A stretch of 64,000 nt of DNA, taken from NCBI GenBank assembly GCA_963796685.1, contig CAWCMR010000018.1, positions 1 to 64,000 of the forward strand, read 5' to 3'. A program made the translations under genes and the position numbers. Below, piece after piece: positions 1-64,000 of this stretch (position 1 is the stretch's first letter; every line of letters begins with the position of its first letter). The notes under the pieces were generated by a model, which did no database searches, was not told the DNA's origin, and saw only the letters and a program-made list of their open reading frames with translations. This DNA comes from an uncultured delta proteobacterium. Lineage in GTDB: Bacteria > Myxococcota_A > Polyangia > Fen-1088.

Positions 1-700
1 CCATCGAAACGGTCAAGCGGATTCTGCTGGCCTCGGGAGCGGGCTGGGTCCTCTGGTTCCTTGGGGCGCTGTCGATGGCCAGCCTTGCGCTGGCCGTCGA
101 GCGCTGGCTGTATCTGCGCCGGCGCGGCGGGGATCTCGAAAGGGCTGGCGCGCGAGATCGACGAGCACTTGTCAAGCGGCGACTTCCCAGCGCGCGGCGC
201 GTGCTCGAAGCCAGCCCCTCGGTGGCGGCTCGCGTGGCGGACGCGGGCTGCGTCTCGCCGAGCGGGGCACCGAGGCCGTCAAGAAAGCCATGCAAAGCGC
301 GGCCGCTCTCGAGCGCGGCAGGCTCGAACGTTGGCTCGCCTTCCTGGCCACGGTGGGTAACAACGCGCCCTTCGTGGGGCTCTTCGGCACCGTGATCGGC
401 GTCATCCACGCCTTCGAGGAGCTCGGCCACTTCACGCCCAGCCACGCCGCCGCTGCCGGCCAGGTGGCATCCCAGGCGGTCATGTCGAGCATCGCCGAGG
501 CCCTGGTGGCGACCGCGGTTGGCATCTTGGTCGCCTTGCCCGCGGTGGCGGCCTACAACTACTTGCAGCGGCGGGTAACTGCTGCTCTCCGGGACGGAGG
601 TGCTCACCAACCTGGTGCTCGCGTACCTCACGGACGATGCGCGTGGCCCGCACAAGGCGCCTCGTTTGCGCGAGGTGAAGGACGTGAAGGAGGCGAAGGA
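1..700 (+). CDS. exbB: MotA/TolQ/ExbB proton channel protein (5' partial, several frameshifts)
   Basis: Pieces in different frames join up: WVLWFLGALSMASLALAVERW...LAFLATVGNNAPFVGLFGTVIGVIHAF...IAEALVATAVGILVALPAVAAYN; directly upstream of exbD. End approximate. Confidence 0.85.
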
Positions 701-1122
701 TGGCAGCACCTAGCGGACAGTCTGCGAATGGAATCATCTCCGGCATCAACGTCACCCCGCTGGTGGACGTGATGCTGGTGCTGCTGGTGATCTTCATCGT
801 GACCGCGAAGATCATCGTGACCCCGGCAGTGCCGCTCGATCTGCCGCACGCGGCCCACGGCGAAGAGGTTCAGGTCATCCTATCGGTGATCGTGCCGGTA
901 CGCGGGCCAATGTTGGTCAATGGTGCCGCCCTACCGAATGACGAAGCGCTGGTGGACAAGGCGCGCGCGGCGTTGGCCGGCGATCGCGATCTGCGCGCGG
1001 TCATCCAGGCCGATGGCGACGTGCCCCACCGGCGCGTGATTCACGTGCTCGATCTGCTCAAGGGCGCCGGCCTGACCCGGGTGGCATTCGGAGCCCTTCC
1101 GGACGAGCCGCAGAAGCAGTGA
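700..1122 (+). CDS. exbD: ExbD/TolR biopolymer transport protein
   Basis: INVTPLVDVMLVLLVIFIVT and VIQADGDVPHRRVIHVLD motifs. Confidence 0.93.
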   Translation: MAAPSGQSANGIISGINVTPLVDVMLVLLVIFIVTAKIIVTPAVPLDLPHAAHGEEVQVILSVIVPVRGPMLVNGAALPNDEALVDKARAALAGDRDLRAVIQADGDVPHRRVIHVLDLLKGAGLTRVAFGALPDEPQKQ

Positions 1123-1132
1123 GGCATCTTTC

Positions 1133-1952
1133 ATGCGCTATCTTTGCTGACCAAGCTCGTGGACCGTTCACCGCGCATCGTCGATTTGGTTTTCCTCGCC
1201 GAGCCTGCCGGCCGATGGAGGCGTCTGGCCCTGGGTGGCGTGGTTGTGCTGGGGCTCTATGGTGGCGCCTTCGCGCTGGTGAGCAGCCTGGGCGACTCCC
1301 TCGCGCCGTGGAGCGTGGAGATGGCCGCGCGCATTCACGAGGCTATCGCGATGGAGCGTGCGGTCGAGGTGAAGAGCCACCGCCACCCGCGCCGCCGCCA
1401 CCCGCGCCCGCGCCGGAGACGCCGCACATCGTGGTCTCGCGATCCGCGCGAGTGCCGCACGCGCAGCCAGCTCGTGCGACGCCGCCCGCGCAGGCGGGAC
1501 AGATCGTGGCCGCGGCGCCGACGCCAGTCGATTTCACGGGCATGGCATTCATCGTCGGCTCGGGCACTTCCTACGCAGGCGGTACAACGACCAGCAGCGG
1601 AACCAGCCGAAAGGCGGCGCTGGGTCCCGTGGCCCCCGCCGTACCCAAGAGGGCACCTGTCGGGGTACGCAGCAAAGCCCGTCCGGTCACGCTGGACCAA
1701 TCCGCCTGGAACTGCCCCTGGCCGGCCGAAGCCGATGCCGAGCAGATCAACGAGCAGACCGTGGTGCTGAAGGCCAGGGTGGGGTCCGATGGCCGCGCCG
1801 GGCATGTGGACGTGCTGAGCGACCCCGGATTCGGATTCGGCTCGGCCGCCCGCCTGTGTACCCTGCGCACGCGCTTCGAGCCGGCACTCGATCCCGAAGG
1901 CCAACCTATCGCCGCCGAGTCGCCTCCCATCCGGGTACACTTCTATCGGTGA
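1133..1952 (+). CDS. TonB-family energy transducer (frameshifted)
   Basis: N-terminal TM segment (ORF 1144), Pro-rich linker and TonB_C-like end (CPWPAEAD..DPGFGFGSAARLC..RFEPALDPEG) in ORF 1119; follows exbBD. Confidence 0.78.
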
Positions 1953-2258
1953 TGGCTGGCATGCGCTTGCTCCGTTGGTTTCTTCTGGGCCTCCTCGTCG
2001 TCGGATTCGCGGGTTGCAGCCGACACCCGGCGAGCCCGGACGAGTGCGCGGCCATTCTCCACCGACTCATCGAATCTCGAGCTCAGCGAGTCCGGCTACC
2101 ACGACCCGGTCCTGCGTGTGCGCTGGCAACAGGACCTCGCCCGTCGCTTTGTACCCGATCTGGATCGCTGTCGGGGCCGTGACGTGCGCTCTTCCCTGCG
2201 GGCTTGCCTGGCCACGGCCCGGAATTCGGAGGAGATAGCCCACCGGTGTCTCGATTAA
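1952..2258 (+). CDS. small Cys-containing lipoprotein (one frameshift)
   Basis: Lipobox FAGC; frame switch near 2075 continues ELSESGYHDPVLRVRW...RACLATARNSEEIAHRCLD*. Confidence 0.55.
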
Positions 2259-2324
2259 TTGCAAATGAGTATCCAGAAACTCCAATCGCTTGGCTTCATC
2301 CACTCTGCTATCCCTTTGCTCGTC

Positions 2325-4439
2325 ATGACCATGCGACCTTTCTTGCGCAGAGATCTTCTCGGGCTGGTTTTCGCGGTTTGTGGGTGTCGGGCGACCCCCG
2401 CGGTGGGTCCGTCGCACCAACCCCACCCGGTGCCTTCCGCGCTCGCGGCCATTGCTGCGCCGGCCGTCGGGGATCCGGCCGCGCTCGGATTGGATCCGGC
2501 TGCAATCGACCACTCGGTCTCACCCTGCCAGGACTTCTACCAATACGCATGCGGCACCTGGCTCGCGCGCACCCCGATTCCGCCCGATCGCCCGGCGTGG
2601 TCCCGATCCTTCTCCGCAATCCACGAACGCAACCAGAACATCCTGCACGGCATCCTCGAGGCCTACGCCGCCGGGCAGGTCAACCCGGGCGAGCCCGACG
2701 CGCATCGGGTGGGCGACTTCTACGCCTCCTGCATGGACGAGCCGGCGGTGGCCGAGGCCGGACGGAAAGCCTTGTCCGACTGGCTGGCCCGCATCGCGGC
2801 GGTCTCCAACCTCGACCAATTGGCCGTGCTCGTGCGCTGGATGCAGGACCGCGCCTTCGGTGTGTTCTTCACCTTCGGCCCGGATCAGGACTTTCGCGAC
2901 GCCACGCAGATGATAGGCGAAGCCGACCAGGGCGGGCTGGGACTGCCCGATCGCGAATACTACCTGAAGCAGGATCCGGAATCGCGCAAGCTGCGCCAGG
3001 CCTACCGCGGCCACATCGTGCGCATGCTCGTCCTCGCTGGCGAGACCACGACCGCTGCCGCCGCGGACGCCGACGTCGTGCTGCAGCTCGAAACCCAGCT
3101 CGCGCAAGCCTCGATGTCGCTGGTCGACCGGCGGGATCCGGAGAACGTGTACCACCGGATCGATCGCGCCGGCCTCGAGGCGGCCGCGCCGCATTTTTCG
3201 TGGCGGGGTTACTTCGTCGGCAATATGTCCGAGGTCCGAGCCATCAACGTGGCGGTCCCCGGTTTCTTCGTCGGGCTCAATCGCCTGCTCGAAGCCACAC
3301 CTCTTGCCGAGCTTCGTGCCTATTTGCGCTGGCACGCGGTTTCCGACCACGCCATGGCCCTGGGACCGCGCTTCGTCGACGAGGCCTTCGCGTTTGACAG
3401 CCACAATCTGACCGGGGCCAAGGTCCTGCTGCCACGCTGGAAACGTTGTGCGGACGCCACCGATGCGGCCCTCGGCGAGGCGCTGGCTCAGCCCTTCGTG
3501 AAGAAGGTGTTTTCCGCCGATTCCAAGCAGCGTGCCCTGTCCATGGTGCACGACATCGAGGCCGCCTTCGCGAGGGAGCTCGAGCAAATCGCGTGGATGG
3601 ACGCGCCCACGCGGGCCGCGGCTTTGGACAAGCTGCACGCGGTGTACGACAAGATCGGCTATCCCGACAAGTGGCGACGCTACGATCGCGTTCCTATCGA
3701 CCGGCACAACTACATCGACAACGTGCTCGCCGCGGATGCGTTCGAAAGCGAGCGCCAGGACGCGAAGATCGGCAAGCCGGTCGACCGCCAGGAATGGGCC
3801 ATGACGCCCGTGACCGTCAACGCCTACTACAATTCTCAACTCAATGAGATGGTCTTTCCGGCGGGCATTCTGCAAACCCCGTTCTTCGCCCCGCGCGCGC
3901 CCGACGCCGCCAATTACGGCGCCATCGGCATGGTGATGGGGCACGAGCTGACCCACGGGTTCGACGATGAGGGGCGCAAGTTCGACAAGAGCGGCAACCT
4001 GCGCGCGTGGTGGACCCCGCAAGTGGAACGCGCGTACGAAGAGAGAACCGCGTGCGTGGTCAGGCAATACGCCGGCTATCACGCCTACGACGAGGTCCCG
4101 ATCAACGGCAAGCTCACGCTCGGTGAGAACATCGCGGACCTCGGCGGCGTCAAGCTTTCCCTGCAGGCGCTGCTCCATCGGACGCAAGCGAATCCGGTCG
4201 CAGGGGCGGGGACCAAGGGCGATACCACGGAAGAGCAGCGCTTCTTCCTCGCTCTCGCCCAATCCTGGTGTACCAATCGGCGGCCCGAGCTCGAGCGCAG
4301 CCTGGCCACCGTCGATCCCCATTCCCCGCCGCGTTTCCGGGTCAACGGCACGCTCAGCGACCTGCCCGCCTTTGCCTCGGCCTTTGCCTGCCCGGCCGAC
4401 TCGGCGATGGTGCGGCGCAATCGTTGCAGTGTGTGGTAG
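2325..4439 (+). CDS. pepO: M13 family (neprilysin/PepO-like) zinc metallopeptidase, probable lipoprotein
   Basis: SPCQDFYQYACG, VNAYY, HELTH zinc motif, GENIAD, DPHSP. Confidence 0.95.
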   Translation: MTMRPFLRRDLLGLVFAVCGCRATPAVGPSHQPHPVPSALAAIAAPAVGDPAALGLDPAAIDHSVSPCQDFYQYACGTWLARTPIPPDRPAWSRSFSAIHERNQNILHGILEAYAAGQVNPGEPDAHRVGDFYASCMDEPAVAEAGRKALSDWLARIAAVSNLDQLAVLVRWMQDRAFGVFFTFGPDQDFRDATQMIGEADQGGLGLPDREYYLKQDPESRKLRQAYRGHIVRMLVLAGETTTAAAADADVVLQLETQLAQASMSLVDRRDPENVYHRIDRAGLEAAAPHFSWRGYFVGNMSEVRAINVAVPGFFVGLNRLLEATPLAELRAYLRWHAVSDHAMALGPRFVDEAFAFDSHNLTGAKVLLPRWKRCADATDAALGEALAQPFVKKVFSADSKQRALSMVHDIEAAFARELEQIAWMDAPTRAAALDKLHAVYDKIGYPDKWRRYDRVPIDRHNYIDNVLAADAFESERQDAKIGKPVDRQEWAMTPVTVNAYYNSQLNEMVFPAGILQTPFFAPRAPDAANYGAIGMVMGHELTHGFDDEGRKFDKSGNLRAWWTPQVERAYEERTACVVRQYAGYHAYDEVPINGKLTLGENIADLGGVKLSLQALLHRTQANPVAGAGTKGDTTEEQRFFLALAQSWCTNRRPELERSLATVDPHSPPRFRVNGTLSDLPAFASAFACPADSAMVRRNRCSVW

Positions 4440-4583
4440 CACGCTCGGGAGTTGACGCGGGCATGTGCCGGCACCCGCACCGAAGCAGAGACTCCCCCGC
4501 GCTGCATGGCATGCTTGGCGTGCCATGCAGAAGAACGGAGGTTCGATGTACATGATCGCGGTTCATCGCTCGCGGGGCGCGCC

Positions 4584-5312
4584 ATGAGGGTTCCCTGGCT
4601 CGCCATTGCGTTGGCAGTGCTGATCGACGGGTGCGCAGGTTTGACGGGCGCGCTCTTGCCCGAAGCGTGGCTGGCCAGTCGGCGTCAAGCCCTGGTCGGT
4701 TTCGCCACCGGCGTGATCCTCGGCGTGGCCTTCCTGGATATCTTGCCCGAGGCTCTGATCAAGGGCGACGCGAAGACGATCCTGGGCATCGCCCTCGCCA
4801 GCTTCAGCGCCACCGCGGCCTTGGAGTGGTGGCTCGGACATCGCCGCAGCCGCCACGACTCGCACACCATCTTGCCGACCATGCTGCTCGGCTCCGACGG
4901 GCTTCACAATGCCGGCGACGGTGCTGCCATCGCGGCGGCGTTCCTCGCCTCGCCCCGCCTCGGCGTGACGACCGCGCTCGCGGTGATCGTGCACGAAGTC
5001 CCGCAAGAGGTCGGCGACTACGCGATCTTGAGAAGCGCAGGGGTGAGCCGTGGGCGAGCCGTCGTCGCTCTGTCGCTGGTGCAGCTGACCGCGGGCCTGG
5101 GCGCGCTGGCCGCGATCCTGGCGGCCAGCGCCTGGACCTCCGCCACCCGAGGCGTGCTCGGCATCGCCGCGGGAACCTTCGTGTACATCGGTGGGTCCGA
5201 CCTGCTTCCCGAGCTGCTGCACGAATCCCACGACGGTCGGGCCGGCTGGCAGGCGATAGCAGGGTTCTCGGCCGGGCTTGTCGTGGCGGTGGCAAGCTCG
5301 GCGCTCGGCTAG
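4584..5312 (+). CDS. ZIP family metal transporter
   Basis: LGSDGLHNAGDG and HEVPQEVGD motifs, multiple TM helices. Confidence 0.9.
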   Translation: MRVPWLAIALAVLIDGCAGLTGALLPEAWLASRRQALVGFATGVILGVAFLDILPEALIKGDAKTILGIALASFSATAALEWWLGHRRSRHDSHTILPTMLLGSDGLHNAGDGAAIAAAFLASPRLGVTTALAVIVHEVPQEVGDYAILRSAGVSRGRAVVALSLVQLTAGLGALAAILAASAWTSATRGVLGIAAGTFVYIGGSDLLPELLHESHDGRAGWQAIAGFSAGLVVAVASSALG

Positions 5313-5339
5313 TCGACCACGAGGGTGCGCGGAGCTTCC

Positions 5340-5880
5340 GCTAGCGCCACCGATGTCTCGAGTGTCGACGCCGTGCTCTTCGCGCATTTCTTCCTCGATG
5401 AACGCGATGGCGGCCTTGAATGCCTCGGCCGAGGCACCATCGGTGTTGCGCGTCTCGAGGGAGGCCTTGACCACCTTCTGCAGCGAGCCCGGGGTTCTTC
5501 CCAGCCCATCCAGGATGGTTCGCCCTTTGCGCGTGATGACCGAGTTGTCGATGCCGAACGGACAGAACTGGGCGCAGCGACGGCAGGTGGTGCACGAGTA
5601 GAGAAGATCTCGCCACTCCTCGAACCTGGCTGGGTCGAGTCCCTCGCGCCCACCAGCCTACCGAAGAGCTTGCCCGTCACGGTGCTGTGTCGCCGGTAGA
5701 GGCCTCTGATGAGGTCGGAGCGATTGGCCGGGTTGTATTTCGGATCGCGTTTCCCCTGGTAGACGGGACAAACCTCGGCGCAGGTACCGCACTTCGCGCA
5801 ATGTCCATGTACAGACGGAGCGCGCGCGGACCACCCTTGATGGCCTTGACAGCAGTGACGACCGTTTCCTGGTCGCTCAT
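5340..5880 (-). pseudogene. DsrK/HmcF/HdrD-like Fe-S protein, N-terminal part only
   Basis: Reads across frameshifts: LYMDI.AKCGTCAEVCP ... YSCTTCRRCAQFCPFGIDNSVITRKGR ... EEEMREEHGVD; no CCG domains before the convergent ZIP gene. Confidence 0.75.
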
Positions 5881-6584
5881 GGCTGACTCCTCTTGATGAG
5901 AGAGAACGTAAAGAAGAACCCGCCGAAGTGCATGAGCTTCGAGAACGCCATGTAGAGAATCAGAAGCTCTGCCAAGAATTGGCACGAGAAACGTCGGGTA
6001 GGGGGGCACGGCCGGTGACAGGGTGAATAGGGAAGCGGCCCAGGTTCGGGTCACGGCGAGGCCGACATGCATGGTGCCAAACCGCATCAGGTTACCGGTG
6101 GTGATGACCGCAACCAACAGCAACAGCGCCAGAAAGTCGGGCACCGCGGAAATCTCACGAACCCGCCCCACGAGCACTCGACGCGCGAGCAAGGTCACCA
6201 CGGCCGCCAGCAGCACGATGCCCGCGGTGCCGCCGGCGATGGTGGAGAGTCCTGCGATGCTTCCGCGACCCAGGCCCATACCGCCCATCGCTCGATCGAG
6301 CACACCCGTCAGGACTCGCAGGTGGCCGACGAAGGCGGTCGCCAAGGTCACGTGGAAAGACCAAGCCAGAAGCCACATGGTCTTGTCCCCCCGAAAAAGG
6401 CTCGGGAAGAACAGCGCCTCCTTGGCGAGTCCTTGAAGCCCGCGCCCTTCGTCGGATAGAGCGTGATCAGGCCCGGCTGAGGCACGCGCTTCCACCCCAC
6501 GAGGCGGATCACGACGCCAATCAGGAACACAACGATGGCCATGTACGGTAGGACGCCACCTACCATGAATGCAGCGTTGCTCAT
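5877..6584 (-). CDS. DsrM/NarI-like membrane b-type cytochrome (frameshifted)
   Basis: LPYMAIVVFLIGVVIRLVGW, EALFFPSLFR, FH..GHLR and FSKLMH haem-ligand segments; RBS AAGGAGG; stop overlaps the dsrK-like ATG. Confidence 0.82.
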
Positions 6585-6652
6585 GTCCATGACCTCCTTG
6601 TTCAGGGTCTTAGCCACACCTTCCGCGGCGACTCCCTCGCCCGTACCGAATC

Positions 6653-6668
6653 AGCAATAACCGTGCCG
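6653..6668 (-). promoter_or_regulatory. sigma54 -24/-12 promoter upstream of the dsrM-like gene
   Basis: CGGCACGGTTATTGCT on the minus strand (GG-N10-GC), about 70 bp before the start. Confidence 0.65.
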
Positions 6669-6863
6669 CGCTTTGCGTGGACGTGCCGATGCGAGCCGAT
6701 CAGGCCCAAGACCCCCCACAATTGGCGCGGATGGGTATCTCTGGTGTGCTTTGGGCCGGGATCCTGCTTCAGGCGGTCCATCATATTCAACGGACATGCC
6801 GTCATATATGCTGGGCCCTACCGAGCGGTCGATGTCGCCCGGACCTCCACGCCAGAGCAAGCC

Positions 6864-7925
6864 CTACTTCGCGCAACTGGTGGCGAGTGCGGGCGGCGTG
6901 GACAGCGGATAGGCCCGCGAGTGTGTGATCTCGATTCCCAGGTGGCAGCCTGCCTCCACGCCGCGCAACAAGCTTGATCGACGCGGAAACTGAGCGATGA
7001 TCGGCTGTCCGTTTTGCAGGGTCGCCTCGACGCGAACGCGGTCGCCAATAGGCAGCACCCGATCTGTGACCGCCAGGCCTTGGCTCTCCACCCGAAAGAG
7101 CTTGATGTCGTAGGGGCGGATCACCAGCCTCACCTGCGTTCCGTCTTGGTGGTGGACGGGCACCTCAAGCGCACCGATGGTCGCCTGTCCGTTACGAACG
7201 ACTGCATCGTAGACGTTGACGTCGCCGACGAAGCGGGCGACGAACTCCGTGGCGGGTTCATCGAGGATTTGGAGAGGTGTGCCTATCTGCTCGAGGCGGC
7301 CCTTGTTGATGATCACCACGCGATCCGCGACGCTGAACGCCTCCTCCTGATCGTGCGTGACGAATAGAGTGGTGGCGTGTAATTCATCGTGCAGGCGCCG
7401 GAGCCACCGGCGTAACTCCTCCCGCACCTTCGCGTCGACGGCCCCGAAAGGTTCGTCGAGCAGGAGCACGCGCGGCTGCGGCGCGAGAGCGCGCGCGAGC
7501 GCGACGCGCTGGCGCTGGCCACCCGAGAGTTGGTGCGGGAAGCGCCCCTCGAGGCCTTTGAGCCCCACGAGCCCCAGCAGAGCACCGACCCTCCGGCGTT
7601 GCGCGGGGCGGTCCACGCCCTGCACCTTGAGGCCGAATGCGACGTTCTCACCCACCGTCATGTGTTTGAACAGAGCGTAGTGCTGAAAGACGAACCCAAC
7701 CTGGCGAGAACGCGCGTGCAGGTGGTCGACGCGTTCTCCGCCAAGCTCGACCCTACCGCCGTCGGAGTCTTCCAGACCTGCGATGATGCGCAAGATGGTG
7801 CTCTTGCCGCCGCCCGAGGGGCCGAGCAGGGCGACGAGCTCGCCATCGGCGATCTCGAAGCTGACGTCGTCGACCGCGGCGAACTCGCCGAAGCGCTTGG
7901 CCAAATTTCGGATTCGTATTGCCAT
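6864..7925 (-). CDS. cysA: sulfate/thiosulfate ABC transporter ATP-binding protein
   Basis: [35 protein letters not shown]-terminal TOBE-like region. Confidence 0.93.
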
Positions 7926-7926
7926 A

Positions 7927-8727
7927 CTACCTTTCCTTGGGAGGTGCCTTGAGCCACTCGAGAAGTCCGAGCACGATCATGCTTGCCAACGCGAGCAGCA
8001 GCGCCATGCCGAAAGCGGCGCCCTCCTTGCGTTCCTCGGTTGCGGCATAGATGAAGATGGTCGCTGACTGTGTCCTGCCGGAAATGGCGCCGCCAAGGAT
8101 CAGCACCGCACCGAACTCACCCAAGGCGCGCGCCAGGCTCAACGTCGCTCCGCATGCCAATCCGTGCTTGATATTGGGCAGGGTGACATTCCAGAAGGTC
8201 TGCCAGGCAGATGCCCCTAGCGTCACGGCGGCCTCCTCGTCGCTCGTGCCGACCTCCTCCAGCACCCCCGCGACTTCGCGCAGGGTGAAGGGCAGCGTGA
8301 CGAAGAGCGTGGCGATGACCAGTCCTGGAAACGCGAACGTCACCTTCCATCCGAGGGCGGCCAGCGGCGCTTCCAGCCAGCCAGCGCGACCGAAGACCAG
8401 CAGGAACGCGAGCCCGGTCATGACCGGGGACACGGTGAGTGGCAGATCGATGAGGATGTCGAGCACCGTGCGCCCCCAGAAGCGCTGGCGGACAATCACG
8501 AGCGCGGCGACGATGCCGAACAGTCCATTGACGAGGACGGCAATCGCGGCGAGCACCGCCGTCAACATCATCGCGTGGACGGCATCGTGATGGCCCAGCT
8601 CGGCTAGCACGGTGCCAACTCCTGCGTCGATGACCCGAAGGACGATCGCAATGATCGGCACCAGGACCAGTGCACCTAGATAGCCAATGACGGCTATGAA
8701 AAGGAGGGCTTTCCAGGGAATGCGCAT
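7927..8727 (-). CDS. cysW: sulfate ABC transporter permease CysW
   Basis: [34 protein letters not shown]. Confidence 0.9.
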
Positions 8728-8749
8728 GTCGAATTTCTTCAAGGCCGTC

Positions 8750-9583
8750 CTAGACGCGCCGGTGACCGGCAAGGTAGCGCTCAAGACCCCGTACAGCCAG
8801 CAGAAGCACCGCGGCCAGCGCCAGTAACACCAGGGACACCGCAGCCGCGGTCTCGGGGGAACCGCTTTCGACTTCACCGAAGATGAATACCGGGATGGTC
8901 AACGTACGTGATGGGATGTTGCCCGAGACCACGACGATTGAGCCAAACTCCGCCAGGGCACGGGCGAAGCTTTGCAGCGTGCCGGTGGTGATCGCGGGCA
9001 GCAGCGGTGGAAGCAGGATCTGGAAGAAGATGCGCAGGTCGCTCGCACCCAGCGTCCGTGCTGCTTCCTCCTCGGACGGATCGAGCTCGCGCAGGACAGG
9101 TTCGACGGCGCGCACCACCATGGGCAGGTTGATGAACAGCAGCGCGAGGACGATTCCCGGCGTGGCAAAGACGATGTCGACGCCCCGTCCGGCGAGGAAG
9201 CCGCCCAGCTTGGACTGGGGCCCGAGCAAGACGACGATCATCATGCCCGCCACCAGCGTGGGAATGGCCAGGGGCAGATCCACCAGCGACGCGAGGAACC
9301 GCCGTCCCCGGAAGTCGTGGCGCACCAGCAGCCAAGCGGTAAAGGTGCCCATCACCGCGTTTACGACCGACATGAGCGTGGCGGTCCAGAGGGTAAGCGA
9401 AAAGGCCGCGCGCGCCGTGGGGGCCATCAGGGTGCGTGCGATTCCCGCCGGACCCATCGAGCCCCCCTTGACCACGAGCGCGGCCAAAGGCACAACGACG
9501 AGGATACCGACGTAGAGGGCCACGCTCGCGCGCAGGGCGATCCCTCCGGTCCCGTGGCGAACGGCACGACTGATACCGCTCAT
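8750..9583 (-). CDS. cysT: sulfate ABC transporter permease CysT
   Basis: DLPLAIPTLVAG, VVRAVEPVL, EEAARTLGA, FARALAEFGSIV. Confidence 0.9.
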   Translation of the reverse strand: MSGISRAVRHGTGGIALRASVALYVGILVVVPLAALVVKGGSMGPAGIARTLMAPTARAAFSLTLWTATLMSVVNAVMGTFTAWLLVRHDFRGRRFLASLVDLPLAIPTLVAGMMIVVLLGPQSKLGGFLAGRGVDIVFATPGIVLALLFINLPMVVRAVEPVLRELDPSEEEAARTLGASDLRIFFQILLPPLLPAITTGTLQSFARALAEFGSIVVVSGNIPSRTLTIPVFIFGEVESGSPETAAAVSLVLLALAAVLLLAVRGLERYLAGHRRV

Positions 9584-10659
9584 CTGTCCGCGCCTGCGAG
9601 AGCGGTTGCCTTCTCGTACACCCCCTCTGGACCGAAGACCGTTTTGTCGACGCCCACCCAGCCGCCGAGATCCTCGATGGTGAAAAGATCCGTCACGCCT
9701 GGGAATTGCTCGGCCAGCGCCCTTGCGATCTCGGGATCGACCGGCCGGTAGCCGAAGCCAGCGAACGCTTCCTGTGCCGCCTTGCTGACAAGATAGGCCA
9801 CGAAAGCCCGCGCAATGTCCGTGTTGCCGTGGCGGTCCGCGTACCCGTCGACCACCGCAACCGGATTCTCGATGAGGATGGTCGATGTCGGGACGACGTA
9901 GTCGTATGCCTTGCCGGATTTCTTGGCGACCAGGATCTCGTTCTCGTAGGTAATGATTGCGTCGCCGATCCCGTTCTCGAACGTCAGCATCGATTCGCGC
10001 GCACCCTTGTCCATGATCTGCACGTTCTTGATGATGCGACCGAGGAGCGCGACCGCCCCGGCGCTGTCCCCGGCCTTGACGCCGGCCTTGCCTCGCAAGG
10101 CAGCGCCCCAGATGGCTAGGATGTTCCACATGGCACCACCGCTCGTGCGAACATTGGGGGTAAGCACCTTGATCCCCGGCTTGGCCAGATCGGTCCATTG
10201 CTTGATAGCCTTCGGGTTTCCCGTCCGCACGCCGATGACAACGATCGAGCGCGAAACCATGCCCTTGGTGGTGGTCGCCCTCCAGTCGCTCGTGATGAGG
10301 CCCGCATCCGCAATCTTCTTGATGTCCGGATCGAGCGACAGCGCTGCGACGTCGGCCTCGAATCCACCGACGATAGCCCGCGCTTGCGCGCCCGAGCCCA
10401 GGTACGACTCCTCGAACTTCAGGACTTCGCCCTTCTCGGCTTGCCACTTCGCCTGAAAGGCGGGCAAGAGCGATTTTTCGTACACTTCGCGCGGGGTGGT
10501 GTAGGCACCCAGAGTCAGCGTGCGCGTGGGCCTCGCCACGACTGGTGTTGGCGCCCATCGCGGCAGATTGGCTGGAGTCTTGTGGCTCCGGCAGGCCACA
10601 ACGACGAAGGTTGTTGCAATCAGGATGGGCAGCACCCAAACGCGTGCGTGCGTCATCAT
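9580..10659 (-). CDS. sbp: sulfate-binding periplasmic lipoprotein
   Basis: SYLGSGAQARAIVGGFEADV, TPNVRTSGGA, YENE, TILIENPVAVVD; lipobox-like VVAC. Confidence 0.92.
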   Translation of the reverse strand: MMTHARVWVLPILIATTFVVVACRSHKTPANLPRWAPTPVVARPTRTLTLGAYTTPREVYEKSLLPAFQAKWQAEKGEVLKFEESYLGSGAQARAIVGGFEADVAALSLDPDIKKIADAGLITSDWRATTTKGMVSRSIVVIGVRTGNPKAIKQWTDLAKPGIKVLTPNVRTSGGAMWNILAIWGAALRGKAGVKAGDSAGAVALLGRIIKNVQIMDKGARESMLTFENGIGDAIITYENEILVAKKSGKAYDYVVPTSTILIENPVAVVDGYADRHGNTDIARAFVAYLVSKAAQEAFAGFGYRPVDPEIARALAEQFPGVTDLFTIEDLGGWVGVDKTVFGPEGVYEKATALAGADR

Positions 10660-10680
10660 GGACAGTCCTTTCGACAACGG

Positions 10681-10866
10681 TCATTCATCAAGAGGGAGCT
10701 CCGAGATATCGCTTTCAGGAAATTGGCGAGGCTCCCGGGTGGCAAGACCGAGGAGCAGTTGGAGGCATACGACGGGCGCCATGAGCAGCGCAGCGATAGC
10801 GCAGAGGCTTCCGAAGAGCGCAATGAGGATGCTCACGGCGCGGGTTCTCCCGGCTTCGATGACCAT
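10681..10866 (-). CDS. small membrane protein, first gene of the sulfate operon
   Basis: ATG at 10866 after AGGA, downstream of a sigma54 site; one long hydrophobic stretch then an acidic tail. Confidence 0.4.
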   Translation of the reverse strand: MVIEAGRTRAVSILIALFGSLCAIAALLMAPVVCLQLLLGLATREPRQFPESDISELPLDE

Positions 10867-10915
10867 TCCTGCAATCCGCTTGGAATCATGTGCATGTGCG
10901 GCCGTAGCACCGAGG

Positions 10916-10931
10916 TGCAAGGGGAGTGCCA
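10916..10931 (-). promoter_or_regulatory. sigma54 promoter of the sulfate ABC operon
   Basis: TGGCACTCCCCTTGCA on the minus strand, exact TGGCAC-N5-TTGCW consensus. Confidence 0.8.
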
Positions 10932-11280
10932 CGCCACCATGGTTTCCAGGATACTGGAATTACTACATATGCAACGAGACAAGAGGCTCGCCGGAAGCCT
11001 GTGCCCATCGTATGCGATGGGCGAGCCAGCAAATATGACGGTAGCCGGACACGGGCCCTGCCTTCGATCCTGTGTTCGGTTGGCACCAAGTGATGCGCGG
11101 GGGAAGCACGAGAGGCTCGCCATTCGCCTCGCCTAATGGGCTGCAGAATCCAGCAATTTCTTAGGCCATTATCGTTGAGCTGAGTGATCCGCGGTGAGTG
11201 ACCAGCGTCAGGAAGCACAAGCCGTGAACAGGCGATGCCATCGCCGCGTTCCTCGCAAGTGACGGCCCCCGAATCGTGAG

Positions 11281-11296
11281 TGGCCTGGGCCTTGCA
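11281..11296 (+). promoter_or_regulatory. sigma54 promoter of the porin gene
   Basis: TGGCCTGGGCCTTGCA (GG-N10-GC), 65 bp before ATG 11362. Confidence 0.65.
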
Positions 11297-11361
11297 GGGT
11301 GTCCAGCGCACGTCGACATAGCGTCTCAAAAGAGACGTGCGTCCAGTTTACAGGAGCAACC

Positions 11362-12876
11362 ATGCGCAACACTCTCCATCCAAGGCGTCCATCGCCTCGT
11401 CCGTCTGTCGCCATAGTTATTGCTTGCCTGGCCTGGCCGGCGGCCACCACCTTTGCCCAGGAACAGGAGGTGCCGACGTCGCCGGACGCTCCGCTTGGCG
11501 CAGCACCATCCCGAGGTGTCGCGCCTGAATCTCCGCCGCCTGTTTCTGCGCCCTCCACGACCGCCCTGGAGAAACGCATCGACGAGATCAATCTGCGAAC
11601 GAGTACAGCGATTCAAGCGCTGCAGACAGCCGAAGAGGCAAGGAGCCATCGCGAGAACAAGGCGCCTACGGTCTCGGCCGAGGAAGCCGGCTTCGGCATC
11701 GCGAGCAGGGATCGCAGATTCTGGATCCACATCCATGGACAACTTCAGGTCGACGGCCGGCGTTTCCTCGGCGACGACTCGCTTCGGGCTCTGGACACCT
11801 TCTTGATTCGCCGTGCACGCCCCACCATCGAGGTCTCGTTGGCGGGTCTTGCCGATGCGCAGATCACCCCGGATTTCGCTGGCGGGACCATGCAACTCTT
11901 CGATGCATTCATCGATCTTCATCCGCGGCCATGGCTGCGCCTGCGCGCAGGCAAGTTCAAACCACCGGTTGGCCTCGAGAGACTGCAATCCGACAATAGT
12001 TTGGTGTTTACCGAGCGCGCCCTCGACCAGGACCTGTCGGCTCAGCGCGATGTCGGCGTTCAGCTATGGGGGGACGTGGCTGAGGGAATCCTGCGCTACG
12101 AGGCCGCCATCCTGAATGGCGCTCCCGATTCCGCCCTGAACGACGTCGACAACGACTACGCGAAGAGCGTCGCCGGCCGGGTGTTCGTACAACCCTTTGC
12201 CAGCCCAAACCTGCGTTGGTTAGGGCGGCTTGGCTTGGGCTTCGCCGCGCAGACCGCCGACGAAACAGGCAGCCCTGCTATCAGCAACGCAGCCGTCACC
12301 GGAACATGGCTGGGCTCGTTCAAATCGATCGGACAGAACGCCATCTTCTCGTATTCGTCGAGCACAACCGATACTTCCCGAACCGTCGTGTCGCTGCACC
12401 GTCATACGCGCCTCAACCCACAGCTCTACTACTACTACGGCCCGCTCGGCTTCGAGGCGGAGTACCTCCACGAGCGCATTGGGGTGAGCAAGGGAGACAG
12501 CGAGGCGACTCTTGAAAACTCGGCCGGTCACGCAACCCTCGCCTACGTTCTCGGAGGCGATTGCCGGTACGAAGGCCCCACGGTTCGCAACCCATTCGAT
12601 CTCGAAACCGGCGGGCTCGGTGCGCTCGAAATCGGTGTTCGTTACGATTGGCTCAAGATTGACTCGGCGACTTTTCCCAATTTTGCAGACCCGGCGAAGT
12701 CGGTGGTCAAGGCGCAGGGAATCGGTGTGGCACTGAATTGGTACCTATCGAAAAGCCTGCGCCTGGTTGCGACCTACGACCAGACGAAATTCGATGGTGG
12801 CGCCGGAAGTACTGGGGCGATTGCCAATCGAACGACGGAGAAGGTCTTCATCGGCCGCATGCAGGTTGGCTACTGA
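11362..12876 (+). CDS. OprO/OprP-family anion-selective porin
   Basis: Signal peptide, TFLIRRARPTIE, GKFKPPVGLERLQS, RDVGVQLWG, LNWYL, C-terminal aromatic residue. Confidence 0.88.
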   Translation: MRNTLHPRRPSPRPSVAIVIACLAWPAATTFAQEQEVPTSPDAPLGAAPSRGVAPESPPPVSAPSTTALEKRIDEINLRTSTAIQALQTAEEARSHRENKAPTVSAEEAGFGIASRDRRFWIHIHGQLQVDGRRFLGDDSLRALDTFLIRRARPTIEVSLAGLADAQITPDFAGGTMQLFDAFIDLHPRPWLRLRAGKFKPPVGLERLQSDNSLVFTERALDQDLSAQRDVGVQLWGDVAEGILRYEAAILNGAPDSALNDVDNDYAKSVAGRVFVQPFASPNLRWLGRLGLGFAAQTADETGSPAISNAAVTGTWLGSFKSIGQNAIFSYSSSTTDTSRTVVSLHRHTRLNPQLYYYYGPLGFEAEYLHERIGVSKGDSEATLENSAGHATLAYVLGGDCRYEGPTVRNPFDLETGGLGALEIGVRYDWLKIDSATFPNFADPAKSVVKAQGIGVALNWYLSKSLRLVATYDQTKFDGGAGSTGAIANRTTEKVFIGRMQVGY

Positions 12877-12922
12877 CCAAGGGGCGCCATCGTCGAAGGC
12901 AGGGCGCTGGCTCTGACCCTCT

Positions 12923-13918
12923 CTACAACACCTGGTACTGGACCCCGAACGTCACCGAAGGCTTCACGTCCTGCTCACCGTAGAAATTCTTGTAGAACGG
13001 GATCTGGGCACGGGCGAACACCCAGAAGGCGTCGGCGGCATTGAAGTACACGCCAGGCCCCAACGAAAAAAGCGTGCCGCCGGTGTTGTCCACGGTGATG
13101 CTCGACGTGTCGCCGGCATCGGTGGCTTGGTCGACGCGGGCGTAGCGGCCGTCGATGCCCAGGTCCAGGGCAACGGTGGAAACGGGCCGGTACTGCCCGT
13201 GAACACTCCACAAGGCGGCGTCGCCGAACTTGTACTTGCTGCCATCGAAGTACGAGCCGGTGGTCCGCATTCGGTAGGACAAATCGGCGAAACCAATCCA
13301 CTTGACCTGCTCGAAGCGGTAGTGAAGCCCCAGGAACGGTCCCCATCCGCCCGTGCCGAGCTGGCCGTGCGGATCGACGACGGTTACCTCGCCCGTGCTC
13401 GGGTCGGTCATCTTGGCATCGCTTGCCCCCGTGGGCACCATCACGCCGCCCGCGAGCGCCAGCTCCTGCACGCGGCCAATGCCCATGTCGACGTCGCGCC
13501 AGAAAGCATAGCGTGCTCCCAGCTCGGCGTCCCCGATTCCGGTGAGGTGGGAGGCGGTGAGGTCGGTGCCGCCGCCCACGGTGTGGATGGTCTTGTTCAG
13601 CACCGGCAGCGTCGCGATGAGGGACAGTCGGCTGATGGGTCGGTACACGGCGTTGAGACGGTACGACCATTGCGTGAGCTCGTCCGTGTAGCCGGGCATG
13701 TTGTCCGTGCCCGCGTCGACGCGCAGGTATTCGGTGTCGAGCTGCAGGCGCAAGAGCCCGGTGATGGCCGCCGGGTCGCTGGCCACGAGCAGCGGATCGC
13801 CGCAGCCACAGATGGAGCACGCCCTGGCCGCGGGGAGCGCCGTGCACAGCGCGACCGCGACCCCGAGCGCCACAAAAGGCAGCCGCATTCTGCCCCTTGA
13901 AAGCACACGCTTCCGCAT
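12923..13918 (-). CDS. putative outer-membrane beta-barrel transporter with N-terminal CSICGC motif
   Basis: Signal peptide ending AARA, then CSICGCGDP; TGIGDAELGARY, PTG and QLGTG motifs typical of MetA-pathway/SphA-like barrels. Confidence 0.7.
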   Translation of the reverse strand: MRKRVLSRGRMRLPFVALGVAVALCTALPAARACSICGCGDPLLVASDPAAITGLLRLQLDTEYLRVDAGTDNMPGYTDELTQWSYRLNAVYRPISRLSLIATLPVLNKTIHTVGGGTDLTASHLTGIGDAELGARYAFWRDVDMGIGRVQELALAGGVMVPTGASDAKMTDPSTGEVTVVDPHGQLGTGGWGPFLGLHYRFEQVKWIGFADLSYRMRTTGSYFDGSKYKFGDAALWSVHGQYRPVSTVALDLGIDGRYARVDQATDAGDTSSITVDNTGGTLFSLGPGVYFNAADAFWVFARAQIPFYKNFYGEQDVKPSVTFGVQYQVL

Positions 13919-14080
13919 GGTCGTTTGATGCGTGGCCCGAACAAAGGTTGCGCTGGCTGGCGTTCACCGGCAACGGTTGGGCCCGTATCGTGTGTCCCGG
14001 CTAACCCCACGACAAGAAGAGCGACAGCGCGGAAGGTGCCTTCCACGACGGACGCACGCACCCAATTGGAGCGATGACGG

Positions 14081-14190
14081 GTGGTCGTGAACGTAGACGT
14101 AGACGGCTTACCGTGGCCGTGGTCGTGGCCGAGGGCAATTACAACCGGCCACGGTCACGGCCACGACCACGGTGCGACCACGGTGCGACC
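14081..14190. repeat. 6-bp periodic palindromic element
   Basis: CCGTGGCCGTGGTCGTGGCCG (14111-14131) pairs with CGGCCACGGTCACGGCCACGACCACGG (14146-14172); extra CGTGAA/CGTAGA hexamers on the left, 11-bp tandem ACCACGGTGCG on the right. Confidence 0.75.
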
Positions 14191-14222
14191 TTCTGCGGCT
14201 ATCGCGGGATAGGGTGTCCCGC

Positions 14223-15080
14223 CTAGCCCTTGCCAGGCTTGAGATAGGCGGCCAGGCCCCTCATCGTCTCCATGACGTCGACCGGAATAGCCAGTACCAC
14301 CGTGTTGGACGCCGACGGACCTAACCCGTCGAGGCTCTGCAGGGTGCGCAGTTGCATGGCGCCCGGGCTCTCGGCCATGGTGCGCGCGGCTGCGGCCAGG
14401 TTCATGGCGGCGTCGCGATCACCCTCGGCCTTGGTGATCGTGGCGCGCTTCTCGCGCTCGGCAGAGGCCTGGCGCGACATCATCTTCTTGAGCTCCTCGG
14501 GCATGTCGACGTCCTGGATGCGGATGCCCTTGACCTCGAGGCCCCACTCCTCCGTGTCCTTTTCGACGTTGGCTTCGATGGACTTGCCGATCTCCTCCCG
14601 TTCGCTGAGGAGCTGGTCGAGCGTCATCTGTCCGATCACGTCGCGCAGCGAGGTCTGCGCGTATTGGGAAATCGCGTAGCGATAGTCCTGCACCTTGATG
14701 ATGGCGTCGGCGACGTTCCTGACCTGGAAGAACAACACCCCGTTAATCCGAACCGGCACGTTGTCCTTGGTGATCACTTGTTGGGTCGGGATGTCCATCG
14801 TCAGTACGCGCGTGTCGATGAATCGGGCCTGGTCGATGAGGGGGATGATGAAGAACAGGCCCGGGCCTTTGATCGACGAGTACTTGCCCATGCGAAACAC
14901 GACCACCTTCTCCCATTGCGCCGCCATCTTGATCCCCGACGCCAAGATGATGTCCAGCAGCAGCCACGTCAGACCGAAGGTGACCGCGGCGACCTCGTGG
15001 AGCTGGGCGGCCGCACCGGCGAGCACCGCTCCCGCGGCACCGACCACGATGAACACGAGGATGGAAATGTAGTTGACCAT
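14223..15080 (-). CDS. SPFH/stomatin (slipin) family protein
   Basis: GPGLFFIIP, ITKDNV, AQTSLRDVIG, QASAEREKRA, MQLRTLQSL. Confidence 0.93.
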   Translation of the reverse strand: MVNYISILVFIVVGAAGAVLAGAAAQLHEVAAVTFGLTWLLLDIILASGIKMAAQWEKVVVFRMGKYSSIKGPGLFFIIPLIDQARFIDTRVLTMDIPTQQVITKDNVPVRINGVLFFQVRNVADAIIKVQDYRYAISQYAQTSLRDVIGQMTLDQLLSEREEIGKSIEANVEKDTEEWGLEVKGIRIQDVDMPEELKKMMSRQASAEREKRATITKAEGDRDAAMNLAAAARTMAESPGAMQLRTLQSLDGLGPSASNTVVLAIPVDVMETMRGLAAYLKPGKG

Positions 15081-15222
15081 CGCTTCTCCTCCAGCAGTTT
15101 CGTCGCATCATACTCTGATCCCCAACCGACTGGCGGGCAACCACCGGGGACCGGGGTCGCCTTTCCGCGAAAATGAGCTATGCCTGAGCAGTCAGGAAAA
15201 CTGCCTAAGAAAGGGTCGGGTC

Positions 15223-15528
15223 ATGGTGAAAGTCGCACTGTTCGTGAGGCTGGACGCGAAGCCAGGCAAGGAAGCGGAAGTCGAGCAATTCCTGCGCGCG
15301 GGGTTGCCCATGGTCGAAGGGGAGCCGGGCACGACCGCGTGGTTCGGGCTCCGCCTCGGACCATCCACGTTCGGCATCTTCGATGCCTTCCCGGACGAGG
15401 CTGGACGGAACGCGCACCTGTCGGGACGGGTCGCCGCGGCGCTCATGGCGAAAGCCGGCGAGCTCTTGTCGAAACCGCCCTCGATCGAAAAGGTAGACGT
15501 CCTCGCGGCCAAACTGCCGCGATCGTGA
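15223..15528 (+). CDS. antibiotic biosynthesis monooxygenase (ABM) domain protein
   Basis: LFVRLDAKPGKE, EPGTTAWF, FGIFDAFPDEAGRNAHLSG. Confidence 0.88.
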   Translation: MVKVALFVRLDAKPGKEAEVEQFLRAGLPMVEGEPGTTAWFGLRLGPSTFGIFDAFPDEAGRNAHLSGRVAAALMAKAGELLSKPPSIEKVDVLAAKLPRS

Positions 15529-15586
15529 TGGGGGCTGCGGCCAGGTCGATGCCCGTTCCCAGACAGGGGAGGGCGCGGTACTCTCG

Positions 15587-16039
15587 ATGGCCATGAAGGA
15601 TCCCCTGGTTCGGTTCGGTGTTGCACTCGAAGGCTCGCTGTTGCGCGATCTCGACGCTGTCGTGCGCGAGCGGGGAGGCACGCGCTCGGAGTTGCTTCGC
15701 GACCTGGCACGCGCCGAGGTCGGCCGGGCCAAGGTGCCCAAGGCCGTGGACGCCATCGCCACGCTCACGCTGGTGTACGACCACCACGTGCGCGATCTCA
15801 GCGAGAGGTTGACCGACCTGCAGCACGAGCTCGGCGAGCAGGTGCGTGCCACGCTGCACGTACACATCAGCCACGATCTGTGTCTCGAGGTGATCGTGAT
15901 TCGGGGCAAGTCCGACAGGCTGAAGAGCATCGCCGACCGCCTGCTCGCCTTGCGCGGGGTGAAGCAGGGAGGAATCGAGATCGTGGCGGGTCTCGGCGAT
16001 TTGGGGCATGAGCACGGCCACAAGAGCACCAAGCGCTGA
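15587..16039 (+). CDS. nikR: nickel-responsive regulator NikR
   Basis: Ribbon-helix-helix RFGVAL..RSELLRDL; YDHH, HVHISHDLCLE nickel ligands. Confidence 0.95.
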   Translation: MAMKDPLVRFGVALEGSLLRDLDAVVRERGGTRSELLRDLARAEVGRAKVPKAVDAIATLTLVYDHHVRDLSERLTDLQHELGEQVRATLHVHISHDLCLEVIVIRGKSDRLKSIADRLLALRGVKQGGIEIVAGLGDLGHEHGHKSTKR

Positions 16040-16063
16040 GCGGCTCTTGCCGCGGGCGCTGGG

Positions 16064-16798
16064 TCACTCCTGGGACAAGGAGAAGCGAACCGGTACCACG
16101 ACCTCGCTCGTCACTGCGACGCCCGAGGCGCGCGCGGGCTCGAAGGTCCAGGTTCGAACAGCGTCGATGGCGGCCTGGTCCAGCAGCGGGTGGCTGCTGC
16201 CTCTCGCCAGCGAGACGCGCAGGGGTCGGCCATCCGGGCTGACGGTGACGGCCAAGCGAACCTCGCCTTCTTCGTGTCTTCGCTTGGACGCGATGGGGTA
16301 GTCGGGGCGGGGATTGCTGCGATAGAGGGGTTTCGCGAGGACGGTGATGGGGCCGGGAACAAGTCTGATCGGGGGCGCCTGTGCGCCTGGCGAGATCGGA
16401 GTCGGGACCTTCTCCTGCCTGCGTGGCGCAATCGCGGGGGCGGCAGGCAGCGCAACCTCGCCGGGCGTTGCTAGCTCGGTGGATGGGCTCACTGCGATCT
16501 CGGGCGCGGCGGTTTGCGCGCGGGCCTGGGGCTTAGGATGCGTTCGCAGACGTATGGGGACGATGGGGAGGGTGGGCGTGGGCTGCTTGTCGGGCAGCAG
16601 GGGAGGAACGTCGCGGATTGGCTGTGGCTTGGCTTCGACGATGTCCACGTCGATGGTCTTGGCCACGGCAGGTCTTCCTACGGGGCGAGTCAGCGCCAGC
16701 GCGGCCAGCCCGAACAACAGCGTGTGGCAGATCGCCGACGCCGTAAGGCTGATGGCAGTTCGCCTGCGTGCGGAGGAGGCGGTGCGTGCGGCGGGCAT
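16064..16798 (-). CDS. tonB: TonB protein
   Basis: TM with SAICH, Pro-rich linker, PDYPIASKRRHEEGEV..SSHPLLDQAAIDAVRTWTFEPA. Confidence 0.9.
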   Translation of the reverse strand: MPAARTASSARRRTAISLTASAICHTLLFGLAALALTRPVGRPAVAKTIDVDIVEAKPQPIRDVPPLLPDKQPTPTLPIVPIRLRTHPKPQARAQTAAPEIAVSPSTELATPGEVALPAAPAIAPRRQEKVPTPISPGAQAPPIRLVPGPITVLAKPLYRSNPRPDYPIASKRRHEEGEVRLAVTVSPDGRPLRVSLARGSSHPLLDQAAIDAVRTWTFEPARASGVAVTSEVVVPVRFSLSQE

Positions 16799-16807
16799 GG
16801 CCTCGCG

Positions 16808-19021
16808 TCAGTAGTGGACGGTCAGGCCCGCCCGGACCTCGAAGGGCTCCACAGGGTGAATGTGCACACCGTTCACGCCGGTCGGCTCCCCGCGCAATTG
16901 CGATTCGTAGTAGTAGGCGATGTCATCCGACTTGGAATCTAGCAGGTTGAGCAGGTCGACAGCGACCTCGTAGCGGCTGCGGCGATAACCTAGCCTGGCG
17001 TCCACGATCATGCTGTCGGGCTCGCGCACGCTGTTGTCCTCGACGAGTGGCTGCGAGCTGAAATAGCGCAGACGCGCACTTCCGAAGAGACCGCCGGGCG
17101 CCTCGACGGTGGCTACGCCAGACACTACGATGGGAATGGAATTGGGGATATAGGGGCCCGCGGCATCGTCGACGTAGCGCGCATGGGTAAGCGCGACATC
17201 GGCCGCCAGAGTGAGCCAAGCTCTCGGCTTATAGAAGTTCGCCCACTCCACGCCGTACTTGCGGCTTTGCGAGGTCGCCTCGGTGTCGCCTGCGTCGCCA
17301 GCGAAGGTCAGCTCGGAATCGGATTGCAAGTACCAGAGCGAAAGCGTGCTGACCAGGCCGGGCAGAATGGACGTGCGGGCTCCGACCTCGGCGCCCTTGG
17401 TGCGGACCAGCAACGGCACTTTGGACTGCGGGGCCAGGTCGGCGGCGGACACCGTGGCGGTCACGCCGCGCGCGTCGTTGCTGTGAAAACCCGAGCCGAG
17501 GTCGAGATAGAGCTCGGTCTTGTTCCACGGACCGAAGATCAGGCTCGCCTTGGGATTGACGATGGCAGAGGCCTTGCTGCCCGAGTTCACCGGGATGTTG
17601 TGGCTCGTCACGTCCACGGCGAAGACGTCCGCGCGCAGGCCGACGTTGGTCCGCAGCCAGTCGGTCCACTGGATCTGATTGTTGCCGTACGCCCCGGTGG
17701 TGAATTCCTCGATGCGGTCGTCGATATAGATCCCGCTGGATCCATCCGGATTCACCATCACCACCTGCCGATTGGCGGTGTGGTCGAGGCCGGAGAGCGG
17801 CAGGTAGTCGTTGCGAAGCTGGACACCGAGGACATTTTCGACGTCCTTGCCGAACCAAGTTTGGTTCCAAGTCCGTTTGAGATGGGCGCCGCCCACGTAG
17901 CGGCGGTCGATCTGCTCGAACTGATCGCCGTTCACCTGATCGTGGAGAAAATAGGTGAAGTTCGAGAACAGGTTGAGTCGGTAGTAGAACCCGTACAGGG
18001 TCAGTGTCGTCGTGCCGTCGTCATGCTTTCGCGTCCAATTGAAGGTCAAGGCGCCCCGGCCGGTATTGCCGCCGTCGGAGGGATCCAGGGTGCCGAATCG
18101 GGAGATGAGGCCTCCGCTGATGGCCCGCTCGGCGACGTGGTCTGTGGCATGCCAGCTCGGTGCCGCGTAGACGCTGGCGGTGAGGGTGTATTGGTCCTTC
18201 GCGCTCGTCCAGTGGTAGCGCAGAAGTCCGTTGAAGCGATTCGAATCTTCGTGGACCACCCACGGCCCGTCGTAGTGGTTGTATTCGAGTGCGTAGAGCA
18301 AGGTCCCAGGGCCCACGGTCGGCGACGCCGCCACCAGACCACGCACGAAACCATACTCGCCGCCTTGCAGGTTGACGGTTCCATGCGGAAGGATGTTCAC
18401 GAGATGGACGTCGGCCGCGCCCGAGCCCGAAAAGTCGCCAACATCCGGATAGAAGGGCCCCTTCCTGTATTCGATGAAGCTCACCAACTCGGGGATCATG
18501 AAGTTCAGGTCGGAATAGCCTTGTCCGTGCGCGTGAGAGGGCAGGTTCACCGGCACGTCGTCTACCGAAAAGGCGAAGTCGGTGCCGTGGTCCAGGTTGA
18601 ACCCGCGCAGGAAGTACTGGTTCGCCTTGCCGTCGCCCGAGTGCTGCGTGACCACCAAACCGGGAACGGTTTCCATGATCTCGCCGCGGCGGAGCAGCGG
18701 CAGGTCTTTGAGATCGGCCTCGCCGATGGCGCCCTCCGAGGCTCCGACCGCCACGCCCAGGATGTCTTCCGCGCGTCCGTGGACCACGACCTCGGGCATC
18801 TCGGTGGGATGGCTTGCCAGGGCAGGGCTGTTGGCCTCGGCGAGCTTGGTGGCGGGCCGATCATCAAGGCGTCCGGCCTCGACACTGCCCGCGTCGACGA
18901 TTCCCACGCCGCCCGCCGCCGTCTCGGCATCAAGTTGACCGCCGTCCTGTGCCCACGAGGTGGCGCTTGCCGCTAGGGTGGCCATGGACACGAGGAGTTC
19001 GGCGTTGACGAGCTTGTGCAC
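16808..19021 (-). CDS. TonB-dependent receptor, probable nickel uptake
   Basis: METVPGLVVTQHSGDGKANQYFLRGFNLDHGTDF plug; C-terminal HIHPVEP; NikR context; GTG start at 19021 inferred. Confidence 0.9.
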   Translation of the reverse strand: MHKLVNAELLVSMATLAASATSWAQDGGQLDAETAAGGVGIVDAGSVEAGRLDDRPATKLAEANSPALASHPTEMPEVVVHGRAEDILGVAVGASEGAIGEADLKDLPLLRRGEIMETVPGLVVTQHSGDGKANQYFLRGFNLDHGTDFAFSVDDVPVNLPSHAHGQGYSDLNFMIPELVSFIEYRKGPFYPDVGDFSGSGAADVHLVNILPHGTVNLQGGEYGFVRGLVAASPTVGPGTLLYALEYNHYDGPWVVHEDSNRFNGLLRYHWTSAKDQYTLTASVYAAPSWHATDHVAERAISGGLISRFGTLDPSDGGNTGRGALTFNWTRKHDDGTTTLTLYGFYYRLNLFSNFTYFLHDQVNGDQFEQIDRRYVGGAHLKRTWNQTWFGKDVENVLGVQLRNDYLPLSGLDHTANRQVVMVNPDGSSGIYIDDRIEEFTTGAYGNNQIQWTDWLRTNVGLRADVFAVDVTSHNIPVNSGSKASAIVNPKASLIFGPWNKTELYLDLGSGFHSNDARGVTATVSAADLAPQSKVPLLVRTKGAEVGARTSILPGLVSTLSLWYLQSDSELTFAGDAGDTEATSQSRKYGVEWANFYKPRAWLTLAADVALTHARYVDDAAGPYIPNSIPIVVSGVATVEAPGGLFGSARLRYFSSQPLVEDNSVREPDSMIVDARLGYRRSRYEVAVDLLNLLDSKSDDIAYYYESQLRGEPTGVNGVHIHPVEPFEVRAGLTVHY

Positions 19022-19031
19022 GCCCGAGTTA

Positions 19032-20065
<1,034 letters not shown>

Positions 20066-20084
20066 GTATCCTTGGCGGACGCTC

Positions 20085-21059
20085 ATGCACATTCCCGACG
20101 GATTCATCGATGGAAAGACCGCGGTGACGGCCGCGGCAATCTCGGTCGTGGGCGTGAGCATGGCCCTGCGTCAGGTTCGCCGCGAGCTGCCACCCCGTCG
20201 TGTGCCGCTGCTCGGGCTTGCGGCGGCGTTCCTGTTCGCCGCGCAGATGGTGAACTTCCCCGTGGCCGGGGGGACCTCGGGCCACCTGGTCGGCGGCGTG
20301 CTGGTGGCGGCCCTCCTTGGGCCAAGCGCGGCCATCGTCGTGCTCACCGCCGTTCTCGTCGTGCAATGCTTTCTGTTCGCGGACGGCGGCGTCTCGGCGC
20401 TGGGGGCGAATCTTCTCAACATGGGGATCCTGGGCGCGGGCGGCGGCTATCTCGCGTATCGCCTGGTTGCGAGCAGGCTGCGCGGACTGCGCGGGCAGGT
20501 GACCGGCGTGGCCTTTGGCGGTTGGGTTTCCTCGGTTCTCGCGGCCATCGGGTGCGCCGGCGAGCTGGCCTGGTCGCACACCGTCAGCTGGTCGGCCGGC
20601 TTTTCCATGATGGCCGGCGTACACATGCTGGTCGGCCTGGGCGAGGGGCTCATCAGCGCCCTGGCCTTTGTCGCCATCGCGCGCACGCGGCCCGAGATCG
20701 TGGCCGAGCGCACGCCCGCCTCGGGGGGCGTGCTTCCCGGCGGAGTCTTGCGCTACGGCTTGCTGGTGGCGGTGGGCCTGGCGGTCTTCGTGGTGCCCTT
20801 TGCGTGTCCATGGCCCGACGGGCTTGAAGCCCTCGCGGTGAGGTTGGGCTTCCACGCGCAAAGCGTCCCGGGCGTCATCCATGTCCTCGCGCCGGACTAT
20901 CGCTTGCCCGGCATTCATTCGGCGGCGGGCGCGACGGCGCTGGCTGGCGCGTTGGGAACTGTGGTGGTGTTCGGGTTGGCGCTTCTGCTTGGGCGGGTGC
21001 TGGCGCGTAAGCCCATGAAGAGCCAGCCGAAGGACGCGACCATGGATCCGTCATGCTGA
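20085..21059 (+). CDS. nikMN: ECF nickel/cobalt transporter substrate component NikMN (CbiM + PDGLE)
   Basis: N-terminal MHIPDGF, GTSGHLVGG, DGGVSALGAN, PDGLE motif. Confidence 0.92.
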   Translation: MHIPDGFIDGKTAVTAAAISVVGVSMALRQVRRELPPRRVPLLGLAAAFLFAAQMVNFPVAGGTSGHLVGGVLVAALLGPSAAIVVLTAVLVVQCFLFADGGVSALGANLLNMGILGAGGGYLAYRLVASRLRGLRGQVTGVAFGGWVSSVLAAIGCAGELAWSHTVSWSAGFSMMAGVHMLVGLGEGLISALAFVAIARTRPEIVAERTPASGGVLPGGVLRYGLLVAVGLAVFVVPFACPWPDGLEALAVRLGFHAQSVPGVIHVLAPDYRLPGIHSAAGATALAGALGTVVVFGLALLLGRVLARKPMKSQPKDATMDPSC

Positions 21060-21667
21060 AAGACTGGCTTGGTCATCAACACGGCCAGCACGACAGTCCC
21101 GTGCACCGTCTACCCGCGGCGGCCAAGCTGTGGGCCGCCTTGGCCATCATCGTGGGCACGGTGCTGGTTCCATGGGGCTGGCACGCTTGGTTCGTCGCGG
21201 TGGCTGCGCTGTTGTTGCTGGCGTCCTGGTCGAGCCGGATCGCAATGGGCTTTCTCGTGCGTCGGCTGGTGTTGCTGTCGCCGTTCGTCCTGGGCGTGGT
21301 CGTGGTGAATGCCCTGCAAGGCTCCGTTCACGCAAGTTGGGTGGCGCTGGCCGCCCGAAGCGGAATCTGCCTTTTCACCGTGGTGCTGCTCGCGAACACC
21401 ACGCCCTTCGGCAAGGTCCTGGCCGCGCTACGAAGCGCGCACGTGCCGGCCCTGCTGGTGACCACGCTTGCGCTCATGCACCGCTATCTCTTCGTGCTTC
21501 TCGACGAATCTGAACGCATGCGTCGCGCGCGAGCCAGCCGGACTTTCCAGCGCCAGCGCCGCGTTCGCTGGCGTTTGCTTGGAACCTTGGTTGGACTGCT
21601 TTTCGTGCGCGCTTCCGAACGCGCCGAACGCATTTGGGCCGCCATGTGTGCGCGGGGGTGGAAATGA
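21053..21667 (+). CDS. nikQ: ECF transporter T component NikQ/CbiQ
   Basis: SPVHRLPAAAKL, RYLFVLLDESERMRRARASR, ERAERIWAAMCARG. Confidence 0.9.
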   Translation: MLKDWLGHQHGQHDSPVHRLPAAAKLWAALAIIVGTVLVPWGWHAWFVAVAALLLLASWSSRIAMGFLVRRLVLLSPFVLGVVVVNALQGSVHASWVALAARSGICLFTVVLLANTTPFGKVLAALRSAHVPALLVTTLALMHRYLFVLLDESERMRRARASRTFQRQRRVRWRLLGTLVGLLFVRASERAERIWAAMCARGWK

Positions 21668-22413
21668 GCAGAGCGATCGAGGTGGAAGGCCTGCACTACC
21701 GCTACCACGACGGGACCGAAGCCCTGCGCGGCGTGAGCTTCACCGTCGCGCCCGGCGAGTGCGTCGGGCTCCTCGGCCCCAACGGTTCGGGCAAGTCCAC
21801 CTTGCTGTTGCACCTGAACGGAATCTTGCCCGAGAAGATCGCGGGTGACGGGGCCATCCGCATCGCGGGCCAACCCATCACCACGGTCAACCTCGAATCC
21901 GTACGGCGCCAGGTGGGGCTCTTGTTCCAGGATCCCGATGACCAGCTCTTCTGTCAGACGGTGGAGGAAGACGTGGCTTTCGGCCCACAACAGCTCGGGT
22001 TGGCGGGGCGTGAGCTCGGCGCGCGGGTGGAACGAGCCCTCGCCATGGTCGGGCTTGCGGGGTACGGCCATCGCGCCACGCACCACCTGAGCCACGGGGA
22101 AAAGCGACGCGTGTGCCTGGCCGGCGTGTTGGCCTGCGAGCCAAGCGTCCTTGTCCTCGACGAGCCGACCAGCGATCTCGATCCGCGCGGACGGCGTGAA
22201 TTCAAGGCCCTCCTGCAAGGGATCGCCGCGGCCAAGCTGATCGCGACGCACGACCTAGAGTGGGTGGTCGAATTGTGCTCGCGGGTGATCGTGCTCGACG
22301 GCGGAAGGGTGGTCGCCGACGGCCCGACGGTCGAGATCTTGAATGACGAGGTGCTGATGCTGGCACACGGCCTGGAGCGCCCGCACATCCTGCGCCACCA
22401 CCATCCGCACTAG
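21664..22413 (+). CDS. nikO: ECF transporter ATPase NikO/CbiO
   Basis: GPNGSGKST, FQDPDDQLF, LSHGEKRR, LDEPT. Confidence 0.92.
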   Translation: MSRAIEVEGLHYRYHDGTEALRGVSFTVAPGECVGLLGPNGSGKSTLLLHLNGILPEKIAGDGAIRIAGQPITTVNLESVRRQVGLLFQDPDDQLFCQTVEEDVAFGPQQLGLAGRELGARVERALAMVGLAGYGHRATHHLSHGEKRRVCLAGVLACEPSVLVLDEPTSDLDPRGRREFKALLQGIAAAKLIATHDLEWVVELCSRVIVLDGGRVVADGPTVEILNDEVLMLAHGLERPHILRHHHPH

Positions 22414-22572
22414 AGCACCGAACGGGTTGAGGGACCGAGTGAAATTGCGCAGTTGCGAGCGGCCCAAGGCGCGAGGAGGGAGAATACTCGACGTATTTGA
22501 CCGACGAGCAACGCAGGGACGCGACGCAAATGCGCGATTTCACGACGGGAGTCAACCCGTTCGGTGCTCTAG
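22410..22572. mobile_element. MITE-like element, copy 1
   Basis: Perfect 21-bp TIR CTAGAGCACCGAACGGGTTGA...TCAACCCGTTCGGTGCTCTAG; no convincing ORF; supplies the nikO stop codon. Confidence 0.82.
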
Positions 22573-22579
22573 CAGCGGG

Positions 22580-23623
22580 TCAAGGTTCGTCGGCCGACGC
22601 GAACTGCAGGGGGACGCTCAGGCGCTGGCCGCTGCTGGTGCCAGGGATGGTCGTCTTTGCCAAGTTCTTGGCCACGCAACTCACCAGGGTGTCGTCCTCA
22701 AGCGAGCTCATCTCGACGTTCGTGGCCTCGACCCGATTGCCCGGACCGATGCGGATGCCCACGACCAGCGTCCCGCGTAGGGCGGGGCGCGCGATCAGCA
22801 CGCGCTCGTAGCAGGGCTGCGCACGCTCGGCCAGAATGCCCAAGGCTCGCGTCAAGCCGGTCGGTAGATCCTTGCCGTCGGCCGCACGTGGTTTGTACAC
22901 CCTCACCTTGGGCGAGCGAACCGGAAGCATGGAGGACGCGTCGGCGTACTCGCCGGTATCGCCGCGCGAGAGCACGGTTCCGTTTGCGGCGACCAGCGCC
23001 GTGCCCAGGACTTCGATCTCCATCTTGACCACGCGTCCGCCGCCCAGCCAAACGCAGGTATCCTTGCGCAGCTGTGAACCGGCCGGGCGGAAGAGCACGC
23101 GCAGGGCGATTTTGCCGTCCGCTCGCTGGGTGGCCACGCGATCCGCCAGGTTGGGCGCCAGCACGAATCCAGGCGTGGGCTCATTGCTGGGGATGATCAG
23201 CTCGGCGCCGTCGCCGAGCACCAGGTTGCGCTCGGTGTCGAGCACGAGTCGGCGATCGCCAAGATCGTAGCTGCGGAAACCGAACCCCGAAGAGGGTACG
23301 AGCGCGACGTAACGCCGGGCCAGCGCGTCCTGCCGCCGTTGCGCGCGCGCTTCGCTGGCTCGCGCCTGCTGGACGGGGTTGCCGTCGGTGCTCGCGTCGC
23401 TCTCGTCGCGTAGCGATTCACACAGGGCCACGAGTCCATCCGGGCCGTTCACGCTGGATGCATCCCCGCTGCGTGCAGGTCCTGCGCCTGGCGTGGGGGA
23501 CGGCTGCACGGGCTGCTGCTCCGGCGGCAAGGGGAAAGCACCGGACGCCTCACCCGGCAGCGTGGTGGCACAGCCCGCAAGCAGGGCCAGACCCGATAGC
23601 GAAAGCATTCGTCTTGTCCACAT
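22580..23623 (-). CDS. lipoprotein with C-terminal AgmX/PglI (TonB_C-like) domain
   Basis: Lipobox LAGC; C-terminus CYERVLIARPALRGTLVV...VSCV..PLQF. Confidence 0.7.
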   Translation of the reverse strand: MWTRRMLSLSGLALLAGCATTLPGEASGAFPLPPEQQPVQPSPTPGAGPARSGDASSVNGPDGLVALCESLRDESDASTDGNPVQQARASEARAQRRQDALARRYVALVPSSGFGFRSYDLGDRRLVLDTERNLVLGDGAELIIPSNEPTPGFVLAPNLADRVATQRADGKIALRVLFRPAGSQLRKDTCVWLGGGRVVKMEIEVLGTALVAANGTVLSRGDTGEYADASSMLPVRSPKVRVYKPRAADGKDLPTGLTRALGILAERAQPCYERVLIARPALRGTLVVGIRIGPGNRVEATNVEMSSLEDDTLVSCVAKNLAKTTIPGTSSGQRLSVPLQFASADEP

Positions 23624-23730
23624 CGCCCTGGGATCATACCCCTACGTTGCTTGTGAAGGTCCAGTCGATTCTGTCGAATCAAGCATCGCGAATCTTGCGT
23701 GCGCGCTCACATCGCGGCAATATGTCGCCC

Positions 23731-23934
23731 ATGCCCATCAAAGCCAAGAAATCAACCAAAGCCAAGAAGTCAACCACAGCCAAGAAGGCGCCAGCCAAGA
23801 AGAAGGTTGCCGCCGCCAAGAAGCCTGCCAAGAAGCCCGCCAAGAAGCTCGGGGCGAAGAAGGCCAAGACCGCTGGCAAGTCGGCCATGCGGAGCGCCCG
23901 CGCGATGTCCATGCGCGGCTGCTGCTGCGGCTAA
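23731..23934 (+). CDS. small histone H1-like basic protein ending in GCCCG
   Basis: Lys/Ala/Pro repeats (KKPAKKPAKK) with strongly biased AAG/GCC codons, followed by a terminator. Confidence 0.8.
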   Translation: MPIKAKKSTKAKKSTTAKKAPAKKKVAAAKKPAKKPAKKLGAKKAKTAGKSAMRSARAMSMRGCCCG

Positions 23935-23967
23935 CTCCGACACGCGGACATCGTCCGCATCAACACG

Positions 23968-23998
23968 AAAGGGCGATCCCTCGCGGGACCGCCCTTTT
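23968..23998 (+). terminator. intrinsic terminator / left copy of a 28-bp direct repeat
   Basis: AAAGGGCGATCCCTCGCGGGACCGCCCTTTT stem-loop with T tract. Confidence 0.75.
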
Positions 23999-24068
23999 GG
24001 TTTATGGAGGGCGACACCTCCGTCGTCCTTGACGCGTGTTGCCCGAAGGCTAGAGTAATCGTACTGCC

Positions 24069-25400
24069 ATGGCACTTCTCGGAAGCGATACCGCCGTGAC
24101 TGGGCCTTTCCCGCAGGGCGTGTTGCTCCTCGAAACCCTGCATGGCCACGAAGCACTGGGGCGGCCGTACCGGTTCGAGCTCAGCCTGCTTTCGAAAGAG
24201 CCGAACCTCGATCCCGACGAGGTGCTCGGCCAGCCGCTCGCCATCGGCATCCAGCTTGGCACCGGTAAGGAGCGTTTCTTTCACGGCCTCGTGACCGGGT
24301 TCCACAAGGCCGGGGCCACGCAACTGCACACGCGCTACGCGGCCGAGCTGCGGCCGGTACTGAGCCTGTTCGACCACACCTTCGACTGCCGCGTCTTCAA
24401 CGATCCCGCGCAGGACGCGCTTTCCATCGTGAAGGCGGTGTTGGCCTAGCGCGGGCTCGGCGACGTCGAATCGGGGTCGATCCAGGACCACGTCTACCGC
24501 GCTCGCGAATTCTGCGTGCAGTACCGTGAGAGCCATCTGAATCAGCGACGAACCGTTCAAGGCGACCTACCAGTTGCTCGACAGCCACACGCAGTTTCGC
24601 CCGGCCCGGGTCACACGCAAGCCGCACATGCCGGGCCGGCAGACGGCGCTGGTGGTGGGCCCCGCGAACGAGGAGATTTGGACCGACAAGCACGGGCGCG
24701 TGATGGTGCAGTTCGACTGGGATCGGCTGGGCGAGCGCAACGAGAAGTCGTCGTGCTGGATACGCGTGGCGCAGGCGTGGTCGGGGGGAAGGTTCGGCGC
24801 GCAATACCTGCCGCGCGTCGGCCAGGAAGTGATCGTGGCGTTTCTCGACGGCGATCCCGACCGGCCCATCATCACGGGCAGCCTGTTCAACAAAGACAAC
24901 ATGCCGCCGTACGATCTGCCAGCCAATCAAACCCAAAGCGACATCAAGAGCCGCAGCAGCAAAGGCGGGACGGCGAGCAACTTCAACGAGCTACGCTTCG
25001 AAGATAAGAAAGGCCAGGAAGAGCTGCACTTCCAAGCCGAGAAGGACATGTCGACGTTGGTCAAGCACGACCAGACCCTGCACGTGGGCGTGAACCGCGG
25101 CATCGTCGTGGGCAACGACGAAACCAATCTGGTGAAGAACGAGCGCCAGCTCAGCGTCGACGCAAACGACAGCGTGGTCATCGGCGGCACGCACGACAAG
25201 ACGGTGACCGGCGCGGTCACGCAGCTCTACGGCAGCGACCACAGCCGCAAGGTGGACGGCGAGCAGGCCTTTTTCGAGGAGAAGAACAAGGACGAGCACG
25301 TGCGGCTGGCCCACAAGCTGACCACCGACAAGAAACTCCAGCTCAACCAAGGCGCGACCAGCATGACGTTCAAGGGCACCAACGTGACCGTGGAGGAAGC
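24069..25400 (+). pseudogene. vgrG: type VI secretion spike VgrG remnant
   Basis: GHEALGRPYRFEL, in-frame TAG at 24447, REFCVQYRES, then a jump to QTALVVGP..EEIWTDKHGRV..SCWIRVAQAW..PRVGQEVIVAFLDGDPDRP..NELRFEDKKGQEE; internal deletion near 24545, C-terminus lost. Confidence 0.9.
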
Positions 25401-25568
25401 CACCGCGATGGAAAGTTCAACCTGGTGTGATCATGTCCACTGGCCTTGCCGTTCCAGGGGAGTACTACTGGGACTTCCGCGATTGGCTCAAGACAAGATG
25501 CCAGGGCGAGGAGTGGGTCGAACTGTTGCCATAGAGTGGACCAAGAGACCTGGAAAACACGAGATCAT

Positions 25569-26383
25569 ATGCCAACGAACAGGACGCGCGCGTTCTTCAG
25601 ACTCCTCGTTGTCGTGCTCTGCGTACCCGCCTGCCGCTGCGGAAACTGCAGTACACCGAAAGGAAATATGATGGGGTACAAGATTGAATATTGGTCAAAT
25701 CGCGCCAGCGACGCGCATCCGACAGTCCTGACCGTCTCTCTTGCGGACGCCGCAGGAACGACATCGCACTTTCAGAGCTCCGGAACGAACATCAACAGTT
25801 TGTGGATCTCACCAAGACTCAGCTCGTCGGCACACGTCCATCGCTTGTCCAAGCTCCAATCATTGCGATCGCGCCGCATCGGGATCTTGCGTTCAATTTC
25901 GTGGCTGCCTTGGTTCTACCCAAAGGCAACTACGATGTCTGGCTGGTGCTTGACACACCGCTAATGAATGCACGAGGTTCGCAGATCATGCAAACAGAAA
26001 TCGTCTCGAAGAAGGAGCAGCAGCGTATCTTCTATGCGACTTCGGAGAGTGGGCCTGGAATCCGCCGGAGACGGCTTGTCATATTCACACGAGGGTCTCG
26101 GTATCTCGGCGCTGACGGTGAAGGCGACAAGAATTGCCGTAGGACCGTGATCGCGTATGGTGCCCCTCTCGATCCACCGCCCGGAAAATGGCCATCGGCC
26201 GCGTCCAAGGTACTTGCTCACCTCGATCAGCGCCGGCGTATTGCCGGTAGTCGCCCTTCCGACTGGGCGATCTTCGCAGCGGTTCGCGTCGCGCCGACAG
26301 ATGTTTCGACGTGGCTGCATGATGCTGCGCCGTCGTCTGGCGATGACGGGTTTGACTACCGGCCGATGCTTGCCGCCCGCTAG
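25569..26383 (+). pseudogene. lower-GC ORF remnants downstream of vgrG (possible effector/immunity debris)
   Basis: Signal-like MPTNRTRAFFRLLVVVLCVPAC; atypical codon usage; no family recognised. Confidence 0.3.
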
Positions 26384-26622
26384 AACGTGAAATCGGAAGC
26401 GGAGTTCTTCAATCGTGGCTCGACCCAGCTTGTCGTCTTTCGTCCAGAGGGGGTAGTGGTGGTCTTTGTCCAGGCAATGTGAGTTCGGGGCGGCACCCCC
26501 GTGCGCGGTGATCGCATCCTGCATCTTTGCCATCCCGTAGAGCACGTCGCAGCACCAGACCGGGTGCAGGTTCAAGGCCTGTGGCCCAAAACGCCGATCA
26601 TCGAACGGGATGAAATGAAAAG

Positions 26623-26650
26623 AAGGGCGATCCCTCGCGGAACCGCCCTT
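26623..26650. repeat. right copy of the 28-bp direct repeat (hairpin)
   Basis: AAGGGCGATCCCTCGCGGAACCGCCCTT, 27/28 identical to 23969-23996. Confidence 0.8.
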
Positions 26651-26680
26651 GATTCTTCAACTGCGTAGTGATGGTAATGC

Positions 26681-28222
26681 CTACGGACAGGTCAACCCTG
26701 GTCCCACGTTCGCAGCCTCGGTATTTGCGTTTGCTGTATCGACCGCGTTGTGGGCATAGGTGTTGTTCGTAAGTTGGAGGGTCGGCAGCGGAGTCGTGGA
26801 CGTGCAATCCAGCTCGATGCCATAGCCGAGACTGTAGGTGAACGAAGAGTTGTTCACCTGGAGGGATGCAGTGGCGGTGGGGCCGTACAGGTTGAGGTCG
26901 CCTCCACTGGCGTCGGTGCCGCCGTAGGAGAAGTCCGCATAGCTGATCTGTGCCTTGCCTCCATAGTCGACGAAGAGACCGCTCCAGTCACCCGGAGCTT
27001 GTGTAGCCGCCAACGACGTGAAGATGACGTGGTTGGCAGCAATGCCTGCGACGACAAGCTGGCCGACGTCGGGAGAGCCGACGTCCCATTCGACACCGGC
27101 ACCGAACTTGAAGGTCATTCCAGGGCCGATGGTGAGGACGGGGCTGCTTGTGGCGCCAACATTCACACGATCGGTGACAGCGATGGACGTCCCCGGATCG
27201 ACCCAGGATGTGGTCGAGGTAATGTTCCCGCCCCGAATCTCGATCATGGCGCTAGCGTTGAAGACGTTGGTCGCGCCGATGCCGGCGAACGAAGGCGCCA
27301 GAACGGAGATGGCGTATTGCTGGGTTGGGGCGGAGGGGATATTGCTGAAGGTCGAGCTGGTGATTGCGAAGTTCGAGGCGGCATCTTCCTCGAAAATGCC
27401 ATCGGAGCCCGGTCCAACATGGTCGATGGTCAGATGATCCAGGGTTACTCGGCCGGGCTTCACGCCCCCAGTCGCATAGATACAGGCATATTGATCGAAA
27501 CCGCAGTAGTCCAGCTTGACATACGCGATCTGGGTACCACCCATGACGTTGCTGCCCATGTAAATGCCGGTCCAATCACCGGCCGCTGGCGATGCTGCGG
27601 CCGAGGTAAGGGTGATCCGATCTGCCGCCGTACCCACCGCAACAAGCTTGGCATTGTCCTGGTTGCCAACGTCGAGCTCTGTGCCGCTTGCGAACTTGAG
27701 CACGACGCCTGCCTCGATGGTCAGCGTTGCGTTCCCCGTGACCGTGATGCTGGTTGCGATGTCGTACGGGCTGCAGGCCTTGGTCAGGGTCAGGTTGGCG
27801 GTTACATCTCCGCCCGTGAATGGCGTCGTCATCGTGCAGACCGAGGCGGAGTCGATGGGCGGGTTGGCCTCTCCGTTTGCCTCTGCGGCAGCGGTATCGA
27901 GAGGGGCTGTCGGGGTATCAATCGTGCCCGTGTCGAGCTGGAACGGCACGTCCGGTGGATTGGCCACATCGAGGGCTGCTGCATCCACCACGGTGCTGTC
28001 GGGCTGGACCGCATCGACCGGAGGAGGCGTGCTATCGAGCGCTCCTGCATCCAGTATCGAGCCACCTGTCCCGCCACCGCCGCCATCGTACTTGATTGCC
28101 CCGCCCATACCGCCACCCGATCCTCCGGTTCCGTTGTTGTTTCCGCTGTCGCCACATCCCACCAGGAGGAATGGCGTCGCGGAGAGCACGAGAGCCAGTG
28201 CACGCGCAGTTCGCTTGTTCAT
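26681..28222 (-). CDS. surface lipoprotein with duplicated beta-helix-like domains
   Basis: Lipobox LVGC, Gly- and Asp/Pro-rich linker, twice LTIx(A/P)GxxxKFxxG...FTS/LTS...GDWxG. Confidence 0.8.
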   Translation of the reverse strand: MNKRTARALALVLSATPFLLVGCGDSGNNNGTGGSGGGMGGAIKYDGGGGGTGGSILDAGALDSTPPPVDAVQPDSTVVDAAALDVANPPDVPFQLDTGTIDTPTAPLDTAAAEANGEANPPIDSASVCTMTTPFTGGDVTANLTLTKACSPYDIATSITVTGNATLTIEAGVVLKFASGTELDVGNQDNAKLVAVGTAADRITLTSAAASPAAGDWTGIYMGSNVMGGTQIAYVKLDYCGFDQYACIYATGGVKPGRVTLDHLTIDHVGPGSDGIFEEDAASNFAITSSTFSNIPSAPTQQYAISVLAPSFAGIGATNVFNASAMIEIRGGNITSTTSWVDPGTSIAVTDRVNVGATSSPVLTIGPGMTFKFGAGVEWDVGSPDVGQLVVAGIAANHVIFTSLAATQAPGDWSGLFVDYGGKAQISYADFSYGGTDASGGDLNLYGPTATASLQVNNSSFTYSLGYGIELDCTSTTPLPTLQLTNNTYAHNAVDTANANTEAANVGPGLTCP

Positions 28223-28356
28223 GTCAGTAATCCTTTCAGCAAGTTCGTCGTTTAAGAGCCGACCGCCCGGGACTATAAACCCGGTCGGGTTGCAATAGTA
28301 GACGGGTGTATTGGATTCGGTATTCTTGGGAATCGTCGGATCGTTGCGTTGACGGG

Positions 28357-29121
28357 CTAATTGGACGGAGGGAATGGCCCCAGGACTCGGACGCGCCGGT
28401 TCAACCACCAGGCCAACACCATGCCGGCGGCGAGGAACAGTATCCCAATCAATTCCGACGTTTGTGGCACGAATGGCGCGGCCAACACCAGGCCCCAGGC
28501 AACGAGCGTGAATACGAAATAGGCTTTGAGCGTCGCTATGACCGAGCTTTGTTGTGACATGGGTGTCGCGGTGGAAATATGTTTCTTCGTTGCTTCCCCA
28601 CTCTGCGTTTGTTGCCCAATAGGCGCGGGCGTCTCCGGTACGTCCTGTGCTGATTGGGGAGCGAGCTTTGCGCCGTGCTGATTCTTGATCGAGTCGGCGA
28701 TGCCGCCGAAGATGGGCGGGACGTAGCGGACGACGAAGGCGCCGTAGACGAGCAGGGCGGCGACGACTTGGGAACGAAGCCCGCCACGACCGCCCGAGCC
28801 CTGGTGCACGGCCATCCCGATGACCAGACCGGCGAGCACGGCCAGCGGCGAAAGGGGTCTTCCGGTGAATCGATTGGCCACAAACCAAAGCACGGCAAAG
28901 ACCGCCGCTGCGGCCAGCCCGAGGATGGTAGCGCGCCGCCTTCGGCCCGGCCCCGCGTGCTTGCTCTCGATCCTGCCGGCGCACTCCGGGCAAAGCAGCA
29001 GGCCGCGCAGGGTGAAGAAGTCAGCCGCAATCGGCATACGGCACAGGCTGCACCGCCGAGCGAGCTCGCCCGTCGTGGCTTCCACTTCGTCCGTGCCGGG
29101 ATGCTGGTCGTCTGCGTGCAA
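28357..29121 (-). CDS. membrane protein with N-terminal zinc ribbon
   Basis: CSLC...CPEC followed by several TM helices. Confidence 0.7.
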   Translation of the reverse strand: MHADDQHPGTDEVEATTGELARRCSLCRMPIAADFFTLRGLLLCPECAGRIESKHAGPGRRRRATILGLAAAAVFAVLWFVANRFTGRPLSPLAVLAGLVIGMAVHQGSGGRGGLRSQVVAALLVYGAFVVRYVPPIFGGIADSIKNQHGAKLAPQSAQDVPETPAPIGQQTQSGEATKKHISTATPMSQQSSVIATLKAYFVFTLVAWGLVLAAPFVPQTSELIGILFLAAGMVLAWWLNRRVRVLGPFPPSN

Positions 29122-29186
29122 GAGAACCTCGTCCGATGGGAACCTCGTCCACTGCTCGCCCAGTGTACCAGTGTAGAGTCGGAGGC

Positions 29187-29570
29187 ATGCGTCCCACGTA
29201 CGTCCACCACATCGCGGTGAAGGTCATCGACTTGGCCCGCGTGGAGGCCTTTTACGCCGCCGTGCTGGGTCTGCCCGTGTTGCGGCGCTGGCCATCGCCC
29301 GACGGCGGCGAGCGATCGGTCTGGCTCGATCTGGGCGCGGGCGCGTTCTTGGCCTTGGAGCGTGCGGAGCGGCGCGAGCCCGAAAAGGCCGAGGACGCGC
29401 CCGGGATCCACCTCGTGGCCCTGCACATCGCACGCAGCGAGCGCGAGGCGTGGATCGCCAGGCTCGAGCAGGCCGGGCACCCCGTCTACCAACAGACCGC
29501 CCACACGATCTATGTGCGCGATCCCGAGGGCAACCGCATCGGGCTGTCCCACTGGCCGGAAGATCGCTGA
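29187..29570 (+). CDS. VOC/glyoxalase family protein
   Basis: HHIAVKVIDL..FYAAVLGL, IYVRDPEGNRIGLS. Confidence 0.9.
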   Translation: MRPTYVHHIAVKVIDLARVEAFYAAVLGLPVLRRWPSPDGGERSVWLDLGAGAFLALERAERREPEKAEDAPGIHLVALHIARSEREAWIARLEQAGHPVYQQTAHTIYVRDPEGNRIGLSHWPEDR

Positions 29571-29585
29571 TCGTTTCGCTGACCG

Positions 29586-31158
29586 CTACTGCGACTTGGG
29601 GCGTGTGCCCAGCCACTGGCCGAGCGAGGCGACGCGCGTCCCGGGTTCGAGCTTGTCGAACTGGGCGAGCAGCCAGTCCGCGGCGACGAGTCTCCCCTTG
29701 CCCCGGAGCAGCGCCGCGAAGGAAGGCGCGAAAGTCTCGTTCGTCGGCGCCGCAACCGCCGCGGCTCGCTGGTCTTTGTCCAAGGCCGGCCCGGCCAGGA
29801 TCTGCAGCTCGGGTTTCGTCGCAGTGGCCAGGGTGGCTTGAACCTTGGCCGCGTACTCGTCGCGCCGAGCGGCCAGGGCACGGGCAGCCGCAAGTCGGAT
29901 GCGCGGATTGTCCTTGCGTAGGAAGCGTCCAAGCATGTCGGCCGAGGCCGACCCGGACAGCTCGGCCAGCTCGGGTGCGATGGTGACGTAGACGACGGGA
30001 TCTTTCTCCCTGAAGATCAGGAACAACTGCGGGAGCGCCGCCTCGCCACCAACGCGAACCAAGGCCGCCGCCGCGGCCGCGCGTACGGCCACCGACTTGT
30101 CACGCAGAAGGGGCGTCAGGCGGAAGACGGCGCCCTTTCCGGCGCCCGGTCGCGCCTCGGCAAGAATGGCCGCAGCGGCAACGTTGGGCTCCGGATCCTT
30201 CAGCTCGTCCTTGAGCGCGGCCCGGGCCTCGGCGCTGTCGCTGTGGCCAAGGCTCGCAAGCGCCAGCGTCCGCTCCTCGCGCCCGGCGGAGCGGTTCTTG
30301 GCCGTGGCAATGACGAGCTCCAGGCACTCGCCGTCCGTGCCCTCGCCAAGCGCCCACAAGAAACGTTCGCGCGCCTCGCCGGATTTGCCCTTGTTGAGAT
30401 AGTCCTTGATGAGCGGACAGATGGGGATCTTCAGGGCCGCGAGCCCGTGCACCACGCCGAAGGTCGGCTCTTTCGCGGCCGCCTGGCGCAGCCGCTCGGC
30501 CCCGCGGTCGTCACCCGCGACGGCGTTGGCCGCGGCGACGTCCACGGCCAGGAGCTTGTCGTTCTCCATGCCGTCGAGCCACGCGCGCGCGAAAACGTCC
30601 ATTCCGGCCAGGCGGTCCTGGTCGTCCGTCTTCTTCGAGCCGGGCAACCGCGGCGTCATCCCGCTTCTGGGCTACCATGGCCTTCAGCGCATCGGCCAAC
30701 GGCAGCTCGCGATGGGCGAGGGCCAGCCCCGAACAACGGCGGTCGTTGCGGGCGAAGGTCCAGCGCAAATGGACCTTGCCGTCGTCGGACAGGACGTCTC
30801 CCGGCGCGCTAGCGAATGGGCCGGATGCCTTGACGACATCCACGGCCGAAGCATCGAATTCGGCGGCCCCCGATGCTTTCGCGACCCGAACGTCGAGCAG
30901 CTTGCCCTGGGCCGAGAGAACGAGCTCCAGATCCGCGGCCCGAGACATCACGTTGATGGGGTGGTCCTTGGGCAACTGGGTCGCCGCCATGGCCAGAAAG
31001 TTGTCGGTCCACAGGCGGTGCACCTTCGTGTGCAGCTCGCGCAGGTAGGGCAGGGCGCTTCCCTCGCCCTGCACGGCCGGCTCGTCGCCCGCGCGGACGA
31101 CCGCTGGTGCGAGGAGCAATCCGAAAATGGCCCAAACCACGGTCGCGCGCTTCGACAT
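29586..31158 (-). CDS. TonB_C-domain plus HEAT-repeat exported protein (frameshift near 30640)
   Basis: Signal peptide; ASGAAEFDASAVDVV..PF..SDDGKVHLRWTFARNDRRC; HEAT repeats (LRDKSVAVRAAAAAAL). Confidence 0.75.
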
Positions 31159-31212
31159 CGAGATCTCCCGAGGGGAAATGAGACATCTACTATAACGCAG
31201 GTGGGATGAACT

Positions 31213-31322
31213 CACCACAGAGGCACGGAGAGCACAGAGGGCGGATAAGAAAAGGGTCCGGATCGTGCGGATCCGAACCCCTTCCTTCTTGTCCGACTCT
31301 GCGACTCTGCGTCTCTGTGGTG
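31213..31322. repeat. CACAGAG-type periodic palindromic element, copy A
   Basis: CACCACAGAGGCACGGAGAGCACAGAG...CTCTGCGACTCTGCGTCTCTGTGGTG with inner AAGGGTCCGGATC..GATCCGAACCCCTT. Confidence 0.8.
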
Positions 31323-31326
31323 CGTC

Positions 31327-33447
31327 CTAGCCGGCGGCGCGCTTGGATCCGCCGGCGTCCTTTTCTTTCTTGGTGCGGAACTCGAGGATCATGGCCTCGC
31401 GCTGCTGCTTGGGGAGCTCGGCGTAGCGCTTGAACTCCATGCTGAACTCGCCCTTGCCTTGGGTGGCCGAGCGCAGATCGGTCGAGTAGCCGAACATGTC
31501 CGCCAGGGGCACCTCGGCCATGGCCTGCACGTAGGTCTCGTGCTTCTCCGTCGACATGATGGCGCCACGGCGCTGGTTGAGCTGGCCGATGACCGCGCCC
31601 TGGAACTCCTCGGGGAACTGCACTTCGACCAGCATCATGGGCTCGAGGATCGTGGGCTTGGCCTTGTTGTAGGCCTCGCGGAAGCCCATGAGGGCGGCCG
31701 TGCGGAAGGCGATTTCCGACGAGTCCACGGGGTGCGAATTGCCGTCGTTGACCGCGCAGCGAACGCCCACGATGGGGAAGCCGATGAGCGGGCCCTTGCG
31801 CATGGCCTCTTGGAAGCCCTTGTCGCAGGCCGGGATGAACTCGCGCGGGATGGCGCCACCCTTGATCTCGTCGAGGAACTCGTAGCCCGTGGGGTGGTCC
31901 ATGGGCAAGGGCTCGATGTAGCCGGCCACCTTGCCGTACTGGCCCGAGCCGCCGGTCTGCTTGCGGTGGGTGTAGCTGTACTCGCCGCGCTGGACGATGG
32001 TCTCGCGGTACTTGACCTGGGGACGGCCGGGAATGACCACGCAGTTGTACTCGCGCTTCATGCGCTCGATGTAGATTTCGAGGTGAAGCTCGCCCATGCC
32101 GCTGATGATGGTCTGGCCCGATTCCTCGTCACGGTGCACGCGGAAGGTCGGGTCTTCCTTGGTGAAGCGGTTGAGCGCCTTCGAGAAGTTGGTGGCCGTG
32201 GTCTTGTCCTTCGGCTCGACGGCGAGCGAGATGACCGCGTCCGGCACGTGCATGGAGGTCAGGGTGTAGTTGACCTTGCCGTCGGTGAAGGTGTCACCCG
32301 AGGCGCAGTCCACGCCGAACAGGGCCACGATGTCGCCGGCCTCGGCGGAGTCGATGTCTTCCATCTCGTCGGCGTGCATGCGCACGAGACGCGGCACCTT
32401 GATCTTCTTGAGGTTGGACGAGCAGTTGACGATGAAGTCGCCCTTGCTCACCTTGCCCTGGTAGATGCGCATGTAGGTCAGTTGGCCATAGCGCCCGTCT
32501 TCGAGCTTGAAGGCCAGGCCCACGAAGGGCTTGCTGGCGTCGGAGACCAGGATGACCGGCTCTTCATGGTTGTTCTGATCGAGGGCCTTGTTTTCGACCT
32601 CGAAGGGATTGGGCAAAAAGGCGTTGACGCCGTCGAGCAGAAGCTGCACGCCCTTGTTCTTGTAGGCCGAGCCGATGAAGACCGGCGTGGCTTTGAAGGC
32701 AACCGTGGCGCGGCGAATGGCCGGGACCAAGTCCTCGGGCGTGATGGGTATCTCGGCCAGGAACTTTTCGGCCAGGATGTCGTCGACGTCGGCGATGGCT
32801 TCGATCATGCGCGTGTGGGCCGCCTTGGCCGTCTCGAGGAGATCGGCCGGGATCTCGGCTTCGCGCAGATCTTCACCGCTGTCGCCCTCGAAGTAGATGG
32901 CCTTCATCTTGATGAGATCCACCACGCCCTCGAAGCGATCCTCGGCGCCGATCTGGATCTGGAGAGAGATGGGGCGTAGGGCCAGCTTGTCCTTGAGCTG
33001 CGCGGTCACGCGCTCGGCGTTGGCGCCCGCGCGGTCCAGCTTGTTGATGAAGGCCAGGCGCGGCACCTTGTACCGGCGCATCTGGCGGTCCACGGTGTAC
33101 GACTGCGACTGCACGCCGGCGACGCCGCAAAGCACCAGCACCGCGCCATCGAGTACGCGCAGGGCGCGCTCGACCTCGATGGTGAAGTCCACGTGCCCCG
33201 GCGTGTCGATCAGGTTGATGGCATGGCCATTCCATTCCGCGCTGGTGGCCGCGGACTGGATGGTGATGCCCTTCTCGCGCTCGAGATCCATGAAGTCCAT
33301 GGTCGCCCCGACCCCCGACTTGCCCTTGACCTCTTCGATTTTGTGGATCTTCCCCGTGTAGTAGAGGATGCGCTCGGACAGCGTGGTCTTGCCCGAGTCG
33401 ATGTGAGCGGAGATTCCAATGTTTCTGACCTTCTCGATGGACGCCAT
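31327..33447 (-). CDS. fusA: elongation factor G
   Basis: [47 protein letters not shown]. Confidence 0.98.
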
Positions 33448-33615
33448 TACTTCCTAACCTGTTCTTTCTTGAGTTGGCCCACCCCGGGCCAAGGGACCTT
33501 GCTAAAGGCGCGGCAGTTTAGCGAGCAGCGCCCCAAAAGCTAGATAAATTTCTTCGTCAGGTGCGCTACTTTTCTGCAACCCCACGCAATCGCCAAGGCC
33601 CGGAACCGATAATTT

Positions 33616-33785
33616 TCTAAGGAAGCCAGGAAAGCAGGAAAAGAGAGAACAAGCGGGATAACCGGCAGTGTCATCGGCGCTTCACCGGCTGGACCCGTCG
33701 GTGGCTTCGGTCAACGCTCGAAATCAAGCGCGTCATTGCCTTCCAACGGCCCTACCCCCATTCCTGGATTCCTGGCTTCCTTAGA
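33616..33785 (+). mobile_element. inverted-repeat-bounded mini-element containing a deleted GxxExxY gene
   Basis: 25-bp IR (23/25) TCTAAGGAAGCCAGGAAAGCAGGAA / TTCCTGGATTCCTGGCTTCCTTAGA; interior encodes ITGSVIGA and TLEIKRVIA. Confidence 0.65.
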
Positions 33786-33841
33786 GGTTAAGCACCCTAC
33801 GTCGTCTCTGCCGTTGCATTTTCGCCGGCAAGTCGCGTCTA

Positions 33842-34801
33842 ATGCCCGGCGTGCCAGCGAAATCCGATCTGTTTGACAAGGGTTCCTCCCAGCTCCACCT
33901 GAATATTGCCACGGACAAGTCTCTCACGAGAAAACAGGAGGTCGAGACTCCTTATTCGCGACCGTTCTTGAAATGGGCGGGTGGCAAGACCCAGCTCTTG
34001 CCGCAGCTGGCGCGTTTCTATCCGCCGAGGGGTAGCGTCAAGCGTTACATCGAACCCTTCCTTGGGAGTGGCGCGGTGTTCTTCCACTTCAAGGCCCTGG
34101 TCGAACCCAAGGCCGCCATCCTGTGGGACAACAACCGCGAGCTCGTCGAGACCTTCCAGGCCGTGCGCGACGACGTGGAACAGGTGATCAAGCTACTCAA
34201 GAAGTACCAGAAGCGGCACAGCAAGGATTTCTTCCTGGCCATGCGCGAGAAGGCCCCGCTTTCCATCGCCACCAAGGCCGCGCGCCTCATCTACCTGAAC
34301 AAGACCTGTTTCAACGGGCTCTACCGCGTGAACAGCCGCGGCGTCTTCAACGTTCCGTTCGGCAGGTACGCCAATCCCGGCATCTTCAACGAGAACGGGT
34401 TGCGCAGGACCTCCGAGCTGTTGCGCGGCGCACGGATCGAGGCCGAGGACTTCAGGTTCCTCAAGGTCGAGGCCAGGAAAAACGACTTCATCTACTTCGA
34501 CCCTCCCTACCATCCGCGCTCGAAGACGTCCTTCTTTACGGCCTACACGCGGGATCTGTTCGGCGAGACGCATCAGCGGAAACTGGCGGAGCTCTATCGC
34601 GCGCTGGACAAGAAGGGCTGTTTGCTGATGCTGTCGAACAGCGATACGCCGCTCATTCGCGAGCTGTACAAGGATTTCGACATCCGCGAGGTCTCCGCCC
34701 GGCGAAACATCAACTCGAAGGCGGATCGGCGCGGTTCGATCTGCGAGCTGGTGGTGCTGAACGCGAAGCTGGTGCAAGCTTCCAGCCGTGGGCGAGCGTA
34801 A
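33842..34801 (+). CDS. dam: Dam-family (D12 class) DNA adenine methyltransferase
   Basis: FLKWAGGK, YIEPFLGSGAV, LNKTCFNGLYRVN..FNVPFG, DPPY, LSNS. Confidence 0.93.
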   Translation: MPGVPAKSDLFDKGSSQLHLNIATDKSLTRKQEVETPYSRPFLKWAGGKTQLLPQLARFYPPRGSVKRYIEPFLGSGAVFFHFKALVEPKAAILWDNNRELVETFQAVRDDVEQVIKLLKKYQKRHSKDFFLAMREKAPLSIATKAARLIYLNKTCFNGLYRVNSRGVFNVPFGRYANPGIFNENGLRRTSELLRGARIEAEDFRFLKVEARKNDFIYFDPPYHPRSKTSFFTAYTRDLFGETHQRKLAELYRALDKKGCLLMLSNSDTPLIRELYKDFDIREVSARRNINSKADRRGSICELVVLNAKLVQASSRGRA

Positions 34802-35339
34802 CATCCACCACGGCGACGGAGGCGAGACCCAGCTTGGCAGCGGGCAGCGGGTGCGCAAGGACGACCTGCGCATCGAGTGCGTGGGCTGCGTGGACGAGCT
34901 GTCGTCCTTCCTCGGGCTGGCGCGCGCCGGCTTGGAGTCGCAGGTGCAGGCTGCGGGAACGGCGGCCATGATCGCGACCTTGCGGCGGATCCAGCACCAG
35001 CTCTATGAGCTGGGGGCGGAGTTGGCGAGGCGAGGGGGCGAAGGGGAAGCCAGAATGACCGCCGACCACGTGGCGACGCTGGATCGCGAGATCGCCACCA
35101 TAGACGCCGGGTTGCCCAAGCTGCGCGCGTTCATTCTTCCTGGCGGCGGCCTGGTTGCGTCCCATCTGCACGTGGCGCGCGCGGTTTGCCGCCGGGCCGA
35201 ACGCCAGGCCGTGCGCCTGGCCGCCGATGAAAGTCTGGGCGCCCAGGTCGTTCCCTTTCTGAACCGACTCTCGCTTCTGCTGTTCTCGCTGGCGCGCCAG
35301 GCGGCGCATCTCCTTGGCGCAGGCGACGACCCGGCCTAG
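34788..35339 (+). CDS. pduO: PduO-type ATP:cob(I)alamin adenosyltransferase
   Basis: GDGGET..RVRKDDLRIE..DELSS, FILPGG, ARAVCRRAER, FLNRLS. Confidence 0.9.
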   Translation: MGERNIHHGDGGETQLGSGQRVRKDDLRIECVGCVDELSSFLGLARAGLESQVQAAGTAAMIATLRRIQHQLYELGAELARRGGEGEARMTADHVATLDREIATIDAGLPKLRAFILPGGGLVASHLHVARAVCRRAERQAVRLAADESLGAQVVPFLNRLSLLLFSLARQAAHLLGAGDDPA

Positions 35340-35345
35340 TTGCGT

Positions 35346-37400
35346 CTATTTTTCCTGCCCGCGCAGGCTTTTCGCGCGCGTCAGGGCTTCGCGCACCTCG
35401 GGCTCTTGCGGCGCCAGGGACTGGGCCTTTTCGAAGACCGCGATGGCCCCGTCGAGCTTGCCGCTGTCCATGAGAGCCTTTCCCAGGTGGAAAAGCAGGG
35501 GCACCTCGTTGGGCCCGAAGCGCAGCGCCGAATGGTATTCCTCGATGGCTTCACGGTAGCGCTTCTGGCTGGCCAGCGCATCGGCCAGGTTGGCGTGCGC
35601 AAAGAGCTGGGCGTCCTGGAGTCGGATGGATTCGCGGTATTGCGCGACGCCTTCCTCGACCCGGCCCTGCGACACCAGCCCGAGTCCCAGGTTGTTGCGA
35701 ATGTCGGAAGCGTCCGGTTTCAGGCGCACACCCTGGGCGAAATGGAGAGTTGCCCCGCGGATGTCGTTGCGTTCGAGCAGGGCCGCGCCCAATCGGGTTT
35801 GCGCTTGCCACGCGTCGGGATTCTTCGCCACGTTGTCCGTCCACAGGGTGTACTCGCTTCGGTAGTCCATGGCGCGCGCGAAGGTCATGGCGGCGAATCC
35901 GGCTACCAACGCGACCGCGAGGCCCGCGACCAGTCGGCGGCCGTTCCGGGCGGCCTTGCGCCATAGCAGCGTGCCTGCGGCGCAAGCCAGCGCGATGATG
36001 CCGATGTCGGCGAGGTATTGAAAATGGTCCGCGACCCAGGCGGCTCGCATGTACGACATCTCGAGCAAGCCGACGACCAGCAGCAAGGCGACGAGAAAGT
36101 AGGTGAACGCGAAGAACGCCGCACGGCCGCGCCCTTGGCGATGCTTGGCGATCCACGCGTACAGCGCGATCATTCCGAGGCCTGGAATGAAGTCGTACCA
36201 GACCGGCGGCGTCACACGCCAGCGCGGGTAGATGGTGACGAGCGGCCAGGTGGTCAGCTTGCCGCGCGGCCAAGCCGGCGCCGGGTTCGCGGGACGCGTG
36301 CCGGCTAGAAAAGCCTGGGCCTCGGGCTCGGTTTCGATGGGGCGCTCGGGCATCTCGTACCAGACGATGGTGGGCGAGATGGACTTGAAGAGGTACCACC
36401 AGGTCGCCTTGCCCGCGTTGGCCACTCTCGACGCGGCGCCACCGATGGGAAGCTGGTATTCACCGATGGCGCGGCCGAGCTGGAACGACACCGTGATGGC
36501 GCCGAGCAGAACGGCCACTTGAAAGAACGCCAGGGTGCGCGGGATGCGTTGGGGGCGCAGAAATTTGCGCGCCCAGAAGCTCGCGAAGATTCCCGCCGAG
36601 CCGGCAGCGAGACACAGGACCGCCACCAGCCAGGATCCGCGTGCGACGATGCCGGCCAGGATGACGAGCGCGCCCACGAGCATGTTGAGCGGCCCCAGCC
36701 AACGCTGTTCGCGTCGGGCTTCCGCGGGGGCGGGCTCCGGGCGCCGTTGCCACCACGTGGTCAGCAGCAGCACGACGGGCAGGACGACGACGGTGGTCTT
36801 GCACAGCAGGGCGCAGACGAAGAGCAGCAGCGAAGCGACGTAGCTGCGCCCGCGCTGTCCTCGTTCGTAGCCAAACCAAGCCAGCAAGGAGAGCAAGGCG
36901 AACAGCAGGGAGAGCGTATTTTTGCACTCCGAAACCCAGGCTACCGATTCCACGTGCGTGGGATGGACCAGAAAGACCAGGCCCGCCCACAGCGCGCCGG
37001 GGATCGATAGGCGGCGCAGCACGCGCCATAGCAGTGCGGCATTCACCGCGTGCACGGCGACGTTGAGAATGTGATACGGCGGCGTACGCCCGCCGAACAG
37101 TTGATACACCAGCCACAGCACGGTGGATTTGAGCGGGAAGTAGTCCGGGTCGCTATGCCCGGCCCAGATGTCCACGAGCCCGTGCCAGGATCGCAGGGCG
37201 AGATTGTTGGTGATGGCCCGGCCGTCGTCCCAGATGAAACCCGCCGTCAGGATCGGCGCGTAGACGACGAACGCCAGCGCCATGAAGAGAAGAATCGCGC
37301 TGCCCTCGCCGCCTGCCACCTCTCGTTCCGGTTGCGTTGGCACCGGTGCGCCCGTCAGGTGTCGCTTGCTGACGTGTCTTTGACCGGCTGCCTGGGCCAC
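35346..37400 (-). CDS. TMTC-like membrane glycosyltransferase (GT-C) with C-terminal TPRs
   Basis: GFIWDD, HPTHVESVAWVSE, ADHFQY, TLWTDNVAKNP, TPR repeats; start uncertain. Confidence 0.82.
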   Translation of the reverse strand: MAQAAGQRHVSKRHLTGAPVPTQPEREVAGGEGSAILLFMALAFVVYAPILTAGFIWDDGRAITNNLALRSWHGLVDIWAGHSDPDYFPLKSTVLWLVYQLFGGRTPPYHILNVAVHAVNAALLWRVLRRLSIPGALWAGLVFLVHPTHVESVAWVSECKNTLSLLFALLSLLAWFGYERGQRGRSYVASLLLFVCALLCKTTVVVLPVVLLLTTWWQRRPEPAPAEARREQRWLGPLNMLVGALVILAGIVARGSWLVAVLCLAAGSAGIFASFWARKFLRPQRIPRTLAFFQVAVLLGAITVSFQLGRAIGEYQLPIGGAASRVANAGKATWWYLFKSISPTIVWYEMPERPIETEPEAQAFLAGTRPANPAPAWPRGKLTTWPLVTIYPRWRVTPPVWYDFIPGLGMIALYAWIAKHRQGRGRAAFFAFTYFLVALLLVVGLLEMSYMRAAWVADHFQYLADIGIIALACAAGTLLWRKAARNGRRLVAGLAVALVAGFAAMTFARAMDYRSEYTLWTDNVAKNPDAWQAQTRLGAALLERNDIRGATLHFAQGVRLKPDASDIRNNLGLGLVSQGRVEEGVAQYRESIRLQDAQLFAHANLADALASQKRYREAIEEYHSALRFGPNEVPLLFHLGKALMDSGKLDGAIAVFEKAQSLAPQEPEVREALTRAKSLRGQEK

Positions 37401-37464
37401 GCGCGCAGTCTACTTGGTCGCGTCTTGGACGAGAAGGGCGGCCCAAGATCCGTGTGGCCCAAGA

Positions 37465-37520
37465 TCTGAAAACCCTTTCTTTTCCGGCCTCTGCGTTCCC
37501 TGCACTCTCTGCGCTCTCTT
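37465..37520. repeat. right half of a CACAGAG/CGCAGAG-type element
   Basis: GATCTGAAAACCCTTTC...CTCTGCGTTCCCTGCACTCTCTGCGCTCTC resembles the right arms at 31270-31322 and 49812-49866. Confidence 0.45.
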
Positions 37521-37564
37521 CTTCCCTGGGTTTTCGTCGCTTCGGTGGTATACGAGGCCGCTTC

Positions 37565-39649
37565 ATGACAACGTTTGCCGAGCTGGGGCTGCCCCCGGCA
37601 CTTTCAGAGGCCATCGCCGCGCGTGGCTACGTGGACGCGATGCCGGTGCAGGTGGCGGTGCTGGACGAGGCCCATCGCGATCGCGATCTCTTGGTTTCCT
37701 CGCAGACCGGTTCGGGCAAGACCCTGGCCTTCGGGACGCTGCTGGCACGCACGCTGGTGCCCGTTCCCGAACCGGCGGGGAAGGTCGAGTCCGCGGGCGC
37801 CGCACCGCTTGCCAGCGCACCCAAGAAGGCCGCCGCGTACAAGCCGGCGGGCCGTCTGCCCTCGGGGCTGGTCATCGCGCCGACGCGCGAGCTCGCCAAT
37901 CAGGTACGGACCGAGCTGGCCTGGCTCTTCGCGCGGGCCAAGATCCACGTGGCCGCGTTCACGGGCGGCAGCGATCTGCGCCAGGATCTCAAGAAGCTTC
38001 ACGCGGGGGTGGACATCGTCGTGGGTACCCCTGGGCGACTCGTCGATCTCCTCTCGCGCGGGGCTTTGCATCTCGAAGCGGTGCAGACCGCCGTGCTCGA
38101 CGAAGCCGACGAAATGCTCGACATGGGTTTCCACGAGGACCTGGAGACCCTGCTGGGCGCGGCCACGGCGCGCACGCGGACGCACATGTTTTCCGCGACC
38201 CTGCCCAAGCCGATCTTGTCCCTGGCGGCCAACTACCAGAAGCACGCCGTTCGTCTGGACGCGCACAAGCTGGGCGAATCGACCGACGGCAGCCACGAGG
38301 ACATCCGCCACGTCACGCACCTCATCGCCATCGGGGATCGCACGGCAGCGGTGATCAATGTGCTTCGCCAGAACGCCGATCAGCGCGCCATCGTCTTCGG
38401 CACGACCCGCGACGGCGTGGCCGATCTGCACCGCGAGCTCGTACGCCAGGGGTTCCGCGCGGTGGTGTTGTCGGGGGATCGCGCCCAGGCCGAACGCAAC
38501 CGCGCGCTCTCGGCCCTGCGCGAGGGCGAGGCCCAGGTCTTGGTGGCGACCAACGTGGCGGCGCGCGGCCTGGACCTGCCCGAGGTCGATCTCGTGGTGC
38601 ACGCAGATCTTCCGCTCAACACCGAGGCGCTCACCCACCGCAGCGGCCGCACCGGCCGGGCCGGGCGCAAGGGCACGAGCGTGCTCATCGCCAACCTGGC
38701 CGAGCGGCGCAAGGCCGAGCGCCTGCTCGCCGGCGCGCGCGTGACGTATACCTGGACCGCAGCGCCGGGGGCGGCCGAGATCGCCAGCGAGGGCGAGAAA
38801 CGCCTGGAGGCGGCTTTGGTGGCGGCGGCGGAAGCGAGCCACGAGCCCTCCGCGGGCGTGCAGGCGGTGGCCGAGCAGCTCGGCAAGCACATCAAGAAGG
38901 ATGCTCTCATCCATCTCCTCCTCGAGCGCGAGCTCTCCCGCGTCCCGAGGGGCGAGACGCTCAAACCCGTGGACCTGAAGGTGGTCGCGCGCGACGCCTT
39001 CCGCCCCACCGGGCCGCCGCCCGATCGCGAGGAGTTCTCGCGCGACGCCGTTCGCTTTCGCATCAACCTGGGAGCCGACAGCCGCGCCGAACCGGGCTGG
39101 CTGCTTCCCCTCATCTGTCGTCGCGGCGGTGTCACCCGGCGCGAGATCGGCGCCATTCGCGTGGTGTCCGCCGGCTTCAGCGAGTTCGAGATTGCCGGTC
39201 CCGCCGCGAGCGACTTCGCCTTGGCAGCCTCGCAGTCCGATCCACGCGCTCCCCACGTTCGCATCGAGCGCGTGCAGGGATTTTCGGGCGCCCCGTCAGC
39301 AGCTCACACCCGTCGCCGCCCCTACGAAGACCGGCCTCGTCCCTATCCGCCGCGCAAGCTCGACGGACCCCCGCTGCCAAGCCGCGCGCCACGTCCTGCC
39401 GACATCCGTCCATCGGAAACGCCCCGCCGTGCTCCCCATCCCGGCGATTTCCGCCGGTCCGAGGCGCCCCTGTTCGCGCCTCGTTCGCGGGACGGACACG
39501 CGCCTTGGCAAGGCAAGAAGAACCCGGGTCGTAAGCCGGCACCCTGGGAGGGCTCTCCTTCCGTCCCGCGTTTTGGCCGAGCCGGGCAAAGCTCGCCTCC
39601 ACCATCTCGACTTGGTAAGAAGCCGTTCGGCAAGAAGCCCCCAGGCTGA
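37565..39649 (+). CDS. DEAD-box RNA helicase with DbpA-type RNA-binding domain
   Basis: SQTGSGKT, PTRELA, GTPGR, DEAD, SAT, HRSGRTGRAG; C-terminal WLLPLICRRGGVTRREIGAI. Confidence 0.95.
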   Translation: MTTFAELGLPPALSEAIAARGYVDAMPVQVAVLDEAHRDRDLLVSSQTGSGKTLAFGTLLARTLVPVPEPAGKVESAGAAPLASAPKKAAAYKPAGRLPSGLVIAPTRELANQVRTELAWLFARAKIHVAAFTGGSDLRQDLKKLHAGVDIVVGTPGRLVDLLSRGALHLEAVQTAVLDEADEMLDMGFHEDLETLLGAATARTRTHMFSATLPKPILSLAANYQKHAVRLDAHKLGESTDGSHEDIRHVTHLIAIGDRTAAVINVLRQNADQRAIVFGTTRDGVADLHRELVRQGFRAVVLSGDRAQAERNRALSALREGEAQVLVATNVAARGLDLPEVDLVVHADLPLNTEALTHRSGRTGRAGRKGTSVLIANLAERRKAERLLAGARVTYTWTAAPGAAEIASEGEKRLEAALVAAAEASHEPSAGVQAVAEQLGKHIKKDALIHLLLERELSRVPRGETLKPVDLKVVARDAFRPTGPPPDREEFSRDAVRFRINLGADSRAEPGWLLPLICRRGGVTRREIGAIRVVSAGFSEFEIAGPAASDFALAASQSDPRAPHVRIERVQGFSGAPSAAHTRRRPYEDRPRPYPPRKLDGPPLPSRAPRPADIRPSETPRRAPHPGDFRRSEAPLFAPRSRDGHAPWQGKKNPGRKPAPWEGSPSVPRFGRAGQSSPPPSRLGKKPFGKKPPG

Positions 39650-39739
39650 CGGAGAGCCCTGGGAGCTCGCGGGGCGGGCCACGCTGGAGGGCCCCCAGAA
39701 AATCTGTCTCGATCGGTCGCGGCCCGGTATGCTTGTGAA

Positions 39740-40150
39740 ATGGCAGCGCAGACGTCCATCGATGTGGCCGCGCTGGCCCGGATTTGCGCGGGCCATTCGG
39801 GCATACGTCTGGTCGTGCTGTTCGGATCCGTCGCCCGTGGTGGGGCCAGGGCCGATAGCGACGTGGACGTGGCGGTGCTGGGGGGCGAGTTTTGGGATCA
39901 GCTCGATCTCGGCAACGAGATGGCCGCTTTGCTGGCGCGCGAGCCTCACGTGGTGGAGATGGGGGGCATCTCTGATTGGCTGCGCTTCCAGATCGCGCAC
40001 GACGGAGTCTTGGTCTACGAAGCTGCGCCCGGCCTGTGGACCCGATTCAAGGCGCAGGCCATGGTTCTCTATTGGGATCTTGCCCCAACCATCGCACTTT
40101 GCTCGGCCGGGGTGAAACGCCGCCTGGTGCGCGAGGCCCGGCATGGGTGA
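39740..40150 (+). CDS. MntA-type minimal nucleotidyltransferase (antitoxin)
   Basis: LFGSVARG..SDVDVAV (GSx10DxD). Confidence 0.88.
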   Translation: MAAQTSIDVAALARICAGHSGIRLVVLFGSVARGGARADSDVDVAVLGGEFWDQLDLGNEMAALLAREPHVVEMGGISDWLRFQIAHDGVLVYEAAPGLWTRFKAQAMVLYWDLAPTIALCSAGVKRRLVREARHG

Positions 40151-40245
40151 TTTTTGGTGCGTGAGCTCCCGACTGGCCTGGACGATGTTCGCCACTTTCT
40201 CGACGAAATCGTTCTGGCATCCGCGAAGGCTGAGCTGCTGCGTTG
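40143..40245 (+). pseudogene. HEPN/HepT (DUF86) toxin remnant
   Basis: ATG overlapping the mnt end, then only LVRELPTGLDDVRHFLDEI..* resembling a HepT terminal helix; no Rx4H motif. Confidence 0.5.
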
Positions 40246-40259
40246 AGTCGGCTCTTGCG

Positions 40260-41702
40260 CTACCTGGTGATTGCCAGACCGACGTTCACGTCCGCTTCGA
40301 CCATGAAGTCGGGTAAGCCGGCGAGCAGGTCGAGTGCGCCATACAAGCGGAAGGCATCGTTCAGTTTGTAAGTGATGCCCGTGCCGACGCCCGCCAGGCC
40401 GATCCCGCCCAGCACGGTGTCCTTGCACGTGGTCGCGGCGCCGCACCCCGTGAGGTTCGCGCTGACCGGTGTCTGGACGCTTTGTCGGATCTGACCGGCG
40501 CCGCCCTGCACGGAGAGGAAGGGCTGCAACCTGCGCTCCTTGTCGCCCAGGAGTCGGGTTGCCTTGACCAGTCCGGCGAAGGCCATGCGGGCCGGGTGGT
40601 AGGTCTTCTGTCCGATGTGAACGTCTTGCGCACCCGTCACGAATTGGAATCGCCCCTGCGCAGAGAGGATCCAGTGGTCGTCGTGAAAGTATCCGATCTC
40701 GGGGGCAAGGTGCAAAAGTCGTGCGACCCCGAAACCCGAGACGTGGATGGCCTGCGGCGGCGTGCTGGTGTCCTCGGGATTCATCTCCGGCGCCCCTGAA
40801 AAGTAGCCGCCGCCGCTTCCTACCGCCAGAACGAACCACAACCCCGCACCACCGGATGCTTCACGGTCATGCCTCGCCCCTTTGGGCTCTGTCGAGGCGT
40901 AGGCCACGAGCACGATGCGATGGGGATCTTCAGGCGTCCCGCTGTGCGCTAGGGCTTGGTCGTCGGCGTTTTGGGCTTCGATGTAGTACGACACCTCCCT
41001 GCCCCGGGTCGCCGCGGAGGGGATTCGGGCTTCGAACCAGCTTGCCGCGTTCTCGACGGGAAGCATGTCTCGGGCAAGAAATTCGTCGCCATTCTCCGCC
41101 CGATAAGCCAGCACGATCTTGGCGGCGCCGAGGCCTGGCGGAACCTGGGCCTTGATGGCGATGGCTTGATTGCGCATGGCCTCGGTCACGACCGGATGGT
41201 TGATTTCATAGCCCACGGCTTCGGCGGACAAGCTCCGCGCGGATGGCTCTTGGCCGGTGGGGAAGGGGAGTGGCTTGGCCCCGACGTGGGGCTTGGCGGA
41301 AGTGGCCTGCGCTTCGGCGAAAGCAGCCTGCACCTCGGGATTGACGAGCGACTTGGCGATCCTGATCTTGGGGTCGATGGCGAGAGCACGGCGGAACTCG
41401 GTCAATCCGCGCTCGCGGTTCTTGAGGCCGCTGACGTAGACCACGCCCAGGAGAATGTGGGTGCGCGCCGCGGTCGGGTGGTCGTCGAGATGCGCGTTCT
41501 TGCACAGGTCCAGCGCTTTGGTGAGCAGCGCCGCCGCGCCTTCCATGTCCAGCGACTCGTAGAGGGCCAGGGCCTTCTTGTTCATCTCGACGACGTTGTT
41601 GAGGGCTTCGTCGTCCTTTTCGGTGGCTCGCGCGGCGCCCGCCAGGGCGAGCACGAGGCCGGCTATGGCCGCATGCCGGAAACCAACGCGCCTGGACAGC
41701 AT
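40260..41702 (-). CDS. exported myxobacterial protein (TPR-like N-terminus, beta-rich C-terminus)
   Basis: Signal peptide, helical ARTHILLGVVY..FRRALAIDP, YYIEA Ig-like segment, barrel-like C-terminus. Confidence 0.7.
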   Translation of the reverse strand: MLSRRVGFRHAAIAGLVLALAGAARATEKDDEALNNVVEMNKKALALYESLDMEGAAALLTKALDLCKNAHLDDHPTAARTHILLGVVYVSGLKNRERGLTEFRRALAIDPKIRIAKSLVNPEVQAAFAEAQATSAKPHVGAKPLPFPTGQEPSARSLSAEAVGYEINHPVVTEAMRNQAIAIKAQVPPGLGAAKIVLAYRAENGDEFLARDMLPVENAASWFEARIPSAATRGREVSYYIEAQNADDQALAHSGTPEDPHRIVLVAYASTEPKGARHDREASGGAGLWFVLAVGSGGGYFSGAPEMNPEDTSTPPQAIHVSGFGVARLLHLAPEIGYFHDDHWILSAQGRFQFVTGAQDVHIGQKTYHPARMAFAGLVKATRLLGDKERRLQPFLSVQGGAGQIRQSVQTPVSANLTGCGAATTCKDTVLGGIGLAGVGTGITYKLNDAFRLYGALDLLAGLPDFMVEADVNVGLAITR

Positions 41703-41718
41703 GGGCTGGAGCCCCGGA

Positions 41719-42318
41719 CTAGCTGCCGCCCCCGCCGCCACGTCGCAGCTCGGTCAGGACCGCCTTGGCGATGGCCTTCAGGGTCTCGAAAACCCCGACG
41801 CCAGTGGTGGCGCAGGCCTCGAACTCGGGCGCGTGCGTCGGGTTGAGCAGCTGGCGCAGCTCATCCAGGGGCGCGGCATTGGGCAAGTCGCGCTTGTTGT
41901 ACTGGATGATGTAGGGGAGCTTGTCGAGATTGTAGCCCTGCTCGGTCAGGTTCAAGCGCAGGTTCTCGAGCGACTCCATGTTGGCCTCCATACGCTCGTT
42001 CTGCGAGTCGGCCACGAAGACCACGCCGTCGACGCCCTTCAAGATCAACTTGCGGCTGGCGTCGTAGAAGACCTGGCCGGGCACGGTGTAGAGGTGGAAG
42101 CGCGTCTTGAAACCGCGGATCTCGCCCAGCGACAGCGGCAGGAAATCGAAGAACAGCGTGCGCTCGGTCTCGGTGGCCAGCGAGATCATCTTGCCCTTGG
42201 CCTCCGGACTGGTGCGCGCGTAGATGAACTGAAGGTTGGTGGTTTTTCCGCCAAGCCCGGGGCCGTAATAAACCAGCTTGCAGTTGATTTCCCGGGAGGA
42301 GTAGTTGATGAAGCTCAT
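41719..42318 (-). CDS. mglA: gliding-motility small GTPase MglA
   Basis: [47 protein letters not shown]. Confidence 0.98.
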
Positions 42319-42330
42319 CGACCAGGGCGC

Positions 42331-42810
42331 TCAATCATTGAAGAGTTTATCGATGTCCGCGTCGGTGATCTCGTTCAAGATCGAAGGTCCCGTCTGGCTT
42401 GCGGCCTTGCGCGTGACCTGCTCGAACAGTCGGGCCATCTCCTCGGTGGCCTTGCGGACGCGCAGGCGTACCAGGCCCAGCGACGAGCGCTCGTCGAAAA
42501 GCACGACCAGGATGGCTCGTCCGGCGACCAGGGTGATGTGCACGTGGGTCTTCTCGCCCTCGTGGAACTGGCTGGTGAAGTCCTTCTCGCGCAAGATCTT
42601 CGAGATCCCGCCGGTGGCGGCCACGTTGCCCGCGGTCAGGGAGGACAGCGAGGTGACGTCGATTTCACCGACCTCGCCGGCTTCGGCGATGGGCTGACCG
42701 TCGCGGCCGATGAGCAGCACGGCCTTGGCATTGGAATCCCGATGGAGCCGCTGGCAGACGCTGGCGATCAGCTTCTGCTCTTCGGGGAACATGACGTCTG
42801 GGCCACTCAT
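42331..42810 (-). CDS. mglB: roadblock GAP MglB
   Basis: TSLSSLTAGNVAATGG, FHEGEK, SSLGLVRLRV, EITDADIDKLF. Confidence 0.96.
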   Translation of the reverse strand: MSGPDVMFPEEQKLIASVCQRLHRDSNAKAVLLIGRDGQPIAEAGEVGEIDVTSLSSLTAGNVAATGGISKILREKDFTSQFHEGEKTHVHITLVAGRAILVVLFDERSSLGLVRLRVRKATEEMARLFEQVTRKAASQTGPSILNEITDADIDKLFND

Positions 42811-43123
42811 CTCGCTTCCATTTCTGCGTAGAACAAAAAGAACCGACCTGAAGGCACCTCGTCCCGCGTAGCGCGGAGAGAGCGCCGAGCGCGGCGTGGC
42901 GGGTGAGGGGCTTGACTCTCGCGATGGGCCGCGGCCGTCGCGCTGGGGGTGGGCTGGGCTAGCATCGGTGGGCCGCGGCTTCCAGGTTGTGGTGAGGCGT
43001 TGAATTCAAGGGGGGCTCTCTCAAGTCCGGTAGCTTAACAGCTTTTCGCAGGTCGCACACGACCGCGATGAAGAGGAACGTCAGGAACTCGTGATGGCTT
43101 TACGACGCATGCGGACAGAAAAA

Positions 43124-43721
43124 CTAGAGCCTCTCGGCGGCCATCGATGGCCCGCGCCAGGGTCAGACGGTCGGCGTACTCGAGCTCGCCACCCATGGGA
43201 ACGCCCGTGGCGATGCGACTCGTGCGCACGCCGAGGGGGCGGAGCAACTTGGCCAGGTAGATGGCCGTGGTTTCTCCCTCCACGCTCGGATTGGTGGCCA
43301 CGATGACCTCACCCACGTCGCTGCCACCGCAACGTTTGACGAGCTCGGCGATGCGCAGATCGTCGGGACCGATGCCTTCCAGGGGCGAGAGCACCCCGTG
43401 CAGGACATGGTAAAGGCCGCGGTAGCCGCCTGTGCGCTCGATGGCCAGGACATCCTGTGGGTGCGCCACGACGCACAGAAGGCCGTGGTCGCGCCGCTGG
43501 TCGCGGCAGATGGCGCAGGGATCGTCCTCGGTGAAGTCCCAGCACTGCCCGCACAAGCGGATCTTCGCCCTCAGCTCCGAGATGGCGCTGGCCAGGGCGG
43601 CGGCGTCTGCTTCCGGGGCACGCAGGATGTGGAAGGCCAGGCGCGCCGCGGTCTTTTCGCCCACGCCGGGCAGCTTGCCTAGCTCGCACACGAGGCGCGC
43701 GATGGGACCTGCAGTGCTCAT
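43124..43721 (-). CDS. recR: recombination mediator RecR
   Basis: LPGVGEKTAARLAF, C4 zinc finger, YHVLHGVLSP, Toprim; the ORF as given runs to 43035, the usual end is restored by removing one base near 43130. Confidence 0.95.
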
Positions 43722-43742
43722 GCTCAAATCCTGCCCGACGAA

Positions 43743-44072
43743 CTATCCCCCCAAAAGTCCGCTGGGCATGGGAAAGCCGGCGGTGGCCTGCGCGATTTGT
43801 TCCTGGGCCAAGCTGTGCGCGCGCGCGATGGCGATGTTGACCGCGCCGACAACCAGATCCTCGATCATCTTCACCTCGCCCGCCGCCACCAATGCCGGAT
43901 CGATGGCGACGGCGGTAAGCTCGCCCCGGCCGTTGGCCGTGACCTTGACCATGCCGCCGCCGGTTTCGCCGGTGACGGATTCTTCGCCAAGCTGCGTTTT
44001 CACCTTTTCCACCTCAACGCGCAAGCGTTGCCAGGTGTCAATCAGGCCGGCCAGATCCGCTCCTTCGGTCAT
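43743..44072 (-). CDS. ybaB: YbaB/EbfC nucleoid-associated protein
   Basis: GETGGGMVKVTANG, MIEDLVVGAVN. Confidence 0.93.
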   Translation of the reverse strand: MTEGADLAGLIDTWQRLRVEVEKVKTQLGEESVTGETGGGMVKVTANGRGELTAVAIDPALVAAGEVKMIEDLVVGAVNIAIARAHSLAQEQIAQATAGFPMPSGLLGG

Positions 44073-45790
44073 TGCGTTTTGATCTCCTTGGGCGCGGTGC
44101 CGAAGAGCTCCTGGGCCTTGCGCACCATGGGGTGTTGGCGTGCCTCGCTTTCGCGCAGGTGCTGTTCGGCTCTGGCGGCCTCCGCCTCGCGGCCCACCTC
44201 GGAACGCACCAGCGACTTTCCCGACTGCGCCGTGCCGAGCTCCAGCGAAACGTGCGTAGGCGATCCGGTGATCTGCGAGAGCACGCGCTCGATCTCGACC
44301 CTGCTCTTCGCGGTCTGATCGAGGGCGAATTTCTGGTCGAAGAGCAGCGTGACCTGGCCGCCTTCCCACGAAGCGACCTCGGCGTGGTCGAGCGCCGCCG
44401 CGATGGACGGCCGGTGGCCGAAGGACTCGCACACCCGGCGCCACACCCCGGCGATGTCGGACTCGGGCGAGCCGCGTTCGATGGGCTTGGCCATGGCAGG
44501 TGCCTGGGTGCCTGCGCCGGCAGGCACGGGCGATGCGACCGCGGGGGCAGGGGACGGAGCTGCGGGCGGCGCGGGCACCACGGCCAGACGCGGGCGCGGG
44601 CTCGAGCCGTGCGGGGCCGGGGGCGCACCGGCGGCGCCGCCCGCGAGCCGCGCTTCCAGCTTGCCCAGCCGATCGAGCAGGTCGCCGAGGGGCAAGAGCG
44701 GCTCGGCGAAGCACAGATCGACAAGGGCCATCTCGACGATCAGGCGCGGCGTTTGGGAACGCGCGGCTTCCTCGACGGCGCGGGCCCAGCGTTCGAAGAG
44801 CGCGGTCACCAGTCCACGGGGCGCCTTTTGCGCGAGCTGCTTGGCCTCGGCGATCTCTTCGGGCGTGGCATCGATGAGCTCCGCCGCATCGGGCACCAGC
44901 GACACGATCTCGAGATCGTGCAGCAGGCCGAGGAAGCTGCGCGCGAGCTGGACCAGATCCACGCCGCGATCCACCGCCGCCGCCAGCGCGCGCAGGGCCT
45001 GCGCGACGTCGTGTTCCAGCACCGTGCCGGCCAGTTGGAAGAGCAAGGTGCGATCCGCGACGCCCAGCACCTCGGCGACGCGCTCGCGCGTGATCTTGTC
45101 CTTGCCCACGTAGGCCAGCACTTGGTCGAGCAGGGACAGTCCGTCGCGCACCGAGCCGGCGGCTTCGCGGGCCAGCAAGCGTACGGCATCGGGCTCGCTG
45201 TCGATGTTCTCCTTGACCAGGATCTGCGCGAGATGCGCCGCCAGCGCGTGGGTGGACAGCAATTTGAAATCGTAGCGCTGGCAGCGCGAGAGGATGGTGG
45301 CCGGGATCTTGTGCGACTCGGTGGTGGCGAAGATGAACACCACATGGGGCGGTGGCTCTTCCAGCGTCTTGAGCAGCGCATTGAAGGCGCTGGTCGAGAG
45401 CATGTGGACCTCGTCGATGATGTAGACCTTCTTGCGCGCCTCGGCCGGCAGGTAGCGCACGCCCTCGCGCAGGGTGCGCACGTCGTCCACGCCGGTATTG
45501 GAGGCGCCGTCGATCTCCAACACGTCCACCGATTGTCCGCTGGCGATGGATTGGCAGATGGCGCACTCGCCGCAAGGATTGGCGATGGGGCCCTTTTCGC
45601 AGCACAGGGCCTTGGCCAGGATGCGGGCGGCGCTGGTTTTGCCGATGCCGCGCGCCCCGGTGAACAGGAAGGCGTGGTGCACGCGGCCGAGCTCGATGGC
45701 GTTGGTCAGGGTGCGCGCCACGTGCTCCTGACCGGCCAGGTCGTCGAAGCGCTGCGGACGGTATTTGCGGGCAAGGACCAGGTACGACAC
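44069..45790 (-). CDS. dnaX: DNA polymerase III subunit gamma/tau
   Basis: SYLVLARKYRPQ, GARGIGKT, IDEVHML, LLKTLEEPP, SRC. Confidence 0.97.
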   Translation of the reverse strand: MSYLVLARKYRPQRFDDLAGQEHVARTLTNAIELGRVHHAFLFTGARGIGKTSAARILAKALCCEKGPIANPCGECAICQSIASGQSVDVLEIDGASNTGVDDVRTLREGVRYLPAEARKKVYIIDEVHMLSTSAFNALLKTLEEPPPHVVFIFATTESHKIPATILSRCQRYDFKLLSTHALAAHLAQILVKENIDSEPDAVRLLAREAAGSVRDGLSLLDQVLAYVGKDKITRERVAEVLGVADRTLLFQLAGTVLEHDVAQALRALAAAVDRGVDLVQLARSFLGLLHDLEIVSLVPDAAELIDATPEEIAEAKQLAQKAPRGLVTALFERWARAVEEAARSQTPRLIVEMALVDLCFAEPLLPLGDLLDRLGKLEARLAGGAAGAPPAPHGSSPRPRLAVVPAPPAAPSPAPAVASPVPAGAGTQAPAMAKPIERGSPESDIAGVWRRVCESFGHRPSIAAALDHAEVASWEGGQVTLLFDQKFALDQTAKSRVEIERVLSQITGSPTHVSLELGTAQSGKSLVRSEVGREAEAARAEQHLRESEARQHPMVRKAQELFGTAPKEIKTQ

Positions 45791-45974
45791 GCCGGCATCA
45801 TGGGGAGGATGCCGGGGGGCCGTCAACAGGCTTTCGGCACCTTTCCAGGGTTTGACGCCAATCTCGCCTTTTGGGCTCAAGATTCGGACCGAACCCGTCG
45901 CAGTAATGGTTGCCCATGAACCGGTGTCTTGCGCGGTCGCGACTTGTCGCGGCGGATCCAGGAGAGGAACGACG

Positions 45975-46445
45975 ATGAAGCCCATGCCCAAGGCCGAGCG
46001 CTTGGCCGCTCTGGTTTCCAACGTCACAGAGACCATGCTGGGGCTCTCGTTCGCGCCGGCCGAGAACAGGCCCGCGCACCCGTCCCTGAACTGGCGAACC
46101 GCCATCATGCTGGTGGATGGCCCGCGTCCCGTGAGCGTGGGTCTCTCCTCCGACGAAGGCGGTTGTGTGAAGCTGGCGGCGGCCATGTTCGGCTGCAAGA
46201 CCGAGGGGGTCGACGTGGGCATGGTCAACGACGCGCTCCGCGAGCTGGTCAACATGACCGCGGGGCTTCTCAAGCGCGAGATGGCGCTCGACCAGGCCCT
46301 GACCGTGCCCGCCATCGTCGACGACAAGGAGTCTCTGGCCGAGATCGCACGCCAGCACCCGGCGCTCGTGCTCATCGCGCGCGAGGTCGGGATCGCCCTG
46401 TGGGCTTGCGACGGCCTTCTCAAGTGGAGCGTGAAGGCCGCCTAG
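45975..46445 (+). CDS. cheX: CheX-family phosphatase-like protein
   Basis: DALRELVNMTAG ExxN motif, LTVPAIV. Confidence 0.8.
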   Translation: MKPMPKAERLAALVSNVTETMLGLSFAPAENRPAHPSLNWRTAIMLVDGPRPVSVGLSSDEGGCVKLAAAMFGCKTEGVDVGMVNDALRELVNMTAGLLKREMALDQALTVPAIVDDKESLAEIARQHPALVLIAREVGIALWACDGLLKWSVKAA

Positions 46446-46471
46446 ATGGCCCGAGACAAGGAGCAAGTCAC

Positions 46472-47602
46472 ATGCCACGTATTTTGACGGTAGACGATAG
46501 CCGGCCCATTCGCATGATCGTTTCCAAGGCCCTGGTCGAGATGGGCTTCGAGGTGGGAGAGGCCGAGGACGGCAACGACGGCCTCAAGAAACTGCAAGAA
46601 GGGGCCTACGACCTGGTGGTCCTGGACGTCACCATGCCGAACCTGGACGGACCGGGCATGTTGGCCAAGATGCGCGAAGTGGGCGACAAGACGCCCGTGC
46701 TCATGCTGACGTCCGAATCGAAGACGTCCATCGTGGCCGCGCTGATGAAGCTCGGCATCCAGGACTACGTGCTCAAGCCCTTCAAGGGCGACGAGCTACG
46801 CGGCAAGGTGCTCAAGGCTCTCAAGTTGCCGGCCAACTACGTGGCCCAGAACGGCGGCGCGACGGCCGGCGCGGCCGAGACGGGCGACGGCAAGCTGACC
46901 ATCCTGGTCATCGACGACATGGAGAACGTGCACAAGAAGCTGCGCTCCATGATTCCCGAGGCCGTCGGGCTGGAGACGGCGCTGACAGTGCAAGATGGTC
47001 TGAACGCCGTTCGCAACAAGAAAGTCAAGGCCATCCTGGTCGACGCCGAGATTCAGGCCGGCGGCCCCGCGCCCGTGGTCAAGCAATTGCGCCTGCTGCA
47101 ACCCGGGGCGGGCATCTGGGGCATGGCCCTGCGCAGCGCCAACAACGTGGCCAAGGAGATGCGCGATCTCGGCTTCGACGATGCCTTGCTCAAGCCCTTC
47201 ACCCAGGATGCCATCGACGCCTTGATCGAGCAGTACGCGGTCAAGAACGAAACCCTGTTCGTGGCCAAGGACGACCTCATCCAGATCACGCCCTTCCTGG
47301 GCAAAGAAGACAGGCTCGAACGCTATTTCGTCAAACTTGCCGCGGACGTGAAGACCGTGGTGCAGAAGCTGGGCGAGGCGTGTTTCGAGAAGGCGGTCAT
47401 CGACGCCATCAACCTTCCCCTGCAGCAGCCCGCGCGCGTGGCGCAATTCCTCGTCGACACCTTCAAAGTGGCCGGCGATCTAGGAATTTCGGTGAAGGTG
47501 GTGGGTTCGCCCGAGCTGCCCAAGGCCATGCGCGGCTTCCAGGAGACCAAGGACCTGCGCTGCTTCACCACCGTGGACGAGGCGCGTGCGCAGGCGGCGT
47601 AG
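46472..47602 (+). CDS. double-receiver response regulator with C-terminal STAS-like domain
   Basis: ILTVDDS..VLDVTMP..KPF; second ILVIDD..ILVD..KPF; ends CFTTVDEA. Confidence 0.85.
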   Translation: MPRILTVDDSRPIRMIVSKALVEMGFEVGEAEDGNDGLKKLQEGAYDLVVLDVTMPNLDGPGMLAKMREVGDKTPVLMLTSESKTSIVAALMKLGIQDYVLKPFKGDELRGKVLKALKLPANYVAQNGGATAGAAETGDGKLTILVIDDMENVHKKLRSMIPEAVGLETALTVQDGLNAVRNKKVKAILVDAEIQAGGPAPVVKQLRLLQPGAGIWGMALRSANNVAKEMRDLGFDDALLKPFTQDAIDALIEQYAVKNETLFVAKDDLIQITPFLGKEDRLERYFVKLAADVKTVVQKLGEACFEKAVIDAINLPLQQPARVAQFLVDTFKVAGDLGISVKVVGSPELPKAMRGFQETKDLRCFTTVDEARAQAA

Positions 47603-47670
47603 AAGACCTCCATCCCCACCGGCCCAACCGGGGGCGCACGATCGCGGAGGGGCGGCGTCCGGCAAACGCG

Positions 47671-49359
47671 TCAGACGCTGAATTGTCCAACCAGGGCTCT
47701 CAGCTGTTCGGCCAGCTTCGACAACTCGGCCGCGCTGATCTGTACCTGCTCGCCGCCCTTGCGGACATCGCCAAGCGCTGCATTCACGCTTGCGATGTCC
47801 CGAGCTATCGACTTCGCCACATCCGCGGACTGAGCAATGCGTTCGTTCGCGTCCTTCACGCCTCCCGTGGCCTCGGCGATATTGCCCGCCACGTCCCTGG
47901 TCACCGCAGCCTGCTCCTCGATGGCGGCGGCGACGTCTGCCACGATGCCGCCAACCTCTCGGATGACGCCGAAGATCTTGCCGATGTCCGCCATTGCCTC
48001 TCCGGTGGACGTCTGCACACCAGAGATCTTCGTCTTGATGCCCTCGGTGGCATGGGCCGTCTGTCCGGCAAGATCCTTGATCTCGTTGGCCACCACCGTG
48101 AAACCCTTACCCGCCGTGCCGGCCCGGGCCGCTTCGATGGTTGCATTGAGGGCCAGCAGGTTCGTTTGCGAGGAGATGTTCGTGATGGTTTCGGTCACCT
48201 GCCCGATCTGCTGGGCTGCCTGCTCAAGCTCGTGCATGAGCGAGGAAATCGCCTGGGCCCGCGCAGAGGCATCCTCGCTGATGGCGTGAGCCTTCGCGAC
48301 CTTCGCTGCAATGTCCCCCACCGTTGCGCTCATTTCCTCCGTCGCGCCTGCGACGGAAACGAGATTCGTGGCCGCCTGCTCCATGCTGGCGGCGACAGTG
48401 ATCGTGTTGGCGCTGGACTCCTCGGCGGCCGCCGCCACGGTGCCTGTCCTTTCCGCCATGGTTGCAGTTCCAGAGGAGGTCTGGGACGCGATGGCGGAAA
48501 GCTCGGTGGCGGAGGAAGCGAGGGTGTGCACGCCTTCTGTAACCTCGCGCAGCAGTTTTCGAAGACCCTTGCTCATGCTGTCGATCGCCTTGCCGAGATC
48601 GCCTGCCTCGTCCTTGCGATCCCGAAGGTTCGCGGGAACCTCGACCGTGAGATCGCCCTTGCTGACGAGATCGAGTAGGTGCACGCCAGCGTTGATGGGA
48701 ACGGTCAGGCTGCGCGCGGTTCGGAGGCCCGCGATGGCAATGAACGTTGCCAGAATCGCGAATACGACGATGGTCCATATCTCGGTCGAGTCGAGAACGG
48801 CGCCGGCTTTCTCTTCGATGGCCGCCTCTTCCTTGTTGGCCTCGGTCACCACCTGATCGATGGCGGCCCGGTGCTGTTCGTAGGCGTCGTTGAGTCGCCC
48901 CCCGCTGCTCTTCATCGTCTCCGCGTCCTGCTTCATCACGGCGGGGAAAAGCTCATCGGTGGCGATGCGAAAGAACGCTTGGGCGGGCTGGTAGGAATCC
49001 TTGAGGAGCAAATCGTGCAAGACGCCAGCCGGCAAGTGCGAAACCCAGTATTCGTGGCGCTCTTCGTAGCTCTTCTGGAGCTTCGCAAACCGGGTGGCCA
49101 ACGCGTGCCGGCGAAGATCTGCCGATTCTTCCTGGAATTGCTTGGCGACTAGGAACGCCTCGATGACGTACTCGGGGGGCGGCAGCACATCCGCGACGAG
49201 GTCTTTGTTCGCAACGATCTCCCGATACAAGGGACCGTTCACGGCCACCCGGCGCGTGGACAAGAGACCGACAAGGAAATTCCCGATCAACCCTGCCAGG
49301 GCCGTGCCGATCAGAATCAATAGCTTCGTTCGCATTCTCAGGTCATTGAAACCGGTCAT
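47671..49359 (-). CDS. methyl-accepting chemotaxis protein
   Basis: Two TMs, [35 protein letters not shown]. Confidence 0.95.
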
Positions 49360-49389
49360 GGTTCGGATCCTTCCAGGTGACTTCATTCT

Positions 49390-49416
49390 CTATCGGACGA
49401 CCGGTTGTGGTCTTGA
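49390..49416 (-). promoter_or_regulatory. putative sigma28 promoter of the mcp
   Basis: TCAA-N15-TCCGATAG on the minus strand. Confidence 0.55.
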
Positions 49417-49439
49417 CCCGGACCGGTTCGGCGCTTCGG

Positions 49440-49648
49440 CGGCTCAAGCCCATCGTCTATCCCATCGAGAAGACCGGCCTATGGGGCGATGGCGTACACG
49501 AGAAGCGCCCTGTGGTCACCAACGACTACAAGTCCCTGGTGAGGCCCACCAAGAAGGGGTATCCGGCCGGTCACGTAGACAGCAGCGACACGTGAACGCG
49601 TACATGATGCACGAAGGGATGATCGTGGGCGTGCGCTTGACCTTGTGA
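49440..49648 (+). pseudogene. GAF-domain fragment
   Basis: VYPIEKTGLWGDGVHEKRPVVTNDY..KKGYPAGHV..RHVN matches a GAF sensor subfamily. Confidence 0.65.
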
Positions 49649-49661
49649 ACCTCCCGGAGTC

Positions 49662-49910
49662 CTAGAGCACCGAACGAGTTGAATTCCTTCTGAATCCAAG
49701 GGATTGCCTGGCGCCGCCGAGGTCGCTGTGCACAGCGCGCACGAGCCCTTTTTCACCACAGAGAACACAGAGGGCACAGAGGCCAGGAAGAGTAAGGGTT
49801 TTCCGGATCTCGATCCGAACCCTTCCTTTCTCACCCGTCTCCGTGTTCTCTGTGTCCTCTGTGTTTAGAATCCGGAAATTGCCCGGTTTTCAACCCGTTC
49901 GGTGCTCTAG
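49662..49910. mobile_element. MITE-like element, copy 2, with nested CACAGAG palindrome
   Basis: CTAGAGCACCGAACGAGTTGAA...TTCAACCCGTTCGGTGCTCTAG, same TIR as 22410. Confidence 0.82.
49754..49866. repeat. CACAGAG-type periodic palindromic element, copy B
   Basis: CACCACAGAGAACACAGAGGGCACAGAG...CTCCGTGTTCTCTGTGTCCTCTGTG with the same TCCGGATC..GATCCGAACCCTTCC core as 31213. Confidence 0.8.
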
Positions 49911-49916
49911 GTTGGT

Positions 49917-50984
49917 TCAAGCGCACAGCCGAAGTGCTTCATGCGCGAGGCTTCCCAGGGGAAGCACTTTGTGTACGCCTCCGCGCTTGATGGCCTCGGC
50001 GGGCATGCCGAACACGACGCAGGTCGATTCGTCCTGGGCGAGATTGGTGGCGCCGGCCTCTTTCATCTCTGCCATGCCATTGGCACCGTCGTCGCCCATT
50101 CCTGTCATGATGACTCCGACGGCGTTGCTGCCTGCGTAGCGCGCCACCGAGCGAAACAGGACGTCCACCGAGGGACGGTGCCGCGAGACCAACGGTCCAT
50201 CCTTGACCTCGACGTAGTACCTGGCGCCGCTTCGTTTGAGCAATGTGTGTCGATTGCCAGGGGCGATAAGCGCGCGCCCGCGGATGACGCTGTCTCCGTC
50301 CTCCGCTTCCTTCACCTGCACGGCGCATAAGGAGTCGAGCCGCTTGGCAAACGCGGCGGTGAACTTCTCCGGCATGTGCTGAACGATGACGATGCCGGGA
50401 CAATCGACGGGCAAGACCGCGAGAAATTCGCGCAAGGCCTCCGTGCCGCCCGTGGATGCCCCCACCGCGACGATGCGCTCGGTCGTTTGGATCATGGCCT
50501 GACCCGACCCCTTGGCGATCACCGCATCGGCATTCAGCTTGGGTTGGACCATCGGCGGGGCGGACTTGCCTCCTCGAACGCGCACGCCCGCGGCGGCCTT
50601 GACCGCGTCGCAGATCTCAATCCTGGATTCTTCGAGGAACAGCTTCGTTCCAAGCTTGGGCTTGGTAATGATGTCCATGGCCCCGAGCTCGAGTGCGCGC
50701 AAGGTGGTATCGCAGCCGTCTTCGGCGAGACTGGAACAGATGACGACCGGGATAGGATGTTGAGCCATCAGCTTCTGCAAGAAGGTCAACCCGTCCATGC
50801 GGGGCATTTCGATATCCAGGGTAATGACGTCGGGCAGGAAGGTGCGCATCTTCTCGGCGGCGACGTAGGGATCTGACGCGCTTTCCACCGTGCCGATCTC
50901 TTTGTCGGAGGCCAAGATCCCCGTCAACGTCTGCCTGACGACGGCGGAATCGTCGACGACTAGGACCTGAATCTTCTTCGGCAT
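49917..50984 (-). CDS. cheB: chemotaxis methylesterase CheB
   Basis: REC domain, [26 protein letters not shown]. Confidence 0.97.
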
Positions 50985-50991
50985 GGGGCAG

Positions 50992-51873
50992 CTACCTCGC
51001 TTTTCGGTAGATCGTCGGTGCGATCTGAACCAGCGGAACCGACAGACCGTTGATGGTTTCCGAATGACCAAGGAAGACAAATCCACCCGGACGCAGCAAC
51101 CCCGTGAATCGCAAGAGGATTTGCGCCTGCGTGGCCCGATTGAAATAGATGAAGACGTTGCGACAGAAGATGACATCGATGGGGCGCGGAAGGTTGTAGC
51201 TCCGGGAAAGCAGGTTGAGCCGCTGAAACGTGACCTTTTGTCTGAGGCGGGGGCTGATGCGAACCAGGCCCTGCTCGCGATCGCGGCTGCGCAGGAGATA
51301 CTTGTACTTGAGCGCGCCGGGAATGGTGGCCGCGCACGCCTCCGTGTAGATGGCCCGCCGAGCGCGATCGAGCACGGAAGTGGATATATCCGTGGCCAGG
51401 ATCTGCCAGCTCATGACCCGGGACTCCGCGAACTCGCTCAGCACCATGGCCAAGGTGTAGGGCTCTTCACCGGTCGAGCTGGCTGCGCTCCACACGGTCA
51501 AGGGACGCGAGGGATGGTTGGCGCCTGACGCCAATAGCTCGGGAAGGGCCTCGTCAGCGAGGTACGCGAAGTGATGGGGCTCGCGAAAGAAGTCCGTCTT
51601 GTTGGTCGTGACTACGTCGATCAGGTGGACGATTTCGGCCTCGTCCCGGCTCGGCCCGAAGACACGGGTCACGTACTCGTGGTAGTCCGAAAGTCCCAGC
51701 GCCCGAAGTCGCTTTCGCAAGCGAGCTTCCAGCATTACCCGCTTGGTCGGCGGCAGTTGGATGCCGACTTCCTTCTCGATGAAGGCGCTCAACTGCGCGA
51801 AATCGCGCGTGGCGAGCTGGCCCTCGCTCCACGCCTGGGGAATCGAGGGAGTCTCGACCTCGGTGTCTCCCAT
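50992..51873 (-). CDS. cheR: chemotaxis methyltransferase CheR
   Basis: [36 protein letters not shown]. Confidence 0.96.
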
Positions 51874-51874
51874 G

Positions 51875-53879
51875 TCACGCCGCCTGCTGGACGCTGCGAA
51901 GCAGCGCCGGGACGTCCACGATGAGGGCCAAGGTTCCATCGCCGAGAATGGTTGCCCCCGACAACCCGCGTACGTTCTGGTACATCCGGCCGAGCGACTT
52001 GATCACGGTTTGGTGCTGTCCCACGACCCCATCCACGACGAACCCGAAGCGCTTCCCTTCGACCGTCGTGACGGCAACCTGCTCGATGGCCGGCCTCTCA
52101 CCCGTGCTGCCGAAGCAATCGCGAAGCCGGATGTAGGGAACGAGCTCGCCCCGGACATTGGCCAGGCGATTGTCGTGAGAGCGCTCGATATCGCGAGCGG
52201 TCAGCTCCACACACTCCTCGACCAGCGACATGGGCAAGACGAACTTCCCTTCTCCGACCGCGACCAAGAGACCTTCGATGATGGCCAGGGTAAGCGGTAA
52301 CTGCAGGCGAAAGGTGGTTCCCTTTCCGAGCTCGCTCGTGATCGAGATCTGGCCGCGCAGGGCTTCCACGGATCGCTTCACCACGTCCATGCCGACGCCG
52401 CGGCCCGAAACATTCGTGACGGCCTTGGCCAGAGAGAACCCGGGCAGGAAGATCAGCTTGTAGAGCTCTTCGACGGATGGTTTGGCGTTCTCGTCCAGAA
52501 GTCCGGAGGCGATGGCCTTCTTGCGAATGCCGGCCGGGTCCAAGCCCGCCCCGTCATCCCTGATCTCGACGAAGACGTTTTGCCCCGAGTGGTACGCAAG
52601 CAGACGGACGGTTCCGCTGGGATCTTTGCCGGCCCTACGGCGGTTCTCCGGCGATTCGATGCCGTGGTCGCAGCTGTTGCGAATCAGGTGCACCAAAGGA
52701 TCGAAGAGCCGTTCGATGACGGTCTTGTCGAGCTCGGTCTCTGCGCCCTCGGTTTGCAATTGAATGTCCTTGCCGAGGTCGGACGAAAGGTCGTGCACCA
52801 GGCGCTTGAAGCGGACGAAGGTCGTGCCGATGGGGACCATGCGGATGTCGAGGGTGTTGTCGCGCAGCTCGGCGGAGAGACGACCGATGTCTTCCGCAAC
52901 GGAGAAAAGCTGATCGTCCGCGCGGTTCGAGGCCAACTGGGCCAACCTGGCTTGTGCGATGACCAGCTCGCCGACCAAATCGACGAGGCTGTCGAGCTTT
53001 TGCGCCGACACACGAATGCTGGAGGAGCCCTCCGCAGATCGATTCGCGGGAGATGTCTCGAGGGCACGTGTCTGCGCGGGGACGGCGGGTGGCGCGGCGA
53101 GCGCGACAGGGGTGGGTTGGTTCTCGATGGCCGCGCCCGAGGTCCCGCCTTGGGCTGGAAGGACAGGGAAAGTCGAGATGGTCAGATCACATCGATCCTC
53201 GACGAAGATGAAGACGTCGCGAACATCGTTCTCGCTCTTCGTCGTGTGCAGAAGAACGTCGAATTTCAGGTAGCACGTCTCTGGATCGAGATCCTCCAGG
53301 CAAGGGAATGAGTCGAAATTCGTGGTCGTGCGACACGATCCCAGGTCGTTCAGCTCGGCGAGGATGCCGAGCGGATTGCTGCCGTTCTGGAAGTAGTCGG
53401 AATGCGGAATCCAGGCGATGCGAACCTGGGATATCGCCGGGCGGGCGTTGACCCGATCGGGTTCGCGTGGGAGGGGCGGCGCCTCCGGGGTGAGTGCCGG
53501 AGCCTGCCCCAAGATGGCCTGGAAGGAGGAATGCAAGCGCTCTCTCGCATCCGGGGGGACCGTGGCGAGCGGGTCGAGCAAGGACCGGATGAGATCCTTG
53601 GTCGCCAAGGTCAACGCGATGATATCAGGGGTGGCTTGCAGCTTGCCCTGGCGAATCTGCACGAAGACGGCTTCGACCTCGTGCGCGACCGCGGCGATGG
53701 TGTCGAACCCGGCCATGGCGCCCGAGCCCTTGATGGTGTGCAGGGCGCGGAATGCCTGGGAGATCAGCTCCGGATCCTGGGGCCGTTGCTCGAGCTTCGA
53801 GGAGGGTGTTTTCCAGCACGGCCAGATGCTCGGCCGCCTCTTCGCGGAACATGCTTTCCAGTTGATCGTTGCTACCCAC
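51875..53879 (-). CDS. cheA: chemotaxis histidine kinase CheA (frameshift near 53790)
   Basis: Hpt FRALHTIKG, LVDLVGELVI, HLIRNSCDHGIE, SGRGVGMDVV, CheW domain. Confidence 0.95.
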
Positions 53880-53888
53880 GGAACCGTC

Positions 53889-54254
53889 CTATCCGATGAT
53901 GCGTTTGACGACTGAAAGCAGCTGCTCGGGCGTGAATGGCTTCACCATCCAGGCCGTAGCACCGGCACTTTTTCCCTCTTGCTTCTTGGAATCTTTGGAC
54001 TCGGTGGTGATCATCACGACTGGCGTCAGGCGATGCTTCGCGCTGGCACGAACCTGCTTGATGAGGGACACACCATCGATATCGGGCATGTTCAGATCGG
54101 TCAGAATCAGATTGAACGTAGCGGTTTCCATCTTGCCGATGGCCTCCTTGCCCCCGTTCGCGGAGGAGACTTCGTATCCGGCCTTCGCGAGCACCGTCTC
54201 TTCCACCTGGCGGATCACCGCCGAATCGTCAACGACCAGTATCTTCTTTGCCAT
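53889..54254 (-). CDS. cheY: chemotaxis response regulator CheY
   Basis: ILVVDDS, LTDLNMP, TTES, WMVKPF. Confidence 0.95.
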   Translation of the reverse strand: MAKKILVVDDSAVIRQVEETVLAKAGYEVSSANGGKEAIGKMETATFNLILTDLNMPDIDGVSLIKQVRASAKHRLTPVVMITTESKDSKKQEGKSAGATAWMVKPFTPEQLLSVVKRIIG

Positions 54255-54537
54255 GGCTGAAATCCCCTTGGTTCCAATCCTGCTCGGCGAGCCCCAACAG
54301 GCGCAGACCGGCCCCAACCACCGGCCCGTGAAGCTCCGTGGGAAAGCGGATTGGAATCTTGGCGTTGGCCGCGCTTCGCAAAGCAGCAAGAAGAACTTGG
54401 AGTCCCGCAGCATCGACCTCGGTCACCTGCCTGGTGTCGAGCTCCAGGTCGCCCGCACCGGCCAGTGCGCGCAGAAGCCTCTGTTTGGCCTCGGCGGCGG
54501 CCCCTATGGTGAGATCGCCTGTCAAATGACATTGCAT
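54229..54537 (-). CDS. STAS domain protein
   Basis: LTGDLTI, VTEVDAAGLQVL. Confidence 0.85.
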   Translation of the reverse strand: MQCHLTGDLTIGAAAEAKQRLLRALAGAGDLELDTRQVTEVDAAGLQVLLAALRSAANAKIPIRFPTELHGPVVGAGLRLLGLAEQDWNQGDFSHGKEDTGR

Positions 54538-54576
54538 GGAATCGTGTCGCTCCTGTGAGGAATGGGCTGCGCTCCG

Positions 54577-56349
54577 TTAGAAGAACTCGATCGATCCTTC
54601 CGATGACGTCTCATCGACAGGTTTTGGAATTTCCACAGTCGAGGTCTGCACATGACCATCACTGAGCGCAGAGCGTTGAACCTGCCGCTCTTGTTCCATG
54701 GTGTGACGGCGATTCTCGGCGTGCAAACGACTGGCTGGGGGCCGTGCGCCGCCGGCCCCGGATACGGCTTGTCGGTGGATGTCGGAAAGGTCCTTCGAGA
54801 CGGTCCGGAGTCGTTTGGTCTCTGCCGTCAATCGGTGGAGATCATCGCTGATCGCCGCGACCTCTGAACGAAGGTCGCTGCTGCCGGCAAGAAGCAGGTC
54901 GACGGCCCTGGCGAGCGACGACTGATAATTCCCCAGATTCGTCATCAACCTATCCAAGTCTGCCGCCACGTCATCACCACCACGAGCCGATGCCTTCCCG
55001 ACAGCAGAAGAATTCACCAATAAGCCCGCTTCATTTCCAACCGACTCCATGATGGTGGCTGCGGACGACGTGAAGACTTGGATCTGATCCGAGATGTCTT
55101 GAATTTCCCGGGCCAGCACCGTCAGCGTTATTCCCGCTTGGCCGATGTGGACGGCCTTCACCATGGCGTTCAGACCAATGAACCTGGCGTCCCGACCTAG
55201 CCTGGCGACCTCGTCGACCAGCGTTTCTATCCCGGTGGCGGTGTCGGCGACCTTGCGGAGGGCCTGCAGCATGGAAGCCTCTTGCGCGTCATGCGCACGC
55301 AGTGCTTGGGTCGTGGTACGGATGCCGTGCTCCAACTGATGAAGAATCGAGCTGTTGCTACTCTTTCCCGAAAAGCTCGAGCTTTCCTTGGCCAATGCAG
55401 TCAGTGCGGACACGATCGCGAGGAGGCTGCTATCGATTTGGGACAGCCCGGTGACCAGACGGTCGCACGCGTTTTCAAGCTGCGCCGCCTCCACGTGGCT
55501 CACAATCGCAAGCTCGGCCAACCACGAACGAGGATCGTCACCGGTCCCGGAGGCATCGATTGCCTCTTGCGCACTGACGGCGAACTCCTCCAGATTCTGG
55601 ACGACGTGCTCGAACATCTGGCGGGCGATATCCTGGATTTGCAAAGACTGCAGAACCTTTCCGATACTGGACCGCACCTTGGCCACGCTTTCGGTAGACT
55701 TGTTGGCCAAGGCGTACGAGGTGTTGCAGGCTTCCGACATGCCGGCCATGTGGGTCCGGGTCTCCTTGCGGAAGGTCGTGACATCGCGTCGATGGCGATC
55801 GAGGAAGGTCCGAGCATGTCCCAGCGCAGACTGGACCGTCGTACGCACCTCCCGGCCATGGGACAAGACCTCGCTGAATTTCGGTTTGATCTGCACAGCC
55901 ATGGCACGCAGATCGCTGACCACGCTGTCGAATCCGGTCTGTCCCGTGCTCCTTCGAGAATTCTCCAAATGCGTGGTCGACGCCAGGGCAAACAGAGTGG
56001 CCACAATCCTTTGGAACTCGCCATCGAGGGACGACAGGTTCTCGATGGCCGCCAGGACCGCCGACAGGGTTTGCAGCCCCTTCTCGGTGTCTGACTGTCC
56101 ATGCTCGAGGTGTCGATCGAGCTCGGCAAGCCCCTGGCGCAGACTCTCGGCCGGATTGTCGGTGTCGTCTCCCATACGGGTAGCGCTCGAGGATTCGGTC
56201 AAGATCCGATTGGAATCGTCCTCGAGGTGCTGGAGCTTGGCGCCGGTCTCCAGGAATACCTTTTCGGAATCGGACATGAACCGAGTGAGGCCGGCCGCCA
56301 TGGCCTGAAAGCGATGGATGGCCGACTTGAGCGACTCCGTTGCGTCCAT
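54577..56349 (-). CDS. soluble chemoreceptor-like coiled-coil protein
   Basis: No TM; two degenerate MCP hairpin-tip motifs and an LQIQDIARQ motif; C-terminal IEFF. Confidence 0.75.
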   Translation of the reverse strand: MDATESLKSAIHRFQAMAAGLTRFMSDSEKVFLETGAKLQHLEDDSNRILTESSSATRMGDDTDNPAESLRQGLAELDRHLEHGQSDTEKGLQTLSAVLAAIENLSSLDGEFQRIVATLFALASTTHLENSRRSTGQTGFDSVVSDLRAMAVQIKPKFSEVLSHGREVRTTVQSALGHARTFLDRHRRDVTTFRKETRTHMAGMSEACNTSYALANKSTESVAKVRSSIGKVLQSLQIQDIARQMFEHVVQNLEEFAVSAQEAIDASGTGDDPRSWLAELAIVSHVEAAQLENACDRLVTGLSQIDSSLLAIVSALTALAKESSSFSGKSSNSSILHQLEHGIRTTTQALRAHDAQEASMLQALRKVADTATGIETLVDEVARLGRDARFIGLNAMVKAVHIGQAGITLTVLAREIQDISDQIQVFTSSAATIMESVGNEAGLLVNSSAVGKASARGGDDVAADLDRLMTNLGNYQSSLARAVDLLLAGSSDLRSEVAAISDDLHRLTAETKRLRTVSKDLSDIHRQAVSGAGGARPPASRLHAENRRHTMEQERQVQRSALSDGHVQTSTVEIPKPVDETSSEGSIEFF

Positions 56350-56397
56350 GGTCTGTCTGGTGGCGACTGGAATGCGCCGCTTGCATTCCGAAAACGA

Positions 56398-56916
56398 CTA
56401 GGCGTTCGGCCCTTCCGGGGTTGACGGGCTGACCGGTGCCGTTGCGCTCGACGAACGAAGCTCGCTCGCGGTGAAGACCTTGTCGAGGTCCAGGATCATG
56501 ATGAATTGCTCCTCGCGCTTCCCCATTCCTCGAATGACCGCCGCATCGACACGGCTTCCCATGTGTGGCGGAGGCGCGACGTTACTGGCGTCCAGATCGA
56601 TGACCTCTTGAACGGAGTCGACGAGCGCACCCAGAACGGTGCGCTCGCCATCCACCGCAACCTCGGAGATGACGACACAGGTGTCGACCGTCTTCTCGGT
56701 CATGGTCAGGCCGAGCTTCAGCCTCATGTCGACCACGGGGACGACATTGCCTCGCAGGTTGATGACCCCACGCATGAAGTCCGGCATTCGTGGCACCTTG
56801 GTCATGCTGGTGAACTCGAGGACCTCCCGCACCTTGCCGATGTCCACGGCGAAAAGCTCTTGGTCGAGCTTGAAGGTCAGGTATTGCGAGGTCGAGCTGT
56901 CGCCTTGTTTCTCCAT
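56398..56916 (-). CDS. cheW: chemotaxis coupling protein CheW
   Basis: QYLTF, GVINLRGNVVPVVD, LVDSVQEV. Confidence 0.96.
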   Translation of the reverse strand: MEKQGDSSTSQYLTFKLDQELFAVDIGKVREVLEFTSMTKVPRMPDFMRGVINLRGNVVPVVDMRLKLGLTMTEKTVDTCVVISEVAVDGERTVLGALVDSVQEVIDLDASNVAPPPHMGSRVDAAVIRGMGKREEQFIMILDLDKVFTASELRSSSATAPVSPSTPEGPNA

Positions 56917-56918
56917 GG

Positions 56919-58734
56919 TTACCCCTCCGGTGTGGAGAACTCCTCGAATCCTGCGTCCTCTGCGTCGGTTCCGAGGTTGAGGGTCAGCCCCTTGCCGTTG
57001 CTGCCATTGCGCTTGGGTTGGGGAGTGCTGGCAGGTGCTGCGTGGGGGGGCGTCAGGACCACGGGGCGGCTCTTCTTCTTCAGGTGAGTCGGGGTCACAG
57101 GGATGCCGGAGGAGCCATTGACCCTGAAGAACGCAATGGCGGTTTGGAGTTGTGCGGCCTGGCTGGCCAGCTCTTCGGAGGTCGAGCTGGTCTCTTCGGA
57201 GCCCGAGGCGTTCTGTTGAATCACCTGGTCCAACTGCTGAATGGCCTTGTTGATCTGGGCCGCGCCGCTGTCTTGCTCACGGCTTGCCGCCGTGATCTCT
57301 TGCACCAATTCCGAGGTCTTCTGCACGTCGGGAAGGATCTTGGACAGAAGCTCGCCGGCCTTTTCGGCAACCTTAACACTCGACCCGGACAACTCGGTGA
57401 TCTCGCCGGCCGCCTTTTGACTGCGTTCGGCAAGCTTGCGTACCTCCGACGCCACGACCGCGAACCCCCTGCCGTGCTCGCCCGCGCGCGCGGCCTCGAT
57501 GGCCGCGTTCAGGGCTAGAAGGTTGGTCTGTCGGGCGATCTCCTCGATGATGGAAATCTTGCTGGCGATTTGTTTCATCGCATCCACCGTGCGCGCCACG
57601 GCGTCGCCGCCCTCCTTGGCGTCCGAGGCAGCCTTGAGCGCGATCTTCTCCGTCTGCATGGCATTGTCGGCGTTCTGCTTGATGTTCGAGCTCATCTCCT
57701 CCATGGAGGACGAAATCTCCTCGATCGAAGACGCTTGCTCGGTGGATCCTTGGCTGAGCTGCTGGGAAGACTCGCTGAGCTGCTCCGAGCCGGCGGCCAC
57801 GTTGTCCGCCGAGCCCTTCACTTCGATGACCACCTCGGAGAGCTTCTTCACCATCTCGGCCAACGCCTTCATCAACGTGTCGCTCTCCGAGCGCGGACGT
57901 ACGTCGACCAGGAGATTGCCGCCTGCAATCTCCTGGGCCATCCGGGTCACCTCCTGCAGGCTCTTGACCGTGGTGTCCATGGTGCGAAGCAGTTGTCCGG
58001 CTTCGTCTCGACCGGCGTCTTCGATCTTCATCGAGAGAATCGCCTTGGGCAAGACGCTCGGCGACGTTGACACCCGTTCTGAGTGCGCGGCCAATCGTCT
58101 TGGCGATGACCAGGGCCAGCGCGATGCCGAGCAGGGCGCTCAGGACCATGACGACCGAGATGAGGATACGGGCGCTCTTGTAGATGCTCTCGGCGTGTCG
58201 AGTGGATTCCGCGGAGCCTTTGGCGCTGAGCTCGATGTTCTGCTGGAGAGCTTCCATGGTCTCATCGAATGGCTTGAGCGCCCCTGCATTGATGGTGGTC
58301 GCTTCCTGTTTCTTCAGGGCTTGGCTCAGGCTCAAGACCTGGTGATGAATCTCCACGTACGATGCCCAGGAGGACCGCATCTTGTCGAAGAGCCTGCGCT
58401 CCTCGTCGCTCGAGATGAGCTTCTCGTACTTGGCCTCTGCGTCCTTGAGGTCGGCTGCCGCTTGATCGATCAGCCGTTCGTAGCGAGCCATCTTGTCCTT
58501 GTCGGTCACCAAGATGTGGGCGAGATCGGCTCTGCGAAACAGGTTGATGGCCATGGATATCTTGCCGAGCGCCTGTACGCTGGGCAACCAGGTTCCCGAG
58601 ATCTCGTTACTCACATCGTTGACCTTGGAGAGCTGGATGACCGAGAACACCCCGAGGAGCGCCGTCATCGCCACCACCGAGAGTACGGTGAACATCAACT
58701 TCATTCCGATCTTCAGGTTCTTGAAGAATTCCAT
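56919..58734 (-). CDS. methyl-accepting chemotaxis protein (4HB sensor; frameshift near 58035)
   Basis: TM-4HB-TM in ORF 57373..58734; signalling [31 protein letters not shown] in ORF 56919..58094; GFEEF tether-like tail. Confidence 0.93.
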
Positions 58735-58791
58735 CGTGCCTATCCTTCCTGTCTCAGTCCTCTGTTGGTCTCGCCTGCCCGCAGCAGGGGA

Positions 58792-58818
58792 TGATCGGTG
58801 GACGATGCATAAACTTTA
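58792..58818 (-). promoter_or_regulatory. putative sigma28 promoter of the leftward che operon
   Basis: TAAA-N15-ACCGATCA. Confidence 0.6.
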
Positions 58819-58838
58819 GGAGAAGGGCTCAGATCGGC

Positions 58839-58866
58839 TCAAGCCTGCCTTCCAAAATGCCGATGG
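58839..58866 (+). promoter_or_regulatory. putative sigma28 promoter of cheD
   Basis: TCAAG-N15-GCCGATGG. Confidence 0.45.
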
Positions 58867-58882
58867 GGGACTTGGGTGTAAG

Positions 58883-59437
58883 GTGTCAGAGTTATCGAAA
58901 CGCTTGTTGGGGTCGACACTGCCAGCTCCCGATGCACGCAAGCGAGTGCCGCTTGCCATCGGAAGTGTGGTCGTTGCCAAGACTCCGTCCGTCGTGCGGA
59001 CCGTCCTCGGCTCGTGTGTCGCGGCCATCCTCCACGTTCCCCGCCTGCGTATCTCGGCCCTGTGCCATGGCCAAATGCCTGAGCGACACAGCGATGGACG
59101 GTGCCGCGATTCCTGCCCGGGACCTTGCACGGTCGACGTGCCTGACGCGAATGAGCTCAAGTACGTTGCGTGCTGTATTCGCTATATGCTGCGCGAGTTG
59201 CGCCGGCTCCGGGTCACAAGAAGGGAGATCGTCGCCACGGTTGTGGGGGGGGCAAACGTGGTGAGGAACATCGATTTGCGCTGGTCGGTCGGAAGTCGAA
59301 ACGTTGCCGTTGCAATGGCGTTGCTTGAAAGGGAGGGGATTGCGGTCTCCTACTCCGATACAGGTGGGACCAGGGGTAGGGTTATCGAGCACGTTTCGGA
59401 CCTGAATCGAACGAAAATCCGGTACCACGAGGAATGA
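58883..59437 (+). CDS. cheD: chemoreceptor deamidase CheD
   Basis: TVLGSCV..CH, VGGAN, VGSRN, DTGGTRGR. Confidence 0.88.
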   Translation: MSELSKRLLGSTLPAPDARKRVPLAIGSVVVAKTPSVVRTVLGSCVAAILHVPRLRISALCHGQMPERHSDGRCRDSCPGPCTVDVPDANELKYVACCIRYMLRELRRLRVTRREIVATVVGGANVVRNIDLRWSVGSRNVAVAMALLEREGIAVSYSDTGGTRGRVIEHVSDLNRTKIRYHEE

Positions 59438-59441
59438 AGCG

Positions 59442-60137
59442 ATGTCTGTACGGGTATTTGAAACAGGGTTAAACCATGTCGCTGAAGGATTGGCCTCATT
59501 GTGCGCGCCGACGCCCGACGCCATCGAACAACTCGCAAACGATTTGCGAAGACTTGCCCTTGCCTCGTCACGGTTGGGCCATGCTGCACTGGTCACGGCC
59601 GCCCAGGAGGCGGAAACGAGCGCACGTTCCATGATGATCAGCGCGGAGGGCGCCCACGTCGCCTGTGCGCGCTCTCTCTATCAATTGGGCGACATCCTTC
59701 TTCTCGAGCTGCTCCACCAGGCGGAAAGCAAGAGAGTCTTCGTGGAGTCTCGTTGGTTCCTCGAAAGGAAGATCCTCGTGGTCGACGACAGTCGCGTCTC
59801 TGCCGTCGCGCTGTCCAATGCGTTCGCGGCTCGTGACTTCATGGTACGATCGGTAGCGACGATGGAGGAAGCCCTCACAGAGCTCAGCTCGTTCTCCCCC
59901 ACCATTCTCGTCAGCGACGTCCACATGCCGAACCTGGATGTTGCTGTCCTGTGTCGCACCTTCCGAGAGTTGTCCCATGGCCGCCCAACTCGCATCGCGT
60001 TGGTATCGGGTACGACCGGAGACGAGCTGCAGATCCGTCTGGACGAAGTCAAGCCGGACGCTTTCGTGCCCAAGATGGCCGGAACAGCATCCGTGGTCCA
60101 ACGGGTTCTTGAGATGTGGGACGCAATGAACGAGTGA
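59442..60137 (+). CDS. response regulator with N-terminal helical (Hpt-like) domain
   Basis: ILVVDDS, VSDVHMP, FVPK. Confidence 0.82.
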   Translation: MSVRVFETGLNHVAEGLASLCAPTPDAIEQLANDLRRLALASSRLGHAALVTAAQEAETSARSMMISAEGAHVACARSLYQLGDILLLELLHQAESKRVFVESRWFLERKILVVDDSRVSAVALSNAFAARDFMVRSVATMEEALTELSSFSPTILVSDVHMPNLDVAVLCRTFRELSHGRPTRIALVSGTTGDELQIRLDEVKPDAFVPKMAGTASVVQRVLEMWDAMNE

Positions 60138-60249
60138 GGCGGTCGATCCTATCGTCGCGTGGGGTGCGTCGTTCCGATCTGTTGGTTTCAGCTACGTGTG
60201 CGCGATGGTCGCGGCCGGGGCAGTGTCGGTAAGGCGTGAGAATTCCAAC

Positions 60250-60277
60250 TCAAGAACGCCGTCAGACTTTCCGATGT
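60250..60277 (+). promoter_or_regulatory. putative sigma28 promoter of the second che operon
   Basis: TCAAG-N15-TCCGATGT. Confidence 0.45.
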
Positions 60278-60335
60278 GAAGAGGCGTGATTGGATTTGAT
60301 CTTCCCCGCTGTCGGCGGGTGTCGAGGAGCTTGGA

Positions 60336-60649
60336 TGAGCCGCTTTTTGCTGGAGCGTGAGGGCTCTAAGGTCACGGTGACGGTGGGACCGGAGTTGGCG
60401 GTTTCCTGCGTGCCCGAGCTGCGCGAGCTTCTGTGTGCGGTCCAAGACGATGGGGTGCGGGATCTGGTGCTGGACTTCTCCAAGACCGTGTTTCTGGACA
60501 CCGCCGGGCTCAGTTTGTTGCTCGCCACCTGCAATGGATTTTCCCAGAGCGGCCGCTCCCTGAAACTCGCAGGGGTGCAGCCTTCGATCTTCCTCTTGCT
60601 CCAGACGCTTCGCCTGGACGAACGCCTGAACGCAGAGATGGGGTCATGA
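60336..60649 (+). CDS. STAS / anti-sigma factor antagonist
   Basis: LVLDFSKTVFLDTAGLSLL. Confidence 0.85.
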
Positions 60650-60661
60650 GGCGTGGGTCCC

Positions 60662-63600
60662 ATGGATGATGAGATTCTGAAAGAGTTCGTCGCCGAGGCG
60701 CGCGAGCACCTTGCAACCATCGAGACCGATCTTCTCGCCATCGAGGACAGTGGCGCCGATATCGACGAGGATCGGGTCAACAAGGTCTTTCGCGCGGCCC
60801 ATTCCATCAAAGGGGCAAGTGGCTTCTTCGGCCTCGACAAGATCAAGGAGCTGGCCCACAAGGCGGAGACAGTCCTCGACCTGATCCGCTCGCGCAAGCT
60901 ATCGCCCAACGCGGAGATCACCAACCTGCTCCTCGGCGCGTTCGACAAATTGCGGGAAATGGTGAACGACCCGGGCCGAAGCGAGTCGGCGGACACGCAG
61001 AGCTTTCTGGCCGGCCTGGTCAGCCTGGCGCAGTCGAGCGACCCGCGCCCCCATCCCGCTCTCATCGGAACGATCGTCAGCGCCACGGGCACCGAGTTGC
61101 CGGTCATCGTCCAGGACGACACCGTCGAGCTTCCCAAGGCCAAGCCGACAAGCACGCCGAGCTACGTCTACGAGGTAGAAGCTCGATCTGTTTGCCGACG
61201 TGGAAAAGCAGGGTAGGACCCTGAGCGAATTCATCGACGATTTGCGCAGTGCCGGGGAAATCGTGGATTGCAGCGTCGATGGTGACGGTCCAGGATCCCT
61301 GGAATCGCCGGGCGGCAGGAAGCTGCCCACCAAGATGACGTTTTCGAGTCGGTCGAAGATCGACGCGACTGCGGCGCCATTCTTCATCAGCAACAACCAG
61401 CTCAAGTTGCTGAGCGGTCCGGCCGAGCCATCGCTTGTGTCCGAGCCCGCAGTCGGGGAGCCTACATCGTCGGCGCCCGTCGTTGCACCCGGTCCTCAGG
61501 AGGCACGGCCGTCGCCCCCTCCGTCGAGGACGACGGGGACCGCGCCCTCGCCCTCCGCCAAGGAAGGCGCCGGCGAGGGCACGCTGCGGGTCAGCGTCCA
61601 GCTGCTCGAGTCGCTGATGAATCTGGCCGGCGAGCTGGTGCTCAGCCGAAACCAGCTGCGCGCGGTCCTGAACCAACACAAGCTTCGCGGGGTACAGGCC
61701 AGCTTCCAGCGCATCAACCTGGTCACGTCCGAATTGCAGGACGCCATCATGCAGACGCGCATGCAACCCATCGGGAACGTATTCGCCAAGTTTCCGCGGG
61801 TCGTGCGCGACATGGCCAGAAATCTCAAAAAGGACATCCAGCTCGACATCCGCGGCAAGGACGTGGGGCTCGACAAGAGTCTGATCGAGGGGCTGTCCGA
61901 TCCCCTGACACACATGGTCCGCAATGCCGCGGATCACGGCATCGAAAGCGTCGAGGAGAGGTTGCGTGTCGGCAAGCGCGCGACCGGCACCTTGCGCATC
62001 GAAGCCCGCCATGAGGCCGGGCAGGTGGTGCTGGAGATCGCGGATGACGGCAAGGGACTCGATCCGGCCAAGATCGCCGCTGCGGCGGTCACGCGCGGGC
62101 TCGTCTCGCCCGAGGCCATGCAAGGCATGTCCGATCAGGAGAAGATGCACCTCATCTTCTTGCCCGGTCTGTCCACCGCCGAGAAGGTCACCGACGTCTC
62201 AGGCCGTGGTGTGGGCATGGACGTGGTCAAGACGAACTTGGCTCGCCTGGGCGGCAAGGTCGACATCGAGTCGGAGGTTGGGCAGGGGACGCTCTTTCGC
62301 ATCAAGCTGCCGCTGACCCTGGCCATCATTCCTTCCTTGGTGGTCAGCGTGAACGACGAGCGCTTCGCCATTCCGCAGATCAGCGTGGTGGAGCTGCTGC
62401 GTATTCGCGCCGAGAAGGTCAAGGAGCGCATCGAGGTCATCGGCGACGCCGAGGTCCTGGTGCTGCGCGACGAGCTCATTCCCATCGTGCGTTTCGCGGA
62501 CCTCCTCGATATCAAGCGCGTGCGTCTCGATTCGGACACGGGCGAAGCCAGCGACGAGCGCCGCGGGCGACTCGCGGACAGGCGGTCTTTCGCCCACGGG
62601 GACGACGGTGCCGCACGAGTGGATGCCATCGAACAGCGACACGGCCGCGATAGGCGACAAAGCGCCAGCAGCGATCTCGAGATCGTCGTCGTCAGCACGG
62701 GCGCCATGAAATACGGCCTGGTCGTTGACTATTTTCTCACCGGCGAGGAGATCGTGGTCAAACCGCTCGGTCGCCACCTCAAGGGACTACCGGAATACGC
62801 CGGGGCCACCATCATGGGCGATGGCACGGTGGCGTTGATCGTCGATGCGGCCGGACTCGCCGCCAAAGCGCAGCTCGCGAACGTGGCCGCGTCGGCCCGC
62901 GAGGACGAGGTCGAGACCACGTCCGAGAAGCTGGTGGAGAATCGCTCGTTCCTGCTCTTCAACAACGGTCGCGAGGAATTGTGCGCCACTCCGCTCGAAA
63001 GCGTGGTGCGCGTGGAGAAGGTGACGCGCAAGCAGGTCGAGAATGTCGGCGGTAAGCGCACCATGCAGTACCGCGGAACCTTTCTGCCCCTGGTCACGCT
63101 TTCGGACGTTGCCCGCGTGGGGAGCATCGACGAGGAGCAAGAGCTGGCGGTCATCGTGGCCAGGCTCGGGGAGCGTGAGGTCGGACTGCTGGCCGCCATG
63201 CCGGTGGACGTGATCGAAACCAAGGCCATCGTCGACACCGTCACCCATCGCCAGACCGGCATCGCCGGCTCGACCATCATGCGCGATAGCACCGTGCTGG
63301 TGGCCGACATCTTCGAGCTTGCGCAAACCATGTTTCCGGAGTGGAGCTTGCAGCGCACTTCGGAAGCGCGGGCGTCGCAATCGAGCTGCGCGGTGGTTCT
63401 GGCCGAGGACTCGGATTTTTTTCGCGCCCAGGTAAAACGCTACCTGGAATCGGGCGGCTTCGCGGTGCTCGAGGCCGAGGACGGCGAAGCGGCATGGAAG
63501 CTTCTGCAGGAGCACGGGGACACGGTCCAGGCCCTGGTGACCGACATCGAGATGCCGAACCTGACCGGCCTGGGGCTGGCTTCGCGCGTGCGCCAGGACG

Positions 63601-63809
63601 CAGTCCTCGGCCACCTGCCCATTCTGGCGCTCACAAGCTTGGCCAGTGAGGAAGACATCGCCAAGGGTAAGGCCGCGGGCGTGGACGACTATCAGATCAA
63701 GCTGGACCGGGACAATCTGCTCACCGCCCTGCGGGCGTTGTTGGCCGCGCGTGGTGTGGACGCGCCGAACGGGCAGGCGGCGGAGCAAACGCAAGACGGC
63801 GCCAGCTAG
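60662..63809 (+). CDS. cheA: hybrid CheA (Hpt-kinase-CheW-CheW-REC), frameshift near 61180
   Basis: FRAAHSIKG, LMNLAGELVL, HMVRNAADHGIE, SGRGVGMDVV, two CheW-like domains, C-terminal LAEDS..VTDIEMP. Confidence 0.92.
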
Positions 63810-63839
63810 TCGACCGGAACGGAAGGAAGCGAGGAAACG

Positions 63840-64000
63840 ATGAACGGACTGGCGAATATGCGAATAAGAAAACGGCTGTTGGTCGCCTTCGGGGCCATGA
63901 CTTTGTTGATGGCGGCGATCACCCTGGCCTCGATCTGGGCCCAAAATGCGCTCAGCGAGATCGACGCGAGCTCGTCCGAAGCGCAGCAACGCGCCTTTCT
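63840..64000 (+). CDS. probable methyl-accepting chemotaxis protein (3' partial)
   Basis: MNGLANMRIRKRLLVAFG plus TM, typical MCP start, follows cheA. Confidence 0.65.
   Translation, partial: MNGLANMRIRKRLLVAFGAMTLLMAAITLASIWAQNALSEIDASSSEAQQRAF

Follow-up and report, generated by a model that had tools for sequence, protein, structure and literature searches.

The window, that is, the whole stretch of 64,000 nt analysed here, contains a short inverted-repeat unit in the spacer between two genes: fusA for elongation factor G on the minus strand (31327..33447; TIGR00484, 967.3 bits) as left neighbour, and a gene for a Dam-family adenine methyltransferase on the plus strand (33842..34801; TIGR00571, 270.8 bits) as right neighbour. 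The inverted arms of 25 nt are located at 33616-33640 and 33761-33785, lie 120 nt apart and are complementary at 23 of 25 positions (92%). Re-measurement of both arms and of their pairing reproduced the unit at 33616..33785 which had been reported, with 23/25 arms, in a first-pass annotation made from the letters of this DNA. When the arm 25-mer was searched in the window with up to three mismatches, two matches were obtained compared to an expectation of 0.00 from 100 shuffles. Folded as single-stranded DNA, the 170-base unit reached −36.2 kcal/mol (z = −3.6), and none of 200 shuffled sequences equalled this value.

The relic exceeds 33616-33785, with homology to a repeat family spanning approximately 33583 to 33797, all on the plus strand. 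The inner part of the left subterminal region, or shell (33583..33615), shows 81-87% identity to the stretch left of the arm in the copies C14:163881, C23:8784, C25:316441 and C25:1266907 (contig and position in the same genome). These inner 33 nt of the left flank were kept, and the outermost approximately 27 nt including the GGGTGCC... terminus are gone. The left inner arm (33616..33640) is purine-rich and composed of 8-nt units (GGAAGCCA / GGAAAGCA); in the translations of longer copies a TAA is present at its outer edge in the frame of the gene. The arm is followed by a leader remnant (33641..33658) recognised by alignment with longer copies, after which the next approximately 41 nt of the family, ATG included, are deleted in the window copy. 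Translation and DNA alignment assign 33659..33681 to N-terminal GxxExxY codons (LTGSVIGA; 90.9-100% identity over 22-23 nt to C25:1266907, C23:8784 and C8:752301) and 33682..33708, in another frame, to a mid-gene remnant (LHRLDPSVA, the HRLDLLV region); 33663-33695 is 84.8% identical to positions 313-344 of C25:1266907. The C-terminal codons (PTLEIKRVIA..QRPYP; 33709..33760) are found in the third frame, with 90-93.5% identity to C14:163881 and C5:108348. The right inner arm (33761..33785) is pyrimidine-rich and ends in the gene-frame stop TAG. Finally, the right terminal remnant GGTT/AAGCACCC (33786..33797) corresponds to the right end of the family (...CTTCTGTCAAGCACCC), here assigned as a transposon end, with about 12-14 nt lost internally.

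The interior translates on the plus strand into GITGSVIGA (frame of 33592), LHRLDPSVA (frame of 33590) and TLEIKRVIA (frame of 33591), and the ITGSVIGA, HR and TLEIKRVIA translations noted in the first-pass annotation were all found, each in a different frame. The window copy consists of three remnants in three frames and has no ORF with the GxxExxY motif and a catalytic core. Two translations of the window matched no Pfam family at E-values up to 10, the pieces being too short for an HMM, and a genome-wide search with PF13366 identified three places in the genome, the window copy not among them. However, two longer copies of the same repeat reached 45 and 33.4 bits with this profile (cut-off 22), and the window copy shows 82-96% DNA identity to the longer copies. 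In translation, the latter cover both termini and portions of the central region of a single GxxExxY protein ending in ...PTLEIKRVIASQRPYHPFLASWLP before the stop codon; the GxxExxY motif is seen in them and was deleted in the window copy along with the start codon and the core. Because of the 82-96% DNA identity to copies of which two reach PF13366, the interior pieces are identified as remnants of a GxxExxY gene. The earlier proposal that the unit arose from an arm-flanked GxxExxY gene by internal deletion is thus supported by the longer copies at the DNA level; the profile search of the interior gave no match.

The arms are multi-copy, as a search of the 7.3-Mb assembly of this genome (G000) with up to five mismatches revealed 48 matches, comprising 20 convergent pairs of 101-355 bp plus one-sided fragments. 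Among 13 genomes of the genus the arm pattern was found 46 times in G000, 22 times in G002 and once in G001, and was not found in the other ten. Eighteen of the 20 copies in G000 carry a unique internal deletion pattern each; a common structure was seen for two pairs only, one of those being a segmental duplication. Due to these unique deletions the copies are considered independent wrecks of full-length insertions. The G000 copies decayed each after insertion and do not represent the amplified, MITE-like derivative which had been proposed. Moreover, no intact gene with these arms was found in G000 or G002: the only intact GxxExxY gene of G000 has different arms, so that the intact ORF between paired arms, for which the first-pass annotation suggested a search, is missing from the genome.

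Comparison of the copies revealed conserved sequence outside the arms, extending approximately 60 nt to the left up to GGGTGCCAAACTGATTTGG... and approximately 24 nt to the right up to ...CTTCTGTCAAGCACCC, and these conserved outer flanks were found only beside arms. The arms, which had been taken for the ends of the element, do not delimit the mobile unit, whose ends GGGTGC...GCACCC lie approximately 60 and 24 nt outside of them; conserved homology continues up to these ends. The two ends of the window family (GGGTGCCAAACTGA / GGGTGCTTGACAGA) are identical at 10 of 14 positions by hand count, and the window copy retains the right end only. The copy at G000:C8:562220-562442 is absent at the orthologous site of G002 (...GCTTCTTCGTCAAC...), where a single CTTCTTCGT is present as a clean empty site. 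On the two sides of the G000 copy the target reads CTTCCTCGG and CTTCCTCGT, corresponding to a duplication at 8 of 9 positions. This empty site and the presence of the family in 3 of 13 genus genomes support the mobility that had been postulated for it. Both ends are recognisable in five G000 copies, of which one shows an 8/9 duplication at zero shift, two require a 2-nt shift to reach 7/9 and the remaining two lack a duplication. Two further orthologous-site comparisons yielded one copy common to G000 and G002 and one region which was too variable.

At the fusA-dam site itself, relatives share the host spacer up to approximately 33582 and again from approximately 33806, with about 100 bp of unrelated sequence in between. 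A clean empty site in relatives, as suggested for this spacer in the first-pass annotation, was therefore not obtained, and both an insertion and a deletion are needed to account for the window copy. Beyond the right end the order is GCACCC (33792-33797), TACGTCGTC, TCTGCCG and TTGCAT (33814-33819). The nine host bases TACGTCGTC (33798..33806, plus strand), which abut the right end, would be the right copy of a putative 9-bp target duplication whose left copy was lost, because 9-bp duplications are found in the sister family described below and an 8/9 duplication at G000:C8:562220-562442. The TTGCAT hexamer on the plus strand starts 16 nt past the element end, resembles a -35 box ahead of dam and is kept in all six relatives compared; a strict sigma-70 scan found no promoter at 33814-33819.

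The sister family is located in another genome of the genus, G004, which contains 43 matches to PF13366 compared to three or fewer in each of the other 12 genomes. Similarity among the G004 copies is 99-100%, and their ends sharply delimit a unit of 0.58 kb with terminal repeats of 23 nt (21/23 matching; GGGTGC...GCACCC), inner arms (17 nt, 16/17) that enclose the gene, and an ORF which fills the element and runs through its right end. The terminal-repeat pattern gave 73 matches in G004, representing 35 complete elements and 3 single ends. A 9-bp target duplication is perfect in 31 of the 35 elements, offset by one base in one, present with two mismatches in two and missing in one; in one tandem pair the identical 9-mer occurs at three places. 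Additionally, TTG was found exactly at offset 16 from an end in 15 of the 35 elements, whereas the other offsets between 0 and 54 show a mean of 0.67 and a maximum of 3. The TTGCAT beside the window copy is at the same offset of 16, and among 9 other right ends in G000 inspected by eye one has TTG at this position. Among the 31 correctly oriented G004 copies used for frameshift counting (2 of 33 rows were left out as mis-oriented), 8 have a 1-nt deletion in common and 3 have a 1-nt insertion in common, and the copies concerned occupy different loci. Therefore, the gene is not needed in cis, and a cis requirement for it is ruled out by the spread of frameshifted copies.

In the account of Guerillot et al. 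(2014, PMC3942029), as far as the excerpted text extends, Mutator-like elements carry inverted repeats that measure 18-39 bp and have a terminal C, and their direct repeats comprise 8 or 9 bp. ISKra4-group members are described there as inserting upstream of sigma-A promoters at 13-17 bp from the repeat-genome junction, and some ISKra4 elements as carrying additional genes of unknown function. The elements analysed here, as seen for the G004 family, resemble the ISKra4 family of that text (p-MULT 4, Mutator-superfamily DDE) in their repeats of approximately 23 nt starting with G and ending with C, in duplications of 8-9 bp, in being followed at a constant small distance by a -35-like TTG box and in identical or near-identical ends around an ISKra4 transposase. 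They differ from it in that no transposase gene is present and a GxxExxY gene with inner arms is found instead. The TTG at offset 16 in G004 fits the published promoter-proximal targeting of ISKra4, in terms of the offset and not of promoter activity.

A metagenome scan with the 21-nt terminal pattern returned 26 loci, including convergent pairs 2.0-2.15 kb apart on at least four contigs. These pairs enclose an ORF of 466-475 aa and a second ORF of approximately 145 aa, and the two ORFs of this metagenome set that were scored matched NF033572 (ISKra4) at 242-244 bits (cut-off 205). According to tblastn at 25 distinct metagenome loci, the transposase or orf2 adjoins the repeat in 13 (on 9 contigs) and a GxxExxY gene in 1. 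The ends of one metagenome ISKra4 element are identical to those of the G004 cassette at 22/23 and 23/23 positions; both flanks could be read in two metagenome ISKra4 copies, and the 9-mers there do not match. G004 itself contains an ISKra4 element of 2120 bp (L209 1252-3371) which encodes a transposase of 477 aa (256.7 bits), is flanked by the perfect 9-bp duplication GGAAAGCGG and has ends identical to those of the cassette at 19/22 and 17/22 positions, that is, differing from them at 3 and 5 of 22. Within the genus, matches to ISKra4-family genes number 39 in G010, 15 in G004, 2 in G000 and 1 in G002, and two further elements start with GGGTGC or GGGCGC and generate duplications of 8-9 bp. 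An ISKra4 element bearing the window family's own ends was not found in G000 or G002. The ISKra4-like element of G000 (1567 bp, 2 copies) ends differently and duplicates 8 bp, and that of G002 has no more than GGGTGC in common with the ends of the window family.

Several other candidates for the parent element were rejected. Two 2-kb versions in G004 which might have been autonomous forms contain a nested, unrelated DDE_Tnp_1 element of 1428 bp with its own ends and 11-bp duplications. A 10-copy DDE_Tnp_1 element of G004 has CAGGG... ends and 10-bp duplications, and two more single-copy elements of G004 lack GGGTGC ends. IS1, whose ends appear to be similar, was considered as well; PF03400 gave one weak match in G004 (25 bits), in a gene without room for ends, and IS1 was discarded as parent. 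A second convergent pair of the terminal 14-mer with up to one mismatch was not found in G004, the extra matches being located within unrelated repeats. Among species-representative genomes the exact terminal pattern was found in one assembly (41 of 46 loci) and as five single matches in four others, and neither a transposase nor a GxxExxY gene adjoins any of these five.

The unit between fusA and dam is probably the dead, eroded core of a non-autonomous ISKra4-type cargo transposon of about 0.6 kb, which can be termed a mobile insertion cassette. Movement of the window family by an ISKra4-type transposase is inferred, its specific parent element not having been found in G000 or G002; the assignment is made because of the architecture shared with the G004 family, GGGTGC termini partly like the G004 ends, and the empty site. 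The original layout would have been a GGGTGCC... repeat, a leader of approximately 60 nt, a purine-rich arm of 25 nt, the GxxExxY gene, a pyrimidine-rich arm of 25 nt and approximately 24 nt up to ...GCACCC. An ISKra4-family (Mutator-like DDE) transposase supplied by another element would have moved this unit in trans by binding the outer terminal repeats and duplicating 8-9 bp of the target, with a -35-like TTG... box frequently located 16 nt downstream of the insertion. The window copy would have inserted in the G000 lineage, once this had split from G002 and G010, at 16 nt upstream of the TTGCAT which precedes dam. Subsequently it would have lost the left terminus with adjoining spacer DNA as well as three internal pieces of the gene, and should now be immobile and non-coding. 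The arms would be a feature of the GxxExxY cargo and not of transposition, and the nuclease would itself be cargo and not the mobiliser, the unit having been moved most likely by the ordinary transposase of another element. Accordingly, a DDE transposase acting on the outer ends would be the source of the insertions, of the MITE-like relics and of the copy burst (43 matches in a single genome). This explanation does not account for the choice of a GxxExxY gene with its own arms as cargo; the 35 fresh copies of G004 together with transposases that match them constitute a natural system in which nuclease and arm function can be addressed.

Among known systems, mobile insertion cassettes (MICs), such as MIC231, share with the present family the ends of an insertion sequence, a cargo replacing the transposase, target duplications, several copies and movement in trans. 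In contrast to them, the cargo here is one small nuclease family in two diverged subfamilies and brings its own inverted repeat. Bacterial MITEs are likewise non-autonomous and intergenic, with terminal repeats and target duplications, but the short copies found here are wrecks with unique deletions (18/20) and include no amplified derivative. In the literature on ISKra4 and MITEs a cassette derived from ISKra4 was not found, and full-text literature on GxxExxY / PDDEXK_3 yielded nothing on mobility, arms or a cargo role. REP/REPIN sequences with their RAYT genes are similar in that a small gene lies between inverted repeats and many gene-less hairpins occur in the same genome. RAYT is an HUH Y1 transposase, and REPINs have no target duplications, whereas the gene here belongs to a PD-(D/E)XK family, 9-bp duplications are found in G004, and DDE-type ends lie outside the hairpin arms. 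The GIY-YIG nuclease Ssn with its NTS/SRM repeats, in the excerpted text of PMC11893778, also combines a small nuclease gene with a short multi-copy genomic repeat; it differs from the present case in nuclease fold. As a small addition to known biology, ISKra4-type elements would form cargo cassettes which appear to keep the promoter-proximal targeting of the family.

The arm-bounded cassette occurs inside several unrelated vehicles. Two diverged subfamilies of one small nuclease family serve as cargo, and the inner arms differ between them; solved structures related by sequence to the GxxExxY protein were not found. The intact GxxExxY gene of G000 is located between a comM-like gene and recA and has (CAGAGGACA)n arms without an outer shell, the cassette fitting between the stop codon of the comM-like gene and the ribosome-binding site of recA. 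At the same site a cassette is present in G004, remnants are found in G001, G008 and G011, only a short, unassigned stretch in G007 and none in G012. The arms of the intact G000 gene match 16 gene-less hairpin pairs in this genome. One of these hairpins is located at the centre of an element of approximately 247 bp in the window (49663-49909), which has quite different ends, CTAGAGCACCGAACG... (CTAG...), and is present many times in G005 and G002. A cassette of G040 has yet other arms and lies inside another kind of repeated unit; the ORF end upstream of the G040 cassettes is a remnant only, to which no insertion-sequence family could be matched.

These observations bear on the possibility, somewhat doubtful at present, that the arm-bounded cassette is a nested selfish module with its own way of entry into unrelated transposons and gene junctions, in which the nuclease acts on the arm hairpin as DNA or RNA. 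The same arm type in ISKra4-type shells, in the gene-less ~247-bp element and at the shell-less comM-recA site speaks for such a module, as do the G040 cassette with other arms in a third kind of repeated unit and the match between the arms of an intact gene and 16 gene-less hairpin pairs of the same genome. However, an insertion event at the level of the arms was not found here, the comM-recA cassette is old and shows decay only, the ~247-bp hairpin element of the window yielded no empty site, and capture of cargo by a transposon requires no special mechanism. If such a module existed, the ride on ISKra4-type elements would explain the copy bursts and not the origin or spread of the cassette.

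It is rather unlikely that the arms act in RNA in the manner of 23S rRNA intervening sequences, with the cassette being excised from a host transcript or insulated in it. Such a function would belong to the cargo and does not conflict with the explanation as an ISKra4-type cargo transposon. The arms bracket the ORF exactly, with gene-frame stops at both outer edges, the purine-rich 5′ arm has its complement in the 3′ arm, and the unit folds better than all of the 200 shuffled sequences. An ORF-bearing intervening sequence of Coxiella, in the excerpted text of PMC4990558, has a similar layout with the ORF in a stem-forming inverted repeat and is seen there as selfish DNA; the unit here differs from it in lying outside rRNA and in its protein family. 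Against a role in RNA, an Rfam search of 33000-34300 matched no family, and an inverted repeat folds whatever its role.

In comparison to the ISKra4-type cargo transposon, it is very improbable that the GxxExxY nuclease itself mobilises an arm-bounded unit of which the 170-bp relic would be a MITE-like, non-autonomous derivative: gene and arms do travel together in two genus families and at comM-recA, the elements have no internal transposase, the terminal 14-mer (up to one mismatch) forms no further convergent pair in G004 and the ORF fills the element and passes its right end, but the boundaries of homology and insertion fall outside the arms, duplications of a fixed 9 bp and repeats of 23 nt are typical of ISKra4 elements, which have a DDE transposase between the same ends, the preference for TTG at 16 is that of the ISKra4 group, frameshifted copies spread, and 18 of the 20 G000 copies decayed independently without amplification of a short derivative. 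Transposase genes often fill their element and run through its end, and no PD-(D/E)XK protein is known to perform strand transfer alone. The nuclease, which the first-pass annotation had proposed as mobiliser, is not needed in this role, because the ISKra4 family is characterised by such terminal repeats, by duplications of 9 bp and by the TTG at offset 16, and a transposase-bearing element with ends matching those of the G004 family was found. Outer ends beyond the arms may have gone unnoticed at other GxxExxY-plus-arms units. In a sample of 301 genomes of the phylum, matches to PF13366 were found in 47, with nine as the largest number.

The sole intact GxxExxY gene of the window's genome (G000) is an ORF of 167 aa on the minus strand (G000:C25:838674-839021; positions 1402-1905 of locus L001), located in the gap that runs from the comM-like stop codon to the ribosome-binding site of recA. 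Both of its arms lie within the ORF, where they read as TEDTEDTE... and ...SVSSVSSVSS. Across genomes of the genus, the comM-like/recA site carries a cassette, that is, a GxxExxY gene between inverted arms, in the sister genome G004, remnants in G001, G008 and G011, only a short unassigned stretch in G007, and none in G012.

The arms around this gene are of the (CAGAGGACA)n type, and the same type forms a gene-less hairpin in the window (49759-49861), which occupies the centre of an element of approximately 247 bp (49663-49909) with the ends CTAGAGCACCGAACG.GTTGAA and TTCAACCCGTTCGGTGCTCTAG. The element is present in multiple copies, with at least 53 matches in G005 and at least 32 in G002; an empty site for the window copy was not obtained. 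Furthermore, palindromes of approximately 90-105 bp without a gene, of the form ACCA-(CAGAGGACA)n...(TGTCCTCTG)n-TGGT, were found at 16 loci of G000 (for example C20:8173-8268 and C15:150934-151027), about 7 of which sit within the larger CTAGAGCACC... element.

In G004, two GxxExxY elements are arranged in tandem with 9 bp between them (G004:C17:62354-63520; L070 175-1341), and the 9-mer CCGTGGCGC is found to the left, in the middle and to the right of the pair. Other elements of this genome are inserted into GxxExxY elements. A DDE_Tnp_1 element of 1428 bp (about 8 copies in G004; ends CATAGGCATTAACCCAA, 11-bp duplications) has twice entered their terminal region (L043 873-2300 and L044 340-1767), in both cases at a CCCC.GC... 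stretch. One GxxExxY element contains a nested 187-bp element (L045 633-819) with a 12-bp duplication, whose ends are related to those of a 1288-bp element, itself present in 10 identical copies (L168-L177; ends CAGGGTCATCGCATC, 10-bp duplications). A single IS1-family-like DDE gene (G004:C7; L047 approximately 1255-2124; PF03400, 25 bits) has no room for inverted ends, as it lies with a hypothetical gene on one side and a gene for a DNA methyltransferase on the other.

In the further genome G040, a GxxExxY gene between arms of (CGCAGAGCC)x3 is enclosed in a repeat of 0.6-0.7 kb with five copies (L084-L088). The start of the repeat is formed by the 3′-terminal part of an ORF (...RPFRWTYTGRALQA, followed by the stop) that may resemble a transposase C-terminus, and the repeat finishes with ...CTGTACTAG.

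ISKra4 elements with the cassette's ends share a conserved second ORF of approximately 145 aa (L179 1632-2096 and homologues), for which no match was found in Pfam or NCBIfam. The ISKra4 transposase model gave 39 matches in G010, one type being represented by about 25 identical copies; this large expansion occurs in a genome without the window's arm family.
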